Shown in pieces: positions 1 to 64,000 of a stretch of 64,000 nt of DNA. The DNA is taken from contig CALLJK010000002.1 in assembly GCA_938091745.1 (NCBI GenBank), positions 26,842-90,841 on the forward strand. The letters are read 5' to 3'. The stretch's first letter is position 1. Every line of letters begins with the position of its first letter. The position numbers were made by a program, and so were the translations under genes. Source of the stretch: Candidatus Bipolaricaulota bacterium. GTDB lineage: Bacteria; Bipolaricaulota; Bipolaricaulia; RBG-16-55-9; DRXL01. The notes under the pieces are model-generated. The model saw only the letters and a list, made by a program, of their open reading frames with translations, ran no database searches and had not been told where the DNA came from.

Positions 1-2
1 GA

Positions 3-1991
3 GAGAAGCTCCTCCAGAAGCTCGGCATCTCCACTATCGAAGATCTGCTCACGTACTTTCCCCGACGCATCGAAGACCGTAGAGAGACAAAAAAGATCGT
101 GCAACTGCGCCACGGCGATAGAGTGACAGTTAAGGGGCGGGTACGCGCCGTAGATGTCATCAAGACCAGAAATAATCTCGAGATCGTCAAAGCCGCGATC
201 CAAGACAATACCGGGATTCTCTACGCTGTCTGGTTCAATCAACCGTGGCTCAAGAATCAGCTCGTTCAAGGGGAGCTGATCGCGCTCTACGGCACGGTCG
301 AGAGCACGCACGGACAACTTCAGATGAGCAACCCCGTTTGGGAGCCTGCAGAGAAGAAGTTTCTAACGGGGCGCCTTGTGCCCCTTTATCCCTCTACGGA
401 GGGGCTGAAGCCCTCTCTGCTCTATAGACTCATTCAGAATAATCTCGTGCTCTATCGCCCAACTCTTGTCGACGTGATCCCGGAAGAGATTCGGCTCCGA
501 CATGGGCTCTTGCCGCGCGCTGAGGCGTTTGAGAAGATTCACTTCCCCCAGAGCATTGAAGAGTATCAGAAAGCGCATGACACGCTTGCGTTTGAAGAGC
601 TCTTGCTCTTCCAAATTGGGGTCGCTCTTGAGAAGCAAAAGCTCGGCGAGCGCCCTGGGCGCAGCCTCATAATCTCCGATGAGAGACTTGAAGAATTTCT
701 TGGTGTGCTGCCGTTTCGGCTCACGCGCGCCCAAGAGCGCGCTCTCGCAGAGATCCGCGCGGATTTGGCCGCCCCTAAGCCCATGAACAGACTGCTGCAG
801 GGGGACGTCGGTTCGGGCAAGACAGTCGTCGCAACCGCAGCGTGTCTTATAGCTATAGAGTCGGGCTACCAAGCAGCGTTCATGGCCCCAACAGAGATCT
901 TAGCGCAGCAGCACTTTCGCAAGATTACAGAGCTGCTCGCGCGACTGAGCAAGCCCCCGCGAGTCGTCTTGCTCATCGGGAGCTTGCCCGAGCGCGAGAA
1001 AGAATTTTTACGCGCCGCGATCTCCAGGGGCGATATAGAGCTCGTGATCGGCACGCACGCGCTCATTCAAGAAGATCTCCAGTTCAAGAATCTAGGGCTG
1101 GCCGTGATCGATGAGCAGCATCGCTTCGGGGTGATCCAGCGCGCCCAGCTTGAACAGAAGGGCGAAAATTTAGATATTTTAGTCATGAGCGCCACGCCTA
1201 TCCCCCGGACGATCACCCTGACACTCTATGGGCAATTTGAGATCTCGATCTTGGATGAGCTGCCCTTTGCAAAAGAGATTCAGACGTTCTGGGTTTCTGA
1301 AGAGAAGCGCGACCAAGTCTATGAATTCGTCGCCCAACAATTGAAACAGGGCGCTCAGGCGTACATTGTCTTCCCGTTGATTGAAGAATCTGAAGAACTG
1401 GAGGTCAAAGCTGCGGTCCAAAGCAAGGAAGAGCTCGAGCGCACATTTCTGCGAGAATTTCGCGTGGGGCTGCTGCACGGGCGCATGAGCGAGAGCGAAA
1501 AACAAGCTGTTATGAAACAGCTCATCGCCAAAGAGCTTGATGCCCTTGTGAGCACGACGATCATTGAAGTCGGGATTGACGTGCCCGGCGCGACCGTGAT
1601 GGTCATCGAGCACGCTGACAGATTTGGCTTAGCGCAGCTCCATCAGCTACGGGGGCGGATCGGGCGGGCCGGGGATAAATCGTATTGCTTCGCAATAGCC
1701 ACGCCGCGCAGCGAGGACGCTCAGCGCCGTCTTGAAGTCTTTCAGAGCACGCTTGATGGCTTCCAGATCGCTGAAGAAGATCTAAAGATTCGAGGGCCAG
1801 GGGATATGCTCGGCGTTGCGCAGCATGGGCTGGACAGCACATTTAAAGTCGCGGATCTCATCGCAGACTTAGATCTGATGAAAGCCGCGCGGGAGGAAGC
1901 ATTTCGGCTTATCGCCCAGAACCCTGAGCACCCGCTGATCGAAGAGTTTCGGCGAAGATTTGGCGAGAAATTCGCATTGACGCGAGTATAA
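3..1991 (+). CDS. recG: ATP-dependent DNA helicase RecG (5' partial; reading frame is open from window edge)
   Basis: Frame 3 is open from nt 3 (EKLLQKLGISTIEDLLTYFPRRIEDR...) and continuous with the listed ORF. Helicase motifs GSGKT and DEQHRFGV are present, and the C-terminal RecG-type domain is seen. Confidence 0.9.
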   Translation, partial: EKLLQKLGISTIEDLLTYFPRRIEDRRETKKIVQLRHGDRVTVKGRVRAVDVIKTRNNLEIVKAAIQDNTGILYAVWFNQPWLKNQLVQGELIALYGTVESTHGQLQMSNPVWEPAEKKFLTGRLVPLYPSTEGLKPSLLYRLIQNNLVLYRPTLVDVIPEEIRLRHGLLPRAEAFEKIHFPQSIEEYQKAHDTLAFEELLLFQIGVALEKQKLGERPGRSLIISDERLEEFLGVLPFRLTRAQERALAEIRADLAAPKPMNRLLQGDVGSGKTVVATAACLIAIESGYQAAFMAPTEILAQQHFRKITELLARLSKPPRVVLLIGSLPEREKEFLRAAISRGDIELVIGTHALIQEDLQFKNLGLAVIDEQHRFGVIQRAQLEQKGENLDILVMSATPIPRTITLTLYGQFEISILDELPFAKEIQTFWVSEEKRDQVYEFVAQQLKQGAQAYIVFPLIEESEELEVKAAVQSKEELERTFLREFRVGLLHGRMSESEKQAVMKQLIAKELDALVSTTIIEVGIDVPGATVMVIEHADRFGLAQLHQLRGRIGRAGDKSYCFAIATPRSEDAQRRLEVFQSTLDGFQIAEEDLKIRGPGDMLGVAQHGLDSTFKVADLIADLDLMKAAREEAFRLIAQNPEHPLIEEFRRRFGEKFALTRV

Positions 1992-1998
1992 TAGAGCC

Positions 1999-2289
1999 AT
2001 GATCACGCGCGACGAGGTGCTCCATATTGCCAGGCTCGCAAGACTCAAACTCTCTGAAGACGAAGTGGCGCTCTTTCAGGAGCAGCTTGGGCGCATCTTA
2101 GGGTATTTTCGCCAGATAGAGAAGCTCGACACAGAAGAGATCCCGCCGATGAAGCACGCCTTAGATATACACACAGTCTTGCGCCCTGATGAGCCTCGTC
2201 CGTCGGTCTCCCCTGAAGAAGCCCTCAAGAACGCGCCCAAGCGCCGAGATAATTATTTCGTAGTCCCCAAGGTCGTAGAGAAGACCTAA
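1999..2289 (+). CDS. gatC: Asp-tRNA(Asn)/Glu-tRNA(Gln) amidotransferase subunit C
   Basis: 96 aa protein MITRDEVLHIARLARLKLSEDEV...FRQIEKLDTEEIPPM, the typical GatC length and signature. Confidence 0.85.
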   Translation: MITRDEVLHIARLARLKLSEDEVALFQEQLGRILGYFRQIEKLDTEEIPPMKHALDIHTVLRPDEPRPSVSPEEALKNAPKRRDNYFVVPKVVEKT

Positions 2290-2296
2290 CCCCAGA

Positions 2297-2357
2297 CCCC
2301 TTCCCTAAGAGGGAAGGGGCTCCCCTCCCCCTCCTTCAGGGGAGGGGCTGGGGGAGC
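2297..2357. repeat. Bipartite G/C-tract palindromic element (family 2: CCCCTTCCCT..GGGAAGGGG + CCCCTCCCC..GGGGAGGGGCTGGGGGAG). It sits between the convergent gatC and peptidase genes and probably acts as a bidirectional terminator.
   Basis: Two adjacent perfect hairpins can be read directly. A near-identical architecture recurs at 15165-15229. The last 7 codons (PLPQPLP) of the peptidase are encoded by it. Confidence 0.7.
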
Positions 2358-3997
2358 GGTTGGACCACCTGAACCCGTCTTGATGCGATATTGTTGTCAT
2401 AGCGATCAAGCTCGAGACGCAGCGCCGGATCGCGTAGGAGTCTTATAGGGTCTTGGAGATGGCGCACGCGCACCAACAGCAACGTGTCAAGAGTAGCCCG
2501 CGGCGGCACCCACAGGAACGTCGTCGTGGCTGAGCCGTTTGCAGGGATATTGATAAAATGCCGAAAGACCGGTTCTGTTGAAGAATCGCCGTCGTCATCT
2601 ATGGGCTGCCAACTCTCGGGCCACGCAGAGAAATCGAGCTGCGAATTGTCCTTCCAATAGAGCTCAACAATGGCATTGGGCACGTCCGTCAGCCCACGAT
2701 TATAGACTGTAACGTAGACACGATTGACCGCGTTCGCGACAGCATCCTCGTGATCGTTCTCTCCGAAGGGTTCTTCGGTCGCGTTAACGATCCCCACGGG
2801 TGCGCCATCTATTCGGATATCAGGGCTGAAGCCGATCTCACTCGACGGGACGCTGCCGTCATCAAGCTCGCTGTCGCGCACGATCAGTTCGGCAAGGGCT
2901 TGTTCTAGGAGATAGAGCGCTGCCGGGAGGTTCTCTTCAAACGTCGGGAGAATCTGATCAGCAGGGAGCACAAAGCCCGGCTCGCCCGTAGCTGGGCGCA
3001 GCTCGATCACAAGAGAGATACCCCCGGTCTCGCTGTAGAACCAATCGTTGGAGACGCCCGCTGCAGGATAAGGGCACTCTAAGCTGAGCTGGCACGCGCG
3101 ATAGCTCTGTCCGTGAGTGCTATAGATAAGCTTAGCCATCGTCTCGCCGATGCGTGCATACTCGACGCTATCGGAAGGAGGATCGAAGCGCACGTCTTCG
3201 CTCAACGGGATTGGGGGATCGAAGGAGTATCCCCACGGCCAGCCCACGATCTGCGAAAAGCTATGATAGTCAATAAACGCCTTGAAGCGCCGACGGGGGT
3301 CGAGCACGAGATCACGAATTGCTCGGATTTCGGGTTCGGAGAAGGGCTCCGGCCCGCGATATGTGAAGCTTTGGGGGTTGCGGCTGCCGCCGGCGCGTGA
3401 GTCCCACTGGAAGCCCCAATTTCTGTTTAAGTCAACCCCGAAAATGCCGTTGCCCAGGTCTCTTCGGTTCTTGCGCCACAGACGACAATAAAACTGTGGG
3501 GCCGTCGGGCAAGGATCGAGACGCGTGTACTCGTGCCCGTCAGGGTTGACCATTGGGACGATCCAGATCTCTAAGTTATCGAGTAGTCTCTTGACGCGCT
3601 CGTCGATCGCGTAATGCTGGGCTAGATATTGAGCGATGAGGAACGGGACTTCGACGCCGATCCACTCGCGGGCGTGTTGTCCTCCAATAAAGAGCGTTTC
3701 GGGTTCAGTGGGGTCTTCGATAGAAACAGCGTCGCTGAGTTTAATGGCCCAGATCTCGCGCCCTTCGTGGCTTTGCCCAAGAGAGACGACTTGGACAATC
3801 TGAGGATACTGCTCCGCGAGCGCAGAGAGATCGTCTTTCAAAGAGCGAAACTCCCAGACGCCAAAGCCGGCGATGTTCGTCGTCCCGGTGAAGTCATAAG
3901 CGTGATAGACGAGCGACGGCGGAAGCTGCGTCTGGGCTGGCTGATTGCTTGCAAAGATGGAGAGACTGAGAGCGATAAGCACGAGCGCCCGGCGCAT
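2336..3997 (-). CDS. Secreted zinc carboxypeptidase (M14 family) with C-terminal CARDB-like domain
   Basis: N-terminal signal peptide, the HAREWIG zinc-binding motif, and a C-terminal domain ending in a YDNN motif. GGAGG RBS lies 7 nt upstream on the minus strand. Confidence 0.75.
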   Translation of the reverse strand: MRRALVLIALSLSIFASNQPAQTQLPPSLVYHAYDFTGTTNIAGFGVWEFRSLKDDLSALAEQYPQIVQVVSLGQSHEGREIWAIKLSDAVSIEDPTEPETLFIGGQHAREWIGVEVPFLIAQYLAQHYAIDERVKRLLDNLEIWIVPMVNPDGHEYTRLDPCPTAPQFYCRLWRKNRRDLGNGIFGVDLNRNWGFQWDSRAGGSRNPQSFTYRGPEPFSEPEIRAIRDLVLDPRRRFKAFIDYHSFSQIVGWPWGYSFDPPIPLSEDVRFDPPSDSVEYARIGETMAKLIYSTHGQSYRACQLSLECPYPAAGVSNDWFYSETGGISLVIELRPATGEPGFVLPADQILPTFEENLPAALYLLEQALAELIVRDSELDDGSVPSSEIGFSPDIRIDGAPVGIVNATEEPFGENDHEDAVANAVNRVYVTVYNRGLTDVPNAIVELYWKDNSQLDFSAWPESWQPIDDDGDSSTEPVFRHFINIPANGSATTTFLWVPPRATLDTLLLVRVRHLQDPIRLLRDPALRLELDRYDNNIASRRVQVVQPLPQPLP

Positions 3998-4050
3998 ATA
4001 TGAACCTCCTCCACAAATACACGGAAGAGATTATAGCAAATGTGAGGCCC

Positions 4051-4767
4051 TCATGGTCGCACGATAGTGCCCACGTGCTCCCCACGAAGAGCTTTTTCTA
4101 AATTCCCCTTGCGAAAGACATCGAAGACTCTGATCGTAATTTTATTCTCCCGACAGATCGTCAGTGCCGTTAAGTCCATCACGTTTAGGCGCTTCTCTAT
4201 CGCTTCGTCGAAAGTAAGCTCTTTGTACAGCTTCGCGTTTGGATCTTTTTTGGGGTCGGCGCTGTAGACGCCAGGGACGTCGGTCGCTTTCAGTAAGATT
4301 TTCGCGCCGATCTCGCTCGCTCTAATAGCTGCAGCTGTATCTGTGGTTACGAAGGGATTGCCCGTTCCCCCAGCGAAGATCACGATCTTCTTCTCTGCAA
4401 GAGCTTGACGCGCACTGATGGGGTCAACAGGCTGCGCGTACGCCACGGGGATCGCTGACTGTAATAGAACAGAAATCCCCGTGCTCTCTAAACTTTGGCG
4501 CAATGCCATCCCGTTGAGCACAGTCGCGAGCATCCCCATCTGGTCGGCAACGACCCGGTCGAATTCCCTCACCTGCGCCCCACGAATGAAGTTGCCCCCA
4601 CCAACGACAAGAGCGAGCTCAATATCTAAGCTCTGAACGCGAGCGATCTGCGTGGTGAGCGACGCTAAGGCCCTCGGATCAATGCCTTGGGACCCCAGAG
4701 CCTCGCCAGAGAGCTTCAGTAAGAATCTATTTGCCGACTTCAAACCGGGCGAATCTCTTGATGACAA
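4051..4767 (-). CDS. pyrH: Uridylate (UMP) kinase
   Basis: Amino-acid kinase family. Motifs KLSGEAL, VVGGGN and KATDVPGVYSADP are typical of PyrH. Confidence 0.9.
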   Translation of the reverse strand: MSSRDSPGLKSANRFLLKLSGEALGSQGIDPRALASLTTQIARVQSLDIELALVVGGGNFIRGAQVREFDRVVADQMGMLATVLNGMALRQSLESTGISVLLQSAIPVAYAQPVDPISARQALAEKKIVIFAGGTGNPFVTTDTAAAIRASEIGAKILLKATDVPGVYSADPKKDPNAKLYKELTFDEAIEKRLNVMDLTALTICRENKITIRVFDVFRKGNLEKALRGEHVGTIVRP

Positions 4768-5335
4768 TGGTCTCGCCGACTTTGTTGGCGAGCTCTCCTA
4801 AAATATCCTCGACGGTGGTCTTCCCCGAAGGGTCTTTAATAAAGGGCTGCTTGAGCAAGCAGACTTGCTGATAGAAATTTTTTATCTTGCCCTCAACGAT
4901 CTTCTCGATGACCTGAGGGGGCTTGCCCTCCTGTTCGGCCTGATGACGATAGACTTCCTTCTCGCGCTCAAGGACCTCCGGAGGCACATCCTCAGGCTTA
5001 ATATACTGCGGGGGCGGGTACGCCGCTGCGATGTGCATCGCTAGATCTTTTAAGACCCCACGGAAAGCATCGCTGTTGGCGACAAAGTCCGTCTGGCAGT
5101 CCATCTCGAGTAAGACCCCTACGCGCCCATTGTGATGGATATACGCCTCGACACGCCCCTGATTAGTCTCCCCTGTACGCGAAGCAAAAAGCTCTTTCCC
5201 TTGCTCACGCAGGATGAGCTTCGCTTTCTCAAGGTCGCCGTTGGCTTGCTGAAGCGCTTTCTTGCAGTCCAAGATCCCAACGCCCGTCTCCTCACGAAGC
5301 TTCTTGACCAATTCGTTAAAGGACGTCATGCTCAT
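4727..5335 (-). CDS. tsf: Translation elongation factor Ts
   Basis: N-terminus [33 protein letters not shown] is the EF-Ts UBA-like signature. It sits in the conserved rpsB-tsf-pyrH order. Confidence 0.9.
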
Positions 5336-6153
5336 GCGGTGACACCCTCTTCGTTCTCAGTGATATCTGACTCGCTGATCTCTGCTGGCGGTGTAACTAG
5401 AGGTGTTTCTTCAGGCTTTTTGGCAGCAGCGGGGGCTTTGTCAGCGGAGCGCCCTTCGCGCCCTTCTAAGACGGCATCGGCGATGCGAGCTGTGATCAAT
5501 TTTGTAGCTTTGATCGCGTCGTCATTGCCAGGGATAGGAAAGTCAATGGGATCGGGATCGCAATTGGTGTCCACAATAGCTACCACGGGAATCCCCAATA
5601 ACTTCGCTTCGTGAATGGCGTTCTTCTCCAAGATCGTATCCACGACGAAGAGCACCCCAGGCAACTCCGTCATCTCGCGCAGGCCCTCGAGATTGCGCCG
5701 GAGCTTCATCAGTTCGCGGCGCCAATTCTGAGCTTCCTTTGGGGGCATAGCGTCGAAGACCCCGTTGGCTTCCATCTCTTCAAGGTCTTTGAGCCGTTGA
5801 ATACGCTTCTGAATCACGCCAAAGTTTGTCAGCGTCCCGCCCAGCCATCGCTGATTCACATAGTGGGCGCCGCAGCGCTTGGCCTCCTCAGCAATGGTCT
5901 CCTGTACTTGGCGCTTGGTCCCCACAAAGAGCGCGTTCTTCCCCGAAGCCACAGTATCGCGCACAAACAGATAGGCTTCCTCAAAGAGTCGGATGGTCTT
6001 CTCCAAATCTATAATGTGAATCCCTTTGCGCTCCGTAAAGATATATTCGCGCATCTTGGGGTTCCACTTGCGCACCCGGTGCCCAAAATGCACCCCCGTC
6101 TCGAGTAACTCTTTAATGGTTAGAAGCTCCACATCGCTTCCTCCTTTCTCCAA
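5332..6153 (-). CDS. rpsB: 30S ribosomal protein S2 (with acidic C-terminal extension)
   Basis: [15 protein letters not shown]2 signature; upstream of tsf. Confidence 0.92.
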
Positions 6154-6239
6154 AGTTCCGAGCGTCTCTTCTATCTGATGAATAGGAGACAGATAAAGGG
6201 ACGCGCTAACAGTTCTCTACTGTAGCACAAGAAACATAA

Positions 6240-6278
6240 ATCTGCAAGTCCCCTCTACCTAAGCTATAATCATATTAG
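6240..6278 (+). promoter_or_regulatory. Putative dnaB promoter. A TATAAT -10 box at 6265-6270 ends 8 nt before the GTG start, so the transcript may be leaderless or have a very short leader.
   Basis: Consensus TATAAT read directly. No SD is visible between it and GTG 6279. Confidence 0.35.
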
Positions 6279-8915
6279 GTGATAACCGTGCCTGAAGAGT
6301 TTGCGCGACCGTTGCCCAAGAACCGCGAAGCTGAACAGGTCGTCCTCGGCGCGGCGATGCTTGAGCCCGAGAGCGTCGTCCCTCAGCTTCTACAAGCCCT
6401 CCAGCCCGACGACTTCTATTGGAAAGCGCATCAGATCATCTATCGAGTGATTCTGGAGCTCTTTGAAGGTGGCAAACCCGCCGATCTGATCACCGTGGGG
6501 AATCGTCTGGATGAGCTGAACAAGCTCGACGATGTCGGGGGCCGCGCGTATCTGAGCGAGCTGCTCACCAAAGTCACCACGACCGCCAGCGTGCCCTACT
6601 ATGCGGAAATTATCAAGAAAAAAGCAGTGCTGCGGGCGCTCATCGAGGCCGGCCATGAGATCGCTGAGCTCGGCTTCAACGAAGAGCAAGAACTCGAGCC
6701 TTTGCTCGATGCCGCCGAAGAGAAGATCTTCCAGATCTCACGCTTCCAGCTCACGCACGACTTCCATCTCATCCGAGATTTCTTACATGAGCATCTGGAG
6801 CGCCTTGAGAAGCTCCAACGCGATCCGTCCCAACACGCGGTGACGGGCTTGCCCACCGGCTATAGGAGATTCGACGAGATGACCGCGGGGCTGCAGCCGT
6901 CCGATCTCATCGTGATCGCGGCGCGCCCCAGCATGGGCAAGACGTCACTTGCGCTTTCTATCGGGCGCAATATGGCCTTGCGCTTCGGCAAGTGCGTCGG
7001 GTTCTTTAGCTTAGAGATGACCAAAGAACAGCTGCTCGAGCGCTTGCTCTGCGCCGAGGCGCGGATTAACTTGCATCGGTTGCGCGGAGGGTATCTGCAG
7101 ACAGACTCCGAGTCCTGGCGACGCATCATCAACGCAGCAAGTAAGCTCCAGAACAGTAAGATTATCATTGACGACACGCCCAGTATTTCAGTGTTAGAGC
7201 TGAAAGCCAAAGCGCGGCGCATGAAGACCGAGCATAATCTCGACATACTCTTTGTCGATTATTTGCAGTTAGTCGAAGCAGGAGCCCACGCAGACGTGCG
7301 CGAACAAGAGGTCGCGTACATTGCGCGGTCGCTCAAGGGATTAGCACGAGAGCTCAATATCCCTGTCGTAGCAGTCTCTCAGTTGTCGCGCGCGCCGGAG
7401 CGCCCGCCGCGCAGACCGAGATTGTCAGACTTGCGCGAATGCGTGACCGGCGATACCCAAGTCATCGACGGCAAGACTGGCAACTTAATAGAAGTCCGTT
7501 GTGTTAGCCCTGGCATGACCGTGATCGCCTTAGATCATAAACAACGCTTATGCCCAGCGCGTGTCCTCGACGTAATCCCCAAGGGAGCCAACCAAGTATA
7601 TAGAGTCCGCACGCAGACAGGACGCGAGATCCGCGTGACTGCTGCACATCCGTTTCTGACAGCAGAGGGATGGCGTTCGTTGCGGCATTTGGCTCCAGGG
7701 GATTTGATTGCGACCATGCGCTCCGTCACACTCCCTGGGGAGCCGCGTCCGCCGGAACTCTGCCGATTCCTTGGATATCTGACTGGTGACGGCACATATC
7801 TGCGCCATCGCGAAGTCGGGTTTATCAACTCGGACCCTATCTTAGTTCAAGACGTTGTAGATATTGCGCGAAAGTATTTTAATATAGAGATCTCCGCCCG
7901 GCGGCGTTTTACAAGTGAACAAGTGACATTCGTCAAGAAGAACTCGAATGGGTACGGGCGGCCCTTTGGCAACCCCGTGCGGAATTGGCTCCGTGAGCTT
8001 GGCCTCGTAGGGCAGCGATACGACCAGAAGAGCGTTCCTGATTGGATTCTCACTGCTGATACCCCAAGTATCTCGGAGTATTTAGGAGGCCTCTTCGCCA
8101 CTGATGGGACTATAGTGCGCAGATCGAGAGGATATTGGGATGTGAAACTCAGCACGACAAGCCTCCAGTTAGCCAAACAAGTTCAGTATCTGTTGGCTCG
8201 CTTGGGTATTGTGACAGGGATAACATCAGGCTATAAGAGTGTGAAAGCTACATGCCCTATTTATACGGTGTATGTGTCACGCAGCGAAGAGAACCTGAGA
8301 AAATTTGCCTTGCTTATCCCCTTACGAGGGAAAAAGGCCCTGTTAGCTCAGGAGCTTCTCCTCTCCATGCCGCGTCAGCAGACCAATAGTGTTCTTGAGG
8401 CCTTGCCCCCATCTGTTTCTCTGCTGATCAATCAACGGCGTCGAGAACAGGGCCTCTCTCACGCAGCTGTGGGATATCGCGCTGTAGGAAAGCGCATCTC
8501 TCGCTCACGCGCGGCCGCGGTTGCTGAACGATTGCGTGATCCATTGTTGCATCAATGGGCTACCAGCGATCTTCTCTGGGAGAGGGTCGTCTCAATCACG
8601 CCTGAGGGTGAGGAGCCAGTCTGGGATTTGGTCGTAGAAGGCGTGCACAATTTTGTTGCGAATGGGATTATCGTTCACAATTCCGGGGAGATCGAACAGA
8701 CAGCTGATGTCGTGCTTTTTCTATATCGCGAAGACACGGGCAGCGAAGAGAGCCCCGACGAAGCAGAGAGCTCCTCGCCCTTAGTCCACGAGACCGAGAT
8801 CATCATCGGGAAGCAGCGCAACGGCCCAACGGGATCGTTCCCGTTACTCTTCCATCGCGCCTACACAAGCTTTGAAGAATACTACGTAGGCGAAGAGGAA
8901 GGGCCGCGGTTTTAA
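6279..8915 (+). CDS. dnaB: Replicative DNA helicase DnaB, interrupted in-frame by a 414-aa intein (extein about 464 aa)
   Basis: DnaB N-terminal domain and Walker A (ARPSMGKTS). The conserved SDLRE | SGEIEQTAD motif is split by the intein sequence C-VTGDT...IIVHN. Confidence 0.92.
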   Translation: MITVPEEFARPLPKNREAEQVVLGAAMLEPESVVPQLLQALQPDDFYWKAHQIIYRVILELFEGGKPADLITVGNRLDELNKLDDVGGRAYLSELLTKVTTTASVPYYAEIIKKKAVLRALIEAGHEIAELGFNEEQELEPLLDAAEEKIFQISRFQLTHDFHLIRDFLHEHLERLEKLQRDPSQHAVTGLPTGYRRFDEMTAGLQPSDLIVIAARPSMGKTSLALSIGRNMALRFGKCVGFFSLEMTKEQLLERLLCAEARINLHRLRGGYLQTDSESWRRIINAASKLQNSKIIIDDTPSISVLELKAKARRMKTEHNLDILFVDYLQLVEAGAHADVREQEVAYIARSLKGLARELNIPVVAVSQLSRAPERPPRRPRLSDLRECVTGDTQVIDGKTGNLIEVRCVSPGMTVIALDHKQRLCPARVLDVIPKGANQVYRVRTQTGREIRVTAAHPFLTAEGWRSLRHLAPGDLIATMRSVTLPGEPRPPELCRFLGYLTGDGTYLRHREVGFINSDPILVQDVVDIARKYFNIEISARRRFTSEQVTFVKKNSNGYGRPFGNPVRNWLRELGLVGQRYDQKSVPDWILTADTPSISEYLGGLFATDGTIVRRSRGYWDVKLSTTSLQLAKQVQYLLARLGIVTGITSGYKSVKATCPIYTVYVSRSEENLRKFALLIPLRGKKALLAQELLLSMPRQQTNSVLEALPPSVSLLINQRRREQGLSHAAVGYRAVGKRISRSRAAAVAERLRDPLLHQWATSDLLWERVVSITPEGEEPVWDLVVEGVHNFVANGIIVHNSGEIEQTADVVLFLYREDTGSEESPDEAESSSPLVHETEIIIGKQRNGPTGSFPLLFHRAYTSFEEYYVGEEEGPRF
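7440..8681 (+). mobile_element. Intein with LAGLIDADG homing-endonuclease domain inside dnaB (Cys1 at 7440-7442, terminal HN at 8676-8681, +1 Ser at 8682)
   Basis: Hint blocks are present: A CVTGDTQV, B TAAHPF, F VWDLVVEG, G NFVANGIIVHN-S. Two LAGLIDADG motifs (LGYLTGDGTY, LGGLFATDGTI). Length is 1242 nt, a multiple of 3. Confidence 0.88.
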
Positions 8916-8920
8916 CAAAC

Positions 8921-8950
8921 TTGCCTAACTCATAAAGAATCCGTTATAAT
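8921..8950 (+). promoter_or_regulatory. Sigma70-like promoter for the liv ABC operon (TTGCCT, 18-nt spacer, TATAAT)
   Basis: -35 at 8921-8926 and -10 at 8945-8950 read directly, 33 nt upstream of GTG 8983. Confidence 0.5.
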
Positions 8951-8982
8951 TTCGGCAAATTACGCGGGGGTGCTTACGAGCA

Positions 8983-9789
8983 GTGAGTAGCGAAGTCTTG
9001 CTCGAGGTGCGCAACTTGGTTAAAGACTTTGGTGGGCTACGCGCTGTCAACAACTGCTCGCTGTCAGTGAAGCGCGGCACGATCACGGGCTTGATTGGCC
9101 CCAACGGCGCAGGCAAGACTACGCTCTTCAATCTCATCACGGGCTTCTATAAGCCCGACAGCGGGCGGGTCATCTTCCAAGGGGAGGAGATCACGGGGCT
9201 CCCTCCCCATCGCGTCTTTCATAAAGGGCTCTGCCGCACCTTTCAGATCCCGCGAGAGTTCAAACAGATGACCGTCCTCGAGAACTTGATGGTCGTCCCA
9301 GCAAGGCAGCTTGGGGAGAATCTCTTCTATCCCTTGTTGAGACCAGGGCTCATCCGTCGTCAAGAGGCCGAGATCCGTGAGAAAGCTCTACAAATCTTAG
9401 AATTCGTGAACCTGCTCGAATTGCGCGATGAATACGCGGGCAATCTCTCAGGCGCACAGAAGAAACTCTTGGAACTCGCTCGAGCGCTGATGGGCGATCC
9501 TACGATGATCTTGCTGGATGAGCCCAGCGCAGGGGTCAACCCCACCGTGATGCACGGGCTCGTCGAATATATTGAGAGACTTGTGCGCGACAAGGGCGTG
9601 ACCGTCTTTCTCATTGCGCACGATATGGATTTAGTCATGAACTTATGCAACCCCGTGATTGTCATGTGCAACGGGGAGAAATTAGCTGAGGGCACACCCC
9701 AGGAGATTCAGAAAGACGAGCGCGTCTTAGAAGCATACTTGGGAAGCCAGTATCAAGCTCTCGCGCGAGGGAAAGTATGGCACTCCTAG
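8983..9789 (+). CDS. livG: Branched-chain amino acid ABC transporter ATP-binding protein (LivG type)
   Basis: Walker A GPNGAGKTT, LSGAQKK signature, and the LivG-type C-terminal extension. Confidence 0.85.
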   Translation: MSSEVLLEVRNLVKDFGGLRAVNNCSLSVKRGTITGLIGPNGAGKTTLFNLITGFYKPDSGRVIFQGEEITGLPPHRVFHKGLCRTFQIPREFKQMTVLENLMVVPARQLGENLFYPLLRPGLIRRQEAEIREKALQILEFVNLLELRDEYAGNLSGAQKKLLELARALMGDPTMILLDEPSAGVNPTVMHGLVEYIERLVRDKGVTVFLIAHDMDLVMNLCNPVIVMCNGEKLAEGTPQEIQKDERVLEAYLGSQYQALARGKVWHS

Positions 9790-10481
9790 AAGCTGAAGGG
9801 ATCATCTCTGGGTATGACGGCATGGAAGTTTTACACGGGGTCTCACTGCGAGCGGAGCCGGGCCAAATCATCGTGGTGCTGGGGCCTAACGGGGCCGGTA
9901 AGTCTACTCTCATGAAGACGCTCTTTGGGCTTCTGCGCCCGCGGAGTGGGCGCGTCATCTTTGACGGGAGGGAGATCACCGGGCTTCCGCCAGAGCACCT
10001 TGTGCGCCTGGGGATGGGCTACGTCCCCCAAGAAGAGAACGTCTTCACAACACTCACCGTAGAAGAGAACCTGGAGATGGGGGCTTTTATTCTCCATGAA
10101 GATCTTCATCGCGCTAAGGAACGAGTCTTCGAGCTCTTCCCCACTTTGCGGGAGCGCCGCCGCCAACAAGTCGGCAAGATGTCCGGGGGCGAACGCCAGA
10201 TGGTCGCCATCGGTCGGGCACTGATGCTCGACCCCAAGCTCTTGCTGCTGGATGAGCCTTCCGCGGGCCTCGCTCCCAAGCTCGTTGACCTGATCTTTGA
10301 ACGCATCTATAAGATCAAGGAATCTGGAGTAGCGATCATCATAGTTGAGCAAGACATCCATCGGGCGCTGCAGCTTGCTGATCGAGCGTACGTGATTGCC
10401 AACGGGTGCAATCGCTTTGAAGGGAGCGCTCGCGAGCTCCTCGAGAGCCCAGATCTTGCGCGCTTCTACCTCCAAGGGTGA
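9777..10481 (+). CDS. livF: Branched-chain amino acid ABC transporter ATP-binding protein (LivF type)
   Basis: GPNGAGKSTL, MSGGERQM and LLLDEPS motifs. Overlaps livG by 13 nt. Confidence 0.85.
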   Translation: MALLEAEGIISGYDGMEVLHGVSLRAEPGQIIVVLGPNGAGKSTLMKTLFGLLRPRSGRVIFDGREITGLPPEHLVRLGMGYVPQEENVFTTLTVEENLEMGAFILHEDLHRAKERVFELFPTLRERRRQQVGKMSGGERQMVAIGRALMLDPKLLLLDEPSAGLAPKLVDLIFERIYKIKESGVAIIIVEQDIHRALQLADRAYVIANGCNRFEGSARELLESPDLARFYLQG

Positions 10482-11401
10482 CTCATACAATGCTCGAGCG
10501 CTTGCTGTCCTTAGCGGCTTCAGGGGTTATGTTGGGGGGTATTCTCGCCCTGGGGGCTGTGGGGCTCACTCTGGTCTATGGGATCCTGCGATTTGGGAAC
10601 TTCGCGCACGGTGACTTGATGACCGTAGGCGCTTATGTTGCCCTCGCTGTGATGGCCTTTCTGCCCTCGGGGCAGCCACTGGCACCCTTCTCTTTTGGCT
10701 GGGAGTTTCTCGTTGCTCTGCTAATCGCTATGCCGATCACCGGGATTGTCGCGCTGGCAGCGGACCGCCTTATCTACAGGCCCCTGCGGCGCCGGCGCAG
10801 CTCTGCAGTGATTTTAGCGATGGCGTCGCTGGGAGTAGCGTTCTTCGTGCGCAGCATTATCTATTTGGGCTGGGGATCTGATTTTAAGTTCTACTATCAA
10901 GGGCGCATCCCCATGGCCATCCAGCTCCCCTTCGGGGTGCAAGTCCGGCCCGATCAATTGTTCACGTTTGGGTTGGCTTTTATATTAGTCGTTCTCATCT
11001 ATATCTTGCTTGAGAAGACCAAGATTGGAAAAGCGATGCGAGCCACAGCAGATAATCCCGCGTTAGCACGTGTCAGCGGGATCGCGACAGATCGAGTGAT
11101 CTTCTGGACGTGGATGATCGGGGGGGCCTTAGCTGGAGCCTCGGGAGTGATGCTGGGGCTGAATTCCCAGGTGCGCCCGGAGATGGGCTGGCTCGTGCTC
11201 TTGCCCTTGTTTGCTGCGGTCATTCTCGGGAGCATCGGCAACCCCTATGGGGCGCTCGTGGGGGCTTTAATTATCGGGATTATCCGAGAAGTCTCGACAG
11301 CGTTTCTCAACCCGACGTACGGGCAAGGCGTAGCTTTCTTAGTAATGATCATTATCTTGCTCGTGCGCCCTCAGGGGATCTTCCGGAAAGTGGGAGACTG
11401 A
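10478..11401 (+). CDS. livH: Branched-chain amino acid ABC transporter permease (LivH type)
   Basis: Polytopic membrane protein in the liv operon. Overlaps livF by 4 nt. Confidence 0.8.
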   Translation: MTHTMLERLLSLAASGVMLGGILALGAVGLTLVYGILRFGNFAHGDLMTVGAYVALAVMAFLPSGQPLAPFSFGWEFLVALLIAMPITGIVALAADRLIYRPLRRRRSSAVILAMASLGVAFFVRSIIYLGWGSDFKFYYQGRIPMAIQLPFGVQVRPDQLFTFGLAFILVVLIYILLEKTKIGKAMRATADNPALARVSGIATDRVIFWTWMIGGALAGASGVMLGLNSQVRPEMGWLVLLPLFAAVILGSIGNPYGALVGALIIGIIREVSTAFLNPTYGQGVAFLVMIIILLVRPQGIFRKVGD

Positions 11402-11407
11402 GATTCT

Positions 11408-12556
11408 ATGAAGATCGTGCTGATGGCGATCCCGCTGGCGATTGTAGCTTATCTGCTCATTCCGCTTGGTCGGGCAGGACGATTCTTCTTAGGGGTTCCG
11501 GTGGGGGTAGGGCTGGCCTTCTTGCTCGCGTATGTAGTGCCCCCAGGGGTTTTAGTCTATCTGGTCTCATTCGCTATTATGGCTTCAATTTTTGCGATCT
11601 TAAGCCTGGGGCTCAACGTACAATGGGGGTACACAGGGCTCTTCAATATTGGGATTGCGGGGTTCGTCGCCATAGGGGCTTTCACATCAGCGCTCTTTAC
11701 GACCGCTATGCCCACAGAGACCCTCAGAGCGTATGGGGCGCAACAAGCGTTTGGCCTGGAGATGCCGTTCTTAGTGGGCATCGCAGCAGCGGCAGTGACT
11801 GCCGGTGTCATAGCCTGGTTCATCGGCTTTCCGACGCTGCGGCTGCGTGAAGATTATCTCGCTATCGCTACGATTGGGATTGCTGAGATCATTCGATTGA
11901 TCTTTCAGAATGAAAGCTGGTTGGCCAACGGTCCGCAGCCTCTCATTGTTCCGCAGCCGCTGCGCTGCTTGACCCAAGAGCCTCCGTGTGGGCTCAGCTG
12001 GCTTCCGGCTCTCGCTCCCCAAGATTATGATTATCTGTATTTTGCGATTGTCGTGCTCTTTCTCGTTGTGCTGTATTTTGCTATTGAGCGCATCGCGCGG
12101 TCCCCGTGGGGGCGAGTTCTGCGCGCCATCCGCGAAGAAGAAGCTGCTACGGCTACGAGCGGGAAGAACATCTTCGCCTTCAAGATGCAAGCGCTCATCG
12201 TAGGTGCTTGCGTCATGGGGATTGGGGGAGCTCTCTACGCGCACGCCCTGGGCTCTATCAGCTATGCCGACTTCACGCCGCTTTACGCAACGTTTATTAT
12301 CTGGGTCATGTTAATGCTGGGGGGGAGCGGGAACAACAAAGGAGCTGTCTTAGGAGCCTTCGTCATCTGGGGGGTATGGATGGGCAGCGCCTTCGTGACT
12401 GACTGGCTCCGGCCCGTTCTTCAGGCGATCTCCCCAGAACTGCCCGCGCGCAGCCCCTATCTTCGCTATCTCTTTATCGCTGTGCTCTTAGAGCTGATCT
12501 TGCTCTTCCGTCCCCAGGGACTTCTTGGCGAAGAGAAGCACGTCTCTACTCTGTAG
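11408..12556 (+). CDS. livM: Branched-chain amino acid ABC transporter permease (LivM type)
   Basis: Polytopic membrane protein following livH. Confidence 0.8.
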   Translation: MKIVLMAIPLAIVAYLLIPLGRAGRFFLGVPVGVGLAFLLAYVVPPGVLVYLVSFAIMASIFAILSLGLNVQWGYTGLFNIGIAGFVAIGAFTSALFTTAMPTETLRAYGAQQAFGLEMPFLVGIAAAAVTAGVIAWFIGFPTLRLREDYLAIATIGIAEIIRLIFQNESWLANGPQPLIVPQPLRCLTQEPPCGLSWLPALAPQDYDYLYFAIVVLFLVVLYFAIERIARSPWGRVLRAIREEEAATATSGKNIFAFKMQALIVGACVMGIGGALYAHALGSISYADFTPLYATFIIWVMLMLGGSGNNKGAVLGAFVIWGVWMGSAFVTDWLRPVLQAISPELPARSPYLRYLFIAVLLELILLFRPQGLLGEEKHVSTL

Positions 12557-13805
12557 GCATTTCTAGTCGGACCGTCTGGATCCCTCCTCCGGTGTATTGC
12601 CAGATCTCGATAGGGGTAACCACGTCGCCATGGTTGTCAAAATTGATAGCGCCGGCTGCGCCTTCATAATCTATGTCCTGGCCGTCCTTAAGAAGTTGCA
12701 ACGCCCTCTTTAGGCCGTCAACGCCGGCACTCACGACCTCTCCCGGAGGGTTGGCGACAAACCGTAAAGCGTCTCGGATCGCTGGCCCTTCGGCCTTGCC
12801 CGCTTTCTGAATAGCTAAGGCAATCAAGACGACCGCATCGTACGTATTGGGCATATACGGTTGCGGGGGCAACTGCCTATACGCCGCTTGATAATCTCGA
12901 TTGAAGATCTCCAGCGAAGGAGTCTTCTCCGAACCCGGTGCTGTGCCGTACATTCCTTCAAGAAACTCAGCGCCCACAGCCCGGATGATCTCTTCAGACT
13001 TTGTCCCATCGACAAACAAGAATCTCGTAATATACGCGCCGCTGATCGCCTCTTTCAGATAGACTGTGGCGTGGCCTGGGTAGCCGATAGCCACTAAGAC
13101 ATCGGGCTTTGATTCGGCTATCTGAAGTAATTGCGCTAAGTATGTGGGCTGAGGTTCCTCCGGGTGAGCGACTTCGCTGACGACGCGTCCGCCTCGAGCT
13201 TCAAAAGATTTTCTAAACTCGTCCTTGAGCCCCTGCCCGTAAGGGTTATTGACGTAGATGACTGCTGCTGAAGTGTATCCCATCTCATGGGCGAGCTTGC
13301 CCAAGACCACCCCTTGGAGTGCGTCTGAGGGGACAGTTCTGTAGAGAAAATCTTGCCCTTCGTCGGCCGGTAGATAAGTAATTAACGGCGACGTAGAAGC
13401 GGGCGAGATCTGGACTACTTTATTGGGGATGGTGACCGTCTGCGCCACTGGTACGGTGACACCGCTGGCTAACGCCCCGATGATCGCCGGGACTTTATCC
13501 ACGCCGACGAGCTTCTTCGCACGATCTATCCCAATAGAAGCAGTCGTGCCCGCGTCCTCGTGAATGAGCTCGAGTTTGCGTCCCCCCAAAAGCCCCCCGG
13601 CTGCGTTGATGTGTTGGGCTGCCAAGTCTGCGGCGTTGCGCAGAGGCGGGCCAAACTCAGCTAACGCGCCCGTGTAATCGAACAGAGTCCCGATCTTAAT
13701 CGGCCCAGAAGGCTGCGAGGGCCCACAGCCTACTAGCCCCATAAGTGCGCTCAAACCCGCTACAGCCCCGATACTTCGTAAAAACTGTCGTCGCGTGCAA
13801 GGCAT
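12546..13805 (-). CDS. ABC transporter substrate-binding lipoprotein (LivK/Leu-Ile-Val-binding family), Tat signal plus lipobox
   Basis: N-terminus RRQFLRSIGAVAGLSALMGLVGC gives a twin-arginine motif and lipobox. Type-1 PBP fold features. Convergent with livM, overlapping it by 11 nt. Confidence 0.8.
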   Translation of the reverse strand: MPCTRRQFLRSIGAVAGLSALMGLVGCGPSQPSGPIKIGTLFDYTGALAEFGPPLRNAADLAAQHINAAGGLLGGRKLELIHEDAGTTASIGIDRAKKLVGVDKVPAIIGALASGVTVPVAQTVTIPNKVVQISPASTSPLITYLPADEGQDFLYRTVPSDALQGVVLGKLAHEMGYTSAAVIYVNNPYGQGLKDEFRKSFEARGGRVVSEVAHPEEPQPTYLAQLLQIAESKPDVLVAIGYPGHATVYLKEAISGAYITRFLFVDGTKSEEIIRAVGAEFLEGMYGTAPGSEKTPSLEIFNRDYQAAYRQLPPQPYMPNTYDAVVLIALAIQKAGKAEGPAIRDALRFVANPPGEVVSAGVDGLKRALQLLKDGQDIDYEGAAGAINFDNHGDVVTPIEIWQYTGGGIQTVRLEMPTE

Positions 13806-13877
13806 AGCTATACCCCCTTTTCTTTAATCGTAGACTGTTAACCGTTTGCTTGTCAAATACACTCTGTGCTATCATGA

Positions 13878-14447
13878 GTGAACTCTATGAGAAGATCAAA
13901 TGAGATGGCAGAACTCATGCGGCGCCTGCTTGCCCACATCGGCGAAGACCCCGACCGCGAGGGCTTGATCGAGACCCCACGACGCTTCCTCGAGATGCTC
14001 GAATCGCTCACGGAAGGGTACCGTCAAGACCCCAAAGAGCTGATCACCGGGGCGATCTTCCCCGTGAAATACGACCAGATGATCGTCGTCAAAGATATTC
14101 TGTTTTATAGTTTGTGTGAGCATCATATTCTGCCCTTCTTCGGCAGAGCCCACGTCGGCTATATCCCCGATGGCAGAGTCATCGGCATGAGCAAGATTCC
14201 CCAGATCGTCGAGCATTTCTCAAAGAAACTGCAGCTGCAAGAGCGGATGAGCGAAGAGATTGCTGACTTCTTGATGGACGCGCTCACGCCCAAGGGGGTC
14301 GGCGTCGTTATTGAAGGCTTTCACTTGTGCATGGCCATGCGCGAGCTTCAGAAAGATGCCCATCTTGTGACCAGCGCGGTGAAGGGCATCTTCAGAAGAG
14401 ACCCGCGCACACGGGCTGAATTTATGCAGCTCATCGGGCGACGGTAA
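13878..14447 (+). CDS. folE: GTP cyclohydrolase I
   Basis: Motifs EGLIETPRRF and CEHHILPF, with a C-terminal MA/MRE-type catalytic region. Confidence 0.9.
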   Translation: MNSMRRSNEMAELMRRLLAHIGEDPDREGLIETPRRFLEMLESLTEGYRQDPKELITGAIFPVKYDQMIVVKDILFYSLCEHHILPFFGRAHVGYIPDGRVIGMSKIPQIVEHFSKKLQLQERMSEEIADFLMDALTPKGVGVVIEGFHLCMAMRELQKDAHLVTSAVKGIFRRDPRTRAEFMQLIGRR

Positions 14448-15131
14448 TCACTCTTGCTTTGGAGCTGGCTTGAGTGTGTATGAAACGGTAAACTCCACCA
14501 AGACCCCGCTGAAATCCTTAGGCGGACCAGGGATTCTCTCTGAAAAATGCTCCCACGCCCCAGACCACGGTGACCAGATATACCCTACAGAAGCCCGCAG
14601 TGTGATCACATTTGTCAACGCGAACTCGATCCCAACGCGGGGCACTATCGAGAGAAAGATGCGTCTCAAAAGCGTGTCGTGCGCCGTTTGCAGCACTGAC
14701 TCAAAATTCTCTTCGGTCATAGCGCGTTGGCCCAAGAGCAGTGTTGCCGTGCCCAAGCCGATACCGCCGCTCACAAAGCCTCGCAAGAAGGGCGTAGCTT
14801 GGGAGAGCGGCCAACGCTGATCTACAAACGCACTGAAATAGAAGAGCGTCAGCTGCACACGGCGCGCGCCGCGCTCCGCGCCAACAGAACCTTCCGCGAG
14901 CGACAGCCCTAACGGAAGCCATTCAACTGCGCGCACCCGCGTCCAACTGCCCGTCATCATAAGGGGCGCGGAGATCTTGGGAAAGTCATTCTTTTCCAAA
15001 AGCTCGTTGAGATCGCTGAGATTTAGATAAAACATCCCGGAAACCGGCTCAAAGATGGGAGCCGCCGGCTCTTGCGCGAGCGCCGTTCCCGCCCACAGCA
15101 CGACCCCTAGCACAGAGATTAATCTTCTCAT
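14448..15131 (-). CDS. Hypothetical secreted protein (signal peptide; possible small outer-membrane beta-barrel)
   Basis: N-terminal signal MRRLISVLGVVLWAGTALAQEP. Alternating hydrophobic patterning. No recognisable family. Confidence 0.5.
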   Translation of the reverse strand: MRRLISVLGVVLWAGTALAQEPAAPIFEPVSGMFYLNLSDLNELLEKNDFPKISAPLMMTGSWTRVRAVEWLPLGLSLAEGSVGAERGARRVQLTLFYFSAFVDQRWPLSQATPFLRGFVSGGIGLGTATLLLGQRAMTEENFESVLQTAHDTLLRRIFLSIVPRVGIEFALTNVITLRASVGYIWSPWSGAWEHFSERIPGPPKDFSGVLVEFTVSYTLKPAPKQE

Positions 15132-15164
15132 AAAGCCTCCTTTGGCTTAGACCTAACCCCCTGA

Positions 15165-15229
15165 CCCCTTTCCCTGAGATTGGGGAAGGGGGAACTCCCC
15201 TCCCCGTGCCGGGGAGGGGCTAGGGGAGA
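15165..15229. repeat. Second copy of the family-2 bipartite palindromic element (CCCCTTTCCC..GGGGAAGGGGG + CCCCTCCCC..GGGGAGGGGCTAGGGGAG), located 3' of thiL
   Basis: Same two-hairpin architecture and near-identical arms as 2297-2357. Confidence 0.7.
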
Positions 15230-15233
15230 GGTT

Positions 15234-16139
15234 CTAGTGCTCATACCCTCTATTGGGTAAAACGATGCTCTCTGAGCCAAGCTGCATGGTGATGCCCTCT
15301 TTCAGAGAAACGACCCGCCCAATCACGGTGAACTCGCAGCCCTGCCGCGCCTCCAAGAGCTTCTCTTGAGGGAGCGTAAAGAGCAGCTCAAAGTCTTCCC
15401 CAAAGAAGAGCCCCATCTCGAAGAGCTCCTCTTGAGTGCGCGCGAGTTCTTCAACTTCAAGGGCGAACGGGATCGCCGTCGCGTCGATGCGAAATCCTAC
15501 ATTGCTCGCTTCGCTCAGTTGATAGAGCGAGCGTGCCAGCCCATCAGAGATGTCGATCATGCTGCTGGCCAATGGAGCCAGCGCCTGGCCTTCTCTCAGT
15601 CTCGGCGTAAATCGCAACAATTCATTGGCTTGCTCGTAATCTTTTGCTTTGAGCAGTTCGAGGGCTACAGCTGTTCGCCCCAGATCGCCTGTCACGCAGA
15701 CGAGCTCTTCTGGGCGCGCCCCAGAGCGCAAGACGGGCTTCTGAGCTTCACCCAGAGCCGTCGTCACTATCGTCAGCTCACGGTGACGATCCGTGTCGCC
15801 GCCAATGAGTTTTGTCTCGCACACGTCACAGCACGCTAAAGCTCCGTCTAAAAGCTCTTCTAAGAATTTTTTATCGAACTGTGGGGCTCCCAGCGCGATC
15901 ACGACCCCCAGGGGCTTTCCGCCCATCGCGGCGATATCGCTCAAGGAGACGGCTACAGCGCGCCAGCCCATCGTGTACGGCGTCATCCCGTCAGGGAAAT
16001 CCGTCTGACGATGGAGCATATCGGTCGTGAGCAAGAGATTCGTCTTTTTCAGAGAGATAATGGCGCAGTCGTCGCCGATAGGGAGCTTTTCGCCCAAGAA
16101 TTTTATGACGTCGCGCTCGCGCATGGGTTTACTATACAC
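15234..16139 (-). CDS. thiL: Thiamine-monophosphate kinase (PurM/AIR-synthase-related family)
   Basis: GDDCAI motif and PurM-like N and C domains. Confidence 0.7.
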   Translation of the reverse strand: MYSKPMRERDVIKFLGEKLPIGDDCAIISLKKTNLLLTTDMLHRQTDFPDGMTPYTMGWRAVAVSLSDIAAMGGKPLGVVIALGAPQFDKKFLEELLDGALACCDVCETKLIGGDTDRHRELTIVTTALGEAQKPVLRSGARPEELVCVTGDLGRTAVALELLKAKDYEQANELLRFTPRLREGQALAPLASSMIDISDGLARSLYQLSEASNVGFRIDATAIPFALEVEELARTQEELFEMGLFFGEDFELLFTLPQEKLLEARQGCEFTVIGRVVSLKEGITMQLGSESIVLPNRGYEH

Positions 16140-16898
16140 TCACGATGGCTTTTTGTCCATGTCACCCACGATAGCTGCGATGTGTTTTTCGAGCTTGGGG
16201 TAGTGCGTGCCGCGCCAGTAGAGCTTCTGACAGTGTGTACAGCGAAAGAACTCGTCGTGCTCGACGGCGACTCGTGGGGGAACCTGCGCCAGAATTTTTT
16301 TCTTCTCTACTGGCTCCAGCAGCCCGTTGCACACCAAACAGCGTCGGAACGGGTCAATCAGGGTCTCCAAATTGAAGCGCCGCACGACCTCGCGGGCTTG
16401 TTCGACGGGATCGGTCGAGCGCAGCCAATAGCCGTGCGTGACAGCATTATGTTTGAGCAGATCGCGATCACGCGTCAGCACGATCCGCCCCTCCGCAGCA
16501 GCAATAGCTACAAGCTCGTGATCGTCATACTCGTTCGAGTGCAAGGTATCAAAGCCCAACAAACGTAGCAGTCGGGCCAACTTCCCCAGATGTACATCGG
16601 CGACGAACGCGATCTGTCGGAGGGGCTTCTCTCGAAGCTGCACGATGGGCAAGATGTCTAGGCTCTCGAAGACGGGGTAGACCGCGACTCTATCGCCGTC
16701 ACGCAAGCGATACGAGAACCCTACAGACTGCCCGTTGACAACAATCAGATCAACTTCAGTATGGGGCACGCCCAGGGCTTCGATAGCATCCTTGATAGCT
16801 GGAGTATTCTGAAAACTGTACTCGATATCGCTCTGGCGATGCTTTGGGGGTAAAAAGTCATTCAACTCGCCGTAGAACCGAAAGATGGCCGTACTCAT
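16140..16898 (-). CDS. Ub-Mut7C protein: N-terminal ThiS/MoaD-like beta-grasp fused to Mut7-C RNase (PIN-like) domain with a C-terminal zinc ribbon
   Basis: N-terminus FRFYGELNDFL is beta-grasp-like. Central region is a DUF82/Mut7-C nuclease fold. C-terminus has a CLVCNG...CTHCQKLYW zinc ribbon. It abuts the thiL start. Confidence 0.65.
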   Translation of the reverse strand: MSTAIFRFYGELNDFLPPKHRQSDIEYSFQNTPAIKDAIEALGVPHTEVDLIVVNGQSVGFSYRLRDGDRVAVYPVFESLDILPIVQLREKPLRQIAFVADVHLGKLARLLRLLGFDTLHSNEYDDHELVAIAAAEGRIVLTRDRDLLKHNAVTHGYWLRSTDPVEQAREVVRRFNLETLIDPFRRCLVCNGLLEPVEKKKILAQVPPRVAVEHDEFFRCTHCQKLYWRGTHYPKLEKHIAAIVGDMDKKPS

Positions 16899-16994
16899 AG
16901 TCTGGGCTTTATTTTACTGGCTTCTCGGTATTTCAGCACGTTCGCTAAGGCGAGATTTTTTTGCTACACTGCATACCAACGATAGGGGGTATCT

Positions 16995-18854
16995 ATGTTG
17001 ATTCATATCGTCCGCGTTAGCGTACTGCTAGGCTTAGTGAGCTGCCTCCCCTTTATAGGCAGTCTGAGAGCAGAAGTGCTAGGGGCAATGGACGGCGCTC
17101 TCGCTGAGCCCGTCTTGCTCTTTGGGATCGGGATGCACATCGAGCCGCTGGGTCGGACTGCCCAAGGGTATTTTAGTGGTGGCGGGCCCGATTATCGCCA
17201 AGGCCCGCTGTTTGAGCGCCACGTGCAAGATATTCTCGCTGTAGCGAGGATCGTCGAAGCGCACGGCGGACGCATGACTGTTCAAGCGCAAAGCCCCTTC
17301 ACCCAAGTGGCCATCGAGAAGAGCAACACGATCTTAAAAGACTTAGAGTCTCGCGGCCACGAGATCGCCCTGCACTTTCATGAGGACGCCCATCTGGGGA
17401 GAAACTCTGAAGGACTCGGTGTGCAAGCGTGGTGCACCGTGATGCAAGAAGAGATCTCATATATTCAGAGATCGGGCGCACAGAAGAAGATCCGCTACTG
17501 GAGCGGCGGCAATCTCTACCCTGGGCTCTTAGACGCGGCTTCGTGTGCTGGGCTGGACGTGATGAGCGATTGGAAGAATCCAAGAACGCAAAGCACGGAT
17601 CGCTCGCTCTTAGGAGTGCATCCGTGGCGTCCGGCGGGCGGCCCCAGCGAAACTGATCTATCAAAATTTGCCACGCACGACCCCAATGGGAAGATTATCT
17701 TTCTCCCCGAAGGCGCATATGACCCAGAGAAATTTGCGCGCAAGCGCGAGATCATCGCTCAGGGAGGAGATCAAGCGTGGTTCGAGGTGCTGCGTGAAGC
17801 ACTGGAGCGTTCGCTTGCATCAGCGAGAGCTGATAGAGTCAACGTCTTTCACTTCACGGTCCATCCGGGAGAATTTCGCGGCGACTTCGCTCGGCCCTTC
17901 GGCGTCATCGAAGACTTTCTCACGAACGTCGTAGACCCCTTAGTCAAAGCTGGGAAGATCCACTGGGCGACGTTTTCGCAGATGGCCGACGAGTTCATCG
18001 CGTGGGAGAAGGCCAATCCGGGAGTAGATCCGCGCTCAGCTCAACAGCCTCTCCGTCCCACTGAACCTGATGTTACGTATTGCGTCATGAACGGCGTCGA
18101 GCTGAAGATGGACATCTATCGTCCCAGGGGAAGCGCAGCCCCGACGCCAGCGTTGCTCTACGTGCACGGTGGCGGCTGGACTGGAGGGGATAAACGCTCC
18201 GGCGCAGGCTCACTCGACTTTGCAGAACTGCTCGCTCGTGGATATCTCATCGCCGCTGTGAATTATCGTCTTGCGCCGCGCTATAAGTTCCCCGCGATGA
18301 TCGAAGACGTCAAGTGTGCTGTGCGTTTTTTGAAAGCCAACGCTGAGCGATACAATCTCAATTCCAACAAGATCGGGGCGTGGGGCGGCAGCGCTGGAGG
18401 ACATTTGGTGGCGCTTCTGGGAACTGCCGATGAGACAGCGGGCTGGGACGTCGGCCAATATTTAGAACAGTCAAGCCGAGTCCAAGCCGTTGTGGACATG
18501 TTCGGCCCGACAGACCTGACAGTGCTCTTTGAAGGAGCCAATCCTCGACTGATGGAACAAGTCTTCGGCACGTCGGATCGAAATTCAGAGATTTTGAAGC
18601 GAGCGAGCCCGGTGAACTGGGTCTCGTCGGACGACTCGCCGTTCTTGATTCTCCACGGCGAGCGCGACCCGCTCGTGCCCGTCAGTCAGTCCCAAATCTT
18701 CTATGAGAAACTGCAAGCAGCCAAGGTGCCCGCAACACTGGTGATCGTGAAGAACGCCGGGCACGGCTTTGTCCCGATGGGCGGGCCAATCAGCCCTACG
18801 CGGCAAGAACTGACAAAAATGATGGGAGATTTCTTCGATCAGTATCTGAAATAG
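16995..18854 (+). CDS. Secreted two-domain hydrolase: N-terminal domain of unclear family plus C-terminal alpha/beta-hydrolase esterase (HGGG oxyanion motif, GGSAGG nucleophile elbow)
   Basis: Signal peptide. C-terminal motifs LYVHGGGW, GGSAGGHL, and the Asp/His region DPLVP...GHGF. Confidence 0.7.
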   Translation: MLIHIVRVSVLLGLVSCLPFIGSLRAEVLGAMDGALAEPVLLFGIGMHIEPLGRTAQGYFSGGGPDYRQGPLFERHVQDILAVARIVEAHGGRMTVQAQSPFTQVAIEKSNTILKDLESRGHEIALHFHEDAHLGRNSEGLGVQAWCTVMQEEISYIQRSGAQKKIRYWSGGNLYPGLLDAASCAGLDVMSDWKNPRTQSTDRSLLGVHPWRPAGGPSETDLSKFATHDPNGKIIFLPEGAYDPEKFARKREIIAQGGDQAWFEVLREALERSLASARADRVNVFHFTVHPGEFRGDFARPFGVIEDFLTNVVDPLVKAGKIHWATFSQMADEFIAWEKANPGVDPRSAQQPLRPTEPDVTYCVMNGVELKMDIYRPRGSAAPTPALLYVHGGGWTGGDKRSGAGSLDFAELLARGYLIAAVNYRLAPRYKFPAMIEDVKCAVRFLKANAERYNLNSNKIGAWGGSAGGHLVALLGTADETAGWDVGQYLEQSSRVQAVVDMFGPTDLTVLFEGANPRLMEQVFGTSDRNSEILKRASPVNWVSSDDSPFLILHGERDPLVPVSQSQIFYEKLQAAKVPATLVIVKNAGHGFVPMGGPISPTRQELTKMMGDFFDQYLK

Positions 18855-18876
18855 AACTATCGTTCTTACGGGCTCC

Positions 18877-18906
18877 TTGACAGGACAGTGCTGTCTCCTA
18901 TATAAT
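18877..18906 (+). promoter_or_regulatory. Near-consensus sigma70 promoter (TTGACA, 18 nt, TATAAT) with a perfect palindrome GACAGTGCTGTC in the spacer, upstream of the protoglobin gene
   Basis: -35 at 18877-18882. Extended -10 TATATAAT at 18899-18906. Palindrome at 18884-18895. Confidence 0.55.
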
Positions 18907-18944
18907 TAGGAATCCTAACTATTACAGACTACAGGAGGCTCGCT

Positions 18945-19526
18945 ATGGCTGTAAATATCCCTGGCTACACCTACGACAGCGCCGCTCCCTCGCCCGTCAC
19001 GCTCAAGGAGCTTGAAGAGCTCAAGAAGGCCGTGCTCTTCACCCCCGAAGACGAAAAATATCTCAAGATGGCCGGCGAAGTCCTGAAAGACCAGATAGAC
19101 GCTGTGTTGGATCTCTGGTACGGCTTTGTGGGGTCGCATCCCCATTTAGTGTATTATTTCTCTGGCCCCGACGGCAAGCCCGACGCGAACTATCTCGCAG
19201 CAGTACGTAAGCGTTTTGGCCAATGGATTCTCGACACGTGCACGCGTCCCTATGATCAGACCTGGCTCAACTATCAGCACGAGATCGGACTGAGACACCA
19301 TCGCACGAAGAAAAACAAGACCGACAACGTGCGCTCTGTCCCCAACATTCCGTTGCGCTATCTGATCGCGTTTATTTATCCCATCACGGCGACGATCAAG
19401 CCCTTCTTAGCGAAGAAGGGGCACAGCCCCGACGAGGTTGATAAAATGCACCAGGCGTGGTTCAAATCGGTGACGCTCCAAGTCGCGTTATGGAGCTGTC
19501 CGTATGCCAAAGACGGGGATTTTTAA
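18945..19526 (+). CDS. Protoglobin (single-domain globin of the globin-coupled-sensor lineage)
   Basis: Very high similarity, from memory, to Methanosarcina acetivorans protoglobin. Shared blocks IPGYTY, WYGFVGSHPHLVYYF, YLAAVRKRF, EIGLRHH and YPITATIKPFLA. Confidence 0.8.
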   Translation: MAVNIPGYTYDSAAPSPVTLKELEELKKAVLFTPEDEKYLKMAGEVLKDQIDAVLDLWYGFVGSHPHLVYYFSGPDGKPDANYLAAVRKRFGQWILDTCTRPYDQTWLNYQHEIGLRHHRTKKNKTDNVRSVPNIPLRYLIAFIYPITATIKPFLAKKGHSPDEVDKMHQAWFKSVTLQVALWSCPYAKDGDF

Positions 19527-19733
19527 GCTAGCGCAGCGCAAGGTATTCATCGAGATCAAGCTCGCTTGCTTCAAAATCCTGTGAAATGCGCGCGGATTGA
19601 GGTCGCCCGTGTGGTACGGTACAGGGATAATTGTGGTGCCGCGCTTAAGAATGCGATGGGACCCTGTCACCCGCACTTGCACGAAGCCGATCTTCTTCAA
19701 AACACGAATGACATGGCGAGGCGTATCAGTCAT
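19488..19733 (-). CDS. hicA: HicA-family mRNA interferase toxin (with ~20 aa C-terminal extension)
   Basis: VTGSHRILKRG...PVPYHTGDL...ILKQASL matches the HicA dsRBD-like fold consensus. Confidence 0.7.
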   Translation of the reverse strand: MTDTPRHVIRVLKKIGFVQVRVTGSHRILKRGTTIIPVPYHTGDLNPRAFHRILKQASLISMNTLRCASLKIPVFGIRTAP

Positions 19734-19966
19734 GAAGTGACTTCAATGATCTCGACGTCTTGATCTTGAAGCTCTTCGCCTAACAGTTCGTGGTATGCAG
19801 TCAGGACCTCACGGATATTGTGGAGAGCTTCCTCGCGCGTGCGTCCTTCGGAAAAACATGCAGGAATCGCTGGGCAGTAGACAGACCATTTATACTCCGT
19901 GGGGGCATGAGAGTCATATTCTAAGACGACTGCTAGCGGCTTGGCGATGGCTTTCCCCTTAGTCAT
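19730..19966 (-). CDS. hicB: HicB-family antitoxin
   Basis: Small UPF0150/HicB-like protein ending EGRTREEALHNIREVL. It overlaps hicA by 4 nt (ATGA). Confidence 0.65.
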   Translation of the reverse strand: MTKGKAIAKPLAVVLEYDSHAPTEYKWSVYCPAIPACFSEGRTREEALHNIREVLTAYHELLGEELQDQDVEIIEVTS

Positions 19967-19999
19967 AGGCGTTTGTTATTATACACGAATGAGGAGATC

Positions 20000-20587
20000 A
20001 TGGACAAGCTTGACGCAAAGATCGTCTCTGCGCTAGAGCGGCTCTCCCACGTGCTCAGAACGTTGCTGTGGGAGGAAGCCGGAGAAAGCCGCCTCAGCCC
20101 CATCCAAATCCAGTCGCTGCTCTATCTCCGCTCCCACGACGAGAAGCTCTGTCGGGTCAATCAACTTGCAGAAGAGTTCGGGCTGACCCCAGCGACGATG
20201 AGCGACGCTGTCAGTTCTCTTGAAGCGAAGGGGCTGCTCACCCGCAAGCCGTGGCCTCAAGATAAGCGCGTTTTCACGCTGCGCCTCACCGCCAAGGGCC
20301 GACGCTCTGCAGAAAAGCTTGCACGCTGGAGCGACGTGCTCACCAAGCAGCTTGAGCGCTTTGCCCCCGAAGAGAAAGAGCAAGCCCTGAAATTCTTGCT
20401 CAAGCTCATTGAATCGCTCTATCGGGCGGGAATCATCACGGTCGCGAGGATCTGTCTGACGTGCCGGTTCTTCCGCCCCAATGCCCATAAGAACGCCCGA
20501 GCGCCGCATCACTGCGCGCTGATGGACAAGCCTCTAGCCGAGAGCGATCTCCGAGTAGACTGCCCGGAGCATGAGCGAGTCGCTTAG
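20000..20587 (+). CDS. MarR-family transcriptional regulator with C-terminal Cys/His cluster (CLTC...HHC...CPEH)
   Basis: Winged-helix MarR core. GAGGAG RBS lies 5 nt before ATG 20000. The C-terminal extension contains 4 Cys and 4 His. Confidence 0.75.
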   Translation: MDKLDAKIVSALERLSHVLRTLLWEEAGESRLSPIQIQSLLYLRSHDEKLCRVNQLAEEFGLTPATMSDAVSSLEAKGLLTRKPWPQDKRVFTLRLTAKGRRSAEKLARWSDVLTKQLERFAPEEKEQALKFLLKLIESLYRAGIITVARICLTCRFFRPNAHKNARAPHHCALMDKPLAESDLRVDCPEHERVA

Positions 20588-20659
20588 GGCCCTCATCCCG
20601 CCCTTGCGGGCACCCCTCTCCCGTAGTCACCTACGGGAGAGGGGTTGGGGGTGAGGGCC
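20588..20659. repeat. Palindromic element with GGCCCTCA.../...GGGTGAGGGCC termini enclosing a 14-bp hairpin (CCCCTCTCCCGTAG/TACGGGAGAGGGG). It overlaps the 3' end of the DUF5317 gene.
   Basis: Terminal inverted repeat and internal hairpins read directly. The termini match those of the family-1 elements at 29018 and 40600. Confidence 0.65.
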
Positions 20660-21194
20660 TCTTCCCCAACAGCCAGATCACTCCCAATCCTAACAACAGA
20701 TCCCCAACGCTGAACGCGTTGGCAAACGGCACCCAGCTCGGCAGCCAAAGAATATCTCCCAAAAAATTGAGCTTCGTCGTCTCGCTCATTAGGATAACGT
20801 TGCCCGAAACGCCGTCAATGAGTAATTTTTCGACCGTCGCTGCTCTCCCCGCAGCGCGCAACGCATCGAGAGACGCCGGCATGTGCCCGCCGTTGGCAGT
20901 AATGACTATGAAATTCGAGAGCATCCCCAGGGCCATCGGCCAGAGGGCTTTCTCGCGATAATTGAGAACAGCAAAGAGCAGCAAGAGCAGATACGACCCG
21001 ATGTGTAAGAACTCCATGCCCCACGTGACGATAGGCTGTGCGTTCTGCCCCAGGGGCAGAATGAGAACCTGAACGAGCACAGCGAGTAGCACCAGCCAGC
21101 CCGCGCGTAGCTTCAATTCCGCAAGATATGCCAGACTTCGATGGCGTACTAACCCGATGAGCAGTCCTAGGAGAATCGCCCAGAGGAGAACCAT
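20631..21194 (-). CDS. DUF5317-family integral membrane protein
   Basis: Polytopic membrane protein downstream of HD-GYP. The last ~10 codons (KRPSPPTPLP) come from the repeat element. Confidence 0.6.
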   Translation of the reverse strand: MVLLWAILLGLLIGLVRHRSLAYLAELKLRAGWLVLLAVLVQVLILPLGQNAQPIVTWGMEFLHIGSYLLLLLFAVLNYREKALWPMALGMLSNFIVITANGGHMPASLDALRAAGRAATVEKLLIDGVSGNVILMSETTKLNFLGDILWLPSWVPFANAFSVGDLLLGLGVIWLLGKRPSPPTPLP

Positions 21195-22513
21195 AGGGGC
21201 TCTTTCAGCTCGTCGGAGATGACGCGAACTAATGCTTCGACGACCTTAGGGTCGAACTGGCGGCCGCTCTGGCTCTGGATGATGCGCACGGCTTCGACGG
21301 GGTCATAGTGTCGTGGCAGCCCTTGGGATTCGCGATAGGGCCGGTCGCTGGTGAGCGCGTGATAGACGTCGGCAACGTGGATGATGCGCGCGCCGATGGG
21401 GATCTGTTCGCCCTTGAGGCCGTCGGGGTAGCCGGTGCCGTCCCAGCGCTCGTGCTCATATTTCACAAGCTGCGCAGCTTCACTGTACATCTCTAAGTTT
21501 TTTAAGAGATCGAAGCCGACAAGCGTGTGCTGTTTCACGAGCTTCCAATCGGAGTCATCGAGCGGGCCGGGTTTGTTGAGAATCGAATCGGGGATGGCGA
21601 CCTTGCCGATGTCATGCACACGGGCGGCGGTGCGGATGACTTCGATCTGGTCTTCGGGCAGTTCCATCTCGCGCGCGATCTTTTCGGCCAAGTCAGCAAC
21701 TTCTTCGGAGTGTTCGGCGGTGTAGGGGTCGTGTTCGTGGAGCATGCGAACGATAGCTTCGAGGGTACGCTGGGTTTCTCTACGGAGCTTGGTATAGCCG
21801 CGCAGGGTAAGGTGCACCCCGACGGCGGGGATGAGCACGAGAAGAGTTTGCCAGGGGGCTTGGGCGTAGACGACGGCGATCAAGATCGAAATGATGCCGA
21901 TGGCTAAGACTTGGAAGGGGAGGTTGCGCATCTTAAAAGTCACAAGCTTTGAGAACTTGATGCGCTGGGTCAGGGTAAGAATTCCAGAGACAAGCACAGT
22001 ATTCGCAGTCGTATAACCTACGTAAGCAAGAGCGGGCGGTATCAGCTCAGCGAGCGAGTTATACGGAGGTGGATGGCCGCCGAGCAGTTGGAAGATTAAG
22101 ATAGCTATCCAGCCATTTAGTAATAACTGACTTGTGTTGAAAGCAACGCGGGAGAAGAAATATGAAGGGTCTTGGCGCAGCCGGTGCCAGCGCAAGATAA
22201 TCTCAGCGGGCAACGTCCCTAACAAGATGCTCCAAGTCATCACTGAGGGGCCAGCAATGAATAATACAGCGCAGTAGGCAATCTCGCACGTTGACATTCT
22301 GCGTTGCAACGCAATTTCAACTTCAAAGATGTCAGAAAAGAAGGCAAGGATCGCAGTGATCAGTATCAGCGATATTTTTGTTGGATCATTCCCAAGTTGA
22401 GGCAGGTAGAGGCTAAGCGGGATCAGACTTAGCAGCACAACGCTCCATAGATACAGCTTCGCTCGCCAGCTCATGCTGGCAGCATTATATGAAAATGAAA
22501 AAGGGGAGTCCAA
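21167..22513 (-). CDS. 7TM-receptor-coupled HD-GYP cyclic-di-GMP phosphodiesterase
   Basis: N-terminal 7 predicted TM helices. C-terminal HD-GYP motifs HDIGKVAIP and GTGYPDGL. Confidence 0.85.
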   Translation of the reverse strand: MDSPFSFSYNAASMSWRAKLYLWSVVLLSLIPLSLYLPQLGNDPTKISLILITAILAFFSDIFEVEIALQRRMSTCEIAYCAVLFIAGPSVMTWSILLGTLPAEIILRWHRLRQDPSYFFSRVAFNTSQLLLNGWIAILIFQLLGGHPPPYNSLAELIPPALAYVGYTTANTVLVSGILTLTQRIKFSKLVTFKMRNLPFQVLAIGIISILIAVVYAQAPWQTLLVLIPAVGVHLTLRGYTKLRRETQRTLEAIVRMLHEHDPYTAEHSEEVADLAEKIAREMELPEDQIEVIRTAARVHDIGKVAIPDSILNKPGPLDDSDWKLVKQHTLVGFDLLKNLEMYSEAAQLVKYEHERWDGTGYPDGLKGEQIPIGARIIHVADVYHALTSDRPYRESQGLPRHYDPVEAVRIIQSQSGRQFDPKVVEALVRVISDELKEPLWFSSGRFS

Positions 22514-22552
22514 TCGGACCCCCCTGCAGGGAATTACGTAAGTAATTTTATG

Positions 22553-22696
22553 TTATGTCCACTTCTCAGCAGCGCCGCTCATGAGCACGAAGGCGCTGAT
22601 GATTGCCAGAATGTAGAGCACCTTAGCCCCGATCTTCTCCTTGACCCAACCGGCCACCCGCTCCGCCACCTGCTCGTTGTATTCTCCCCACTTCAT
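22553..22696 (-). CDS. Unannotated 47-aa single-TM small protein (MKWGEYNEQVAERVAGWVKEKIGAKVLYILAIISAFVLMSGAAEKWT) heading the HD-GYP operon
   Basis: GGAGG RBS 9 nt upstream of ATG on the minus strand. Followed by a 40-nt gap and then the HD-GYP gene. An AT-rich promoter-like tract lies at 22711-22760. Confidence 0.5.
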   Translation of the reverse strand: MKWGEYNEQVAERVAGWVKEKIGAKVLYILAIISAFVLMSGAAEKWT

Positions 22697-22865
22697 GGGT
22701 ATGTACCTCCTTTGTATATTATTGATGGTCATATTTTATATGCAATTGTATGCGTTGTCAAGGGGTTCGGCAAAAATCATCTGTGATTCTTTTTCTAGAG
22801 GGTTGCCTCCCTGTTATGCCAAGGTTCATAGCACCTGCACCGTCAGTTTGGGGGTCGCTGTTGGA

Positions 22866-23381
22866 CTACCAGGCACGGACAAGAGCAAGCACTTGTTGGA
22901 AGAGTTCTTCGCGAGTGCTTGGCGTGATGGCAAAGACAGAAAACTCTGTCCGTATCCGCGCAATCAACGGATGCTCATAGCGCTCCTTGAACGTCACAAG
23001 CAGATCTTTTGAGCTACCAAGCACGTCTGTGACGGCTTCGACGAAGCGCGCGCTGCGCAGTTCCATTGGCGCGATTTCGTCAACGATAATAAGCTGAGCT
23101 TCACAGAGAGCACGCTGGAGCGCCGGAACAGCGATACGCTCGATATCCGTGAGATTAACGCGATAGCGTCCTACGCGCGGGCCGCTCTTGAGCTGGCGAT
23201 GGGCCAGCAGCCCTCGCTCTCCCGTCGCTATATCTACGATCTCAAATCCGACGCGCTCGCGACCCTCACGAATATCTTGAGTGAGGATGCCACCAATCTT
23301 GACAGCTCCTAGAGCTTCGATGAGGCGCTGACACAGAGTTGTCTTGCCAGAGCCTGGTGCGCCAGTGATCGCCAGCTTCAT
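22866..23381 (-). CDS. THEP1-type nucleoside-triphosphatase (NTPase_1 family)
   Basis: Walker A ITGAPGSGKTTL. ~170 aa. Overlaps argF stop by 4 nt. Confidence 0.7.
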   Translation of the reverse strand: MKLAITGAPGSGKTTLCQRLIEALGAVKIGGILTQDIREGRERVGFEIVDIATGERGLLAHRQLKSGPRVGRYRVNLTDIERIAVPALQRALCEAQLIIVDEIAPMELRSARFVEAVTDVLGSSKDLLVTFKERYEHPLIARIRTEFSVFAITPSTREELFQQVLALVRAW

Positions 23382-24286
23382 CGCATTAGCAACGCCAGCA
23401 CGGCCTTCTGTGCGTGCAGTCTGTTCTCAGCTTCGTCGAAGATCGCGCTCTGCGGCCCGTGCGCGACATCGTGTGTGATCTCTTCGTCGTAGTGCGCCGG
23501 CAGGCAGTGCATCACAATTGCGTCGGGCTTGGCGAGCTTCAACAGATCTTGATTGATCTGAAAGTTTTTGAATTTCTTGCGACGCTCTTCGGCTTCTTTC
23601 TCTTGGCCCATGCTCGTCCAAACGTCGGTGTAGAGAATATCGGCGCCCTGGGCAGCAGCTTTGGGGTCGTGCACGATCTCAACTTTCCCAAGTCGTCGCG
23701 CTTCTTCGAAAATCTTTGCGTTCGGCTCATGTCCTACAGGGCACGCGACGGCGATCTCCATGCCGAGCTTGGGTCCAGCTTCAAGCCACGAGTTACACAC
23801 GTTGTTTCCATCGCCGATCCACGCGAGCTTCAACCCCTCAATTCTGCGCTTCTTCTCGAAGACTGTGAGCAGATCGCCCAAGATCTGACACGGGTGCAAA
23901 AGATCCGAAAGCCCGTTGATGACCGGAACGTCAGCGTATTTCGCTAATTCTTCGACGACCTCGTGCCCGAAGACCCGCGCCATGATCCCATCGCAGTATC
24001 GAGAGAGCACTTTGGCGATGTCTTCGGTCGTCTCGCGCTGGCCCAGCTTGATGTCGTCAGGGCTGAGATAGATCGCATGGCCGCCAAGCTGAGTCATGCC
24101 CACTTCAAACGAGACGCGCGTTCTCAGTGAGGGCTTTTGGAATATCATCGCTAAGGTCTTGCCCTCGAGCATTCTATGCGCGATCCCAGCACGATATTCG
24201 CGCTTGAGTTGCAGCGCTGTCTCCAGAAGCTCCCACAGGTCTTCAGCAGTGTACTCTGCAAAAGAGATCAAGTCTGTGTGACGCAT
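23378..24286 (-). CDS. argF: Ornithine carbamoyltransferase
   Basis: STRTR, HCLP and anabolic-OTCase motifs. The likely start is the Met at MRHTDLISF (24286); the ORF track extends to 24334. Confidence 0.85.
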   Translation of the reverse strand: MRHTDLISFAEYTAEDLWELLETALQLKREYRAGIAHRMLEGKTLAMIFQKPSLRTRVSFEVGMTQLGGHAIYLSPDDIKLGQRETTEDIAKVLSRYCDGIMARVFGHEVVEELAKYADVPVINGLSDLLHPCQILGDLLTVFEKKRRIEGLKLAWIGDGNNVCNSWLEAGPKLGMEIAVACPVGHEPNAKIFEEARRLGKVEIVHDPKAAAQGADILYTDVWTSMGQEKEAEERRKKFKNFQINQDLLKLAKPDAIVMHCLPAHYDEEITHDVAHGPQSAIFDEAENRLHAQKAVLALLMR

Positions 24287-24320
24287 AGTCCTGTCCTCCT
24301 CTCTCGCAATTTGTCTTTGA

Positions 24321-24402
24321 ATCACGGAAAGCACAGAGAAGCACCGAGATCACGGAAAACGCTTTCCGTGTAATCCGTGATTCTTCCGTGCCTTCCGTGA
24401 TT
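24321..24402. promoter_or_regulatory. Array of six 9-mer repeats ATCACGGAA / TTCCGTGAT (2 direct, 4 inverted, including the perfect palindrome CACGGAAA-ACGC-TTTCCGTG) in the divergent argF / ilvE intergenic region
   Basis: Repeats read directly at 24321, 24349, 24364, 24373, 24384 and 24393. Confidence 0.6.
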
Positions 24403-24492
24403 CACAAGCATCATACCGAGATTGAGAAAGTTCGCCAAGTTGATTTTTCCCCGCGCGTGCTTTAGAGTGAAATCCGACGAAGGAGGCGAGCG

Positions 24493-25377
24493 ATGAAGGT
24501 CTACATTAATGGCGAATTCGTCCCCGAAGAGGAAGCGAAGATCAGCGTCTTCGACCACGGGCTGCTCTACGGCGACGGCGTCTTTGAAGGGATTCGCGCC
24601 TATGACGGCTATGTGTTTAAGCTCGACCGACATATAGAGCGTCTGTACGACAGCGCCAAGGCGATTGCCCTCGAAATCCCCTTAAGCAAAGACCAGATGA
24701 CCCAAGCGATTCTTGAGACTCTAAGAGTGAACAAGCTGCGCAGCGCCTATATTCGCCCGATTGTGACGCGCGGGGTTGGGGATTTGGGGATCGATCCGCG
24801 CCGCTGCCATGGCAAACCCTCTGTCATCATTATTGTCAAGGAGTGGAAATCACTCTATGGGGAGGAGAAGAGCCAGCACGGGCTGAGAGCGATTGTCGCC
24901 CACACCCGCGCCCGCTCCCCCGATAGCCTCTCGCAGAATATTAAGTCTTTAAATTATCTGTCGAACATCATGGCCAAGATCGAGGCGAACTTCGCTGGTG
25001 TAGATGAGGCCATTATGCTGGACAGTAACGGCTTCGTTGCCGAAGGCACGGCCGATAATGTCTTCATCGTTAAGAACGGGACGATCTTCGTGCCCCCGAC
25101 GGTGACGAATCTCCCCGGCATCACTCGCGAGACGGTGATCGAGCTTGCTCTTAAAGAGAGAATCCCGGTGCGCGAGGAATTCTTCGGCGTTCCGGCGCTC
25201 TACGCTGCCGATGAGTGCTTTATCACCGGGACGGCGGCAGAAATCGCGCCGATCGTCGAAATTGATGGGCGCAAGATTGGGACGGGCAAGCCCGGCCCAA
25301 TCACGCAGAGACTGATAGAAAGATTTCGCGCGATCACAGGTATCCCCGAGACGGGCACACCTATCTATGAAGGGTGA
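24493..25377 (+). CDS. ilvE: Branched-chain amino acid aminotransferase (PLP fold type IV)
   Basis: Class IV aminotransferase motifs [18 protein letters not shown] and the catalytic-lysine region. Confidence 0.85.
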
Positions 25378-25380
25378 GCT

Positions 25381-26811
25381 ATGACTGTTCGCGTTCGCTT
25401 TGCTCCAAGCCCTACGGGAGAACTGCACGTCGGCGGGGCGCGCACCGCGCTCTTCAATTGGCTGTTTGCTCGTAAACATAAGGGCGTCTTTATTCTCAGA
25501 TTCGAAGATACAGATATCGAGCGCAATCGCCCGGAGCTGATCGAACCGATCTTAGAGAGTCTGCGGTGGCTGGGCTTACTGTGGGACGAAGGGCCGTACT
25601 TTCAGAGTCAACGGCTCTCTCTCTATCGCGAGTGGGCTGAGAAGCTTCTCAAAGAAGGCAAGGCGTACAAGTGCTACTGCACGCCCGAAGAGCTAGAAGC
25701 CAAGCGCACGGCTGCGCTCGCCGCTAAACAAAAGCCCAAGTACGACGGGCGCTGTCGCAGTCTAACCGCTCAAGAAGAGCAGAATTTTATTCGTGAGGGG
25801 CGCCAGCCCGCGCTCCGAATCAAAATTCCCCAATCGGGCACGATTGTCGTCGAAGACGCGATCCGCGGGCGGGTCGAATTTGACTTCTCCGAGCTTGATG
25901 ACTTTATTCTCTTGCGCTCCGACGGCCGACCCACGTATAACTTCGCCGTCGTCGTTGATGACATCACGATGGGCATTACGCACGTTATTCGCGCTGATGA
26001 GCACCTCAATAACACCCCAAAACAGATTCTGATCTATCAGGCGTTTGGGCATCCCACACCGATCTTTGCGCACGTCCCGATGGTCTTGGCGAAAGACCGC
26101 AGCAAGCTCTCCAAGCGCCATGGCGCGACAGCGGTCTTTGAGTTTCGTGACCGCGGAGTGTTGCCCGAAGCGTTAGTGAATTACTTAGCACGGCTTGGCT
26201 GGTCCTACGGCGACCAAGAGATTTTCAGCAAAGACGAGCTGATTGCGAACTTCTCGCTCGACGCAGTGCACCCCTCGGCAGCGATCTTCGACGAAGAGAA
26301 ACTCTTATGGCTCAATCAGCACTATCTCAAGACGGGCGACCCGCAGCGCCTTGGGGAGCTTCTGCGCCCGTTCTTGGTGAAGCTCAATATCATGAGCGAA
26401 GCCGAAGCACAAGTTGTGCCGAGCGAGAAGCTTACACAAATTGTCGTTCTCTTTCGGGAACGTGCCAAGACGCTCACCGAGCTTGCTGAACCTGCTCGGT
26501 ATCTGCTCACGGATAATTTTTCGTATGACCCAGAAGCCGTGAAGAAGTTTCTCACGCCGGAGAAGATCGCGCTGCTCAAGGGGCTGGCAGAGGCGCTCGC
26601 GTCGGTGGAGCCGTTCACGGCAGCGGAGCTGGAGCAAGCGACGCGCGCTTATTTAGAGTCTCAGGGCACGGCGCTCAAAGAGATCGCGCAACCGTGCCGT
26701 GTGGCGCTCACGGGGAGAACAGCAGGGGCGGGGCTGTTCGAGACGATGGAACTGATGGGGAGAGAGCGGGTGCTCGCGCGGATGAAGTCAGTTGCATCAC
26801 TGCTTGCCTAA
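25381..26811 (+). CDS. gltX: Glutamyl-tRNA synthetase
   Basis: RFAPSPTGELHVGGARTALFNW HIGH region and KLSKR KMSKS-type motif. Confidence 0.92.
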   Translation: MTVRVRFAPSPTGELHVGGARTALFNWLFARKHKGVFILRFEDTDIERNRPELIEPILESLRWLGLLWDEGPYFQSQRLSLYREWAEKLLKEGKAYKCYCTPEELEAKRTAALAAKQKPKYDGRCRSLTAQEEQNFIREGRQPALRIKIPQSGTIVVEDAIRGRVEFDFSELDDFILLRSDGRPTYNFAVVVDDITMGITHVIRADEHLNNTPKQILIYQAFGHPTPIFAHVPMVLAKDRSKLSKRHGATAVFEFRDRGVLPEALVNYLARLGWSYGDQEIFSKDELIANFSLDAVHPSAAIFDEEKLLWLNQHYLKTGDPQRLGELLRPFLVKLNIMSEAEAQVVPSEKLTQIVVLFRERAKTLTELAEPARYLLTDNFSYDPEAVKKFLTPEKIALLKGLAEALASVEPFTAAELEQATRAYLESQGTALKEIAQPCRVALTGRTAGAGLFETMELMGRERVLARMKSVASLLA

Positions 26812-26844
26812 GGCTACAATTGCTTTCTTACAGGAGGGCTGACT

Positions 26845-28542
26845 ATGAGCGAAGCTCCGAAAGACTTCATTCGCGAGATCATCGAGAATGATATCAAGAC
26901 AGGTCGATATGGTGGGCGCGTCCATACGCGCTTCCCCCCAGAACCCAACGGGTATCTGCACATCGGCCACGCCAAGAGCGTCTTGCTCAACTATTGGATT
27001 GCCAAAGAATACGGGGGAAAATTTAATCTGCGCTTCGACGACACCAACCCCGAAAAAGAAGAGCAAGAGTACGTCGATGCCATCAAGCGCGACGTCAAAT
27101 GGCTTGGGGTCGACTGGGAAGACCGCGAGTTCTACGCGTCAGACTATTTCGAGCAGCTCTACCAGTGGGCTGAAGAACTCATCAAGAAGGGCAAGGCTTA
27201 TGTGTGCGATCTCTCCCCCGAAGAAGTTAGCGAATACCGGGGCAAAGCGATCATCCAAGATGGGAAGGTCATCACGCCCCCGGGGAAAGAGAGCCCCTAT
27301 CGCAATCGCTCTGTCGAAGAGAATCTCGATTTGTTTCGCCGAATGCGCGCGGGTGAGTTTCCCGACGGCTCCAAAACGTTGCGCGCTAAGATCGATATGG
27401 CCCACCCGAACTTAAATATGCGCGACCCCGTCATGTACCGCATCATGCATGTCCCACATCATCGTACCGGGGACAAATGGTGCATCTACCCCACGTACGA
27501 TTGGGCGCACGGGCAGTCTGATTCTATCGAAGGGATTACACACTCAATCTGCACGCTGGAGTTTGAGGACCATCGGCCGCTCTATGATTGGTTCTTAGAT
27601 CAGCTGGGGATTCATCACCCGCGGCAGATCGAGTTTGCTCGATTGAATCTGACTTATACGGTGATGAGCAAGCGCCTGCTCTTGCAGTTGGTGCAGGAGG
27701 GGCACGTGCGCGGCTGGGACGATCCTCGAATGCCCACGCTCGCGGGGATGCGCCGCCGCGGCTACACCCCGGAAGCGATTCACGAATTTGTCCGTCGTGT
27801 GGGGGTCTCCAAGCGCGAGAGCATCACCGAGTTAGAGCTTCTTGAACACTGCGTGAGACAAGATTTGAACAAGCGCGCACCCCGACGCTTAGCCGTGCTC
27901 GACCCCTTGAGAGTCGTCATCACGAACTATCCCGACGGCCAAGTCGAGTGGCTCGAGGCGATCAATAACCCTGAAGACCCCAGCGCGGGCACGCGCAAGG
28001 TCCCGTTCTCCAAAGTCTTATATATCGAGCGCGATGATTTTATGGAAAACCCTCCAAAAGACTTCTATCGCTTGGCGCCTGGACGCGAAGTGCGCCTGCG
28101 CTATGCGTACTTTATCAAGTGTGTCGATGTCATCAAAGACGCTCAAGGCAACGTGATCGAGCTGCACTGCACGTATGATCCGGCGACACGCGGGGGAGAA
28201 GCTCCCGACGGGCGCAAAGTCAAAGCGACGATTCATTGGGTTTCAGCTCAACACGCCATTAACGCTGAAGTGCGTCTGTATGACCGTCTCTTCACCAAGC
28301 CCGACCCGTTGGATGTCCCCAAGGGCCATGACTGGAAGGAGAACATCAACCCCAACTCGCTGATCGTTCTACAGAACTGCAAACTGGAGCCGAGCCTAGC
28401 TGATGCGCAAGTGGGGGATCGCTTCCAATTTGAGCGCAAGGGGTACTTCTGCGTTGATCCAGACTCGACCCCAGAAAGATTAGTCTTCAATCGCACGGTC
28501 ACTCTCAAGGGCGAGTGGGAGAAAGCAAGACAGCAGAGTTAG
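26845..28542 (+). CDS. glnS: Glutaminyl-tRNA synthetase
   Basis: [26 protein letters not shown] and VMSKR motifs. Length is 565 aa with a GlnRS anticodon-binding beta-barrel region. Confidence 0.9.
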
Positions 28543-28577
28543 CCTTGCGTCTCGCTCTGAGATACAATATCAGTTTG

Positions 28578-29438
28578 ATGCGCTCTGTATCGCTTGCCCC
28601 TGGACTGGAGTTGATAGACCTCGCACTCTTCTTGCCTAGGATGAGAGCGCTTGCTATCGCTGACATTCACTTGGGGATTGAAGACGCTCTCAAAGACGAG
28701 GGCGTTCTCGTGCCCAGACAGCATCTTGCCCAAGTGCAGCAGAGATTGGAGCGCATCTTCAAGGAGCTTGCTGTCACGCCCTCGGAGCCGTTACAAAAAA
28801 TAATAATTAATGGCGACCTGCGCCATCAGTTTGGCCCGCTCTCGCGCGTCGAACATAAAGAATCCAAAGAATTCTTGCGCTGGCTTGCTAACTGGACAGA
28901 GCAGATCGTGCTGGTTGAGGGCAATCACGACGGCTCGCTGAAACACTTTGCTAACGAACGCATCACGGTGACGAAACGCTATAGCGAAGGGGACTGCTGG
29001 TTCGTGCATGGGGATGAGGCCCTCACCCCCAGGCTTCGCCTGGACCGTCCATCTTCGCCAGCCTCTGGCTGGCGAAGGCAAAGCCCATGCGCAGCGTGCC
29101 CCAAGGGCGGGGTGAGGGCCTGGCTCGTCATCGGCCATGAGCACCCTGCTGTAGGCTTGCGCGATCCCGTCACCGGGCGCACAGAAGTTTATAAGTGCTT
29201 TCTCGTCGGAACTTTTCGAGAGTACGATCTCTTAGTCTTGCCGTCGTTCAATCAGCTCGTGCGGGGAAGCGATCTGCTCAGAGAGCAGCCCCTCTCACCG
29301 TTTGTGCAGCAGAGCGAACTCGAAGAGTTTTCAGTCTACGTTGTCTCCGATGACGGCTCTCTCTACGAATTTGGCCCTCTACGCCGATTGTTCCATTCCT
29401 CCTCCCTCTCCCCTGTGAGGGAGAGGGGCAGGGGGTGA
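28578..29438 (+). CDS. Calcineurin-like metallophosphoesterase carrying an in-frame palindromic-element insertion
   Basis: DIHLG, GDLRH, GNHD and VHGD motifs. Start taken as the Met at MRSVSL (28578), before the DIHLG motif; the ORF track starts at 28515 inside glnS. Residues encoded by the element are LTPRLRLDRPSSPASGWRRQSPCAACPKGGVRA. Confidence 0.75.
   Translation: MRSVSLAPGLELIDLALFLPRMRALAIADIHLGIEDALKDEGVLVPRQHLAQVQQRLERIFKELAVTPSEPLQKIIINGDLRHQFGPLSRVEHKESKEFLRWLANWTEQIVLVEGNHDGSLKHFANERITVTKRYSEGDCWFVHGDEALTPRLRLDRPSSPASGWRRQSPCAACPKGGVRAWLVIGHEHPAVGLRDPVTGRTEVYKCFLVGTFREYDLLVLPSFNQLVRGSDLLREQPLSPFVQQSELEEFSVYVVSDDGSLYEFGPLRRLFHSSSLSPVRERGRG
29018..29120. repeat. Family-1 palindromic element (12-bp TIR GGCCCTCACCCC/GGGGTGAGGGCC, internal 11-bp hairpin CTTCGCCAGCC/GGCTGGCGAAG) inserted inside the metallophosphoesterase CDS without breaking the frame
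   Basis: ~90% identical to the intergenic copy at 40600-40703. Confidence 0.8.
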
Positions 29439-29444
29439 GGGAGC
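29401..29444. repeat. Short G-tract palindromic element (CCCTCTCCC-CTGTGA-GGGAGAGGG followed by GCAGGGGGTGAGGGAGC) forming the 3' end of the phosphoesterase gene and the SD of folC
   Basis: Hairpin read directly. GAGGGAG sits 6 nt before folC ATG 29445. Confidence 0.6.
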
Positions 29445-30722
29445 ATGACCTACGAAGCGATGCTCCAGAAGCTTTATAATCTGAAGGGCACCGGGCTTGA
29501 TTTAGAACGCATTTTAGGTCTATTAGGGAACCCGCACAAAAGCTTTCGCGCGATTCGCGTCGCCGGCACCAACGGCAAGGGCTCGGTCTGCGCGTTTTTA
29601 GCGCAGATCTTGCAAGAAGCGGGCTTTCGCGTCGGGCTGTTCACCTCGCCCCATCTTGTCTATCCCGAAGAGCGCATATGCGTCAATGGGCGTGAGATCT
29701 CGCACGAGGAGTTTCACGCCCAGTTTGAGCGCATCTGGGCCGTGATCGAAGAGCTGTACGGAGACAGAAGCGAAGAGCACGCGCGGTTCTTTGAAGTGTT
29801 GACGCTCATGGCGCTCGATTACTTTCGCCAGCAAAAAGTAGACTGGGCGGTGATTGAGTGTGGTGTGGGCGCGCGCACTGACGCTACACGAGCCATTTCA
29901 GCGCCCGTCGCTGTCCTGACGAACGTAGAGCTCGACCATCGCGAATCGCTCGGGGAGACGATCGCGCAAATCGCGTATCAGAAAGCTGCTGTCGTCTCCG
30001 AGGGGGGACTGTTGATCACAGCTGAGTCCAAGCCCGAAGCGCTCGCGGAGATTGAACGCGAGTGTCGGCTGAAGAACGCGCGGCTTCTCCAAGTCGATCT
30101 CTCAAGGCTACAAGCGAAATCAAACAGTTGGGAGGGCCAACGCTTCGACTGGCGCGATTGGCGAGACTTAGAAATTTCGCTCTTAGGAAGCTACCAACTG
30201 CAGAATGCCGTCTTGGCTGTAGAAGCTATGGATGCTTTAGGCGAGCACGTTGTTCCTGAGAGCGCGATTCGCGCAGGGCTGCACACAGCGCGCTGGCCTG
30301 GTCGGATGGAGTTGCTCTGCAAAAACCCCTATGTTATGCTAGACGGGGCGAAGAACCCTGCGGGGATGCGGGCGCTGCGCACAGCGCTCTCCCCACTGGA
30401 ATACGAACGCTGTATAGTAGTCTTAGGGATATCTGATCGCAAGGACGCAGCAGCCATGATCCAAGAGATCGTGCCGGCAGCTGATAGAATAATCGTCACG
30501 CGCGCGGCGTTCCGTGGGGTCGATCCAGAATATTTAGCCTCTTTGATTCGGCCCTCTGGTGTGCCGTGTACTGTTATCTCAAGATCAGATAGAGCCATAG
30601 AATTGGCCCTCGCTCAAGCACACCACCGCGATCTCATCTGCGTGACCGGCTCGCTCTTTCTCGTGGGCGAGATCCGAGCCTGGTGGAAAGGACAGGAGCA
30701 TTCTTGTAAGAATTCTCATTGA
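29445..30722 (+). CDS. folC: Bifunctional folylpolyglutamate synthase / dihydrofolate synthase
   Basis: Mur-ligase family. Motifs VAGTNGKGS, and DGAKN/DGAHN-like. Confidence 0.88.
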   Translation: MTYEAMLQKLYNLKGTGLDLERILGLLGNPHKSFRAIRVAGTNGKGSVCAFLAQILQEAGFRVGLFTSPHLVYPEERICVNGREISHEEFHAQFERIWAVIEELYGDRSEEHARFFEVLTLMALDYFRQQKVDWAVIECGVGARTDATRAISAPVAVLTNVELDHRESLGETIAQIAYQKAAVVSEGGLLITAESKPEALAEIERECRLKNARLLQVDLSRLQAKSNSWEGQRFDWRDWRDLEISLLGSYQLQNAVLAVEAMDALGEHVVPESAIRAGLHTARWPGRMELLCKNPYVMLDGAKNPAGMRALRTALSPLEYERCIVVLGISDRKDAAAMIQEIVPAADRIIVTRAAFRGVDPEYLASLIRPSGVPCTVISRSDRAIELALAQAHHRDLICVTGSLFLVGEIRAWWKGQEHSCKNSH

Positions 30723-31071
30723 GAACTTACAGCTCTTTGGTCATCACGGCGTGCACGAGCATGAACGCGCACACGGTCAACTCTTTGCTATTGACGCGGA
30801 GCTTGAATTCGATCTTCCCCCAAAAGACGAGCTTTCGGAGACTGTGGATTACGTTCGAGTGATCGAGCGGATTCGCGCCGTGAACGAATCGAGCTCGTTC
30901 TCTCTAATAGAGAGATTTGCCCAGGCCATCGCCGAGGAGATCTTACGAAATTTTTCTCAGGTGCAGCGCGCACGGGTGCGCGTGCGCAAGCTCCATCCGC
31001 CCTTGCCCTCGGATATCACGGTGGGGGCCGTAGCCGCGGAGGTGACCTGCGATCGCTCACGCTTATATTAG
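30712..31071 (+). CDS. folB: Dihydroneopterin aldolase (start codon non-canonical / uncertain)
   Basis: ILIENLQLFGHHGVHEHERAHGQLF aligns with the FolB N-terminus, including the YGYHGV block. The frame opens at 30646 and has no ATG, GTG or TTG before that conserved N-terminus. The only GTG (30751, ORF-track start) lies within it. Candidate starts are ATT at 30700, 30712 or 30718. Confidence 0.7.
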   Translation: MLIENLQLFGHHGVHEHERAHGQLFAIDAELEFDLPPKDELSETVDYVRVIERIRAVNESSSFSLIERFAQAIAEEILRNFSQVQRARVRVRKLHPPLPSDITVGAVAAEVTCDRSRLY

Positions 31072-31084
31072 CTTAGGCTCCAAC

Positions 31085-31552
31085 GTGGGCCATCGAGAAG
31101 AGCAGATTCAAAGAGCTGTGAGTGCTCTGGCTCACACCCCCTCTATAAAGATCTGTCGGCAAGCAGGGCTCTACGAGACCGAACCCGTGGGCATAGAAGA
31201 TCAGCCATGGTTTCTCAATACCATCGTCGAGATCGAGACTGACCTGACTCCGCGCAAAGTATTAACGGTCTGCAAAGAGATTGAGCGCGCGCTCGGGCGC
31301 CAAGAGCGCCCACGCTACGGTCCGCGCGAGATCGATTTAGATATTCTCCTGTACGATCACTTAATCATAGATGATCCGGATCTGAAGATCCCTCATGCGC
31401 AGCTGCATCAGCGACGCTTCGTGCTGGTGCCGCTGGCAGAGCTTGCGCCGCACTACGTGCATCCTGTGCTCCACAAGACCATCACGGAGCTCCTCCAAGA
31501 GCTGACTGACCCCAAGGAGGTGAGGCCCTACGGTCACGGAGATTCTCATTGA
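31085..31552 (+). CDS. folK: 2-amino-4-hydroxy-6-hydroxymethyldihydropteridine pyrophosphokinase (HPPK)
   Basis: YGPREIDLDILLY and PH..L..R.FVL.PL.E motifs. Confidence 0.88.
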   Translation: MGHREEQIQRAVSALAHTPSIKICRQAGLYETEPVGIEDQPWFLNTIVEIETDLTPRKVLTVCKEIERALGRQERPRYGPREIDLDILLYDHLIIDDPDLKIPHAQLHQRRFVLVPLAELAPHYVHPVLHKTITELLQELTDPKEVRPYGHGDSH

Positions 31553-32744
31553 GACAGTCGCCCCAGCGACGCGCATCGCGCTCCTCGAAGACGGACGTCT
31601 TATGGAGATCCACTATGACAACCCGGAGCGCATCTTGGGCAATATCTATAAGGGGATCGTGCGCGACATCTTGCCGGGGATCAATTCAGCATTTGTCGAC
31701 GTAGGACTCGATGAAAAACTTTTCCTTTCCATGAAAGAGCTCAGCGATACCCTATGGAAGGAGCATCGTGGTCGGAAGGGGCAGAACCCGCAGATCCAAA
31801 AATTACTCAAGAGTGGCCAACAGATCATTTTGCAGGTGAAGCGCGAGGGTATTGGCACAAAGAATCCCCAAGGGACGATGAAGATTAGCCTTCCTGGACG
31901 CTACTGGGTCTTTTTGCCTGTGGATGAGCGCTTGGGGGTCTCACGACGTATCACCGATGAGCATGAGAGCCGACGTCTCAAAAGAATTGCCAAGAAGCTC
32001 AAGCGCGAAGGAGAGGGACTGATTGCGCGTACTGCCGCTGCTGGCGCTTCTGAAGAAGACCTCGAACGAGACTTCAATTATCTTTTAGGGACATGGAAAG
32101 GGATCGAAGAGCAAGCACAGCGCGTGAAGGCCCCAGCGTTGCTCTATCGTGGGCCGGATCTTGTGCGCGCCTTCTTGCGCGATCGGTTAATAGAAGACGT
32201 CAAGCGCGTGGTAGTCGACAGCGAGCGCGTCTATCAAGAGATCAAAGATTTTCTCTCGTACATGCACATGGAAGAGTTCTTGGATCGCATCGAGCTGTAT
32301 CGTGGGAAGCGGCCGCTCTTTGAGGCCCGCGGGGTGGAGAAGCAATTGCGAGAGAGTTTGCAGTCGCGGGTGCGTCTGCCCGGCGGCGGTTCTCTCGTGA
32401 TCGCTGAGACAGAAGCGCTCACGGCCATTGACGTGAACACCGGCAGCGATATCAAGCACAAGGACCAAGAGCAAGCGATTTTGAACACAAACTTAGAAGC
32501 TGCCGTAGAAATCCCACGACAGTTACGATTGCGCAAGCTCAGCGGGATTATTATTGCTGATTTTGTGGACATGAAGCGCCACGATCACGTCGAGAAGGTG
32601 ATTCGGAAGCTCCAAGAAGAGCTGAAGAAGGACCGGGTACCTGCGGACTTTGTGGACATCACGAAGTTAGGGTTGGTGGAGATCACGCGCAAGCGCGAGG
32701 GGGAGAGTTTGCTAGGCATGCTGGAGGAGGAAGAGGAGACTTGA
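31542..32744 (+). CDS. rng: Ribonuclease G / RNase E-family endoribonuclease (start non-canonical / uncertain)
   Basis: S1 domain, DNase-I-like and Zn-link regions. The conserved N-terminus ILIETVAPATRIALLEDGRL precedes the first ATG (31602). The frame opens at 31524. Candidate ATT starts are at 31542 and 31548. Confidence 0.75.
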   Translation: MLIETVAPATRIALLEDGRLMEIHYDNPERILGNIYKGIVRDILPGINSAFVDVGLDEKLFLSMKELSDTLWKEHRGRKGQNPQIQKLLKSGQQIILQVKREGIGTKNPQGTMKISLPGRYWVFLPVDERLGVSRRITDEHESRRLKRIAKKLKREGEGLIARTAAAGASEEDLERDFNYLLGTWKGIEEQAQRVKAPALLYRGPDLVRAFLRDRLIEDVKRVVVDSERVYQEIKDFLSYMHMEEFLDRIELYRGKRPLFEARGVEKQLRESLQSRVRLPGGGSLVIAETEALTAIDVNTGSDIKHKDQEQAILNTNLEAAVEIPRQLRLRKLSGIIIADFVDMKRHDHVEKVIRKLQEELKKDRVPADFVDITKLGLVEITRKREGESLLGMLEEEEET

Positions 32745-32779
32745 AAGTGTCTGTAAAACGCGCTAATATGTCTTCTCGT

Positions 32780-32854
32780 GGGCGCATAGCTCAGCGGGAG
32801 AGCGCCTGCTTCACACGCAGGAGGTCCGAGGTTCAAGTCCTCGTGCGCCCACCA
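32780..32854 (+). tRNA. tRNA-Val (anticodon CAC), CCA encoded
   Basis: Cloverleaf can be read directly. Acceptor GGGCGCA/TGCGCCC. D-arm GCTC-AGCGGGA-GAGC. Anticodon arm CCTGC-TTCACAC-GCAGG. T-arm CGAGG-TTCAAGT-CCTCG. Total 75 nt. Confidence 0.9.
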
Positions 32855-34440
32855 TACGCGTGCTCCTGTGCCGTGCCCGCTGGCAAAAAGAGCGTCACAA
32901 TCAGGGCTAAGATCGCAACAATCAGCCCCACGATGAAAACCCAATGCAACGCTGTCGCTAAGATCTGTTGGAGCACGTCTAAAACAGATGCTGGGAGCTG
33001 CGCCCGTGCCACCGGATTGATCAGCGCGTCGGGGTGACGCAAGAGATCTGTGAGCTGCTCTGCGGAAAGTGAGCTGCCCAGCCCTGAGAGATTACTCGCT
33101 TGGACTTGCATCTGGGCGCTCAACACTGCGCCCATGACCGCTACTCCGACCGCCCCGCCAATCGAGCGAAAGAAGACCGTTCCCGACGTTGCTATCCCTA
33201 ATTGATCGCGAGATACCGAAGTTTGCACAGCAATCAAGAGCGTGACCATCGAAAACCCCATCCCCGCGCCAGCAAGGGCTAAATAGCCCATCACCATGAG
33301 TCGACTGGCTTCAGCGGTCAGAGTCGCCAGCCCAAGAAAGCCCGCAACAAGCAGGCCCACCCCCAGCAGCGCCGTGGGACGGTAGCCAATCTTTAAGATC
33401 ATGCGGCTCCCGACAATAGAAAACCCGACCCAGCAGAGCATAAAAGGTGTGAGCGCCGTACCCGCTTCAGTCGCCGTCGTGCCGATCACCCCTTGCACAA
33501 AGAGCGGGATGAACGAGAGCGACCCAAACATCGCCATGCCGACAAAGAAGCCGTTGGCCGAAGAGACGCTAAAAATTCTGTGTCGAAAGAGCGAGAGCGG
33601 CACAATGGGCTCCTCCGCACGACGCTCAAAAACCAGAAAGAGCGCGAGCAAGAAAGCGCAAACACCCAAAAGCCCCAGCTTCAAGGCCCAGCTCCACCCC
33701 TGCTGCCCTAGAGTCAGCAGCAAGAGAGTCGCCAGAGCCGTGAGCGTGATGGCTCCCGCGTAATCTATAGTGACTTTCTTGCGATGATCGCGCGGCTCGA
33801 CGAGTGCCAGCCCGACCAGAAGAGCCGCTGCAATCCCGAACGGGATATTGATATAAAAAACCCAGCGCCACGAGAGATTGTCTGTGATAAAGCCCCCAAT
33901 GAGCGGGCCGATGATGCTCGCCAGCCCCCAGACGCCGCTGAAGAGCCCTTGCATCCGTGCGCGCTTTTCGAGCGAATAAATCTCTCCGATTATCGTCATG
34001 CCCAAGGGCAGGAGTGCCCCAGCGCCCAAGCCTTGAATCGCTCGGAAGAGCACAAGCTGGCTCATCGAAGCCGCCGCCCCAGAAAGCGCCGATCCAATGA
34101 GAAAGATCGCGATGCCCAATAGTATAAAACGCTTGCGCCCGTAGAGGTCTGACAGCCGCCCCCACAACGGCACAGTCACCGTCGACGTCAGAATATACGC
34201 CGAGAAGACCCAGCTGTAGATGTGCAGCCCTCCTAGGCTGGCGATCACCGTGGGCATGGCTGTCCCGACGACCGTTGCTTCCAAAGCGCCGAGAAAGAGC
34301 CCAAGCATGACACCGAGCGTGACGGTCATACGCTGGGAAGGCGTCAGCGGCACCGGCTCAGTGACGGTGATCTTGGCTGGCTCTGGGAGAGTCTGTGCTC
34401 CTGAAGAAACAGCTTCACTTGGTGATTCAGGCTTGCTCAT
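32833..34440 (-). CDS. MFS transporter, DHA2 (EmrB/QacA) 14-TMS drug:H+ antiporter family
   Basis: Motifs LGGLHIYSWVFSAYILT and the GxLaDrxGrkr-like loop (LSDLYGRKRF). 14 predicted TM helices. Start probably at MSKPESP (34440). The 3' end overlaps the tRNA-Val 3' end on the opposite strand. Confidence 0.8.
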   Translation of the reverse strand: MSKPESPSEAVSSGAQTLPEPAKITVTEPVPLTPSQRMTVTLGVMLGLFLGALEATVVGTAMPTVIASLGGLHIYSWVFSAYILTSTVTVPLWGRLSDLYGRKRFILLGIAIFLIGSALSGAAASMSQLVLFRAIQGLGAGALLPLGMTIIGEIYSLEKRARMQGLFSGVWGLASIIGPLIGGFITDNLSWRWVFYINIPFGIAAALLVGLALVEPRDHRKKVTIDYAGAITLTALATLLLLTLGQQGWSWALKLGLLGVCAFLLALFLVFERRAEEPIVPLSLFRHRIFSVSSANGFFVGMAMFGSLSFIPLFVQGVIGTTATEAGTALTPFMLCWVGFSIVGSRMILKIGYRPTALLGVGLLVAGFLGLATLTAEASRLMVMGYLALAGAGMGFSMVTLLIAVQTSVSRDQLGIATSGTVFFRSIGGAVGVAVMGAVLSAQMQVQASNLSGLGSSLSAEQLTDLLRHPDALINPVARAQLPASVLDVLQQILATALHWVFIVGLIVAILALIVTLFLPAGTAQEHAYGGRTRT

Positions 34441-34475
34441 AAGGAGAGCAAGTATAGCGCAAATCAATAGAACGC

Positions 34476-35357
34476 TCAAGCCCTCGCGCGATTGATTGCT
34501 TCTCTGAGGGCTATCGCGGCCTCGCGGGCAGCTTGTGCAAAGTCTTCGCCGTGGGAGGCAAAAATCACACTCCGTGAAACGTTTATGATCGCGAGTTCTT
34601 TGTAAGAATTCACGCTGTTCTTGATGGCTTGGGCGAGATCGCCTGCTTGCGCACCCACGCCCGGCACTAAGATAGGCATCTCGTCGCCCACGATCCGACG
34701 AACGATTGCTAATTCATCCGGGGCTGTCGCTCCGACGACGACTCCCACGTTCTTGCGCGTGTTCCATTCGCGGGCTTTCTCGGCCACGTACTGGTAGAGA
34801 GGCTTGCCTTCCTCACCCTCACCCCTCGAGCCCCCTCTCCCCTCCGAGGGAGAGGGGAAGGGGTGAGGGGGCAAGCAGTTGAGTTCTTGGAAATCTCGTG
34901 CTCCGGGATTGGAGGTGCGCACCAGAAGAAACGCGCACTTGTCTGAGTACTCTAAAAACGGTGCGACGGAGTCGAAGCCCATCAAGGGATTGACCGTCGC
35001 GGCGTCGAAGCGATAATACTCAAAGAGCGCTTTAGCATAAGCCCGCGCCGTATTTTCGATATCTCCGCGCTTGGCGTCCCCAATGACGGGGATCTCTGTG
35101 GGGATCAGCTCACGCGTTTTATAGAGAATCTCTAGCCCCACCGGGCCGAGCATCTCATAGAATGCGAGATTGGGTTTATACGCGCAGACGAGATCGCTCG
35201 TCGCTTCGATGATCGCCTTGTTAAACTCTAAAACAGCGTGAGCGCCGTGGCGCTCTCGCAGGAACGCTGGAATTTTTGAAAGCTCTGAATCAAGCCCGAT
35301 GCAAAGCCAACTGTTATTCCGGTGCGCAATCGCACACAGCTTGTCAAGAAAGCCCAT
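34476..35357 (-). CDS. pyrF: Orotidine 5'-phosphate decarboxylase (type 2) carrying an in-frame 25-codon palindromic-element insertion
   Basis: LCIGLD, VIGDAKRGDI and RTSNPGA motifs. The inserted segment CLPPHPFPSPSEGRGGSRGEGEEG lies between the RTSNPGARDFQEL and KPLYQYV blocks. Confidence 0.85.
   Translation of the reverse strand: MGFLDKLCAIAHRNNSWLCIGLDSELSKIPAFLRERHGAHAVLEFNKAIIEATSDLVCAYKPNLAFYEMLGPVGLEILYKTRELIPTEIPVIGDAKRGDIENTARAYAKALFEYYRFDAATVNPLMGFDSVAPFLEYSDKCAFLLVRTSNPGARDFQELNCLPPHPFPSPSEGRGGSRGEGEEGKPLYQYVAEKAREWNTRKNVGVVVGATAPDELAIVRRIVGDEMPILVPGVGAQAGDLAQAIKNSVNSYKELAIINVSRSVIFASHGEDFAQAAREAAIALREAINRARA
34802..34876. repeat. 75-nt nested palindromic element (TIR GCTTGCC/GGCAAGC, outer CTCACCCCT/AAGGGGTGAGG arms, inner CCCTCTCCC-CTCCGA-GGGAGAGGG hairpin) inside pyrF. 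It contains a G-quadruplex-type G-run array.
   Basis: Read directly. The segment CCTCCGAGGGAGAGGGGAAGGGGTGAGGGGGCAAG recurs identically at 63350-63386. Confidence 0.8.
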
Positions 35358-35409
35358 CAGGCGATAGTATAACTTGTCACTGGGAACTTTTCACTTTAAA
35401 CTGTTTTGT

Positions 35410-36720
35410 ATGCGTGTCGTTATTGTTGGGGCGGGAGAGGTGGGCCGGAGCATCGCTGCAGCGCTCCAGACCGATCACGACGTCGTCGTCATCGAGAAAG
35501 ACCCGGATCGGCTTCAGCTTCTCCAAGAGCTTGATGTGCTTGGGGTGCTGGGTAACGGCGCAAGCTTGAAGACCCTCAAAGACGCCGGAGCTGAGAGAGC
35601 TGACTTAGCCATCGCCAGCACCGATATCGACGAAGTGAACATCGTCGCGTGTGCTGCTGCAAAACAACTCGGCGCCCAGATCACGGTCGCTCGCGTGCAA
35701 GATGCCGAATATCTCCAGACATGGAAGCGCGGCTACTTAGGGGTCGACGAGATGGTCTGCAGCGAGTTAATTACTTCCCAAGCGATTGCTGACGTGATCG
35801 GGTTGCGCGGGGTTCGCGCTTCAGACGAGTTTGCTGACGGCAAGATCTTGATGACTGAGACCGTCGTCGAAGAGAACTCTCCTTTGCTGGGGTTGCGCCT
35901 GCGCGAGGCAGCTATCCCCGCCGACTGCAACGTTGCGAGCATTATCCGCGAGAACGCTGTGATCATCCCCCGCGGCGAAGATCAAATCCTCGCTCATGAC
36001 CGGCTCGTGCTCATCGGGACCCCAGAAGCTGTTCACGAATTTAACCGACGACTGAGTCTCTATCCCGCCGTCAAAGAGATCTTGATCGTAGGAGGAGGGC
36101 GGATTGGCTTTCGCCTCGCGCAAATCTTGCAGGCTCGCGGGCTCAAACCCAAGCTCATCGAGCCCGATGAGGAACGCAGCCGCTGGCTTGCTGAGAATCT
36201 ACCTAATACTTTGGTCTTCCACGGCGACGGCACAGATATAGAGCTCTTAGAGCGCGAAGGGCTCTCTCGCTGCGACGTCGCCGTCAGCGTCATCGGGGCA
36301 GATGAGCGCAATTTGCTTTGCGGGCTCTTGCTCAAGCGCATGGGTGTTCCACAAGTTATCGTGCGCGTCGAAGACCCCAACTTTATTACGATCTTTGAGC
36401 GTGTGGGCATTGATATTGCGATCAATCCCCGGCGGCTGATCGCAGAGGAGATCATCTCATTCACGCGCGGACGCATCGAGAAATCGCTCTCACTAGAGCA
36501 AGACCGCGCTGAGGTACTCGAGATCAAGGTCTCCCCTGAGAGCCCCTTCATTGGGATTCCGTTGGCACAAGCGCAGATACCAGCAGGGGTACTGATCGGC
36601 GCGATTGTGCGCGGCGAGAGCGTCATCATCCCGCGCGGGACGGATGTTCTTCAGCCAGGGGATCACGCCATCGTCTTCAGTACGAAAGCAGCCGCACAAC
36701 AAATCGAGAAGCTCCTATGA
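35410..36720 (+). CDS. trkA: Trk potassium uptake system NAD-binding component
   Basis: Tandem TrkA-N Rossmann folds (MRVVIVGAGEVG...; ILIVGGGRIG...) and TrkA-C domains. Confidence 0.85.
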   Translation: MRVVIVGAGEVGRSIAAALQTDHDVVVIEKDPDRLQLLQELDVLGVLGNGASLKTLKDAGAERADLAIASTDIDEVNIVACAAAKQLGAQITVARVQDAEYLQTWKRGYLGVDEMVCSELITSQAIADVIGLRGVRASDEFADGKILMTETVVEENSPLLGLRLREAAIPADCNVASIIRENAVIIPRGEDQILAHDRLVLIGTPEAVHEFNRRLSLYPAVKEILIVGGGRIGFRLAQILQARGLKPKLIEPDEERSRWLAENLPNTLVFHGDGTDIELLEREGLSRCDVAVSVIGADERNLLCGLLLKRMGVPQVIVRVEDPNFITIFERVGIDIAINPRRLIAEEIISFTRGRIEKSLSLEQDRAEVLEIKVSPESPFIGIPLAQAQIPAGVLIGAIVRGESVIIPRGTDVLQPGDHAIVFSTKAAAQQIEKLL

Positions 36721-38183
36721 TGCGACGCTGGGATCTCTCTGTAGACGTGCGGGCAGCGCTCCATCTGGTGGGTGTGTTGGTCAAATGGTTCAGCATTGCG
36801 TTTGCGCTGCCCTTGATCTATGCGATCTTTGCTCGTGAGATCTGGTGGCCTTACGCCCTAACGGGGGCTCTTGCTGGACTGGGAGGGTGGGCCATGGAAC
36901 GCGCGGCGTTCACAGAGAGAGATATCCGACCGCGCGAGGGTTTTTTTGTTGTCGCGTTGGCATGGGCGGTCGTCGCCTTTTTGGGAGCAATGCCCTTTGC
37001 GCTCATGGGGGCCTTGCGTCCTATAGATGCCTACTTTGAGGCGATGAGCGGCTTCACGACCACGGGCGCAACAGTGATCGCCCACGTCGAGGGGCTGCCC
37101 AAGGCGCTGCTCTTATGGCGAGCGTTTACGCAATGGCTCGGCGGAATGGGAATAATCGTCTTGGCCGTGGCGCTCTTGCCCAAGTTGGGAGTCGGCGGCT
37201 CGCAACTCATGGACGCTGAGGCCCCAGGGCCAACTCTCGAGAGACTGACACCCCGCATTCGGGAGACAGCTCGACTGTTGTGGGGGATCTACGTCGGCTT
37301 GACGGCTTTCGATGTGATCTTACTCGTCTTTGTGGGAAGGCTGAGCTGGTTCGATGCGGTCGCTCATGCGTTCACCACGCTGTCTACCGGAGGGTTCTCA
37401 ACGAAAGATTCCGGATTCACTGTGTTTTCTGGAGCAGCTCAATGGATCACTGTTCTGTTCATGGCGATAGGGGGGCTCAACTTTGCTCTGCTCTATCGGG
37501 TGGTAGCGCGGCGGCAGTGGCATTCTCTTATTACTGATACAGAAGCACGCTTTTATGGGGCGCTCTTAGGAGGGGCAACGCTTGCCTTGTGGATGAGCGT
37601 CGATGGGGGGGTTGAGGGCCTACGTCATAGCGCCTTCCAAGCGGTGAGCATCATGACGACCACAGGATATGCCAGCGCTGACTTTGAGCGCTGGGCTCCA
37701 ACAGCGAAGATGATCTTGTTAGTCTTAATGTTTCTGGGAGGGTGCGCAGGGAGCACAGCCGGCTCGATCAAAGTGATTCGGACGTGGCTGGTCTTTCGGT
37801 TTATCGTGCGGGAGACGCGTAACGTCATCCATCCGCAGGCAGTGCTGCCCATTCGGGTAAGCGGGCGCGTTGTGAGCGAATCTATCGTGCGAGCTGTAGC
37901 GATCTTCGCTATTCTCTATGTGACGATCTTTGCAGTGAGTAGTATGCTCTTGCTCTGGGACGCAGCTCGAGTAGGGTTGAATATGAACATGGTTGAGGCC
38001 GCAAGCGCTGCGGCTGCCACGTTGGGGAACGTCGGCCCAGGCTTTGGCCTAGTTGGGCCAATGAGCACGTATGCGCAGCTTCCTGGGACGTCGAAAATCT
38101 TATTGGTCTTTCTGATGTGGGCAGGGCGCTTGGAGCTCTTCCCCGTGCTGGTGCTGTTTGTGCGCAGCTATTGGAAAGGATAA
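36717..38183 (+). CDS. trkH: Trk potassium uptake permease
   Basis: TrkH/KtrB-family membrane protein with selectivity-filter-like TTGFS and TTGYA motifs. Confidence 0.85.
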   Translation: MMRRWDLSVDVRAALHLVGVLVKWFSIAFALPLIYAIFAREIWWPYALTGALAGLGGWAMERAAFTERDIRPREGFFVVALAWAVVAFLGAMPFALMGALRPIDAYFEAMSGFTTTGATVIAHVEGLPKALLLWRAFTQWLGGMGIIVLAVALLPKLGVGGSQLMDAEAPGPTLERLTPRIRETARLLWGIYVGLTAFDVILLVFVGRLSWFDAVAHAFTTLSTGGFSTKDSGFTVFSGAAQWITVLFMAIGGLNFALLYRVVARRQWHSLITDTEARFYGALLGGATLALWMSVDGGVEGLRHSAFQAVSIMTTTGYASADFERWAPTAKMILLVLMFLGGCAGSTAGSIKVIRTWLVFRFIVRETRNVIHPQAVLPIRVSGRVVSESIVRAVAIFAILYVTIFAVSSMLLLWDAARVGLNMNMVEAASAAAATLGNVGPGFGLVGPMSTYAQLPGTSKILLVFLMWAGRLELFPVLVLFVRSYWKG

Positions 38184-38184
38184 G

Positions 38185-38790
38185 ATGCGCGCGTTCATCG
38201 TCTTAGGGCATCGGGTGCCGCTGACGCCCAACTTCACGCTCAACGATCTTCCTGGTAGCGCCGGACGATTAGATATTCTTTGTCGCTGCGTGACAGCAGC
38301 GTTCTGTCTGTCTCACGGGATTCGCCGCGACGTCATAGTCTATTTGGTCTTGCAGAACCAGATCATCGTGCGATTGGAGGGCAGTCAGCTTAGGCACTTA
38401 AACCCCGATGAGCGCTCCACCGCGGCTCTGCTGCAAAGAGCTCTCAAAGCTTTTGCCGACAGCACCCACAAAGATCGGGAACTCGAGAGCTCGCCGGGAA
38501 TCTTTATCGCGCCGGGAGGGTTATCTGATGCGCTTAAGAGTGTACAGGGCTTAGGGTTAAGAGTCTATTGGCTCTATGAGCAGGGCTCGCCCATCCGCCA
38601 CGCCCAGCTCCACAAAGACGGAGCGTTCGTCTTGAGCGATCACCTCGAATTTCTCCCAGAAGAAGCAGCGCTCTTGGAGGGATTTCCCAAGCTGAGCTTA
38701 GGGCCGCTCTCACTCCACGCCGATCACTGTATTGTGATCGTGCACAATGAGCTCGATGTGCGATTTGCATTTCCTCCGGCCTCTCAATAA
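38185..38790 (+). CDS. TrmY-like SPOUT methyltransferase (DUF358; archaeal tRNA pseudouridine54 N1-methyltransferase family)
   Basis: N-terminus MRAFIVLGHRVPLTPNFTLNDLPGSAGRLDILCRCVTAAFCLSHGIRRDV closely resembles, from memory, the archaeal TrmY N-terminal signature. Start taken at Met 38185 to avoid the trkH overlap. Confidence 0.5.
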   Translation: MRAFIVLGHRVPLTPNFTLNDLPGSAGRLDILCRCVTAAFCLSHGIRRDVIVYLVLQNQIIVRLEGSQLRHLNPDERSTAALLQRALKAFADSTHKDRELESSPGIFIAPGGLSDALKSVQGLGLRVYWLYEQGSPIRHAQLHKDGAFVLSDHLEFLPEEAALLEGFPKLSLGPLSLHADHCIVIVHNELDVRFAFPPASQ

Positions 38791-38855
38791 GATACAAAAA
38801 TAGAGAGTTGTCCTGCCCTACCTTGAGGGGTAGTACATACAAAGGAGATGGTCTT

Positions 38856-39542
38856 TTGAGGGATGTGGAATCGAGCGGATCACCCCAGAAGGATCGGCTG
38901 GAGATGATCCGGCGCCTCGAGGCCCAGGGGATCACGGACAAGAGAGTGCTCGAGGTGATGGGACGCATTCCACGCCATCTCTTCCTCCCTAATGCCCTGT
39001 GGGATCACGCGTATGCTGATCATCCTGTGCCCATCGACTGCGGCCAGACGATCTCCCAGCCCTATATTGTCGCTCTGATGACTCAAGCGTTACAGCTGGA
39101 GAAGAGCGATCGGGTGCTGGAGATCGGTACGGGGTCAGGGTATCAGACGGCGATCTTAGCTGAATTAGCCGGACACGTCTATACGATCGAGCGCTTCGCT
39201 GCGCTCTCTGAGAAAGCGCGCAAGCTCTTGACTGATGCGGGGTATACGAATATCAGTTTTCGGGTAGGAGATGGGACGCTGGGGTGGCCCGAAGAGGCGC
39301 CCTTTCATAAAATTATTGTGACGGCCGCAGCACCGGAGGTGCCTTCATCGCTGGTGGAGCAATTGGCCGAAGGCGGCAGGATAGTCATCCCAGTGGGAGG
39401 GCGTCAGCTGCAAACGCTTCTTGCCCTCACCAAAGAGCAGGGGAAGCTGCATCGCGAGGAACTCTGCGCGTGCAGCTTCTTGCCGCTCATCGGCAGAGAG
39501 GGTTGGCCGGATCAAGAGACCTGGCTCCAGCATCTGTTATGA
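38856..39542 (+). CDS. pcm: Protein-L-isoaspartate O-methyltransferase
   Basis: QTISQPYIVA and LEIGTGSGYQTAILA motifs. AAGGAG RBS lies 7 nt upstream of the TTG at 38856. Confidence 0.85.
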   Translation: MRDVESSGSPQKDRLEMIRRLEAQGITDKRVLEVMGRIPRHLFLPNALWDHAYADHPVPIDCGQTISQPYIVALMTQALQLEKSDRVLEIGTGSGYQTAILAELAGHVYTIERFAALSEKARKLLTDAGYTNISFRVGDGTLGWPEEAPFHKIIVTAAAPEVPSSLVEQLAEGGRIVIPVGGRQLQTLLALTKEQGKLHREELCACSFLPLIGREGWPDQETWLQHLL

Positions 39543-39637
39543 ATGGGGAAGGAGGGAAGATAAACAGAACTCAAAGCAATAATCTGACTACGCTTATAGC
39601 ACTATAAACTCATACGACAAAAACCAGGAGGTATCAC

Positions 39638-40591
39638 ATGAAAACAATAAGATTTGTGTTACTCATTGTTGGGGTGCTCTTCGTCGCCGGAACGCTCTTG
39701 ACCAGCTGCGGTGGTGGAGTCAAGCCCCCCACAGCCGTGATCACTAAGCCGCAGAGTGGTGCGCAGTTTACAGTCAACCAAGCTATCGAGTTTGCAGGAT
39801 CAGCCAAGGACGATGCCGGCAAGGAGGTCACAAAAGATATCGTCTTTGAGTGGGACTTTGGCGATGGCACAACAGAGAAGGGCCAAACCGTCTCTCACAC
39901 ATACAGCACCAGTGGGACGTACACCGTGAAGTTGACGGTCAAGACCGCGGCTCAAGCCAAAGAGACAAGCCCCAAGCTCGAAGCGAAGCAGACAGCCCAG
40001 ATCGAGATCACAGTGACAGCGGCCCTGTCGGTGGCGATCTCGGCGAGCGTCATAGAGGGGCCAGCTCCGTTAGAAGTCTCATTCACTGCGGAAGTCCAGG
40101 GCATAGCAGCCAGCTACACTTGGGACTTCGGCGACGGCTCCACAAGCTCCGAAGCCAACCCAACGCATACGTTCACGACTGAGGGGACGTACACGGTGAA
40201 GCTCATCGTGACTGCCCCTGACGGCAGCACCGCTTCTGCAGAGAAGACGATCACCGTGACAGCACCACAACAAGCGTCACGGAACCTTTATATTGTCAAA
40301 ATGGTGAGCACTTCTGATGGCCGGCATTTCTTTGACCCAGCAGAGTTGACCATCAGAGTCGGCGAGACGGTTCGCTGGGTGAGCGAGTGTGCAGAGGGCA
40401 TGACCTGTGTCTATTCGGTCCAAGCGTATCCCGATAAGATCCCCGCGGGCGCGGAAGCCTTCAACTCAGGGCTCCTTATGGAGCAGGGACAGTCATTTGA
40501 GTATACGTTCACTGTCCCTGGAGAATATGAATACTTCTGCTTGTCCTATGAGCCCATGGGGATGAAGGGGAAGATCATCGTGCAGCCGTAA
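39638..40591 (+). CDS. Lipoprotein with two PKD domains and a C-terminal cupredoxin (plastocyanin-like) domain
   Basis: Lipobox LTSCGG. Two WDFGDG PKD signatures. The C-terminus HFFDP...[17 protein letters not shown] is plastocyanin-like, but Tyr occupies the usual CxxH position. Confidence 0.7.
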
Positions 40592-40599
40592 TGAGAGGA

Positions 40600-40703
40600 G
40601 GCCCTCACTCCCCAGGCTTCGCCTGGACCGTACATCTTCGCCAGCCACAGGCTGGCGAAGGTGAAGCCCACGCGCAGCGTGCCCGTAGGGCGGGGTGAGG
40701 GCC
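40600..40703. repeat. Intergenic full-length family-1 palindromic element (12-bp TIR GGCCCTCAC(T)CCCC/GGGGTGAGGGCC)
   Basis: ~90% identical to the intragenic copy at 29018-29120. Same internal CTTCGCCAGCC/GGCTGGCGAAG hairpin. Confidence 0.8.
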
Positions 40704-40712
40704 TTAAATATC

Positions 40713-41738
40713 ATGCGAAAGATTATAGACCTGCGCAGCGACACAGTCACGAAGCCGACGCCCCCGATGCGTCGCGCCATGGCCGAGGCTGAAGTCGGCG
40801 ACGACGTCTTCGGGGAAGATCCTACGGTCAATAAGCTCCAAGAATACGCGGCTCAGCTCTTCGGACGCGAAGCAGCGCTCTTTGTCCCTTCGGGGACGAT
40901 GGGCAACCAAATCGCCATCAAAGTCCACACCCAGCCAGGGGATGAAGTCATTGTCGAAGAAGCTTCCCATATCTTTAACTCCGAGATGGCGATGATGGGA
41001 GCGTTTTCGGGGGTTATCCCCCGCCCGATCCCTAGTGAGCGTGGGTTCCTGCGCTGGGAGCAGATCGAGCGCGCTATCCGACCGAAAGTGTATTACTATG
41101 CTCAAACGCGCCTGATCTGCTTAGAAAACACTCATAACTTCAAGGGCGGAGGCGTCTATCCTGTAGAGTGGGCCAGAGAGATTATCGAAAGGGCGCACGA
41201 GCGTGGCTTGGCCGTGCATCTCGATGGGGCGCGAATCTTCAACGCTGCTATTGCGACTGGGCGCTCAGTGAAGGAGCTGACGGAGGGCTTTGATTCTGTG
41301 ATGTTTTGTCTCTCCAAGGGGCTAGGAGCGCCGGTGGGCTCGATGCTCGTCGGTTCAAAAGAATTCATTGAGAAAGCCCGACGGGTGCGCAAGATGCTCG
41401 GTGGGGGGATGCGCCAGGTCGGGATTCTCGCTGCCGCAGGACTCTATGCGCTCGAGCATCATGTTGAGCGGCTTGCCGAAGATCATGAGAACGCCCAGCT
41501 GCTCGCGAAGGTTCTCCAAGAGATCCCCGAGGTGCGCCTCGAGCCTGTCGAGACCAATATCGTGATCTTCGAGCTCTCCAAGACGCCTGCCGAAAGGCTA
41601 ATTGCTGAGCTCAAACAGAGAGATATTTTAGCTTTAGCAATCGGGCCACGTCGGATACGCTTAGTAACACATCTTGACGTATCGCGAGAAGACGTGCTAT
41701 ACGCCGCTCAGGCTATCCGAGAGATTCTCCAAAAATAA
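40713..41738 (+). CDS. ltaE: Low-specificity L-threonine aldolase
   Basis: [13 protein letters not shown]-terminus, Gly-rich PSGTMGNQ, and the PLP-lysine region [11 protein letters not shown]. Confidence 0.85.
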
Positions 41739-41762
41739 GGAGCCCCTTGGGGGAGGGGCTCC
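41739..41762 (+). terminator. GC hairpin (GGAGCCCCT-loop-AGGGGCTCC) immediately after the ltaE stop. Likely an intrinsic terminator without a U-tract.
   Basis: 9-bp perfect stem read directly, followed by an AT-rich promoter-like region with TATAAT at ~41925. Confidence 0.5.
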
Positions 41763-41952
41763 ATCCCACCCGCTTGTGGAGTGGTGGTGAGAGGATGGTA
41801 GAGGGATTTTATTATACCCTATCTTCCGAAAGCCGTCTGTAGCGGAGATCACATTGAAACTTTTTTCTCAGTTGATGGTATTTATACGTGTCACGCTCTA
41901 GGCACAGGGGGCAATCCCGTGCTATAATGGGGCGGACCGAAGGAGGCCATCT

Positions 41953-43236
41953 ATGCGCGCAGCTCTCAGCCGTCGCACGTTCCTGCGAGTCCTGGGGGCC
42001 ACAGCCGGGGCTCTCGTCTTGGGACACTATAAGGGTTTCAGCCAGCAAACGATGACCATCGGGGTTCTCGGAAGCACAGCCTCTCCCCTCGGCCAAGGGA
42101 TTCTCAACGGAGCACAACTGGCAGCGAGCGAGCTGAATTTCAAGCTCATCCCCCAAGATCTGGGCAGCGAGACCGATCCCGCCCGCGCTCGGGCCGCGTT
42201 GAACGATCTCATTGGTAAGGGGGCTGACGCTATCGTAGGTCTCTCCCGCGCAGACACGATCCCCGCGCTCTTGCTCGACATCCCCAAAGTCAAGAAGCCC
42301 TTTATTATCACGGGGACGCCGCTGCTGGGGACGGATCAAGTCGCCGGGAACTTTGAGAATTTTAAATATATCTTTCGCGCGGGCCTCGTCAGCGCTAGCG
42401 CACAAGCTTTCGATGGCGGCGAGTTCAGCCGGGAGTTTTTGGTCGGGCATCTGATTAAAGACAAGGTGCTTCGATCAAACGCTGTCGCTATCGTTGGTGA
42501 TACATCCAAGCAGAGCGCGGACTTTCGCGCCGCATTGCTGCCCAGGCTCACGCGAGCAGGCTTAGACGTCGTGGGCAATCTCGCCGACGGTCAGGCTGGA
42601 GTGCTCTTAGAGCGCTTGCAGAAGATCAACGTGCCCACGGCGATCACGGCGTTCTTTGATGCCAAGATTGGAACGGAATTCGCGCAGGGCTGGTCCGCAA
42701 ACAAAGTGAAAGTCGCGCTCTTTGGGTGGAACGAAGCGCTACTTTATGACGATCTGAAGGGCGCAGCCACAGGGTATGTCGTCACGGACTTCGTGGCGGA
42801 GACTGAAAGAGTGGGCCCCAAAACGCTCGAGTTCTATAAGAAATATCAAGCGCAGTTCAAAGTGCGGCCGGTCTTCACAGCGGCGACCACCTATGATGCT
42901 GTTTATGCGCTCGCTGATGCGCTCGGGCGCGCCCGCACCACCGAAGCTGAAGCCCTGGTCAAGGCCTTGGAAGGGACTCGCATGAACGGGGTTGTGGGCT
43001 TGATCCGATTCTATACAGTAGAAGAGCAGCAGCGCGACCCGCTGAAGTTAGCTGTCGCCCACGATCAGGTCTATGGGATCAACAAGACAGCTCCAGCACC
43101 AGTGCCAGGAGCAGCGTCGGCATTTGACGGAGTCCGGCCCTTCTATACCCAGCTAGCTTCTGACGGCCGACGGGTCGTGCTCTATCCCGCTGAATACGCG
43201 ACCGGCTCGTATACGCTGCCGCCACATTTCGGATAG
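41953..43236 (+). CDS. ABC transporter substrate-binding protein (type-1 PBP, Leu/Ile/Val-binding-like) with Tat signal
   Basis: SRRTFLRVLGATAGALVLG twin-arginine signal. Periplasmic-binding-protein fold features. Confidence 0.75.
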   Translation: MRAALSRRTFLRVLGATAGALVLGHYKGFSQQTMTIGVLGSTASPLGQGILNGAQLAASELNFKLIPQDLGSETDPARARAALNDLIGKGADAIVGLSRADTIPALLLDIPKVKKPFIITGTPLLGTDQVAGNFENFKYIFRAGLVSASAQAFDGGEFSREFLVGHLIKDKVLRSNAVAIVGDTSKQSADFRAALLPRLTRAGLDVVGNLADGQAGVLLERLQKINVPTAITAFFDAKIGTEFAQGWSANKVKVALFGWNEALLYDDLKGAATGYVVTDFVAETERVGPKTLEFYKKYQAQFKVRPVFTAATTYDAVYALADALGRARTTEAEALVKALEGTRMNGVVGLIRFYTVEEQQRDPLKLAVAHDQVYGINKTAPAPVPGAASAFDGVRPFYTQLASDGRRVVLYPAEYATGSYTLPPHFG

Positions 43237-43262
43237 CACCAAAACTTTAAGGAGGTTGAACG

Positions 43263-45161
43263 ATGAGGCGCAGGGGGAATAATAGCATAGGTCGAGCGTT
43301 CGTGCTCACGCTGCTGTTGGTTATAGTCGGTCTGAACACCCCAGGGTTGCTCTCGCAGTCCCAGATCGAGAGTCCAGAAGCCCCGCGCGTGATATACGTG
43401 CTCCTGCCCACGGGCCGATGCGTCATCGCGCCACCAGGTTTGCCCGCAGATAATTGCCCCTCAGGGACTCTCCCCCCGAAAGAGACTTTTATCAATTGGA
43501 TCGCAGCCGATGGGAGTGACTTTGAGGGAGCTATCGGGTACAAAGATATCAATAAAGACATAATCAAAGTGACATTTCGCGTCATCGAAGCGACCGAAGT
43601 GAAGGACGCCCCGCCAGGGACGTTTCGAGCGGGGCAGATCTTCAGCTTTGAGCCCCCAGCCCAGACAAGCGAGACAGGGGAATTTGGCTTTCGCATCTTC
43701 ACGACCGTGCCGCAAGATGTCACCCTCGAAGTGACGCTCGAAGATGCCAAGAAGAACGTCAGCCAACCCAAGATATTTTCTTTTAAAGCCGTCGGCCCAG
43801 AGCCGATCATCAGCAAGATCATCTTCCCTACGGAGATCCCCCTCGGGGCTGAGCAGAAAGTCCTAGTCGGTTTCATAGATCGTGAGGGCCAATTGAGCCG
43901 CGTCTACTTTCAGCTGATCAACTTTGATCCCAAGCGTGTGGGGGACTGCTCGCTGCCCATCGACCCCAATGGCATCGATGTGAGCGAGCAAGTCTTGGGC
44001 GACAAAGAAGGCGAGCTAAGTTTTTCCATGTCGTGCAACAGCGCGCAGCGGCTCAAGTTCCACGTCGTCTTAGTGGACCGCCAAGGCAATCGGAGCGAGC
44101 GGAGCATCCTGCGGCAGCAAAGCACGTTTGAGTTTATCGCAGGGCGCAAAGTCGCTGATGGGCTCTTCTTCCTCGATCAATTTGGGCGAGATGGCAGCGA
44201 ACTTGGCGCATTCCGGAGCCCCCAGGGAATCGCTGTGGACAGTAAAGGGTTCATCTACGTTGCCGATACGGAGAACCATCGCATTCAAGTCTTTGATCCG
44301 AGCACGTTCAAACTCACGGAAAAGCTCCCACGGGCTGTGTGGGGTAGCCGATGTCTGTTGCGGACCGGGGAGGGGTGTCGCGATCCCGATGGCGGGGGGC
44401 CGCTTGTTCCAGGCGATGGGCAGTTTGACGGCCCAACAGATGTCGCCGTCGACGCAGCAGGCAATGTCTATGTCGTGGACAGCGGCAATCATAGAATCCA
44501 GAAATTTGACGCTAACGGGAAGTTCTTGGCTAAGTGGGGCACACGTGGCAGTGGCCCTGGCCAGTTTGATGCCCCTATCAGCATTGGACTGGACAGCACG
44601 GGAAGGTTCGCCTACGTGGCTGATAAAGGGAACCATCGCATTCAGAAATTTGACATTAGTCGGTCCCCAGTGCAATTCATAACCCAATGGGGGAGCGAAT
44701 GTAATCTCACGATGACACCTCCCACAGGGCGCTGCGTCGATCCCGATGGTGCCGGTCCACGCCAGATTGGCGATGGGCAATTTTTTGAACCGAAGGCAGT
44801 GGCTGTCGATAGAGCAGGAAATGTCTATGTCTCAGATACAGGGAATCATCGCATTCAGAAATTCAAAGAGAACGGGGAGTTTCTGCTCAAGTTTGGGCGC
44901 AAAGGCTTTGCCCCAGGGCAGTTCGATACCCCTCGCGGTTTAGCCTTCACGGACCAAGGGAACTTGCTCGTCGTTGATCAAGATAATCATCGTGTCCAGG
45001 AATTTGACAGCGAAGGCAAATTCGTGCGGCAATGGGGTGTGCAAGGCACGGGGGAAGGGGAGTTCAACGCGCCGCAAGATATTGCTCTCGACAGCGCGGG
45101 CAATATCTATATTGTCGAACTGCTCAACAATCGCGTGCAAAAATTAGGGGACCTAAAATAG
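43263..45161 (+). CDS. Secreted NHL-repeat beta-propeller protein with N-terminal domains of unknown function
   Basis: Signal peptide. The C-terminal half carries six NHL repeats with recurrent NHRIQ(K/V/E)FD motifs. Confidence 0.75.
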   Translation: MRRRGNNSIGRAFVLTLLLVIVGLNTPGLLSQSQIESPEAPRVIYVLLPTGRCVIAPPGLPADNCPSGTLPPKETFINWIAADGSDFEGAIGYKDINKDIIKVTFRVIEATEVKDAPPGTFRAGQIFSFEPPAQTSETGEFGFRIFTTVPQDVTLEVTLEDAKKNVSQPKIFSFKAVGPEPIISKIIFPTEIPLGAEQKVLVGFIDREGQLSRVYFQLINFDPKRVGDCSLPIDPNGIDVSEQVLGDKEGELSFSMSCNSAQRLKFHVVLVDRQGNRSERSILRQQSTFEFIAGRKVADGLFFLDQFGRDGSELGAFRSPQGIAVDSKGFIYVADTENHRIQVFDPSTFKLTEKLPRAVWGSRCLLRTGEGCRDPDGGGPLVPGDGQFDGPTDVAVDAAGNVYVVDSGNHRIQKFDANGKFLAKWGTRGSGPGQFDAPISIGLDSTGRFAYVADKGNHRIQKFDISRSPVQFITQWGSECNLTMTPPTGRCVDPDGAGPRQIGDGQFFEPKAVAVDRAGNVYVSDTGNHRIQKFKENGEFLLKFGRKGFAPGQFDTPRGLAFTDQGNLLVVDQDNHRVQEFDSEGKFVRQWGVQGTGEGEFNAPQDIALDSAGNIYIVELLNNRVQKLGDLK

Positions 45162-45177
45162 CTCCAAGGAGGCGACT

Positions 45178-46452
45178 ATGCACCGTATCGCGAGAGTGCT
45201 GGCTGTCGCTATCGTATTGGGCGCGCTCAGCACAGTATCAGCGGGGCTAGCGCAGAGCAATCTGCAGTTGGTCTTCAAAGTGCCTGATGGCAGCCCTATT
45301 CGTTCTTCGCCCGTGATTGACCTAGCGAAGAACGCCATCTATTTTGGGGCCGATGACGGGAATCTCTACGCGATCCCACTGATCAGTTCTGAGCAACCTC
45401 GACGAGCCAAGTGGGTCTTTTCGCCCGACCCTGATCCTGCGAAGCGCCACCCCATGCGTACTTCCCCAGTGATTGACGAAGCGCGCAACAGAATCTATAT
45501 CGGGGCCGATGACGGCAAGCTCTACGCTGTGGACCGAGACACGGGGCAGCTCGTCGAGGGATTTAACCCTGCTCAGCGGGCTGCTCCCATTCGTGTGCCC
45601 CCGGCGCTGGATCAGCCCAGGAGTACACTCTATGTCGCTGGGGATGACCAGCAACTCCTGGCTCTCAACGCCCTGACTGGTGAGCTTGGTGGCCCAACTA
45701 ACCCTACATTCAATGCGGCAAAAGGGGCCATTCGCACTGCGCCCATCATCGATTTTGTCAAAAGTGCGGTCTATTTTGGCTCCGACGATGGGAAATTCTA
45801 TGCGATTGATCGCGATAATTTTCAGACGAACGTCTTTAGCCCTGTAGTAATTGGTAGCCCGATCCGAGGCTCGCCACTGTTGGATATCCTTGGAACTGAA
45901 GGCGCCGTGATCTATTTCGGTGCAGACAACGGGGTCTTCTACGCAATTGATCGTGAAGGCAAAGAACTCTATACCTTCGAGACCTTCGGGCCAGTCCGCA
46001 CCAAAGCCGCTGTCGACCCTGTCAAGAACGCCGTCTATTTTGTCTCCGATGACGGCAAGCTCTATGCGCTCTTTCGGAGCGACGAGAAAGATAGCAAGGG
46101 CCAGCCCATAAAGGGCAGGGAGCGCGGCAAGCAGAAATTCGCTGTCGCTATCGTGACCGATAACAATCCCAATCCCTTCGACGGGGACCTGCCGCGCTCG
46201 TCACCAGTCGTTGACCGTCGTCTGGGAGCCACCGGAACAGGGACGATCATCGTTGGGTCTGTGGACGGCAGACTCTACGGGATCAGTCCTGATAGCGGGC
46301 GCGCTCAGTTTATTCTCGCTGTGCCAGGTGCCGGCATCGATCCCCGCGCGGCGATCCGTACTACCCCAGCGCTCTACGTCAGCGGCCCCAGTGCGTCTAT
46401 AGATATCTATGTCGGCGCAGACGACGGTGGGCTCTACGTTGCACGACGATAA
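45178..46452 (+). CDS. Secreted PQQ-like beta-propeller repeat protein (BamB-like fold)
   Basis: Signal peptide. Repeated YFGADDGNLYAI, YIGADDGKLYAVD and YFGSDDGKFYAID blades. Confidence 0.75.
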   Translation: MHRIARVLAVAIVLGALSTVSAGLAQSNLQLVFKVPDGSPIRSSPVIDLAKNAIYFGADDGNLYAIPLISSEQPRRAKWVFSPDPDPAKRHPMRTSPVIDEARNRIYIGADDGKLYAVDRDTGQLVEGFNPAQRAAPIRVPPALDQPRSTLYVAGDDQQLLALNALTGELGGPTNPTFNAAKGAIRTAPIIDFVKSAVYFGSDDGKFYAIDRDNFQTNVFSPVVIGSPIRGSPLLDILGTEGAVIYFGADNGVFYAIDREGKELYTFETFGPVRTKAAVDPVKNAVYFVSDDGKLYALFRSDEKDSKGQPIKGRERGKQKFAVAIVTDNNPNPFDGDLPRSSPVVDRRLGATGTGTIIVGSVDGRLYGISPDSGRAQFILAVPGAGIDPRAAIRTTPALYVSGPSASIDIYVGADDGGLYVARR

Positions 46453-46532
46453 GGGATTGGACTTTGCAAATATTACGAGCTAGAATGATCTTAGAAAAAG
46501 ATCTGGCATACACCATCAAGGAGGTGGCATTC

Positions 46533-49500
46533 ATGGATCGCTGGGCGCGGTGCACCGGGGAAATATCGCGAACGTGGGTGCGTAGTCTTGGAGTAATTCT
46601 GATTGTTCTCTTTACTGTTATGGTGTGGGGAGGGGGGTCAAGCCGTTGGACGGTGTGGAGCCAAGCGGGTGCTCCTGCTTTGCCGGAGCTGCATCCTATC
46701 AGTCTTGTGCTCAGCCCTGCCTCCCCAGTCGATAAGGGTTTTGCGGTGGTCGCACGCGCGAAGATCGTCAATACTGGCGGCAGCCCCGCGCCGCGCTTTG
46801 CTGTCGAATTTTTCTATAGATTGAAGAGCGACCCCACCCGCCCGTGGGTGAGCTTCCCCGACGGCAAGGGACTTGTTCTTCTGTCACAAGGGCTGAGCCC
46901 CCGTGACCAAGCGATCACTGTTGAGGGAACGCTCGACACATCGAAGGCCGAAATCGAGCCGGGAAACTACGAGATCAAAGTCTTAGTCGATTCTACCAAT
47001 CAGATCTCCGAGGAAGACGAGACAAATAACGAATTAATCGTGGGCTTGCAGATTCGCCCGTCACGGCTTAACAAGCCCGATCTCATTCCCATCGCGCTCG
47101 CGTTCGATCCGGCGTCCCCGTTGGATATTAACGGCAGGACAACAGTAACGGTGACGATTCGCAACAGCGGCCCTGTCGATGCCGGTACGTTCGATGTGCA
47201 GTATCTCTTCTGTAAGCTTCCAACGCCGCGCAGCACTTGCCCACCCGATCAGTTAGTCGAATTCGCCCGAGCAACTATCTCTGAAGGGCTGAGGGCAGGC
47301 GAGGAGCGCTCTGAAAAGTCTGAATTCCCCAACCCCCGTGACCCTCGTATGGCTCAGCTCGAGCCTGGGACGTATCTCATCCACGTGCGAGTTGACCCGG
47401 TAACTAAAGAACAACCGAATGGTGCTGTCGAGGAACAGGACGAAGCGAACAATGCTTTGACAGCATATCTCATGGTCAAAGGGCCGGAGCTTTACCCTGA
47501 AAGCCTTGTGCTCACACCAACACCAGTTCGTGCTGGTGATGAAGTGCTCGTCACGGCTCAGATCGCGAATGCTGGGACAGCCCCAGCTGAAGGGGTCCTA
47601 GTGGCGTTCTTCGTGAACGAGCGCCGTTTTGCGACCGTAACTGTACCAAAGATAGCTGAAGCTTCCAGGCAAACAGCTCAGGTCTCCTTAAAGACAGGAG
47701 AACTCTCCTTGCAGCCGGGTATTCATGAGCTGCGCGTTGTCGTAGACCCCGACGATCGTATCAGTGAACTCGATGAGTCCAATAATATTCTGACGACAGC
47801 GCTGACTTTACAGCCTCCTCTGCCCCGATTGCCGGAGCTTGCTCCAAAGAGCTTATTCGTGACGCCGGCATCGCCTATTGAGCAAGGGAAGGGCACAGTC
47901 ACCGCGGAGATCATCAACAATGGGATGAAAGTCGCCGAGGGGTTTGACGTCGAATTCTCCGTGCGCGAGGCGGGACGCCTGCGCTGGAACCCCATCCCGT
48001 GCACGGCCAACTGCACGAACAATAAGCTCAATCCCAATGCCGAGCTGACCGCGCAGGCGCAACTGCCCTCGCTCACCCCAGGGGCTTATGAAGTGCGCAT
48101 TGTTATAGACCCCCAAGGGCGCGTCGCAGAACTAGACGAGACGAACAACGAGATGGTCATCGGCTTTCGCGTGATTCTCCCGCGCCGGCCCGATCTGGCG
48201 ATCACAGCGTTCGCATTTGACCCGCCATCGCTGGCCGCGCATCGTGGGCAGCCCGTGCGCATACTCTTCACGGTCGAAAACATCGGTGACGCTCCCGCTG
48301 AAAGCTCCGAAGCGCAATGCGCGTATCGTCGTCTGGAGGACGTGACAGCTACGCCGGTCCCCTTCGCACGGGTTGCTGTGCCTCCTCTTGTGCCGGGCGG
48401 AAAGTTCGCTGCCGAGTGTCGGTTGGAGACAGGCCCGCCAGTGCGCCCAGGCTTCTATGAGCTGACAGTAACTCTTGACCCGCAGAACCGTATCGAAGAA
48501 CAGAACGAAGCCAATAATATCGTTACCAGTGGCACGGGTATTCCAGGCCAGCCAGGCCAAGGGCAAGCCTTGCTCATCTTCGGGCCGGATCTCTTCCCCG
48601 ATCGTGCTACGCTCAAAGTCAAGCGCGCGAACACTCCAGAGACCCCCGTAGCGCCGATCAGCTTGGACATCACCCAAGGCGAGATGCTCGATCTTGAAGT
48701 GACGGTCAGAAACACTGGGCAAGTCGCTGCCGGAGGCTTCGACGTCGCCTTCTGCATCCGTGAGTATTTCTCCCAGCAGCCGTGCACGGAGATCGGGACA
48801 CGATCCCGCACGACAGGCCTCGGGCTGACTGACGAATTCATCGCGAAGACCCAAGTGAGCACGGAGCCCTTCGCGCCAGGAGTCTATGAGATCGGGGTCA
48901 TCGTCGATCCGCCGACAGCGGACCAGCCCTACGGGCGCGTCGAAGAAGTCAGCGAGCTCAATAATTACATTGGTGGGCCTCGCGCCGCCCGCGGCCTCCA
49001 AGTGATCATCGTTGGGAAGCCAGATTTGACTTTCCGTGAGCCGCTGGTCTTCCAACCCAGCGGGCCCGTGCCCATCGGCACGCCCTTGGGGGTCTTCGCC
49101 GATGTACAAAACATTGGAGCCGGGCGGACGACCCGTGACTTCAAAGTAGAATTCGCTTTCCGCCGTGTGGACGATCCCGCCCAGCCTAGCCCAGAGTTTA
49201 AGGTCTTCGGCACGGCGATCATCACCGAGCTTGAGGTGGGACCGGACAAAGCCAAACAAGTCAAAGTCGAGCTGGATACGAGCAATCTCGTCCCGGGTCT
49301 TTACGAGATCCGCGTCACGCTCGACCCGGAGAACGTGATCCCAGAGCTCAATGAGACCAATAACATGCAAACAGCACGAGTGGCCATCGGCGGCGCAGTC
49401 GGGCTGGTCGACCTCGCCGTGACCAGCTTGACCCTCACGCCGAATCAGCCAACCGTATCACGCGGGCAGATCGTTCGGTTCTCCGCTGTGATTGCGAACT

Positions 49501-49763
49501 TAGGAGCTGTGCCCTCGGGGCCGTTCTCCGTCGAATTTAGCTATCGCAATCTGCTCGGCTCCTCAGGAACCGATCCGGTCTTCAGCCGCCAGACCGTGAC
49601 GAACTTAGATGGCGGTGCCCGGACGACTCTCGTCGCGCAGTTGAACACGATCTCGCTCAACCCAGGAACGTATGAGATCGCCGTGACGGTGGACCCGGAG
49701 AATCGCATCTCCGAATCAGATGAGACTAATAATCGTCTGGTGATCTTTCTCACTGTGAACTGA
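46533..49763 (+). CDS. Giant secreted/cell-surface protein with 8 tandem CARDB domains
   Basis: AAGGAGGTG RBS 6 nt before ATG 46533. Single N-terminal TM/signal segment. Eight ~130-aa repeats, each ending in a D/E-E/S/T-N-N motif (ETNNE, EANNA, ESNNI, ETNNE, EANNI, ELNNY, ETNNM, ETNNR). Confidence 0.8.
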   Translation: MDRWARCTGEISRTWVRSLGVILIVLFTVMVWGGGSSRWTVWSQAGAPALPELHPISLVLSPASPVDKGFAVVARAKIVNTGGSPAPRFAVEFFYRLKSDPTRPWVSFPDGKGLVLLSQGLSPRDQAITVEGTLDTSKAEIEPGNYEIKVLVDSTNQISEEDETNNELIVGLQIRPSRLNKPDLIPIALAFDPASPLDINGRTTVTVTIRNSGPVDAGTFDVQYLFCKLPTPRSTCPPDQLVEFARATISEGLRAGEERSEKSEFPNPRDPRMAQLEPGTYLIHVRVDPVTKEQPNGAVEEQDEANNALTAYLMVKGPELYPESLVLTPTPVRAGDEVLVTAQIANAGTAPAEGVLVAFFVNERRFATVTVPKIAEASRQTAQVSLKTGELSLQPGIHELRVVVDPDDRISELDESNNILTTALTLQPPLPRLPELAPKSLFVTPASPIEQGKGTVTAEIINNGMKVAEGFDVEFSVREAGRLRWNPIPCTANCTNNKLNPNAELTAQAQLPSLTPGAYEVRIVIDPQGRVAELDETNNEMVIGFRVILPRRPDLAITAFAFDPPSLAAHRGQPVRILFTVENIGDAPAESSEAQCAYRRLEDVTATPVPFARVAVPPLVPGGKFAAECRLETGPPVRPGFYELTVTLDPQNRIEEQNEANNIVTSGTGIPGQPGQGQALLIFGPDLFPDRATLKVKRANTPETPVAPISLDITQGEMLDLEVTVRNTGQVAAGGFDVAFCIREYFSQQPCTEIGTRSRTTGLGLTDEFIAKTQVSTEPFAPGVYEIGVIVDPPTADQPYGRVEEVSELNNYIGGPRAARGLQVIIVGKPDLTFREPLVFQPSGPVPIGTPLGVFADVQNIGAGRTTRDFKVEFAFRRVDDPAQPSPEFKVFGTAIITELEVGPDKAKQVKVELDTSNLVPGLYEIRVTLDPENVIPELNETNNMQTARVAIGGAVGLVDLAVTSLTLTPNQPTVSRGQIVRFSAVIANLGAVPSGPFSVEFSYRNLLGSSGTDPVFSRQTVTNLDGGARTTLVAQLNTISLNPGTYEIAVTVDPENRISESDETNNRLVIFLTVN

Positions 49764-49799
49764 ATGGACAAGCTCAACACAATAGAGTAAGATGAGAAC

Positions 49800-49899
49800 G
49801 GGCCTTAACCCGGTGATCGAACCGCGTCCTTCGGAGGCTGCTAAGGGAGACCCCGCCCAGGCCCTGAGGGAAGGATGCATCAGCCTGTGGTTAAGGCCC
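49800..49899 (+). ncRNA. Candidate structured 5'-UTR RNA element: 11-bp closing stem GGGCCTTAACC/GGTTAAGGCCC enclosing nested hairpins, ending 21 nt before the start codon
   Basis: Stems read directly. The closing stem is followed by TTCTCTTT, then the AAGGAGG SD and ATG 49921. No confident match to a known riboswitch class. Confidence 0.3.
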
Positions 49900-49920
49900 C
49901 TTCTCTTTCAAGGAGGACAC

Positions 49921-50493
49921 ATGAAGCGTACCCTCGTCTTTATAGTGTTTTTGGGAATCGCTGGAGGAGTGCTCGCTCAACAAGGCGGTTTCTTTCAGAA
50001 CTATCCCGGCGGCACCAGCAGATCCGTCTATAAGATCACCCAAGAGAAGTCAGTCTATCCCATTCTCTTGACCATGGAGATCCAGCCCATAACAAGCGAT
50101 ACGTTCACGGTGAAGACGACCAACGAAGTTACGGGCACCCGGACGGATCTCGAGCGCGGCGTGCTGGAGGGCTTAGCGCGTGCCCAGTTGGAAGTCAACA
50201 GCGAATCGCTTCTCGCTTTGCGCAAGTTCCTCCCGGATATTCAGCCCAATACTGTCTATGTGCTGCCCAACGGGGCACGCTTTGAGGCAGGCGAACGCGA
50301 CAAGGTCGCTGGCGTCGACGTAATCCGGGGCGTGCTGACTGATCCCAAGAAGCCCAATCAGCGTACAGTGTTGGCGCTGACGCTCAATAAAGCTGTGCCG
50401 TTTCCCCCGCTCTTGCAGATTGACGAGCGCCGTGGGCTGCTCTTTGTGACGGTGTTCACGTTAGAGTTGACAGAGTTCTCGATGCGTCCATAA
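49921..50493 (+). CDS. Hypothetical secreted protein (190 aa, signal peptide), first gene of an operon with the FtsX-type permease
   Basis: AAGGAGG RBS. Signal peptide MKRTLVFIVFLGIAGGVLAQQ. No recognisable motifs. Confidence 0.55.
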   Translation: MKRTLVFIVFLGIAGGVLAQQGGFFQNYPGGTSRSVYKITQEKSVYPILLTMEIQPITSDTFTVKTTNEVTGTRTDLERGVLEGLARAQLEVNSESLLALRKFLPDIQPNTVYVLPNGARFEAGERDKVAGVDVIRGVLTDPKKPNQRTVLALTLNKAVPFPPLLQIDERRGLLFVTVFTLELTEFSMRP

Positions 50494-50501
50494 TTATTAT
50501 A

Positions 50502-51665
50502 ATGCTGCGCGACTTGACACTTCTAGCCCTGCGGAACCTGGGAGCACGTAAGGCCCGCAGTGCCCTCACACTCATTGGGATCGCTATCGGTATGACTGCG
50601 GTCGTAGCGCTGATCTCGCTGAGCTTGGGGGCGCAGCGCGCGATCGAGCGACAATTTGCAAAACTAGGCGCTGATGTCATTCTCGTCGTGCCTGCGGGGA
50701 GCTTAGGAGAGCCACGACCAGCGCCGCTCGATCTCTCGTTGCTGAAGAATATCGCTGGGGTCAGGAGCGTTGGAGCGGTGCGGCGCGAGATCCTCCCCGT
50801 CAAGAGTGCCGCGACCCCGGGGTTTCTCACTGTCGTGGGGGTTCGATCTTTTGACGATGGTGAAAAACTCTTCGGTGGGCTGGAGCTTGCTGGAGGGCGG
50901 CTCTTTCTCTCGGGAGAAGACGAAGTTGTGCTCGGTGCGGGTGCGGCGCGCGATCTGAAAGTCGCGCTCGGTGACAGTATTACTATTCAGAATCGTGCGT
51001 TTCGCGTCGTCGGGCTCTTGAAGCCCACAAGAAACGACCAAGACGACTACGCGCTCTACTTATCGCTTGCTAAGCTAGAAGAGTTCGTAGACGAGAAGGG
51101 CTTCGTTTCAATTGTGTTTGTGCGTGCAGCGCCCGGCATAGATACGACGGCGCTCGCCCAAGAGATTCAAAAAACCCTGAGAGAATCCGTAACCGAGCGC
51201 GAGTTTCTCGTGCAGTCGTCAAAACAGCTCAGTGACTTGGTCAGCGGCGTGCTGACCGTGCTGCGCTGGACGTTGGGAGCGATTGCTGGGGTCTCTTTGC
51301 TCGTCGGAGGGATTGGGCTGACCAATACCATGCTCATGGCTATCTTAGAGCGCACGCACGAGATCGGGATTCTCAGGGCCATTGGAGCCGGACGCGAACA
51401 TATCATTATGCTCTTTCTTCTCGAATCAAGCTTACTAGGGTTACTGGGAGGGCTTATAGGCCTCATAATAGGGGGAGCCATCGCGCAATCTGTTGCCATG
51501 GCAGCACAACAATTTCTACGAACAGATCTGTTCAGTGTGGCATTCGACGGAACGCTAATAGCAGGTTCTTTAGGCTTTTCGGTCGTGTTAGGGGCGATAG
51601 CGGGGCTCTGGCCGGCGTGGCGAGCGGCACAGCTCTCCCCCATAGAAGCCTTGCGCTATGAATAA
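50502..51665 (+). CDS. ABC transporter permease, FtsX/MacB/LolE-like (4 TM, large periplasmic domain); no adjacent ATPase gene
   Basis: N-terminal TM plus three C-terminal TMs. Overall MacB-like topology. The FtsX-domain region is LLVGGIGLTNTMLMAILERTHEIGILRAIGA. Confidence 0.75.
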   Translation: MLRDLTLLALRNLGARKARSALTLIGIAIGMTAVVALISLSLGAQRAIERQFAKLGADVILVVPAGSLGEPRPAPLDLSLLKNIAGVRSVGAVRREILPVKSAATPGFLTVVGVRSFDDGEKLFGGLELAGGRLFLSGEDEVVLGAGAARDLKVALGDSITIQNRAFRVVGLLKPTRNDQDDYALYLSLAKLEEFVDEKGFVSIVFVRAAPGIDTTALAQEIQKTLRESVTEREFLVQSSKQLSDLVSGVLTVLRWTLGAIAGVSLLVGGIGLTNTMLMAILERTHEIGILRAIGAGREHIIMLFLLESSLLGLLGGLIGLIIGGAIAQSVAMAAQQFLRTDLFSVAFDGTLIAGSLGFSVVLGAIAGLWPAWRAAQLSPIEALRYE

Positions 51666-51772
51666 ATCACCCTAAGGCCAAGGACACTCGTCCCATCCCA
51701 TCAAGACAAACCCCCAGAGAGGCCTCGACAGCAGTCCTTCAGAAGCCTCTTCCCATCGCGTATAACAGAGGA

Positions 51773-51868
51773 CGCTCACCAGGCTTCGCCTGGATCGTAC
51801 ATCGTGCCGTCTGCGGCGGCACGGTGAACAGTCCAGACGAAGTCTAGGGCGAAGCCTGGAAGGGGAGG
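51773..51868. repeat. Variant palindromic element (12-bp TIR CCAGGCTTCGCC/GGCGAAGCCTGG) sharing its 5' arm with family 1. Its 3' end provides the SD (GGGGAGG) for ftsW.
   Basis: AGGCTTCGCCTGGA(T/C)CGTACATC is shared with the 29031 and 40613 copies. GGGGAGG lies 7 nt before GTG 51876. Confidence 0.65.
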
Positions 51869-51875
51869 TGCGCAC

Positions 51876-53030
51876 GTGGGCACGTCACAGCTGGTCATGG
51901 TGGTTCTCGCGCTCTCTCTGCTAGGCGTGGTCATGGTCGCCAGTGCCAGCTTGCCCATCGCTGCCCTTCGCTACGAGCAGCCCTCGTATCTTCTCGTCAA
52001 GCATCTCATCGCTCTTGCGCTGGGGCTCATCGCCTTCTGGGTCTGCTCCAAGATAGAGTATCACGTCTTTTTCAGAATAGATCATATACTTTTGCTGACA
52101 GCCCTGGGGTTGACCCTCCTGACGCTCATTCCCGGCTTGAGCGTGCGCGGCAGTTGGCTGCGCCTCCCTGGGCCCTTCCAGCTTCAGCCCACGGAGTTCT
52201 TGAAATTCGCTCTGATTATCTCGTTCGCGGCGTTCTCTGTGCGGAAAGGGGAGCGCATCAAAGCATTCTCCGAAGGGGTCTTGCCCGTGCTCATTCTCAC
52301 GACTTTTGCAGCCCTCATCGCGCTCAAGCAATCCGACTTCGCCATGGCGCTGATCTTTCTGCTCATAGCCCTCTATATGCTGTTTATTGGAGGTGCACGA
52401 CTGACCCATCTCTGCGGGGTCGTCTTGGCTGCTACGCCCGCCTTGGCTCTGTTGTTGATCACCGCTCCGTATCGCTTCGGCCGACTCTTAGCATTCTTAG
52501 ACCCGTTTAAATACAGCACGACCGAGGGCTATCAGCTCATTCAGTCGCTTACTGCTCTTGGGTCCGGAGGGATCTTCGGGCGCGGCTTGGGCGAGAGTCG
52601 AGCAAAGCTGCTCTTTCTCCCAGAACCGTATAACGATTTTATCTTTGCCATCATTGGAGAGGAGCTCGGCTTGCTCGGTGGGCTCCTCGTCCTAGGGCTC
52701 TTCGCGTATCTCTTATGGGTAGGCTATAGCATAGCATACCGCGCGCCAGATCAATTTGGGATGCTGCTCGCTTCGGGGATAACGTTCACTATTGTAACCC
52801 AAGCTGCGATCAACGTAGGTGTTGCTTCGGGGATACTGCCCGTGACGGGCTTGACGTTGCCGTTCATCAGCTATGGCGGCTCGTCGCTTGTCGTTTCGTT
52901 GGCCATGGCCGGAACTTTGCTGAACATTGCGCGAAAGGGATCAGATGAAGACGTTTCTCGTCTGTGGGGGCGGGACGGGAGGCCATCTCTATCCCGCTCT
53001 CGCTACGCTAGAAGGGTTACGGCGCACTGA
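51876..53030 (+). CDS. ftsW: Peptidoglycan glycosyltransferase FtsW (SEDS family)
   Basis: 10-TM SEDS protein heading the dcw cluster. The C-terminal tail overlaps murG by ~86 nt. Confidence 0.8.
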   Translation: MGTSQLVMVVLALSLLGVVMVASASLPIAALRYEQPSYLLVKHLIALALGLIAFWVCSKIEYHVFFRIDHILLLTALGLTLLTLIPGLSVRGSWLRLPGPFQLQPTEFLKFALIISFAAFSVRKGERIKAFSEGVLPVLILTTFAALIALKQSDFAMALIFLLIALYMLFIGGARLTHLCGVVLAATPALALLLITAPYRFGRLLAFLDPFKYSTTEGYQLIQSLTALGSGGIFGRGLGESRAKLLFLPEPYNDFIFAIIGEELGLLGGLLVLGLFAYLLWVGYSIAYRAPDQFGMLLASGITFTIVTQAAINVGVASGILPVTGLTLPFISYGGSSLVVSLAMAGTLLNIARKGSDEDVSRLWGRDGRPSLSRSRYARRVTAH

Positions 53031-54078
53031 GCCAAGCTCTCGACTCGTGTATGTAGGCAGCCGCTACGGGCTCGAGACGCACGTGCTGCCGCGATACCCT
53101 TGGATTGAATTTTATCAGCTCCCTATTCGCGGGATTGCTCGGCCGGGCCAGCGCAAACTTTGGGCGCTCTGGGCGCTCCTGGCGATCGCACAGCTTCCGA
53201 TCGCGCTCGTCAAAGCTCTCGTGATTCTCTTCAAAGTGCGTCCCACAGTAATTATCGGTTTTGGAGGATATGGGGCATTTGCCCCGCTTGCGTGGGGAAC
53301 TCTCTTGGGGATTCCGCTCTTTCTCCATGAGCAGAATCTCATTCCCGGGATGGTGACGCGACTCTTTGCCCCCTGGGCAAGAGGGGTCTTTCTCACGTAT
53401 CCCCAAACGGCCCGCTATCTGCGGGCACGGCGCGTCATCGTGACCGGACTGCCCGTCCGCCCAGAGATTCTCTCCGCTTGCCCCGCCCATAAACAGTTCG
53501 GCTTGCACTCTGAGAGAAAGACCGTCCTGGTCTTTGGGGGCAGCAGAGGATCACAAGTTCTGATAGACGTTGCGCTCGCAGCACAACAATATCTGAGTGA
53601 TGTCCAGTTTCTGATCGTTACGGGATCTCACTCTTCAGTTTCCTTCTCTCAAGGGGAGAGGTCAGTTCTCGTCCCCTATATTCACGAGATGGGCAGAGCT
53701 TTCGCAACAGCTGATGTCGTCATCTGTCGCGCTGGCGCCGCAACACTAGCAGAACTCGCGGCCGTGGGCAAGCCGGCAATAGTTGTCCCTTGGCCAGGCG
53801 CTGCAAACGATCATCAGACAGCGAACGCGAGGGCTTACGCCCATCTTGGAACTTTTTCCGTAGTCCCAGAGTCTGAACTCACCCCTCAACGGCTCGTTGA
53901 GGAGATCCAGAAAGCTCTCACCCAGAGCCCTACTTCTCGTCGCGCAGGGCATGGCGAGGGAGCACTGAACTCTATCTTGCGCGAGGTGCTTTCTGATGCG
54001 ACCAAAGAGCACGACACAGCTCCACTTTCTTGGGATCGGCGGCGACGGCATGAGTGGGTTGGCCAAAGTCTATTCTGA
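52945..54078 (+). CDS. murG: UDP-GlcNAc:undecaprenyl-PP-MurNAc-pentapeptide GlcNAc transferase
   Basis: GGGTGGHLYPALA N-terminus and GT28 C-terminal domain. Start taken at Met 52945. Confidence 0.85.
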   Translation: MKTFLVCGGGTGGHLYPALATLEGLRRTEPSSRLVYVGSRYGLETHVLPRYPWIEFYQLPIRGIARPGQRKLWALWALLAIAQLPIALVKALVILFKVRPTVIIGFGGYGAFAPLAWGTLLGIPLFLHEQNLIPGMVTRLFAPWARGVFLTYPQTARYLRARRVIVTGLPVRPEILSACPAHKQFGLHSERKTVLVFGGSRGSQVLIDVALAAQQYLSDVQFLIVTGSHSSVSFSQGERSVLVPYIHEMGRAFATADVVICRAGAATLAELAAVGKPAIVVPWPGAANDHQTANARAYAHLGTFSVVPESELTPQRLVEEIQKALTQSPTSRRAGHGEGALNSILREVLSDATKEHDTAPLSWDRRRRHEWVGQSLF

Positions 54079-55390
54079 GCTGGGATGGCGCGTCACCGGC
54101 TGCAATATCGAAGAGAACCGACGCACCCAGCAGCTCCGCGCCTTGGGCATCCCTATAGCTATTGGGCATGAGCGCGCTCATCTCCAACACGCTACCCATC
54201 TCATCGTCTCCTCAGCCATCCCTTCAGATAATGTTGAGCTGCTCGAAGCGCAGCGTCTTGGGTTGCCCATCCTCCATCGGCTCGACCTGTTAAACGAGCT
54301 TACGAAGCACCGCTACACTATTGGGATAGCAGGCACACACGGCAAGACTACCACGACAGCCATGATCGCAACACTTCTAGAGCGTGCCTGGCTCGACCCG
54401 ACGTTCGTGATTGGCGCAGCTTCCCCCACATTGGGCACCCATGCCCGTCTGGGCTTGGGACGATATCTTGTCGCTGAAATCTGCGAGAGCGACGGGCGCT
54501 TCGTGCAGATTCGTCCTAACATCGCTGTCATCACGAATATCGGGCGGGATCATCTCAATTTCTATGGGAGCGAAGCAGCTCTCTTCGAGAGCTTCACGCG
54601 CTTTGCCCGCCAAAGCGAGCTGTGCATCGCGTGTGCCGATGACCCTGGGGCACGCCGTGCTATCATCGAGCGCATTCCTACAGCGCTCACCTATAGCATC
54701 GAACGCCCCGCAGACTTAGTCGCCCACGATATAGCGTTCTCTCAATTCCATACGACATTTGAGATCTCCTGGCACGGACGCCGTACCGGGAGAGTCGAGT
54801 TGCTCCACACCCCTGGTATCCATAACGTCTACAATGCCCTCGCAGCAATGTTAGCCGGTCATACCCTGGGGCTGGACTTCGATGAGATGGCAGCACACCT
54901 GAGAGATTTTCAGCTTCCGGAGAGACGCTTCCAAGTCCTTGTCAATAACGGCATCACGATTATTGACGATTACGCGCACTTGCCCGAGCAGATCCAACGC
55001 AACCTCCAAGCGATCCGCCAGAGCTGGCATCCGCCACGGATCATCGCGCTCTTCCAGCCCCACCGTTTTACACGCACGTACTATCTGGGACAAGAATTCA
55101 GCACCGCGTTCGATCTCGCTGATAGAGTCATTCTCACTGATATCTATCCGGCGTTTGAGCGCCCTATTCCGGGGGTAGGGATCGGGCTTATTATTGAAGC
55201 TCTGAAACGCCGCCACAGAGACGTCACCTACGTGCCTCGTGGGGAAGACTTCGCCCCCCGCGTGCAGAAGCTCTTACGCCCTGGGGACTTTGTCATCGGC
55301 TTTGGCGCGGGTGATCTGGGTACAGAGCTCTCTCGTCTGGCTCAAGTCTGGAACGCCCAGAAAGGGGAAGGCCATGGAAAAGCTCTCTAA
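53996..55390 (+). CDS. murC: UDP-N-acetylmuramate--L-alanine ligase
   Basis: HFLGIGGDGMSGLA and GTHGKTTTTAM motifs. Confidence 0.88.
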   Translation: MRPKSTTQLHFLGIGGDGMSGLAKVYSELGWRVTGCNIEENRRTQQLRALGIPIAIGHERAHLQHATHLIVSSAIPSDNVELLEAQRLGLPILHRLDLLNELTKHRYTIGIAGTHGKTTTTAMIATLLERAWLDPTFVIGAASPTLGTHARLGLGRYLVAEICESDGRFVQIRPNIAVITNIGRDHLNFYGSEAALFESFTRFARQSELCIACADDPGARRAIIERIPTALTYSIERPADLVAHDIAFSQFHTTFEISWHGRRTGRVELLHTPGIHNVYNALAAMLAGHTLGLDFDEMAAHLRDFQLPERRFQVLVNNGITIIDDYAHLPEQIQRNLQAIRQSWHPPRIIALFQPHRFTRTYYLGQEFSTAFDLADRVILTDIYPAFERPIPGVGIGLIIEALKRRHRDVTYVPRGEDFAPRVQKLLRPGDFVIGFGAGDLGTELSRLAQVWNAQKGEGHGKAL

Positions 55391-56291
55391 AGAACTCCAA
55401 AGCCGAGTGCGTGGCGTGGTCAAGACCCATGAGCCCCTGGCACGACATACGTCGCTGCGTATTGGCGGTCCGGCAGATTACTTTGTCATCCCCGTCTGCG
55501 TAGAAGATATCTTAGAAACGTTAGAGTTCATCCGTGAGCACGGCTTACCCTGGATAGCTTTAGGCAACGGCACCAATGTGCTCTTCCTCGATGAGGGCTA
55601 CCGCGGGGTGATTATCAAGCTTGGGCCAAGTCTTGGGCACATAGAGACCCTCCAGAACAGCGTGCGCGCCCAAGCAGGGGCGAGCTTGGCGGCTCTCATC
55701 TCCCATGTCCGTTCCCTGGGCTTGCGTGATCTCGACTTTCTTGTGGGAATCCCCGGAAGCGTTGGAGGAGCTCTGGTGATGAACGCGGGCATCCCCGAAG
55801 GAACCATCTCCGACGCGGTCATCCAGGTAGGGGCATTGACTTTTGACGGAAAATTCATTACGCTTAAGGGTGACGAATGTCGGTTCGGCTACCGGTCGAG
55901 CCGGTTCCAGCAAGAACGACTCATCGTGATTGAGGGAGAATTTGCCTTGGGAAGAGGGAAATCGTGGGATGGTGAAGAGTTGCTCAGACGGCGCAAGGAG
56001 CGCCAACCCCTCGGGGTGCCCAGCCCAGGCTGTGTCTTTCGCAACCCAGTGGGGGTGGGGGTTACAGCAGGACAGCTCATTGACCAAGCGGGACTGAAGG
56101 GCTACCGCGTGGGAGGAGCGCGAATATCCCCAAAGCATGCGAACTTTATCGTCAACGAAGGGGGGGCGACCAGCCGCGACGTCCTCCAGCTAATTGACAT
56201 CGCCCGGTCGGTTGTGCTTAAATACTGGGGGGTGGAGTTGAAGCTGGAGCTCGCCGTCGTTGGAACGTGCGGCGCGCAGTATTCTTTATAG
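55371..56291 (+). CDS. murB: UDP-N-acetylenolpyruvoylglucosamine reductase
   Basis: FAD-binding domain (RIGGPADYF) and MurB C-terminal domain. Start at Met 55371 with a GGGGAAGG SD. Confidence 0.85.
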   Translation, partial: AMEKLSKELQSRVRGVVKTHEPLARHTSLRIGGPADYFVIPVCVEDILETLEFIREHGLPWIALGNGTNVLFLDEGYRGVIIKLGPSLGHIETLQNSVRAQAGASLAALISHVRSLGLRDLDFLVGIPGSVGGALVMNAGIPEGTISDAVIQVGALTFDGKFITLKGDECRFGYRSSRFQQERLIVIEGEFALGRGKSWDGEELLRRRKERQPLGVPSPGCVFRNPVGVGVTAGQLIDQAGLKGYRVGGARISPKHANFIVNEGGATSRDVLQLIDIARSVVLKYWGVELKLELAVVGTCGAQYSL

Positions 56292-56944
56292 TAGCGGTCA
56301 TCGGGCTTGTGCTGGCACTGCCGTGGCACAAGTACTTAGCAATACGAGAGATCACCGTCGAGGGTGGTGAGAGGATCCAAGCCGAGACGGTCCTACAGAG
56401 CTTGCCCATTACCGTGGGAATGAATTGGCTGACGGCCGATACCCAGGCCGCCAGAGCAGCTCTCTTGCGCCTCCCCGACGTTCGTGATGCTCGGATCAAA
56501 AAGAGACTATGGGCACAGATAGAGATTCGCGTACACGAGCGAGAGCCGTTGATCCTGGCCCGCTTGGGCCAAAAGCTCTTCTGGGTCGACACCGAGGGGT
56601 TCCTTTATGCCCCCTCTCAAGGGGGTTTCGGCCCGATCCTCGTCGAACCCCAGACCGTCGAGACCGAGCGTGGCCGACGCCTCGCCGAGCTCTTCTATCT
56701 CGTCCCGTTGAAAGCCCTGATGACCAGCCCTGGAAATCTTCTCAACTCGATTACAGCAATCCGATTCGAAGGGAGCACTATGATTCTGTCTTTGCGGGAT
56801 GGCCCGGATGTAGCCGTATATATCTATGATGTCCGGTGGGAATTGGCACGACTTCAGCGGGTCCTGAGCGCCCTGGCAGGGCGCCACCTGCGGCGGATCG
56901 ATCTGCGGTTTGAGCGCGCAGTGATTCTTCAAGCTCATCCGTGA
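56267..56944 (+). CDS. ftsQ: Cell division protein FtsQ/DivIB (POTRA domain)
   Basis: N-terminal TM. POTRA region IREITVEGGERIQAETV. Position is between murB and ftsA. Confidence 0.75.
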   Translation: MRRAVFFIVAVIGLVLALPWHKYLAIREITVEGGERIQAETVLQSLPITVGMNWLTADTQAARAALLRLPDVRDARIKKRLWAQIEIRVHEREPLILARLGQKLFWVDTEGFLYAPSQGGFGPILVEPQTVETERGRRLAELFYLVPLKALMTSPGNLLNSITAIRFEGSTMILSLRDGPDVAVYIYDVRWELARLQRVLSALAGRHLRRIDLRFERAVILQAHP

Positions 56945-56960
56945 ATGGGGTGATGAGGGA

Positions 56961-58220
56961 ATGGGGGAGATCATTGTCGGTCTAGACATAGGCACCACCA
57001 AGGTGGTCGCCCTAGTCTGTAATGTCGAGGACGGCCAGATCGAGATCATCGGCATGGGGAAGGCCCCCTCTCATGGCCTTGAAAAAGGGGTCGTCGTCGA
57101 CATCGGCGAGACGACGGCTTCTATCAAGCGCGCCATCGAAGAAGCTGAGAACATGGCCGATGTCAAGATCGAGCGCGTCTACGCCGGTATCGCCGGGAAA
57201 CACATCTCTTCAATTAACAATTCTGGCACAGTCTCGATCTCCCGCGAGAATCGCATCATCACTGTAGAAGACGTCCAGCGGGTGATCGACACGGCTCAAG
57301 CGGTGCAGATTGCTCCAGATAGTCAGCTTATTCACGTTATCCCACGCCAGTATATCGTCGACGGCCAAGAGGGGATCACCGACCCAGTAGGCATGATCGG
57401 GACACGCCTTGAGGTCGATGTGCACATCGTGACCGGCTCGATCACCGCAGTACACAATATCCGTCGCTGCGTGGAAAACTTAGGGATCGAGGTCGAACAG
57501 ATCGTGCTCCAGCCATTGGCTTCGTCCTATGCCGTGCTCAGCGAAGCCGAGAAGGAGCTTGGGGTCGCGCTCATGGACATCGGGGGCGGCACAACAGATA
57601 TTGCGATCTTCCGCGATGGCGATATCTGGTTCAGTAAGATCCTGCCCATAGCCGGCGAGCATATCACCAACGATATCACGGTAGGATTGCGAGTCAGCTA
57701 CGAAGAGGCCGAGCGCATCAAGATTCAAGAGGGGCTTCCTCGGATCACCGACGAGGCCGCGGAAGAAGAGCGCATCGAGGTCACGACCATCAGCGAGGAG
57801 AAGAAACTCATCTCCAAGAGGAAGCTCGCCAAGATCATCGAGCCCAGATTAGAAGAGCTCTTCGATTTAGCGATGGGCGAGATCGAGGACGTCGGCTATC
57901 GCGATCTCATCCCTGCGGGGATCGTTCTGACGGGAGGCACATCGCTCTTGAAAGGGTTGCCGGAGTTCGTCTCCGAGCGTTATGACATCTCGGTGCGACG
58001 CGGTCTTCCCCCTCAAGGGATTCACGGGTTGCGCGATATTGTCGAAAGTCCCATCTATTCGACAGTCATTGGCTTAGTGAAGTACGCTGTGGAGTCAAAG
58101 GAGTATCGCTACCGAGAGCCATCGCGTCGCTACTGGAGCGTCGCGCGTCCTCAGAACAAAGGGTTCAGTGGATTATTTGGGAGGCTGTTGCGCTGGCTCA
58201 ACCGGTTCTTCCGGGGTTAG
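56961..58220 (+). CDS. ftsA: Cell division protein FtsA
   Basis: Actin-like ATPase motifs VGLDIGTTKV and MDIGGGTTDIAIF. Confidence 0.9.
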   Translation: MGEIIVGLDIGTTKVVALVCNVEDGQIEIIGMGKAPSHGLEKGVVVDIGETTASIKRAIEEAENMADVKIERVYAGIAGKHISSINNSGTVSISRENRIITVEDVQRVIDTAQAVQIAPDSQLIHVIPRQYIVDGQEGITDPVGMIGTRLEVDVHIVTGSITAVHNIRRCVENLGIEVEQIVLQPLASSYAVLSEAEKELGVALMDIGGGTTDIAIFRDGDIWFSKILPIAGEHITNDITVGLRVSYEEAERIKIQEGLPRITDEAAEEERIEVTTISEEKKLISKRKLAKIIEPRLEELFDLAMGEIEDVGYRDLIPAGIVLTGGTSLLKGLPEFVSERYDISVRRGLPPQGIHGLRDIVESPIYSTVIGLVKYAVESKEYRYREPSRRYWSVARPQNKGFSGLFGRLLRWLNRFFRG

Positions 58221-58228
58221 GGGGTTTT

Positions 58229-59329
58229 ATGAGCCGAGGCGGATTGGCACGGATTAAAGTGATCGGCGTTGGGGGTGGCGGGGGCAACGCCGTTGACCGC
58301 ATGAAGAAGGCCAAAGTCAAAGATGTCGAACTGATCGCGGTCAACACCGATGCCCAGGTGCTCTCGATCATCGAAGCGGACCGCACTGTTCAGATTGGGG
58401 CGAAGCTCACCGCGGGATTGGGGGCTGGGGGAAACCCAGAGATCGGGCGCAAGGCCGCCGAGGAGTCCGAAGCCGAGCTTGCAGCACTCTTAGAAGACAC
58501 CGATATGGTCTTCTTAACCGCAGGGATGGGCGGGGGCACCGGTACTGGGGCTGCGCCGGTTATTGCGCGCTTGGCTCGCGAAGCCGGCGTGCTCACCGTC
58601 GCTATTGTGACTAAGCCGTTCTCGTTCGAAGGGCGGCTGCGAGCCGAGCGCGCCAAGAAGGGCATCGAAGAGCTCAAACAATATGTCGACACGCTCATCG
58701 CCATCCCCAACGATAGACTTTTGAAAGTCGCCCCGCCGGAGATGCCCTTAGTTAAAGCGTTCGAGCTCGCCGATGAGATATTGCGTCAGGGCATCCAGGG
58801 GATCTCCGATCTCATCACGACCCCAGGGATGATCAATCTCGACTTCGCTGATATCGAGTCGACGATGCGCAACGCCGGGACGGCGCTTATGGGCATCGGC
58901 GAAGGCGAGGGCGAGAACCGCACTCGTGACGCCGCACGCAACGCGATCACCAGCCCACTCTTGGAAGGCTCCATCGAGGGCGCTCAGAAGCTCATCTTAA
59001 ACATCACCGGTGGGCCAGATCTCTCCCTTGAAGAAGTCACTGAAGCGGCTTCACTCATCCGGGATACGCTCTCCGATCAAGCTGATATCTTCTTTGGTGC
59101 CGTGGTGCGCGAGGGCTTCGAGCGCGTGCGCATCACTGTGATCGCCACGGGGTTCAAGGAGCGCGAAGAACTCTCCAAGGAAGAGAAGCTCGAGCGTGGC
59201 ATCGAGATACTCGACGAAGAGGACGAAGAAGAGCTGATCGAGAAGGTCGAGCGCAGCATCCGCAAGGATCGCGCCCGCTCCGACGATTGGGATATCCCGA
59301 CATTCTTACGCAAGCGCAAGAACGACTAA
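58229..59329 (+). CDS. ftsZ: Cell division GTPase FtsZ
   Basis: Tubulin signature GGGTGTG and T7 loop NLDFAD. Confidence 0.93.
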   Translation: MSRGGLARIKVIGVGGGGGNAVDRMKKAKVKDVELIAVNTDAQVLSIIEADRTVQIGAKLTAGLGAGGNPEIGRKAAEESEAELAALLEDTDMVFLTAGMGGGTGTGAAPVIARLAREAGVLTVAIVTKPFSFEGRLRAERAKKGIEELKQYVDTLIAIPNDRLLKVAPPEMPLVKAFELADEILRQGIQGISDLITTPGMINLDFADIESTMRNAGTALMGIGEGEGENRTRDAARNAITSPLLEGSIEGAQKLILNITGGPDLSLEEVTEAASLIRDTLSDQADIFFGAVVREGFERVRITVIATGFKEREELSKEEKLERGIEILDEEDEEELIEKVERSIRKDRARSDDWDIPTFLRKRKND

Positions 59330-60456
59330 AAGTCCATTCTAATGGGCATACAGACGTATAAGAAGCCCTGATCGGCCTCGCTATCTCCTGGCTCGAGCAA
59401 CCCCGCACTCTCCGCATCCGCCAGCCATAACGTGACTTCATCGCTCTCCAGACGCTTGAGCGCATCTATCAGATACTCGGCGCGAAAGCTGATCTTGATG
59501 GGCTTGGCCTTCTTCTTCAAGGGGAGCTCTTCGTGAGTCTCCCCCTTCTCCGCTGCTTGCGAACTCACGCGCAAGAGAGAATTCTCGACACTCAAGATCA
59601 CAGCGTCGGACTCTTCAGCGGCCGTGATCTGCGCACGCTGCAGCGCCTCTAAAAAGCGCTTTCTCTCTAAAGATACTCCGATGGGGTTCTCTTTCGGGAT
59701 GACCTTCTCAAAATCGGGGTACGCTTCTTCAATCAGCCGCCCGACGAACACCACAGAACCCGCTTTGAAGAAGAGATAATTCTCAGACTGATAGAGCTCG
59801 ACGGTTTCCGCGTCTAGTTGAGCTAAGATACCCGCCAGATCGCGCAGGGAGTCTGCCGCCACAAGAAACTCCCCTTCCCGAGAGGCTTTCTGCGCTAACG
59901 GCTCGGCTTTCAATGCCAACCGATAGCCGTTGGTCGCCACCACTTTGAGGGTCTCTCGCTCGAGGACCATATTGACACCCGTCAGGCTCAAGCGAGACGT
60001 CTCGCGCGCGGGAAGCGCCGCGTAGGCCACAAGCTCTAAGCTACGCTCGAGCTGAGACTTCTCCAGCACACAGATGGGTTTGTCGGGCAGGGACGGCACC
60101 TCAGGATAGTCTTCTAACGAGAGCCGAAAGAGATCGAACGTCGCCCCACCAGAGGTGATCTCGACTTTGCCTGTGCCGGGAATTGTCTTGAGCTCAACCG
60201 TATCAGCAGGCAGAGTGCTCGCGATCTTCACTAAGAGTTCGCCGTTGAGCACCAGGGCTTCATCGCCGCCGCGGTTCTCTATCGGGACAGAGCACCAGAT
60301 AGCCCGTTCTAAGTCGGTCGCATAGAGCGTCAATTGATTCTTCTTTGTCTCGAGCTTGAGCCCGGCCAAGATGGGCATACTCGTGGCTCTCCCCATGGCG
60401 CGACTGACGGTCTTCACCCCTGCGAGAAACTCGGTCCGTCCGCACGAAAATTCCAT
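59326..60456 (-). CDS. dnaN: DNA polymerase III beta sliding clamp
   Basis: Three-domain clamp, ~376 aa. N-terminus MEFSCGRTEFLAGVKTVSRAM... is DnaN-like. Confidence 0.85.
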   Translation of the reverse strand: MEFSCGRTEFLAGVKTVSRAMGRATSMPILAGLKLETKKNQLTLYATDLERAIWCSVPIENRGGDEALVLNGELLVKIASTLPADTVELKTIPGTGKVEITSGGATFDLFRLSLEDYPEVPSLPDKPICVLEKSQLERSLELVAYAALPARETSRLSLTGVNMVLERETLKVVATNGYRLALKAEPLAQKASREGEFLVAADSLRDLAGILAQLDAETVELYQSENYLFFKAGSVVFVGRLIEEAYPDFEKVIPKENPIGVSLERKRFLEALQRAQITAAEESDAVILSVENSLLRVSSQAAEKGETHEELPLKKKAKPIKISFRAEYLIDALKRLESDEVTLWLADAESAGLLEPGDSEADQGFLYVCMPIRMDF

Positions 60457-60459
60457 ACT

Positions 60460-61077
60460 CTATCCTCCTCCTTGAAAGAGCGATTGCACTGCCGTCCAGA
60501 TTTGCTCCGCCAGCTCCGCTGGGGGGCGCGTTCCGTCTAATAATAAACTTCGTGGGGTCTGGTGCGCCAGCTCGCGATAGCCCTGGCGCACCCGCTCGTG
60601 AAACTGCGGACCCGCGCGCTCCAGCCGATCAAATGCTCTTCTCTTGCGCGCAAACGCAATCTCCACGGGGACATCGAGTATGATCGTCAGTGACGGCTCG
60701 ATCCCGTCCGTCGCTATTCTATTGAATCTCTGCACCAGAGTGAAGTCGAGGCCCCGGCCATAGCTCTGATACGCCAAGCTGGCCATGGCGAAGCGATCCG
60801 CCAGCACTACCTGCCCCGCAGCCAGGGCGGGACGGATGATAGTGCGGGTCAGCTCGCTGCGCGACGCTTCATATAAGAAAAGCTCCGTCAGCGGTTCCAT
60901 CTCGAACGGACGATCCAATAGAATCTGACGAATCTGCTCCCCCACGGGGGTGCCTCCAGGCTCGCGAACGACAACGGGCTCTATCCCGTATGACTGCAAG
61001 CGCTCTGAGAGGGCCTGCAGCTGCGTGGACTTCCCGCACCCGTCGATGCCCTCAAAGACGATAAAGACTCCTTTCAT
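60460..61077 (-). CDS. tmk: Thymidylate kinase
   Basis: FEGIDGCGKSTQ P-loop, DRF motif, LID-region arginines. Confidence 0.88.
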   Translation of the reverse strand: MKGVFIVFEGIDGCGKSTQLQALSERLQSYGIEPVVVREPGGTPVGEQIRQILLDRPFEMEPLTELFLYEASRSELTRTIIRPALAAGQVVLADRFAMASLAYQSYGRGLDFTLVQRFNRIATDGIEPSLTIILDVPVEIAFARKRRAFDRLERAGPQFHERVRQGYRELAHQTPRSLLLDGTRPPAELAEQIWTAVQSLFQGGG

Positions 61078-61583
61078 CGGGGCTCACGAGCGCTCTGGCG
61101 CTCAGAGATCAAGAGAGCAAACAGCACCAAGCCCGTCCCTATAACAATCGCCGTGTCAGCGAGATTGAAGACAGGCCAACTGAAGTTGTGCCAACGGAGT
61201 TCGAGAAAATCAATGACTGCGCCTCGGGCGAAGCGATCTATCAGATTGCCCAAAGCTCCCCCGGCGATGCAGATCAGCCCAATGGTCATAGATCGGCGCT
61301 GCGGCGGGCCCCATAGCAACAGCCCAAGAATTCCCAAACTGACCAGAGCCGCGAGAACCGCGATGACACCGCCAAAGCCCTGAAAGAGCCCAAATGCTCC
61401 ACCATCATTAGACGTCAGCATCACGCGCAAGAACCCATCGATGATCTCAACAGGCTGGCCAGGCTCCAAAACCATGAGAGCAAGCGCCTTGCTCACTTGA
61501 TCGAGCGCGATTATCCCTGCAATGGCTAAGAGTACCTTCATTGGGTTCAGTATAGCACGCGAGGGATTGAAGTTCAAAGCCAT
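61074..61583 (-). CDS. lspA: Lipoprotein signal peptidase II
   Basis: 4-TM protein with the FNLADTAIVIG catalytic-Asp motif. Confidence 0.85.
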   Translation of the reverse strand: MALNFNPSRAILNPMKVLLAIAGIIALDQVSKALALMVLEPGQPVEIIDGFLRVMLTSNDGGAFGLFQGFGGVIAVLAALVSLGILGLLLWGPPQRRSMTIGLICIAGGALGNLIDRFARGAVIDFLELRWHNFSWPVFNLADTAIVIGTGLVLFALLISERQSAREPR

Positions 61584-61631
61584 CTTGCACCAAGAGCGCT
61601 GTTTGTGGTATTATTCACAAGGTGAAACCCT

Positions 61632-63269
61632 ATGACCGCGAAGCCCTGGCTCCGACACTACCCTGAAGATATCCCCCACACTCTGAATTACCCAGATAAG
61701 CCACTCTATGACTTCTTGGATCGCTCGGCAGAGCAGTACGAGAAAGCACCGGCACTGATCTTCTTCGGGCAGCGAATCTCGTACGGGCAGTTGCGTGAAC
61801 TCACTGATCGCTTTGCGGCAGCACTCGTGCAGATCGGGGCCAAGCCCGGCGAAAAGATCTCGCTGATGCTCCCCAATATCCCGCAGTTTGTCATCGCGTT
61901 CTACGGCGCGCTCAAGGCAGGCCTCACCGTCATCCAGACCAACCCCCTCTACACAGAAGACGAACTCCAAGTCATCTTGGGAGACTCCCAAGCTGAGACG
62001 CTCATCACTCTAGATCGCTTCTATGAAAAAGTCTTGCACATTCGAGGGCAGACGAACCTCAAGCGCATCATTGTTACGGGGGTGCACGAGTTCTTCCCTG
62101 GGCTGCTGCGATTGGGATATCTGCTCAAGGAGCGCCCAAAGAGAATAAGACCCGCTCCCCCCAATGTCTATCTCTTCTCCGAGCTGATTCGTAGCGCTCC
62201 CGCGCATCCCCCAGAGATCCCTGTACGTCCCAGTGATATCGCGCTCTTTCAGTATACGGGAGGGACGACAGGGATTCCAAAGGGCGCGATGCTCACCCAT
62301 AGAAACTTAGTGGCGAACACGCTGCAATCGTGCTCGTGGTTCCCGCGCGCCCGCATGGCTCAAGAGACATGTCTGTGCGTGCTGCCCCTCTTCCACGTCT
62401 ATGCTATGACCGTCGCGCTCAATCTCTCCATGGCGCTCGCTGCGGCGCTCATCTTGGTCCCGCGCTTCCAGATAGACGAACTCTTAAAGATTATAGATCG
62501 TGAGCGTCCGTCGCTCTTCCCCGGCGCGCCGACGCTGTACGCCGCTATTGCGAATCATCCTCGAGTAAAAGAGTATCACGTCAGCTCGATCAAAGCATGT
62601 CTGAGCGGCTCAGCGCCGCTTCCGTTAGAAGTCAAACGGCGCTTTGAGGAGCTGACCGGCGCGTCGCTCGTTGAGGGCTATGGGCTTTCAGAAGCTTCTC
62701 CCGTGACCCACTGCAACCCGCTCTATGGGCGACAAGTTCCGGGAAGCATCGGCATTCCCTTCCCCGACACCGATGCCAAGATCGTGGACCCCACGTCAGG
62801 TCAGGAGTTGCTCGTCGGGGAGATCGGGGAACTCGTCATCCAAGGCCCCCAGGTGATGGCCGGCTATTGGAACCGTCCCGAAGAGACAGCGATGGCACTG
62901 CGCGGCGGCTGGCTGCACACGGGCGATCTGGCTCGCATGGACGAAGACGGCTATTTCTATATCGTTGACCGTCTCAAAGAGATGATCATCTGTTCGGGGT
63001 TAAAAGTCTACCCGCGCGAGGTCGAAGAAGTCTTATATAAGCATCCCAAAGTGCTCGAAGCAGCCGTGATTGGGGTGCCCGATGCCTATCGTGGCGAGAC
63101 GGTGAAAGCATTGATTGTTCCCAAGCCCGGGACAAGCCCGACTGCTGATGAGATCAAAGCATTTTGCGCGGAGCACCTGGCGAAGTACAAAGTGCCCACG
63201 ATCGTCGAGTTTCGTGACTCACTGCCCAAGAGCATCGTGGGGAAGATATTGAAGAGAGATCTGCGATGA
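61632..63269 (+). CDS. fadD: Long-chain-fatty-acid--CoA ligase (ANL superfamily)
   Basis: YTGGTTGIPKGAMLTH AMP-binding motif and GYGLSEASP. Confidence 0.85.
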   Translation: MTAKPWLRHYPEDIPHTLNYPDKPLYDFLDRSAEQYEKAPALIFFGQRISYGQLRELTDRFAAALVQIGAKPGEKISLMLPNIPQFVIAFYGALKAGLTVIQTNPLYTEDELQVILGDSQAETLITLDRFYEKVLHIRGQTNLKRIIVTGVHEFFPGLLRLGYLLKERPKRIRPAPPNVYLFSELIRSAPAHPPEIPVRPSDIALFQYTGGTTGIPKGAMLTHRNLVANTLQSCSWFPRARMAQETCLCVLPLFHVYAMTVALNLSMALAAALILVPRFQIDELLKIIDRERPSLFPGAPTLYAAIANHPRVKEYHVSSIKACLSGSAPLPLEVKRRFEELTGASLVEGYGLSEASPVTHCNPLYGRQVPGSIGIPFPDTDAKIVDPTSGQELLVGEIGELVIQGPQVMAGYWNRPEETAMALRGGWLHTGDLARMDEDGYFYIVDRLKEMIICSGLKVYPREVEEVLYKHPKVLEAAVIGVPDAYRGETVKALIVPKPGTSPTADEIKAFCAEHLAKYKVPTIVEFRDSLPKSIVGKILKRDLR

Positions 63270-63285
63270 GAGAGTGCGTTGAGGA

Positions 63286-63417
63286 GGCCCTCACCCCCTT
63301 CCCCTCTCACCCTCACCCTTGTAGGGGCAGGTCTGAGACCTGCCCCTACCCCCTCCGAGGGAGAGGGGAAGGGGTGAGGGGGCAAGAGGGGTGGCGCAGC
63401 CGCCGGGGTGAGGGCCC
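63286..63417. repeat. Composite nested palindromic element: family-1 TIRs (GGCCCTCACCCCC ... GGGGTGAGGGCC) enclosing a 13-bp hairpin (GTAGGGGCAGGTC-TGA-GACCTGCCCCTAC) and the CCTCCGAGGGAGAGGGGAAGGGGTGAGGGGGCAAG module also present inside pyrF
   Basis: Read directly. It fills the fadD-PPTase intergenic region. Confidence 0.75.
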
Positions 63418-63442
63418 TCCCCTCGACACAAGGTGAAGCCCC

Positions 63443-64000
63443 ATGACTGCGAAGCCCTGGCTCCAACTTGCGACAGAGCGTTCCTTCCCAGAACCCTCTC
63501 AATGGTTGACTGCAGAAGAGCTTCGTACGTTTCAGAGAATCAAAGCATGGCAACGCCGTCAAGACTGGCTGGCGGGGCGCTGGGCCGCTAAAGGGCTTGT
63601 ACGAGAATATCTTCGTGAGAGAGCGAATCTTGCGCTTGATCCTGCCCAGATTGAGATCGGGAACGCTCCTACAGGAGCACCATTGCTCCAGCGGCCGCTC
63701 TGCAGCGAGATCCATATCTCGATTGCTCACAGTGCGGGGTATGGATTAGCGGGGCTGGCGCTGGGCGCCCCCATTGGTGTGGATTTACAACATATCCGTG
63801 CGGTGCGTCTTGATTTCCACGAGCGCGTGCTCAGCGAGCACGAGCGCGCGCAGCTTGCGCATCATTTCTCTGGGCGGGAGGGCGTGCTCGTCTTCTGGGC
63901 GCTCAAAGAAGCAGCGATCAAAGCCCAACGAACTCGTCCGACCCCGGCCCTCCGTGAGATCAGCGTCACGCTGACAGAGCCGGGGCAGGCTGAGATCTCT
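63443..64000 (+). CDS. 4'-phosphopantetheinyl transferase (Sfp/EntD type), 3' partial at window edge; not in the supplied ORF track
   Basis: Open frame from ATG 63443 to the window end. GVDL and FWALKEAAIKA PPTase motifs. AAGGTGA SD. Confidence 0.7.
   Translation, partial: MTAKPWLQLATERSFPEPSQWLTAEELRTFQRIKAWQRRQDWLAGRWAAKGLVREYLRERANLALDPAQIEIGNAPTGAPLLQRPLCSEIHISIAHSAGYGLAGLALGAPIGVDLQHIRAVRLDFHERVLSEHERAQLAHHFSGREGVLVFWALKEAAIKAQRTRPTPALREISVTLTEPGQAEIS

Follow-up and report, generated by a model that had tools for sequence, protein, structure and literature searches.

Probable near-cognate start codons behind strong Shine and Dalgarno sequences at three overlapping junctions of a folC-folB-folK-rng operon in Candidatus Bipolaricaulota

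In a Candidatus Bipolaricaulota genome, folC, folB, folK and rng form a single operon of overlapping cistrons on the + strand. The window analysed here is a stretch of 64,000 nucleotides that contains this operon, and all positions refer to it. The features discussed below are as follows, SD denoting a Shine and Dalgarno sequence.

29445-30722, + strand: folC (folylpolyglutamate synthase), with an ordinary ATG start, from the list of open reading frames (ORFs); Pfam Mur_ligase_M and Mur_ligase_C
30688-30698, + strand: purine-rich SD region of folB, with AAGGA at 30688-30692 and AGGAG at 30694-30698, within the folC coding sequence
30700-31071, + strand: folB (dihydroneopterin aldolase), proposed ATT start at 30700-30702, 123 aa, 23-nt overlap with folC; Pfam FolB
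30712-30724, + strand: first copy of a 13-mer, ATT CTC ATT GAG A, which specifies I-L-I-E in strand 1 of FolB and includes the folC stop
30720-30722, + strand: folC stop TGA, inside the I-E codons of folB
31038-31045, + strand: folK SD GGAGGTGA, within the folB coding sequence; it includes the TGA, in frame with folK, that bounds the folK frame upstream
31052-31552, + strand: folK (HPPK), proposed ATC start at 31052-31054, 166 aa, 20-nt overlap with folB
31069-31071, + strand: folB stop TAG
31514-31523, + strand: rng SD AAGGAGGTGA, encoded by the conserved K-E-V of FolK; its TGA closes the rng frame
31530-32744, + strand: rng (RNase E/G family), proposed ACG start at 31530-31532, 404 aa, 23-nt overlap with folK; Pfam RNase_E_G
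31542 and 31548, + strand: ATT codons, alternative rng starts
31542-31554, + strand: second copy of the 13-mer ATT CTC ATT GAG A, which specifies I-L-I-E in strand 1 of RNase G and includes the folK stop
31550-31552, + strand: folK stop TGA

The products of the three downstream genes match FolB (PF02152, 106 bits, profile positions 1-111 of 113), HPPK (PF01288, 139 bits, 1-116 of 116) and RNase_E_G (PF10150, 327 bits, 1-269 of 270), all above the Pfam gathering threshold, and their PDB homologues are found with E-values of 1e-17 to 1e-73. At all three junctions there is no ATG, GTG or TTG between the upstream in-frame stop and the conserved N-terminal residues. The folB frame opens at 30646 with GTG 30751 as its first canonical codon and the rng frame opens at 31524 with ATG 31602, both as an earlier note on this DNA had described. 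The folB/folK junction, overlooked there, likewise lacks a canonical start (the first canonical codon is GTG 31085) and is the clearest case. The Pfam domains of FolB and HPPK begin upstream of the first canonical codon, HPPK position 1 falling at 31064 and FolB position 1 at ATT 30712, which agrees with the earlier view that the conserved segment of FolB begins at the 13-mer. The same view holds for RNase G on the evidence of homologue alignments, the Pfam RNase_E_G domain beginning further downstream.

The missing canonical starts are not a matter of chance: they are conserved across independent assemblies and are not seen in about 30 other ORFs of the window. The latter have at least nine codons between the frame opening and the first canonical start, and none carries a Pfam domain that starts upstream of its first canonical start. 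Their normal starts also rule out a genome-wide relaxation of start-codon usage. A scan of the 64-kb window for long ORFs that open with a near-cognate codon behind a strong SD finds gene starts only at folK and rng, its other matches (33489, 38955, 39827, 52393 and 57282) all being internal to genes. The longest SD match of the window, 10 nt, precedes rng and the second-longest, 8 nt, precedes folK. Functional SDs have an aligned spacing of 4-10 nt, as calibrated on ordinary genes.

The short proteins that begin at GTG 30751, GTG 31085 and ATG 31602 are the sole versions in public collections and the output of gene callers across the clade. It is nevertheless very hard to believe that they are the real products and that the in-frame sequence upstream is untranslated. 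The upstream segments hold the first position of the FolB and HPPK profiles and align (ILIENLQLFGHHG, AYISLGSN and ILIETVAPATRIALLEDGR) to structured N-terminal strands of solved enzymes. They are under strong purifying selection, for which figures are given below for rng and of which similar patterns are seen in folB and folK, and all three of the annotated start codons are without an SD match.

The earlier note had drawn attention to a 13-mer, ATTCTCATTGAGA, shared by the folC/folB and folK/rng junctions. The two copies are indeed identical and lie at 30712-30724 and 31542-31554, the first having been placed one base off, at 30711. The upstream genes end as described, in AAT TCT CAT TGA (folC) and GAT TCT CAT TGA (folK), and both downstream frames begin with I-L-I-E, continuing as I-L-I-E-N-L-Q-L-F-G-H-H-G-V in folB and I-L-I-E-T-V-A-P-A-T-R-I-A-L-L-E-D-G-R-L in rng. 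The idea that the 13-mer recurs as a junction motif does not survive, since a search of the window finds no copy beyond these two and no relative has it at both of the orthologous junctions. Among the 118 related loci used for comparison, only six carry it anywhere: five relatives at folC/folB and L115 alone at folK/rng. The identity of the two copies is also no more than would be expected. On the + strand of the window, exact repeats of 13 nt or longer form 94 independent pairs (about 30 are expected at random), and two independent encodings of I-L-I-E would be identical with a probability of about 0.03 under the codon usage of this genome. The 13-mer is a by-product of coding and no functional element. 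Both proteins begin their first beta-strand with I-L-I-E, for which their genes happen to share a set of codons, and the TGA in the overlapping frame comes from GAG standing after ATT.

The 13-mer can also be read as an imperfect palindrome, TTCTCA-T-TGAGAA, whose arms match on the minus strand, and its first copy lies in a predicted hairpin in which AGGAG pairs with GCUCU. A repeated regulatory element, either a protein operator or a hairpin gating both junctions, is nonetheless a most improbable explanation. Folding energies at the three junctions do not differ from those of shuffled controls (z = -0.70, +0.39 and +0.81), the sequence is not conserved at rng and is rare among the loci, and its variation falls at third codon positions, as expected of coding sequence. 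An Rfam search of the window returns no THF riboswitch and no frameshift element; its sole match is a tRNA-Val.

The most likely start of folK is ATC 31052. The arrangement GGAGGTGA-N6-ATC gives an aligned spacing of 9, an in-frame TGA lies three codons upstream of the ATC, and no canonical start stands at a spacing of 4-11 from this SD. The ATC is found at -4 from the conserved Y-I-S-L-G-S-N and the same codon is ATG in nearly all other Bipolaricaulota. It is invariant in 11 loci, and GGAGGTGA is invariant throughout the ATC sub-clade. The codon and the overlap co-occur perfectly: 11 loci combine ATC with a folB/folK overlap and 12 loci combine ATG with an intergenic spacer. Begun at ATC 31052, FolK is in register with solved HPPKs, and its expected N-terminus would be (M)AHAYISLGSNVGHR.

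For folB the most likely start is ATT 30700, to which AAGGA has an aligned spacing of 5 nt. All 13 aligned loci without a canonical start keep this ATT, at -4, while the neighbouring codons vary freely, and the folC His codon that overlaps it is always CAT and never CAC. It aligns with an ATG at -4 in three loci (L013-L015), and in three others (L002, L085 and L086) the folB frame opens just one codon upstream of it. From ATT 30700, FolB is in register with the N-termini of the S. aureus and M. tuberculosis DHNA enzymes. The earlier note favoured a different model, in which folB and rng start at an AUU within the 13-mer (30718 and 31548, or 30712 and 31542) and are coupled through an ATTGA overlap to termination at the UGA. 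The window does contain such a geometry at ATT 30718 and ATT 31548, 5-nt overlaps of the ATTGA type through ATT have been deemed possible by Huber et al. (PMC10666635), and the position of the folC stop relative to folB is kept in 20 of 21 close relatives. Two loci, L004 and L006, also have a folC stop at +8. Against this model, the two positions in question are not maintained as start codons of folB: L003, L007 and L008 have CTT at +2, and L008, L011 and L087 have CTC or CTT at position 0. Only the ATT at -4 is near-cognate in every relative without a canonical start. A start within the 13-mer would also leave strand 1 shorter than in solved homologues. The readings differ in the FolB N-terminus that they predict, namely (f)MLVR, or ILIENLQLFGHHGVHEHER after Arg, from ATT 30700, and MLIENLQ... 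or MENLQ... from the ATTs of the 13-mer.

The start of rng is most likely ACG 31530, a less certain assignment than those of folB and folK. All 23 of 23 close relatives share the ACG, at -4, without change. It follows AAGGAGGTGA by 6 nt, at an aligned spacing of 9, the same SD spacing as that of the folK ATC. The SD is itself invariant in close relatives, the lone exception (L008) retaining the 9-nt core AGGAGGTGA. ATT 31542 and ATT 31548 lie 21 and 27 nt from AAGGAGGTGA, and only a 4-nt GGAG is found near the latter, 6 nt upstream of it. Pairwise comparisons, which overstate the number of independent events because the sequences are phylogenetically related, give 71 synonymous and 33 non-synonymous pairs in the rng frame at the Thr codon -2, 32 and 0 at the Glu codon -1, and 81/0, 56/0, 32/0 and 112/0 at codons 0, +2, +3 and +4. 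No constraint is seen on the folK tail, whose frame relative to rng differs between two sub-clades. The rng-frame constraint on codons -2 and -1 implies that translation starts upstream of them, contrary to a start within the 13-mer. The -3 codon varies non-synonymously (V/I/T), which counts against the ACG. All candidate codons at the three junctions fall inside the coding sequence of the gene before, and the overlapping gene could be the source of some of their conservation. In the sub-clade of the window the folK Tyr codon over the ACG is always TAC, and TAT, the Tyr codon preferred by the genome, would create an ATG; in the sister sub-clade the codon over the ACG is CTA, the rarest Leu codon.

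The ATTGA arrangement is itself not kept at rng. Of 23 close relatives, 18 have ATC as the +2 codon and for that reason no TGA there and no such overlap, and the folK stop ranges from +4 to +74. Two relatives (L011 and L087) have AAGGAG-N6-ATT-GA at the position of ATT 31548, and together with the GGAG of the window they make an AUU inside the 13-mer, at 31548 or 31542, a live minority candidate for rng only. The AUU of an ATTGA overlap as a functional unit for both genes is unlikely, the upstream ATT 30700 and ACG 31530 being the better conserved. From the favoured ACG 31530, RNase G is in register with E. coli RNase E and would begin (M)VTEILIETVAPATR; from the ATTs it would begin MLIETVAPATR or METVAPATR. 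In E. coli, ACG belongs to the 0.1-1% initiation class. We know of no conserved natural ACG start in bacteria; although the codon is one base from AUG, it is to our knowledge absent from those with documented natural use in bacteria.

The data favour non-canonical initiation of the downstream genes, as the earlier note proposed, over its second suggestion that a programmed +1 ribosomal frameshift fuses the cistrons into joint proteins. The latter would account for the same +1 frame relationship at all three junctions; natural FolB-FolK fusion enzymes exist (e.g., 2cg8, matched by both queries), and a CCC-U quadruplet precedes ACG 31530 in the window. It is still a very remote prospect, given that shift-prone sites are not conserved (L004, L082, L084, L011 and L087 have CCA-T or CCG-T in place of CCC-T) and that the other sub-clade, whose folK occupies a different frame, would have to shift differently. 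Orthologues that follow an intergenic spacer or begin with ATG or GTG have independent initiation at homologous codons, the strong SDs at start-appropriate spacing would be left unexplained, and neither an Rfam frameshift element nor significant RNA structure is found. The junctions resemble +1 frameshifting of the prfB type in having an internal SD, a UGA stop and a downstream frame at +1. They differ from it in lacking a conserved slippery codon by the stop, in the distance of the SD from the UGA (27 nt and not 3 nt) and in the independent initiation of orthologues.

Across the phylum, 65 of 101 distinct rng junctions have no canonical start. The codon properly spaced after the best SD is ACG in 31 cases, ATC in 23, ATT in 21, ATA in 5 and CTG in 3. 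In one set of loci (group C) an ATY codon varies purely synonymously (78/0 by the same pairwise count) and is followed by three hypervariable codons; its SD match is merely the 5-nt AGGTG. In another (group B) the residues after ACG, [KR]-G-N-H, are maintained while their codons change synonymously, and an in-frame stop stands directly before the SD in six loci. The canonical rng starts of other lineages lie one or two codons away and not at the identical codon, and one subclade has a classical ATGA overlap at folK/rng. These patterns raise the possibility, to which we give somewhat less than even odds, that most Bipolaricaulota initiate RNase G at a conserved codon other than AUG, GUG or UUG, right after an SD encoded by the C-terminus of FolK, with ACG used in two clades that make up about 30% of the distinct junctions, with the start kept weak and with one genus extending the strategy to two folate genes. 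Selection appears to keep the rng start weak, to judge from the folK codons over it, which avoid an ATG (TAC, not TAT) or are rare (CTA). An extended SD that evolved specifically to offset a weak codon is not supported, as motifs of the GAGGTGA type also precede ATG-initiated folK elsewhere and the group C rng SD is so short.

For the operon of the window, the reading that we consider probable, with a good measure of doubt, is that three consecutive overlapping cistrons use weak near-cognate starts (AUU 30700, AUC 31052 and, most likely, ACG 31530) behind strong SDs. On this account folB, folK and rng would have lost their canonical start codons, and each would be initiated internally at a weak near-cognate codon served by a strong SD within the 3′ end of the upstream gene. 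Each proposed start lies 17-20 nt upstream of the preceding stop, giving overlaps of 20-23 nt, so that translation of the upstream cistron would pass over the start site. Coupling between the cistrons is something that we infer and do not observe, because such overlaps exceed those shown to support termination-reinitiation (PMC10666635). The effect may be to throttle RNase G and two folate enzymes to a low output that is probably sensitive to IF3.

A literature search for start codons in Bipolaricaulota and for non-canonical starts of RNase E/G found nothing, and comparison is with better known systems. Confirmed non-canonical starts in E. coli are those of infC and pcnB only; there, AUU, AUC and AUA give 1-2% of the output of AUG and ACG gives detectable Met-initiated protein (bioRxiv 10.1101/063800). 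The AUU starts of infC and pcnB are likewise conserved near-cognate codons that limit the output of an essential or dosage-sensitive gene and are disfavoured by IF3 (bioRxiv 10.1101/063800, PMC13009471), and pcnB, like rng, encodes an enzyme of RNA metabolism. In contrast to the three consecutive overlapping cistrons described here, which would use other codons as well (AUC and possibly ACG), infC and pcnB are single genes whose N-termini have been mapped by experiment. The conserved AUU and AUA starts of S. aureus all have extended SDs and reach about 10% of AUG output (PMC13009471). The Bipolaricaulota junctions resemble cvfC1 (AUU), ccpN (AUA) and infC (AUA) of that organism in combining a probable non-canonical start with unusually long SD/anti-SD complementarity at proper spacing, although in S. 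aureus the sites come from Ribo-Ret mapping and reporter assays (PMC13009471). A further difference is that the long SDs here encode conserved upstream residues (A-E-V of FolB and K-E-V of FolK) and occur also in lineages with ATG starts, for which reason they probably did not evolve specifically to offset a weak codon. The serial overlap of same-strand genes recalls termination-reinitiation at 4-nt and 1-nt overlaps, and the ATTGA of the window is the theoretical ATT case of Huber et al. 2023 (PMC10666635). Unlike in that mechanism, the proposed starts give overlaps of 20-23 nt, and the ATTGA geometry is not conserved at rng. On the best reading, folB, folK and rng would be additions to the infC/pcnB/ccpN kind of genes with near-cognate starts.

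The public versions of FolB, FolK and RNase G in this genome are all N-terminally truncated (106, 155 and 380 aa, as against about 123, 166 and 404), and RNase G is called from an internal Met across much of the phylum. Such errors pass into predicted structures, family models and reconstructions of metabolism. Very few non-canonical starts have been confirmed in bacteria, and ACG, if confirmed as the start of rng, would widen the set of start codons that bacteria use naturally and conservatively. If the phylum-wide pattern is true, it would amount to a throttle on RNase G that is probably sensitive to IF3. Three such starts in one operon, together with a non-canonical rng start across the phylum, would offer a natural system for asking why weak starts persist and how strong SDs and cistron overlap compensate for weak start codons.

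Three consecutive genes of the folC-folB-folK-rng operon lack a canonical start codon ahead of their conserved N-termini. folC ends AAT TCT CAT TGA and folK ends GAT TCT CAT TGA; folB and rng, each in the +1 frame relative to the preceding gene, read ILIENLQLFGHHGV and ILIETVAPATRIALLEDGRL, respectively. The folB frame opens at 30646 and its first canonical codon is GTG 30751, while the rng frame opens at 31524 and first meets ATG at 31602. Position 1 of the FolB Pfam profile falls on the ATT at 30712, and Pfam identifies the flanking genes as Mur-ligase-type FolC, HPPK (FolK) and an RNase E/G family protein. The frames, stops and missing starts reported for these two junctions in an earlier note were all recovered; the folB/folK junction, which it had overlooked, is likewise anomalous. 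There the conserved FolK N-terminus A-Y-I-S-L-G-S-N precedes GTG 31085, the first canonical codon, with HPPK position 1 at 31064 and a frame that opens only at 31046, so that three genes in a row are affected. No Pfam domain begins upstream of the first canonical start in about 30 other ORFs of the window with at least nine codons from frame opening to that start. The anomaly is specific to this operon and not a genome-wide habit.

Features of the operon
30700-30702, + strand: ATT, putative folB start
30712-30724, + strand: 13-mer ATTCTCATTGAGA, first copy
31038-31045, + strand: Shine-Dalgarno (SD) match GGAGGTGA
31052-31054, + strand: ATC, putative folK start
31514-31523, + strand: SD match AAGGAGGTGA
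31530-31532, + strand: ACG, candidate rng start
31542-31554, + strand: 13-mer, second copy

Elsewhere in the window, a division/cell-wall cluster with short gene overlaps (51828-59329; ftsW, murG, murC, murB, ftsQ, ftsA, ftsZ) includes an ftsZ with 81 open codons before its first ATG, yet its Tubulin domain starts after that ATG and its start is not anomalous. A protoglobin-family gene lies at 18906-19526 (Pfam PF11563, 132 bits), and tRNA-Val(CAC) at 32780-32854, on the same strand as rng and 36 nt past its stop, may be co-transcribed with rng, whose RNase could process it.

Public collections contain only truncated forms of these exact folB, folK and rng genes. The view that the truncated proteins are real is contradicted by purifying selection on the upstream segments and by Pfam and PDB coverage extending over them. 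For fusion proteins made by +1 frameshifting there is no conserved slippery site, and orthologues with starts of their own contradict them. For a large proportion of the Bipolaricaulota entries in NCBI, JGI and Logan, gene callers begin RNase G at an internal Met (MEI(H/Y)Y), so that about 24 residues at the N-terminus are lost, the first strands of the fold among them (protein entries P0002-P0015, P0024, P0026 and others; the cluster of P0124).

The closest RNase G homologues are from Candidatus Bipolaricaulota/Acetothermia MAGs. Comparative sequence analysis, the basis of every start assignment here, covered orthologous loci from species-representative genomes (80) and metagenomes (38); these share ancestry and are not independent samples, which applies to all locus and pair counts, and every candidate start codon sits in doubly coding sequence. 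The order folC-folB-folK-rng is kept in the window's clade, and folB-folK-rng, or folK-rng alone, over much of the phylum. Adjacency of folK and rng is conserved across Bipolaricaulota (loci L001-L118), where a conserved FolK C-terminal K-E-V or K-K-V motif encodes the rng ribosome-binding site; past this motif the FolK tail is free of constraint, differing between loci in length and even in reading frame.

The 13-mer occurs exactly twice in the window, at the two junctions that had been noted, the first copy having been placed one base too early (30711). Exact repeats are ordinary here (94 independent pairs of at least 13 nt on the + strand), and the chance that two independent I-L-I-E encodings are identical is about 0.03 with this genome's codon usage. 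Among the 118 related loci the 13-mer turns up in just 6, five at folB only (L004, L009, L082, L110, L116) and one at rng only (L115). None has it at both junctions, and at rng the third codon of I-L-I is ATC in 18 of 23 close relatives, which tells against the proposal that it is a junction unit. With ATC the TGA is gone and the folK stop moves to +4 to +74 nt; 20 of 21 close relatives, on the other hand, keep the folC stop inside folB. The shared "SH*" ends of FolC and FolK are not independent, because ATT followed by GAG automatically yields TGA in the overlapping frame. By these comparisons the 13-mer is read as a coding coincidence.

A regulatory palindrome or hairpin at the junctions has no support, as neither folding nor conservation backs it, and an Rfam search matched no family there. 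A possible RNA hairpin at the first copy (30706-30733; GUAAG-AA-UUCUC-AUU-GAGAA-CUUAC), which GGAGC/GCUCU pairing would extend to mask AGGAG, has an energy no better than shuffled controls (z = -0.70) and arms unconserved in relatives. A separate 25-nt G/C-rich palindrome, CCCTCTCCCCTGTGAGGGAGAGGGG, occurs twice in the window, where no such repeat is expected by chance: at 29404-29428 (no mismatch), where the metallophosphoesterase gene immediately ahead of folC has its 3' end, and at 34833-34857 (2 mismatches), within the pyrF ORF, as coding sequence for part of an insertion-like Pro/Ser/Gly/Glu-rich stretch, PFPSPSEGRGGSRGEGEEG. The palindrome looks like a small dispersed repeat whose presence in coding sequence is tolerated.

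Strong SD matches at ordinary genes of the window have aligned spacings of 4-10 nt, mostly 6-8. The two longest matches in the window, GGAGGTGA and AAGGAGGTGA, have no canonical codon at a usable spacing; the proposed folK and rng starts both lie at an aligned spacing of 9 nt. The strongest of the three cases is folK, which very probably starts at ATC 31052. Almost every Bipolaricaulota lineage has an ATG exactly four codons ahead of [YF]-[IL]-[GS]-L-G-S-N, and the same codon is an invariant ATC in the window's own sub-clade of 11 loci. An in-frame TGA lies three codons upstream of it and GGAGGTGA 6 nt upstream. ATC pairs perfectly with the 20-nt folB/folK overlap, and all 12 close relatives with an intergenic spacer have ATG. 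FolK begun at this ATC is in register with solved HPPKs.

For folB, conservation makes initiation at ATT 30700 the probable reading. Loss of the canonical folB start is confined to the window's clade: folB starts are ordinary in most distant lineages, six close relatives retain ATG or GTG at codon -2 (counting from the first Ile of I-L-I-E as 0), and L013-L015 have ATG ATG at -4 and -3. All 17 close loci without a canonical start have ATT four codons before ILIENL, or five in L011 and L087 owing to one extra codon. When 13 of these loci are aligned, the ATT is invariant while surrounding codons vary freely in both frames, and the folC His codon that overlaps it is CAT in every case and never CAC; the two Ile codons of the folB 13-mer, in contrast, are replaced by CTC or CTT in some relatives. 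L002, L085 and L086 have a frame that opens just one codon ahead of the ATT, and AAGGA precedes ATT 30700 at an aligned spacing of 5 nt. Read from this codon, FolB agrees at its N-terminus, residue for residue, with the enzymes of S. aureus and M. tuberculosis.

At rng, ACG 31530 is a tentative candidate, with chances of about even or slightly below. This codon, at -4, is the same in all 23 close relatives. Variation is synonymous at -2 (ACG, ACA, ACC) and -1 (GAG, GAA), with pairwise synonymous/non-synonymous counts of 71/33 and 32/0 in the rng frame and almost wholly non-synonymous changes in the other two frames, a pattern which implies that rng-frame translation starts ahead of -2. An indel sets the FolK tail in different frames in two sub-clades, and CCT-ACG is kept in both. 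In the window's sub-clade the SD's TGA closes the rng frame two codons before ACG, the sole codon within one base of AUG between that TGA and -2. The choice of folK codon overlapping the ACG is unusual as well. All 15 loci of the window's sub-clade use Tyr TAC; an ATG would arise from TAT, which this genome prefers for Tyr (63%). The sister sub-clade uses Leu CTA, which makes up 4% of Leu codons. A GTG at -2 is present instead in L012 (98% RNase G identity), which indicates rapid start-codon turnover. The earlier proposal of AUU initiation inside the 13-mer, overlapping the UGA stop (ATTGA), is possible for rng alone: GGAG lies 6 nt ahead of ATT 31548, and L011 and L087 have AAGGAG at the corresponding position, but the geometry is not conserved and is at odds with the constraint at -2 and -1.

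Across the phylum, 65 of 101 distinct rng junction sequences have no canonical start from frame opening to the I-L-I motif, and the in-frame codon at proper spacing past the best SD is ACG (31), ATC (23), ATT (21), ATA (5) or CTG (3). In one subclade an rng ATG overlaps the folK stop as ATGA. Group C loci have GAAGGTG-N5-AT[CT], in which ATY varies purely synonymously (78/0) and the next three codons almost purely non-synonymously, a pattern read as the signature of a start codon and a free N-terminal tail. Group B loci have AAGGAGG-N5-ACG with an invariant ACG: FolK-frame constraint stops at the Arg codon overlapping it and rng-frame constraint starts just past it (G 120/0, N 108/21). An in-frame stop immediately precedes the SD in six group B loci, and ACG is the only available near-cognate codon in at least 18.

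In the proposed mechanism, one mRNA would carry the overlapping cistrons, each downstream ribosome-binding site lying within the 3' end of the preceding gene, and fMet-tRNA would initiate inefficiently on AUU, AUC or ACG. Upstream translation would traverse each start site and terminate 17-20 nt further downstream, which makes some coupling between cistrons plausible; the overlaps exceed the lengths at which termination-reinitiation has been demonstrated (PMC10666635). IF3 discriminates against near-cognate starts and also participates in re-initiation (PMC2268962). In E. coli, AUU, AUC and AUA reach 1-2% of AUG and the codon class including ACG 0.1-1%, with mass spectrometry still detecting Met-initiated protein from ACG (bioRxiv 10.1101/063800). 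In S. aureus, natural AUU and AUA starts that have extended SDs reach about 10% of AUG (PMC13009471).

The three genes would be new members alongside infC, pcnB, ccpN and cvfC1, known weak near-cognate starts behind strong SDs. What is unusual here is three in a row in one operon, phylum-wide persistence at rng and possible use of ACG, none of which has an earlier description in the searchable literature. By analogy with pcnB, the purpose of the weak starts is likely a low, fixed output of enzymes required in small amounts.

What the first reader, a model, noticed from the sequence alone, without database searches (positions are those of the whole stretch)
34802..34876. In-frame 75-nt palindromic repeat element inside the essential pyrF gene (Rickettsia-RPE-like behaviour)
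The OMP decarboxylase ORF is intact and carries all catalytic motifs. It contains 25 extra codons (CLPPHPFPSPSEGRGGSRGEGEEG) between the conserved RTSNPGA-DFQEL and KPLYQYV blocks.

The encoding DNA is a nested palindrome: GCTTGCC...CCCTCTCCC-CTCCGA-GGGAGAGGG...GGCAAGC. Its core, CCTCCGAGGGAGAGGGGAAGGGGTGAGGGGGCAAG, recurs verbatim at 63350-63386 in an intergenic spacer. The same peptide-coding phase (PPHPFPSPSEG) appears in both copies.

So a mobile or repeated DNA element has been inserted in phase into a conserved enzyme. That is the hallmark of Rickettsia palindromic elements and is rarely documented elsewhere.

The G-runs (GGG/GGGG/GGGG/GGGGG) also fit a canonical G-quadruplex motif.
Basis: partly seen in the sequence, partly recalled or inferred. 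Interest (0 to 1): 0.8.

Follow-up and report, generated by a model that had tools for sequence, protein, structure and literature searches.

The report
Triplex-motif repeat inserted inside pyrF
A 63-base copy of a widespread bacterial palindromic repeat (known as BoxC, PIT or "triplex motif") sits in frame inside the gene for a core pyrimidine-synthesis enzyme and adds 21 floppy amino acids to a loop, which shows that this supposedly intergenic repeat family can live inside proteins much as the Rickettsia palindromic elements do.

Summary
pyrF (34476-35357, minus strand) is an intact type-2 OMP decarboxylase. It carries a clean 63-nt, 21-codon insertion at 34812-34874, not 75 nt or 25 codons. 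A 92%-identical syntenic ortholog and 22 others lack it; one other strain has it.

The insert is not a new family. It is a palindromic copy of the G/C-rich intrastrand-triplex motif (BoxC/PIT/TM, Holder 2015). That motif occurs across many phyla and was reported as always intergenic in E. coli.

The 64-kb window holds at least six such copies. One is an older in-frame insertion in a metallophosphoesterase gene. Another supplies that gene's last codons and its stop codon.

The encoded peptide is Pro/Ser/Gly/Arg/Glu-rich and predicted disordered, in the β6-α6 loop. The behaviour is RPE-like; membership in RPE is not supported.

Best reading: a passive, selection-filtered in-frame insertion of a known repeat. 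Its allele appears to have moved between strains on a ~170-nt recombination patch.

New lead: in other bacteria these motifs bracket DUF559 (Vsr-like) endonuclease genes. This includes a DUF559 unit embedded in frame in MetRS of many proteobacteria, so DUF559 is a candidate mobilising enzyme.

The parts
34476..35357 (-). pyrF, type-2 orotidine-5'-phosphate decarboxylase, 293 aa, intact
34812..34874 (-). Copy A. A 63-nt palindromic TM (BoxC/PIT) element inserted in frame, giving codons 162-182 (LPPHPFPSPSEGRGGSRGEGE). On the coding strand it reads C2 CCCTCACCCC - C1 CCCCTCTCCC - loop - G1 GGGGAGAGGGG - G2 GGGGTGAGGG. A triplex-motif arrangement is present on both strands.
   Evidence: clean 63-nt gap in empty alleles L002 and L003; coordinates; fold; motif match to the TMECO table
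34802..34811 (.). Native pyrF flank (GCTTGCCTTC) that extends the hairpin by pairing with the element's GGCAAGC end. It is not part of the insertion. The C->T change at the junction is a synonymous GAG->GAA.
63286..63416 (+). Copy B. An intergenic composite TM element downstream of ORF 61632-63269. It holds the 35-nt exact match to copy A (63352-63386) and a nested GTAG...CTAC hairpin (63321-63349).
29401..29444 (+). Copy C. A TM element at the 3' end of the metallophosphoesterase gene. It encodes the last ~12 codons (..SSSLSPVRERGRG), and its GGGTGAGGG block provides the TGA stop. folC starts at 29445. The copy is present in the window and L124 and absent from L125.
20588..20659 (+). Copy D. 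A 72-nt palindromic TM element between ORFs, with GGCCCTCATCCC / GGGGGTGAGGGCC ends and a GTAGTCACCTAC loop.
29018..29120 (+). Copy E. An older in-frame TM-armed element inside the metallophosphoesterase (Nuclease MPE-like) gene 28578-29438, between the HGDE and GHEHPA motifs. It is shared with L124, L125 and P0121 and absent from more distant homologs. Its interior has been replaced by the copy-F type.
40600..40703 (+). Copy F. A 104-nt variant between ORFs, with the same outer arms (GGCCCTCAC.CCC / GGGGTGAGGGCC). It is about 92% identical to copy E over the shared ~104 nt (my count).

Best explanation
Window 34812-34874 is a secondary, in-frame insertion of a 63-bp palindromic member of the BoxC/PIT/TM family, the G/C-rich intrastrand-triplex-motif repeat. 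It lies in the β6-α6 loop of PyrF.

Shown:
- The element belongs to a multi-copy family in this genome and in many phyla.
- The insertion is polymorphic among close relatives and has a clean empty site.
- It is 3n long and is read in one of the four (of six) stop-free frames.
- The peptide is Pro/Ser/Gly/Arg/Glu-rich and modelled as disordered. The catalytic residues and the rest of the fold are untouched.
- A second, older in-frame copy and a stop-codon-donating copy lie 5 kb away.

Inferred:
- Copies land widely, and selection keeps only intragenic ones that preserve frame, lack stops and fall in permissive loops. The peptide is a passive linker, not a new function.
- The filled allele in this genome shares one origin with that of strain L001. 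It sits on a ~170-nt patch in an otherwise L002-like (empty-allele) gene, so it most likely arrived by short-patch homologous recombination rather than by a fresh insertion.

The original insertion mechanism is unknown, and there is no target-site duplication. The most likely route is a structure-specific nuclease or repair pathway acting on the hairpin/triplex ends. DUF559 endonucleases are the candidate enzyme; see the novel case.
For: Identity of the gene.

Insertion and empty site:
- A clean 63-nt gap appears in L002 and L003; the insert in L001 differs at 1 of 63 positions.
- 23 of 24 aligned orthologs lack the segment. The loci are syntenic.

Family identity:
- The blocks CCCTCTCCC / GGGAGAGGG / GGGTGAGGG, with 2-6-nt loops, match the 23 TMECO sequences and the BoxC/PIT description in PMC4666352.
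- The motif is found in Chloroflexota, Planctomycetota, Acidobacteriota, Xanthomonas, Pseudomonas and Bipolaricaulota, among others.

Copy number and other coding copies in the window. Distant metallophosphoesterase homologs lack the 22-35-aa segment.

Structure: residues 163-182 have pLDDT<50 and lie between helix 151-157 and helix 187-198. The rest of the model has mean pLDDT 85.6.

Permissive site: a Chloroflexi ortholog (P0058) has an unrelated 16-aa insertion at the same position.

Frames: four of six frames are stop-free.

Mosaic patch: over ~55 nt upstream, the insert and ~45 nt downstream, the window differs from L001 at only three scattered positions. Outside that patch it is L002-like.

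In-frame TM copies elsewhere:
- HemW-like protein (L112), with Radical_SAM and HemN_C on either side.
- MetRS (L008).
- A SEFIR/TIR-TPR protein (L111).
- A soil-metagenome ORF (L207).
Sources.
Against: - No target-site duplication or other transposition signature is visible, so 'mobile' rests on distribution and polymorphism, not on mechanism.
- Translation of the insert is not shown.
- The mosaic pattern could be an assembly chimera of co-occurring strains, since L001 and L002 come from one sample. Mosaicism is also pervasive along the whole 2-kb alignment, so the patch is not special evidence for homing.
- Whole-genome copy number could not be measured. The source genome was not recovered.
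- The exact 28-mer has only one hit in JGI metagenomes.
Confidence: 0.85

Rival explanations
1. The insert is an adaptive loop extension. The 21 residues were recruited for a function such as regulating the lid over the pyrimidine site, oligomerisation or thermostability, and they are kept by positive selection.
For: - The site follows the substrate-contacting TSN strand on the catalytic face of the barrel.
- The insert differs at only 1 of 63 positions between two strains whose flanking DNA is ~87% identical.
- A Chloroflexi ortholog has independently lengthened the same loop.
Against: - The high similarity is explained by a shared recombination patch that also covers ~100 nt of flank.
- The peptide is simply the translation of a repeat found between ORFs elsewhere in the window.
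- It is modelled as disordered.
- The closest relatives do without it.
Confidence: 0.08
2. The gene is inactivated or in decay. The insertion is a lesion in a pyrF that is no longer needed, or that is backed up by another copy or by salvage.
For: - A -58 kcal/mol hairpin inside an mRNA and a 21-aa loop near the active site could be harmful.
- The full genome was not available to exclude a second pyrF.
Against: - The ORF is intact and full length, and all residues invariant across orthologs are kept.
- The same allele is intact in a second strain (L001).
- The flanks carry mostly synonymous differences.
- Neighbouring genes and synteny are conserved.
Confidence: 0.04
3. The segment is not translated. 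It is bypassed or removed, for example by ribosome hopping over the hairpin or by RNA processing, so the protein is wild-type length.
For: A very stable, perfectly placed hairpin spans the whole insert.
Against: - The insert is exactly 3n long and is read in a stop-free frame, which bypass would not require.
- Other in-frame copies of different lengths and loops exist in other genes.
- No take-off/landing codon pair or intron/intein signature was seen; Rfam gave only sub-threshold hairpin noise.
Confidence: 0.02
4. The palindrome arose locally, by replication slippage or fold-back synthesis at the native GCTTGCC/GGCAAGC sequence. Its resemblance to other copies is convergent.
For: Eight nt of the native left flank are the reverse complement of the element's right end plus junction.
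Against: - There is a 35-nt exact identity with an intergenic copy 28 kb away, with none expected by chance.
- The block-for-block match to a family is conserved from E. coli to Chloroflexota.
- The insert is not an inverted copy of pyrF flanking sequence beyond those 8 nt.
Confidence: 0.01

Closest known systems
BoxC / PIT elements / G/C-rich intrastrand triplex motif (TM, TMECO): Bachellier 1990s; Hoyne & Maher 2000; Holder et al. NAR 2015 (PMC4666352)
   Same: It has the same three blocks (CCCTCTCCC, GGGAGAGGG, GGGTGAGGG), the same order, short loops and palindromic 'double' forms. It is multi-copy, occurs in many phyla, and marks loci that vary between close strains.
   Different: In E. 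coli all 23 copies are intergenic, and the authors found no coding copies and no mobility genes. Here a copy is in frame inside pyrF, another is in frame in a metallophosphoesterase, and one donates a stop codon. The Bipolaricaulota copies also carry extra GGCC-tipped outer arms and variable interiors.
Rickettsia palindromic elements (RPE; Ogata et al. 2000, as summarised in PMC10969869)
   Same: It is a palindromic repeat that inserts in frame into unrelated housekeeping genes. It adds a peptide at a loop without destroying the fold, and it is also found between genes.
   Different: The sequence family is unrelated and the host phylum differs. This element is 63-104 nt and G/C-rich, against ~100-150 nt for RPEs. 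The frequency per genome here is unknown. RPEs encode a conserved peptide, whereas here the peptide is low-complexity P/S/G/R/E.
Intragenic ERIC and other MITEs carrying ORFs (Delihas 2007, cited in PMC10969869)
   Same: These are small non-autonomous inverted-repeat elements that are occasionally found inside genes as in-frame fusions.
   Different: MITEs normally show target-site duplications and a known transposase partner. Neither is seen here.
REP elements and their RAYT (IS200/IS605-like) transposases (PMC3733652)
   Same: Short G/C-rich palindromes occur singly or as inverted pairs, with no target-site duplication. There is a proposed pairing of many short hairpins with one protein gene bracketed by them.
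   Different: The pyrF copy has no GTAG/CGTC head. The bracketed protein found here is a DUF559 PD-(D/E)xK nuclease, not a Y1 transposase. REPs are extragenic.
Homing-endonuclease genes and inteins embedded in essential genes
   Same: In related loci a nuclease ORF (DUF559) sits in frame inside metG. It has a patchy distribution among close relatives and sits at a fixed site.
   Different: There is no splicing domain and no LAGLIDADG, HNH or GIY-YIG fold, and homing is not shown. The pyrF copy has no ORF at all.

Membership tests
BoxC / PIT / TM intrastrand triplex motif | Pyrimidine block, short loop, complementary purine block, short loop (1-6 nt), then a second mirror purine block on one strand | tested here: met
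   Plus strand: CCCCTCTCCCC-TCCGA-GGGAGAGGGG-AA-GGGGTGAGGGGG (34831-34871). The coding strand carries the same arrangement with loops TCGGA and GCTCGA.
BoxC / PIT / TM intrastrand triplex motif | Consensus blocks CCCTC(T/G)CCC, GGGAGAGGG and GGGTGAGGG, as in the 23 E. coli TMECO copies | tested here: met
   Direct comparison with Table 1 of PMC4666352. The same 9-mers occur in all six window copies.
BoxC / PIT / TM intrastrand triplex motif | Repeated in the genome and present across distant bacteria | tested here: met
   Six loci in 64 kb.
BoxC / PIT / TM intrastrand triplex motif | Intergenic location (reported for E. coli, not a definition) | tested here: not met
   Copies A and E lie inside ORFs in frame, and copy C overlaps a gene end. 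This is where the finding departs from the published description.
BoxC / PIT / TM intrastrand triplex motif | Forms a stable intrastrand triplex as single-stranded DNA in vitro | not testable with these tools
   ViennaRNA predicts only Watson-Crick hairpins. The published CD and NMR data are for the E. coli sequences.
Rickettsia palindromic elements (RPE) | Sequence similarity to one of the RPE families, with Rickettsia as host | not tested
   No RPE sequence was compared. The host is Bipolaricaulota-like, and the element matches the TM consensus instead. From general knowledge RPEs are ~100-150 nt and unrelated in sequence.
Rickettsia palindromic elements (RPE) | Palindromic repeat inserted in frame in protein-coding genes, at sites compatible with the fold | tested here: met
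MITE | Terminal inverted repeats | tested here: met
   The whole element is an inverted repeat. TM arms bracket variable interiors in copies B, D, E and F, and in L060, L066 and L067.
MITE | Target-site duplication flanking the insertion | tested here: not met
   Filled versus empty pyrF alleles show no duplicated bases at the junctions.
MITE | An autonomous partner whose ends match the short element | tested here: inconclusive
   DUF559 ORFs are bracketed by TM ends in L008, L026, L027, L209 and four IMG/VR loci, and E. coli ycjD lies next to a TM. None was found in the window or in ~60 kb of related loci, and no activity is known.
REP / RAYT | GTAG or CGTC tetranucleotide at the head of a 20-40 bp palindrome | tested here: not met
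   Copy A has no such head. A separate GTAG...CTAC hairpin is nested in copy B, and copy D has a GTAG..CTAC loop.
REP / RAYT | A Y1 (IS200/IS605-like) transposase gene flanked by the repeats | not tested
   Window ORFs were not screened for PF01797.
Canonical G-quadruplex motif | Four runs of at least 3 G separated by 1-7 nt | tested here: met
   Present on both strands of copy A. Six of the nine such motifs in the window are TM copies. Folding preference is not testable here; published NMR on the family indicates triplex, not G4.

The most novel reading that the evidence does not exclude
The BoxC/PIT/TM motifs may not be free-standing structural oddities. They may be the cis-acting ends, or the homing sites, of a very widespread family of small selfish units whose protein is the DUF559 (Vsr-like PD-(D/E)xK) endonuclease. 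On this reading, ORF-less palindromic copies such as the one in pyrF are miniature or solo derivatives.

The ends translate into stop-free Pro/Gly-rich linkers in four of six frames. That would let both the short copies and the full nuclease-bearing unit persist in frame inside essential genes.

Evidence so far:
- DUF559 ORFs sit at the dyad centre of TM pairs in Beta-, Alpha- and Gammaproteobacteria and Gastranaerophilales.
- TM 9-mers are 12.5-fold denser within 250 bp of DUF559 ORFs than in the more distant flanks, across 35 IMG/VR loci.
- E. coli's only detected DUF559 gene, ycjD, ends on a TM block and has TMECO #9 168 bp downstream.
- A TM-DUF559-TM unit is embedded in frame in the MetRS linker in about two thirds of the best 120 hits to a MetRS that carries it (counted from the Pfam column; the query itself held DUF559). 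The closest DUF559-less relatives carry a solo TM at that site.

The 2015 study reported finding no mobility function near these motifs.
Probability: 0.35. Interest if true: 0.8.

Novelty: new variant of a known kind. Interest (0 to 1): 0.6.

Why it matters
BoxC/PIT/TM motifs have been known for about 30 years and occur in hundreds of genomes. In the literature searched they still have no accepted function or means of spread, and they were described as intergenic.

This locus gives a clean filled-versus-empty example of such a motif inside a core metabolic enzyme. There are two further coding copies within 6 kb. So the family can remodel proteins in the way RPEs do in Rickettsia, but in a distant, free-living phylum and probably in many others.

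The DUF559 association, if it holds, would give a testable enzyme for an orphan repeat and a function for a large domain of unknown function.

There are practical consequences too. Gene callers and homology searches will meet PSP..GRG..GEG-type low-complexity inserts that are repeat-derived. A -58 kcal/mol hairpin, or a potential triplex, inside an essential gene may be a hotspot for replication stalling and recombination.

Tried and rejected
A 41-aa concatenation of the two open frames found only 12 word-sharing candidates and no hit, so a database-wide census of in-frame copies by peptide was not possible.
- The exact PyrF sequence is not on record in the assembly index, so the source genome could not be fetched.
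- blastn of copy D against E. coli genomes found nothing, although E. coli has 23 TM copies. This is probably the low-complexity filter and the short words, and it is not evidence of absence.
- The single metagenome scan, using the lineage-specific 28-mer, returned one locus only.
- Rfam gave nothing at gathering thresholds except a tRNA. At permissive thresholds it gave only far-sub-threshold miRNA-like hairpin matches.
- Homing was considered as the explanation for the recombination patch and not adopted. Mosaicism between the three strains runs along the whole 2-kb alignment, and strain-mixed assembly cannot be excluded.
- The E. coli fabI-ycjD-sapF locus was examined for a clean filled/empty pair. 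Genomes without ycjD carry a different gene block, with the breakpoint ~40 bp from the TM. That is consistent with TM-linked variability but is not a precise excision.
- No common target sequence was found among the pyrF, metG and other insertion sites.
- RPE, REP/RAYT, intein and intron readings were rejected. See the membership table.
Full report
**What is there**

The minus-strand ORF 34476-35357 encodes a 293-aa protein.
- It matches Pfam OMPdecase (E=4e-25) and the Leishmania OMP decarboxylase structure 3qw3 (E=1e-41).
- An AlphaFold model built on 25 orthologs has mean pLDDT 85.6. It superposes on 3qw3_A with TM-score 0.92 normalised to the target.
- The closest named relatives are Candidatus Bipolaricaulota/Acetothermia.
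- Residues of the catalytic motifs are invariant in the alignment: D94, K96, D99, T148-S149-N150-P151, Q237 and R262.

**The insertion and its true boundaries**

Of 24 orthologs aligned, only one (P0001, 293 aa, 90% identical) has the extra segment. P0002 is 92% identical over the shared residues, is 272 aa long and lacks it, as do all the others.

The loci are syntenic, with trkH-trkA on one side and an MFS transporter on the other. P0001 and P0002 come from the same ENA sample.

At the DNA level the empty alleles show one clean gap of exactly 63 nt.
- Empty allele: AACTGC|GAGGGCAAG.
- Filled allele: AACTGC[TTGCCCCCTCACCCCTTCCCCTCTCCCTCGGAGGGGAGAGGGGGCTCGAGGGGTGAGGGTGAG]GAAGGCAAG.

In window coordinates the insert is 34812-34874, or codons 162-182, LPPHPFPSPSEGRGGSRGEGE.

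The arm GCTTGCC and the terminal GC are present in alleles without the insert. There is no target-site duplication.

**Palindrome and repetition**

The region folds into one long hairpin. RNA dG is -58.2 kcal/mol (z=-3.8) and DNA dG is -31.6 (z=-4.2); no shuffle folds as well (arms).

A 35-nt stretch is repeated exactly at 63352-63386, with none expected by chance.

A census of the 9-mers GGG[AT]GAGGG and CCCTC[AT]CCC, followed by reading the sequence, gives six related loci in the 64 kb:

| Copy | Coordinates | Location |
|---|---|---|
| A | 34812-34874 | pyrF, in frame |
| B | 63286-63416 | intergenic composite |
| C | 29401-29444 | gene end |
| D | 20588-20659 | between ORFs |
| E | 29018-29120 | inside a metallophosphoesterase gene |
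| F | 40600-40703 | between ORFs |

**What family it is**

A literature search on the sequence blocks led to Holder et al., NAR 2015 (PMC4666352).
- The blocks CCCTC(T/G)CCC - loop - GGGAGAGGG - NN - GGGTGAGGG are the 'TM' (TMECO) motif. It was earlier called BoxC and then PIT (potential intrastrand triplex).
- The paper reports 23 copies in E. coli MG1655, 'always located intergenically', and occurrence in more than 260 genomes.
- It reports stable triplex formation by the single strand in vitro, no triplex signal in vivo, and no promoter or terminator activity.
- It reports raised local variability between strains and no associated mobility genes.

Copy A carries this arrangement on both strands, sharing one central hairpin. 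This is the 'palindromic TM' form.

Hits came from Chloroflexota, Planctomycetota, Acidobacteriota, Armatimonadota, Xanthomonas, Pseudomonas, Bipolaricaulota and others.

Rfam has no family for it.

**Other coding copies, here and elsewhere**

*Copy C.* It lies between the metallophosphoesterase gene and folC.
- It is present in the window and in relative L124 and absent from L125, where the two genes overlap by ATGA.
- In the window it encodes the last ~12 residues, and its GGGTGAGGG block supplies the TGA stop.

*Copy E.* It lies inside the same gene, between the HGDE and GHEHPA motifs.
- The close relatives L124, L125 and P0121 carry a TM-derived segment there (LTPSPSPVGQPRERGGRKAGVRAK in L124).
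- Homologs at 35-50% identity go straight from one motif to the other. Most of the 150 best representatives match in two stretches that skip query residues ~149-182.
- In the window the interior of copy E has been exchanged for the interior of copy F. I count about 92% identity over the shared ~104 nt, with identical outer arms. This points to conversion between copies.

*Outside this lineage,* stop-to-stop ORFs spanning TM sites in the fetched loci include real proteins:
- a HemW-like radical-SAM protein with two TM peptides between its Radical_SAM and HemN_C domains (L112);
- a SEFIR/TIR-TPR protein (L111);
- a MetRS (L008).

The single JGI metagenome hit to the lineage-specific 28-mer also lies inside a 365-aa ORF, in frame. 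That ORF has no Pfam match.

**Where the peptide sits**

In the model the insert (residues 163-182) has pLDDT below 50. It lies between a short helix (151-157) that follows the TSN strand (141-147) and the next barrel helix (187-198).

By general TIM-barrel logic this is the β6-α6 loop on the catalytic face. This is an inference; I could not measure distances.

A Chloroflexi ortholog (P0058) has an unrelated 16-aa insertion at the same position, so the loop tolerates length changes.

Four of the six reading frames of the element are free of stops. All of them translate to P/S/G/R/E/L-rich peptides.

**How the allele got here**

The window, L001 (filled) and L002 (empty) are about equally distant from one another, at 87-89.5% DNA identity. 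Column-by-column comparison shows the following:
- The window is almost identical to L002 both upstream and downstream.
- Over a patch of ~170 columns it instead follows L001, with only three scattered differences, and differs from L002 at about 13 sites. The patch covers ~55 nt upstream, the 63-nt insert and ~45 nt downstream.
- At several of these sites L002 shares its state with the outgroups L003, L124 and L125, so the states shared by the window and L001 look derived.

So the two filled alleles share one origin. The simplest account is that the insert moved between lineages on a short homologous-recombination tract.

Two cautions apply. Mosaic blocks occur all along the 2-kb alignment. 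Metagenome assemblers can also splice co-occurring strains. I therefore do not read this as evidence for homing.

**A lead on mobility**

Three of the 120 TM loci contain a DUF559 ORF, from a betaproteobacterium (L008), a Beijerinckiaceae MAG (L026) and a Gastranaerophilales MAG (L027). In each the ORF is bracketed on both sides by TM motifs in inverted orientation.

*MetRS.*
- In L008 the whole TM-DUF559-TM unit lies in frame in MetRS, between the anticodon-binding and tRNA_bind domains.
- In a search with that MetRS (which itself carries DUF559), about two thirds of the best 120 hits have PF04480 at this place. I counted this from the Pfam column. They include the isolate Methylocaldum szegediense.
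- In all nine DUF559-bearing sequences I read, the domain is flanked by ..PSPSGRGAGGEG.. or a close variant such as ..PLPPGEGRGGEG.. on the N side, and by ..SPSPPTPLPEGEG.. or a variant on the C side.
- The DNA shows perfect TM motifs at both ends (L209).
- The nearest DUF559-less MetRS relatives (89-90% identical) carry a TM-derived peptide at the same site (P0274, P0276, P0292). In L208 the DNA is a single, partly degenerate TM.

*E. coli.*
- K-12's only detected DUF559 gene, ycjD, ends ...SPSP* on a CCCTCTCCC block.
- It is followed by a partial duplicate of its own 3' end and then TMECO #9, 168 bp downstream.
- ycjD is present in 3378 of 5426 complete E. coli genomes. In genomes without it, homology breaks ~40 bp from the TM.

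*Association and cargo.*
- In 35 IMG/VR loci encoding close DUF559 homologs, TM 9-mers number 32 in 14.8 kb within 250 bp of the ORF, against 11 in 63.3 kb farther out. That is 12.5-fold, across 8 of 35 loci. The binomial p of 4e-15 is overstated because the motifs cluster.
- TM pairs also bracket non-coding cargo (L060, L066, L067).

*Limits.*
- Twenty-five papers mention DUF559, and none links it to repeats.
- I found no DUF559 in the window or in about 60 kb of related Bipolaricaulota DNA.
- For this genome the link therefore remains a hypothesis. It could also run the other way, with DUF559 homing into TM pairs.

**Comparison and verdict**

In behaviour this is the RPE phenomenon: a palindromic repeat tolerated in frame in housekeeping proteins. 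In-frame MITE fusions are also known for ERIC and other elements (PMC10969869).

By membership it is a BoxC/PIT/TM element, not an RPE, REP or classical MITE. It has no target-site duplication and no GTAG head.

The G-quadruplex pattern is present on both strands. For this family, however, the published NMR supports a triplex, and the hairpin dominates the predicted folds.

The finding is real and well delimited. It extends a known repeat family into coding sequence. Its main added value is the clean filled/empty pair and the DUF559 lead.

Noticed in passing
L008 2123-2637; L209 2283-2755; proteins P0271-P0390: A DUF559 (PF04480) endonuclease domain bracketed by TM motifs is embedded in frame in the MetRS linker, between Anticodon_3 and tRNA_bind. 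This holds in many Beta- and Gammaproteobacteria, including Methylocaldum szegediense. The closest DUF559-less relatives carry a solo TM at the same site.
   Followed up: partly
L126 (E. coli NC_000913.3 1351040-1351830): ycjD is the only DUF559 gene detected in E. coli K-12. It ends on a CCCTCTCCC block and is followed by a partial duplicate of its own 3' end and then TMECO #9. ycjD is present in only 3378 of 5426 complete E. coli genomes. In genomes lacking it, homology stops ~40 bp from the TM.
   Followed up: partly
window 63321-63349: A perfect GTAG...CTAC hairpin (GTAGGGGCAGGTCTGAGACCTGCCCCTAC) is nested inside TM composite B. It is REP-like (GTAG-headed), occurs once in the window, and is absent from all fetched loci.
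   Followed up: partly
window 29018-29120 and 40600-40703: Two ~104-nt elements share TM outer arms and are about 92% identical (my count). One lies in frame inside the metallophosphoesterase gene, where relatives have a classical TM interior. This suggests ectopic conversion between copies within a coding region.
   Followed up: partly
window 34802-34811 versus 34867-34876: Eight nt of the ancestral pyrF flank (GCTTGCCC) are the reverse complement of the element's right end plus junction (GGGCAA|GC). A C->T change also sits exactly at the left junction. This could be chance or microhomology-guided insertion.
   Followed up: no
protein P0041 (pyrF ortholog, 283 aa): Its C-terminal tail ...LPCPSPFTERERER looks like a TM translated past the normal stop. 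This would be another pyrF allele altered by the same repeat family at its 3' end.
   Followed up: no
protein P0058 (Chloroflexi pyrF ortholog): It has an independent 16-aa insertion (REGIGGTRPGRPSEEE) at the same loop position as the window's insert. Its origin was not examined.
   Followed up: no
L060 1660-2260; L066 6740-7350; L067 1170-1520: Pairs of inverted TM motifs bracket 170-530 bp of non-coding cargo. In L060 these appear as two tandem ~330-bp units. They look like MITE-like elements with TM ends.
   Followed up: partly
L207 414-441 (soil metagenome contig Ga0137409_10105146): This is the only JGI metagenome hit to the lineage-specific 28-mer. It lies in frame inside a 365-aa ORF (..APSGAQGHSLRGRGEGVRGVS..) that has no Pfam match.
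   Followed up: partly
window 32780-32851: A tRNA gene (Rfam RF00005, 71 bits) lies at 32780-32851. Its 3' end overlaps the listed end (32833) of the ORF for the transporter-like membrane protein next to pyrF.
   Followed up: no
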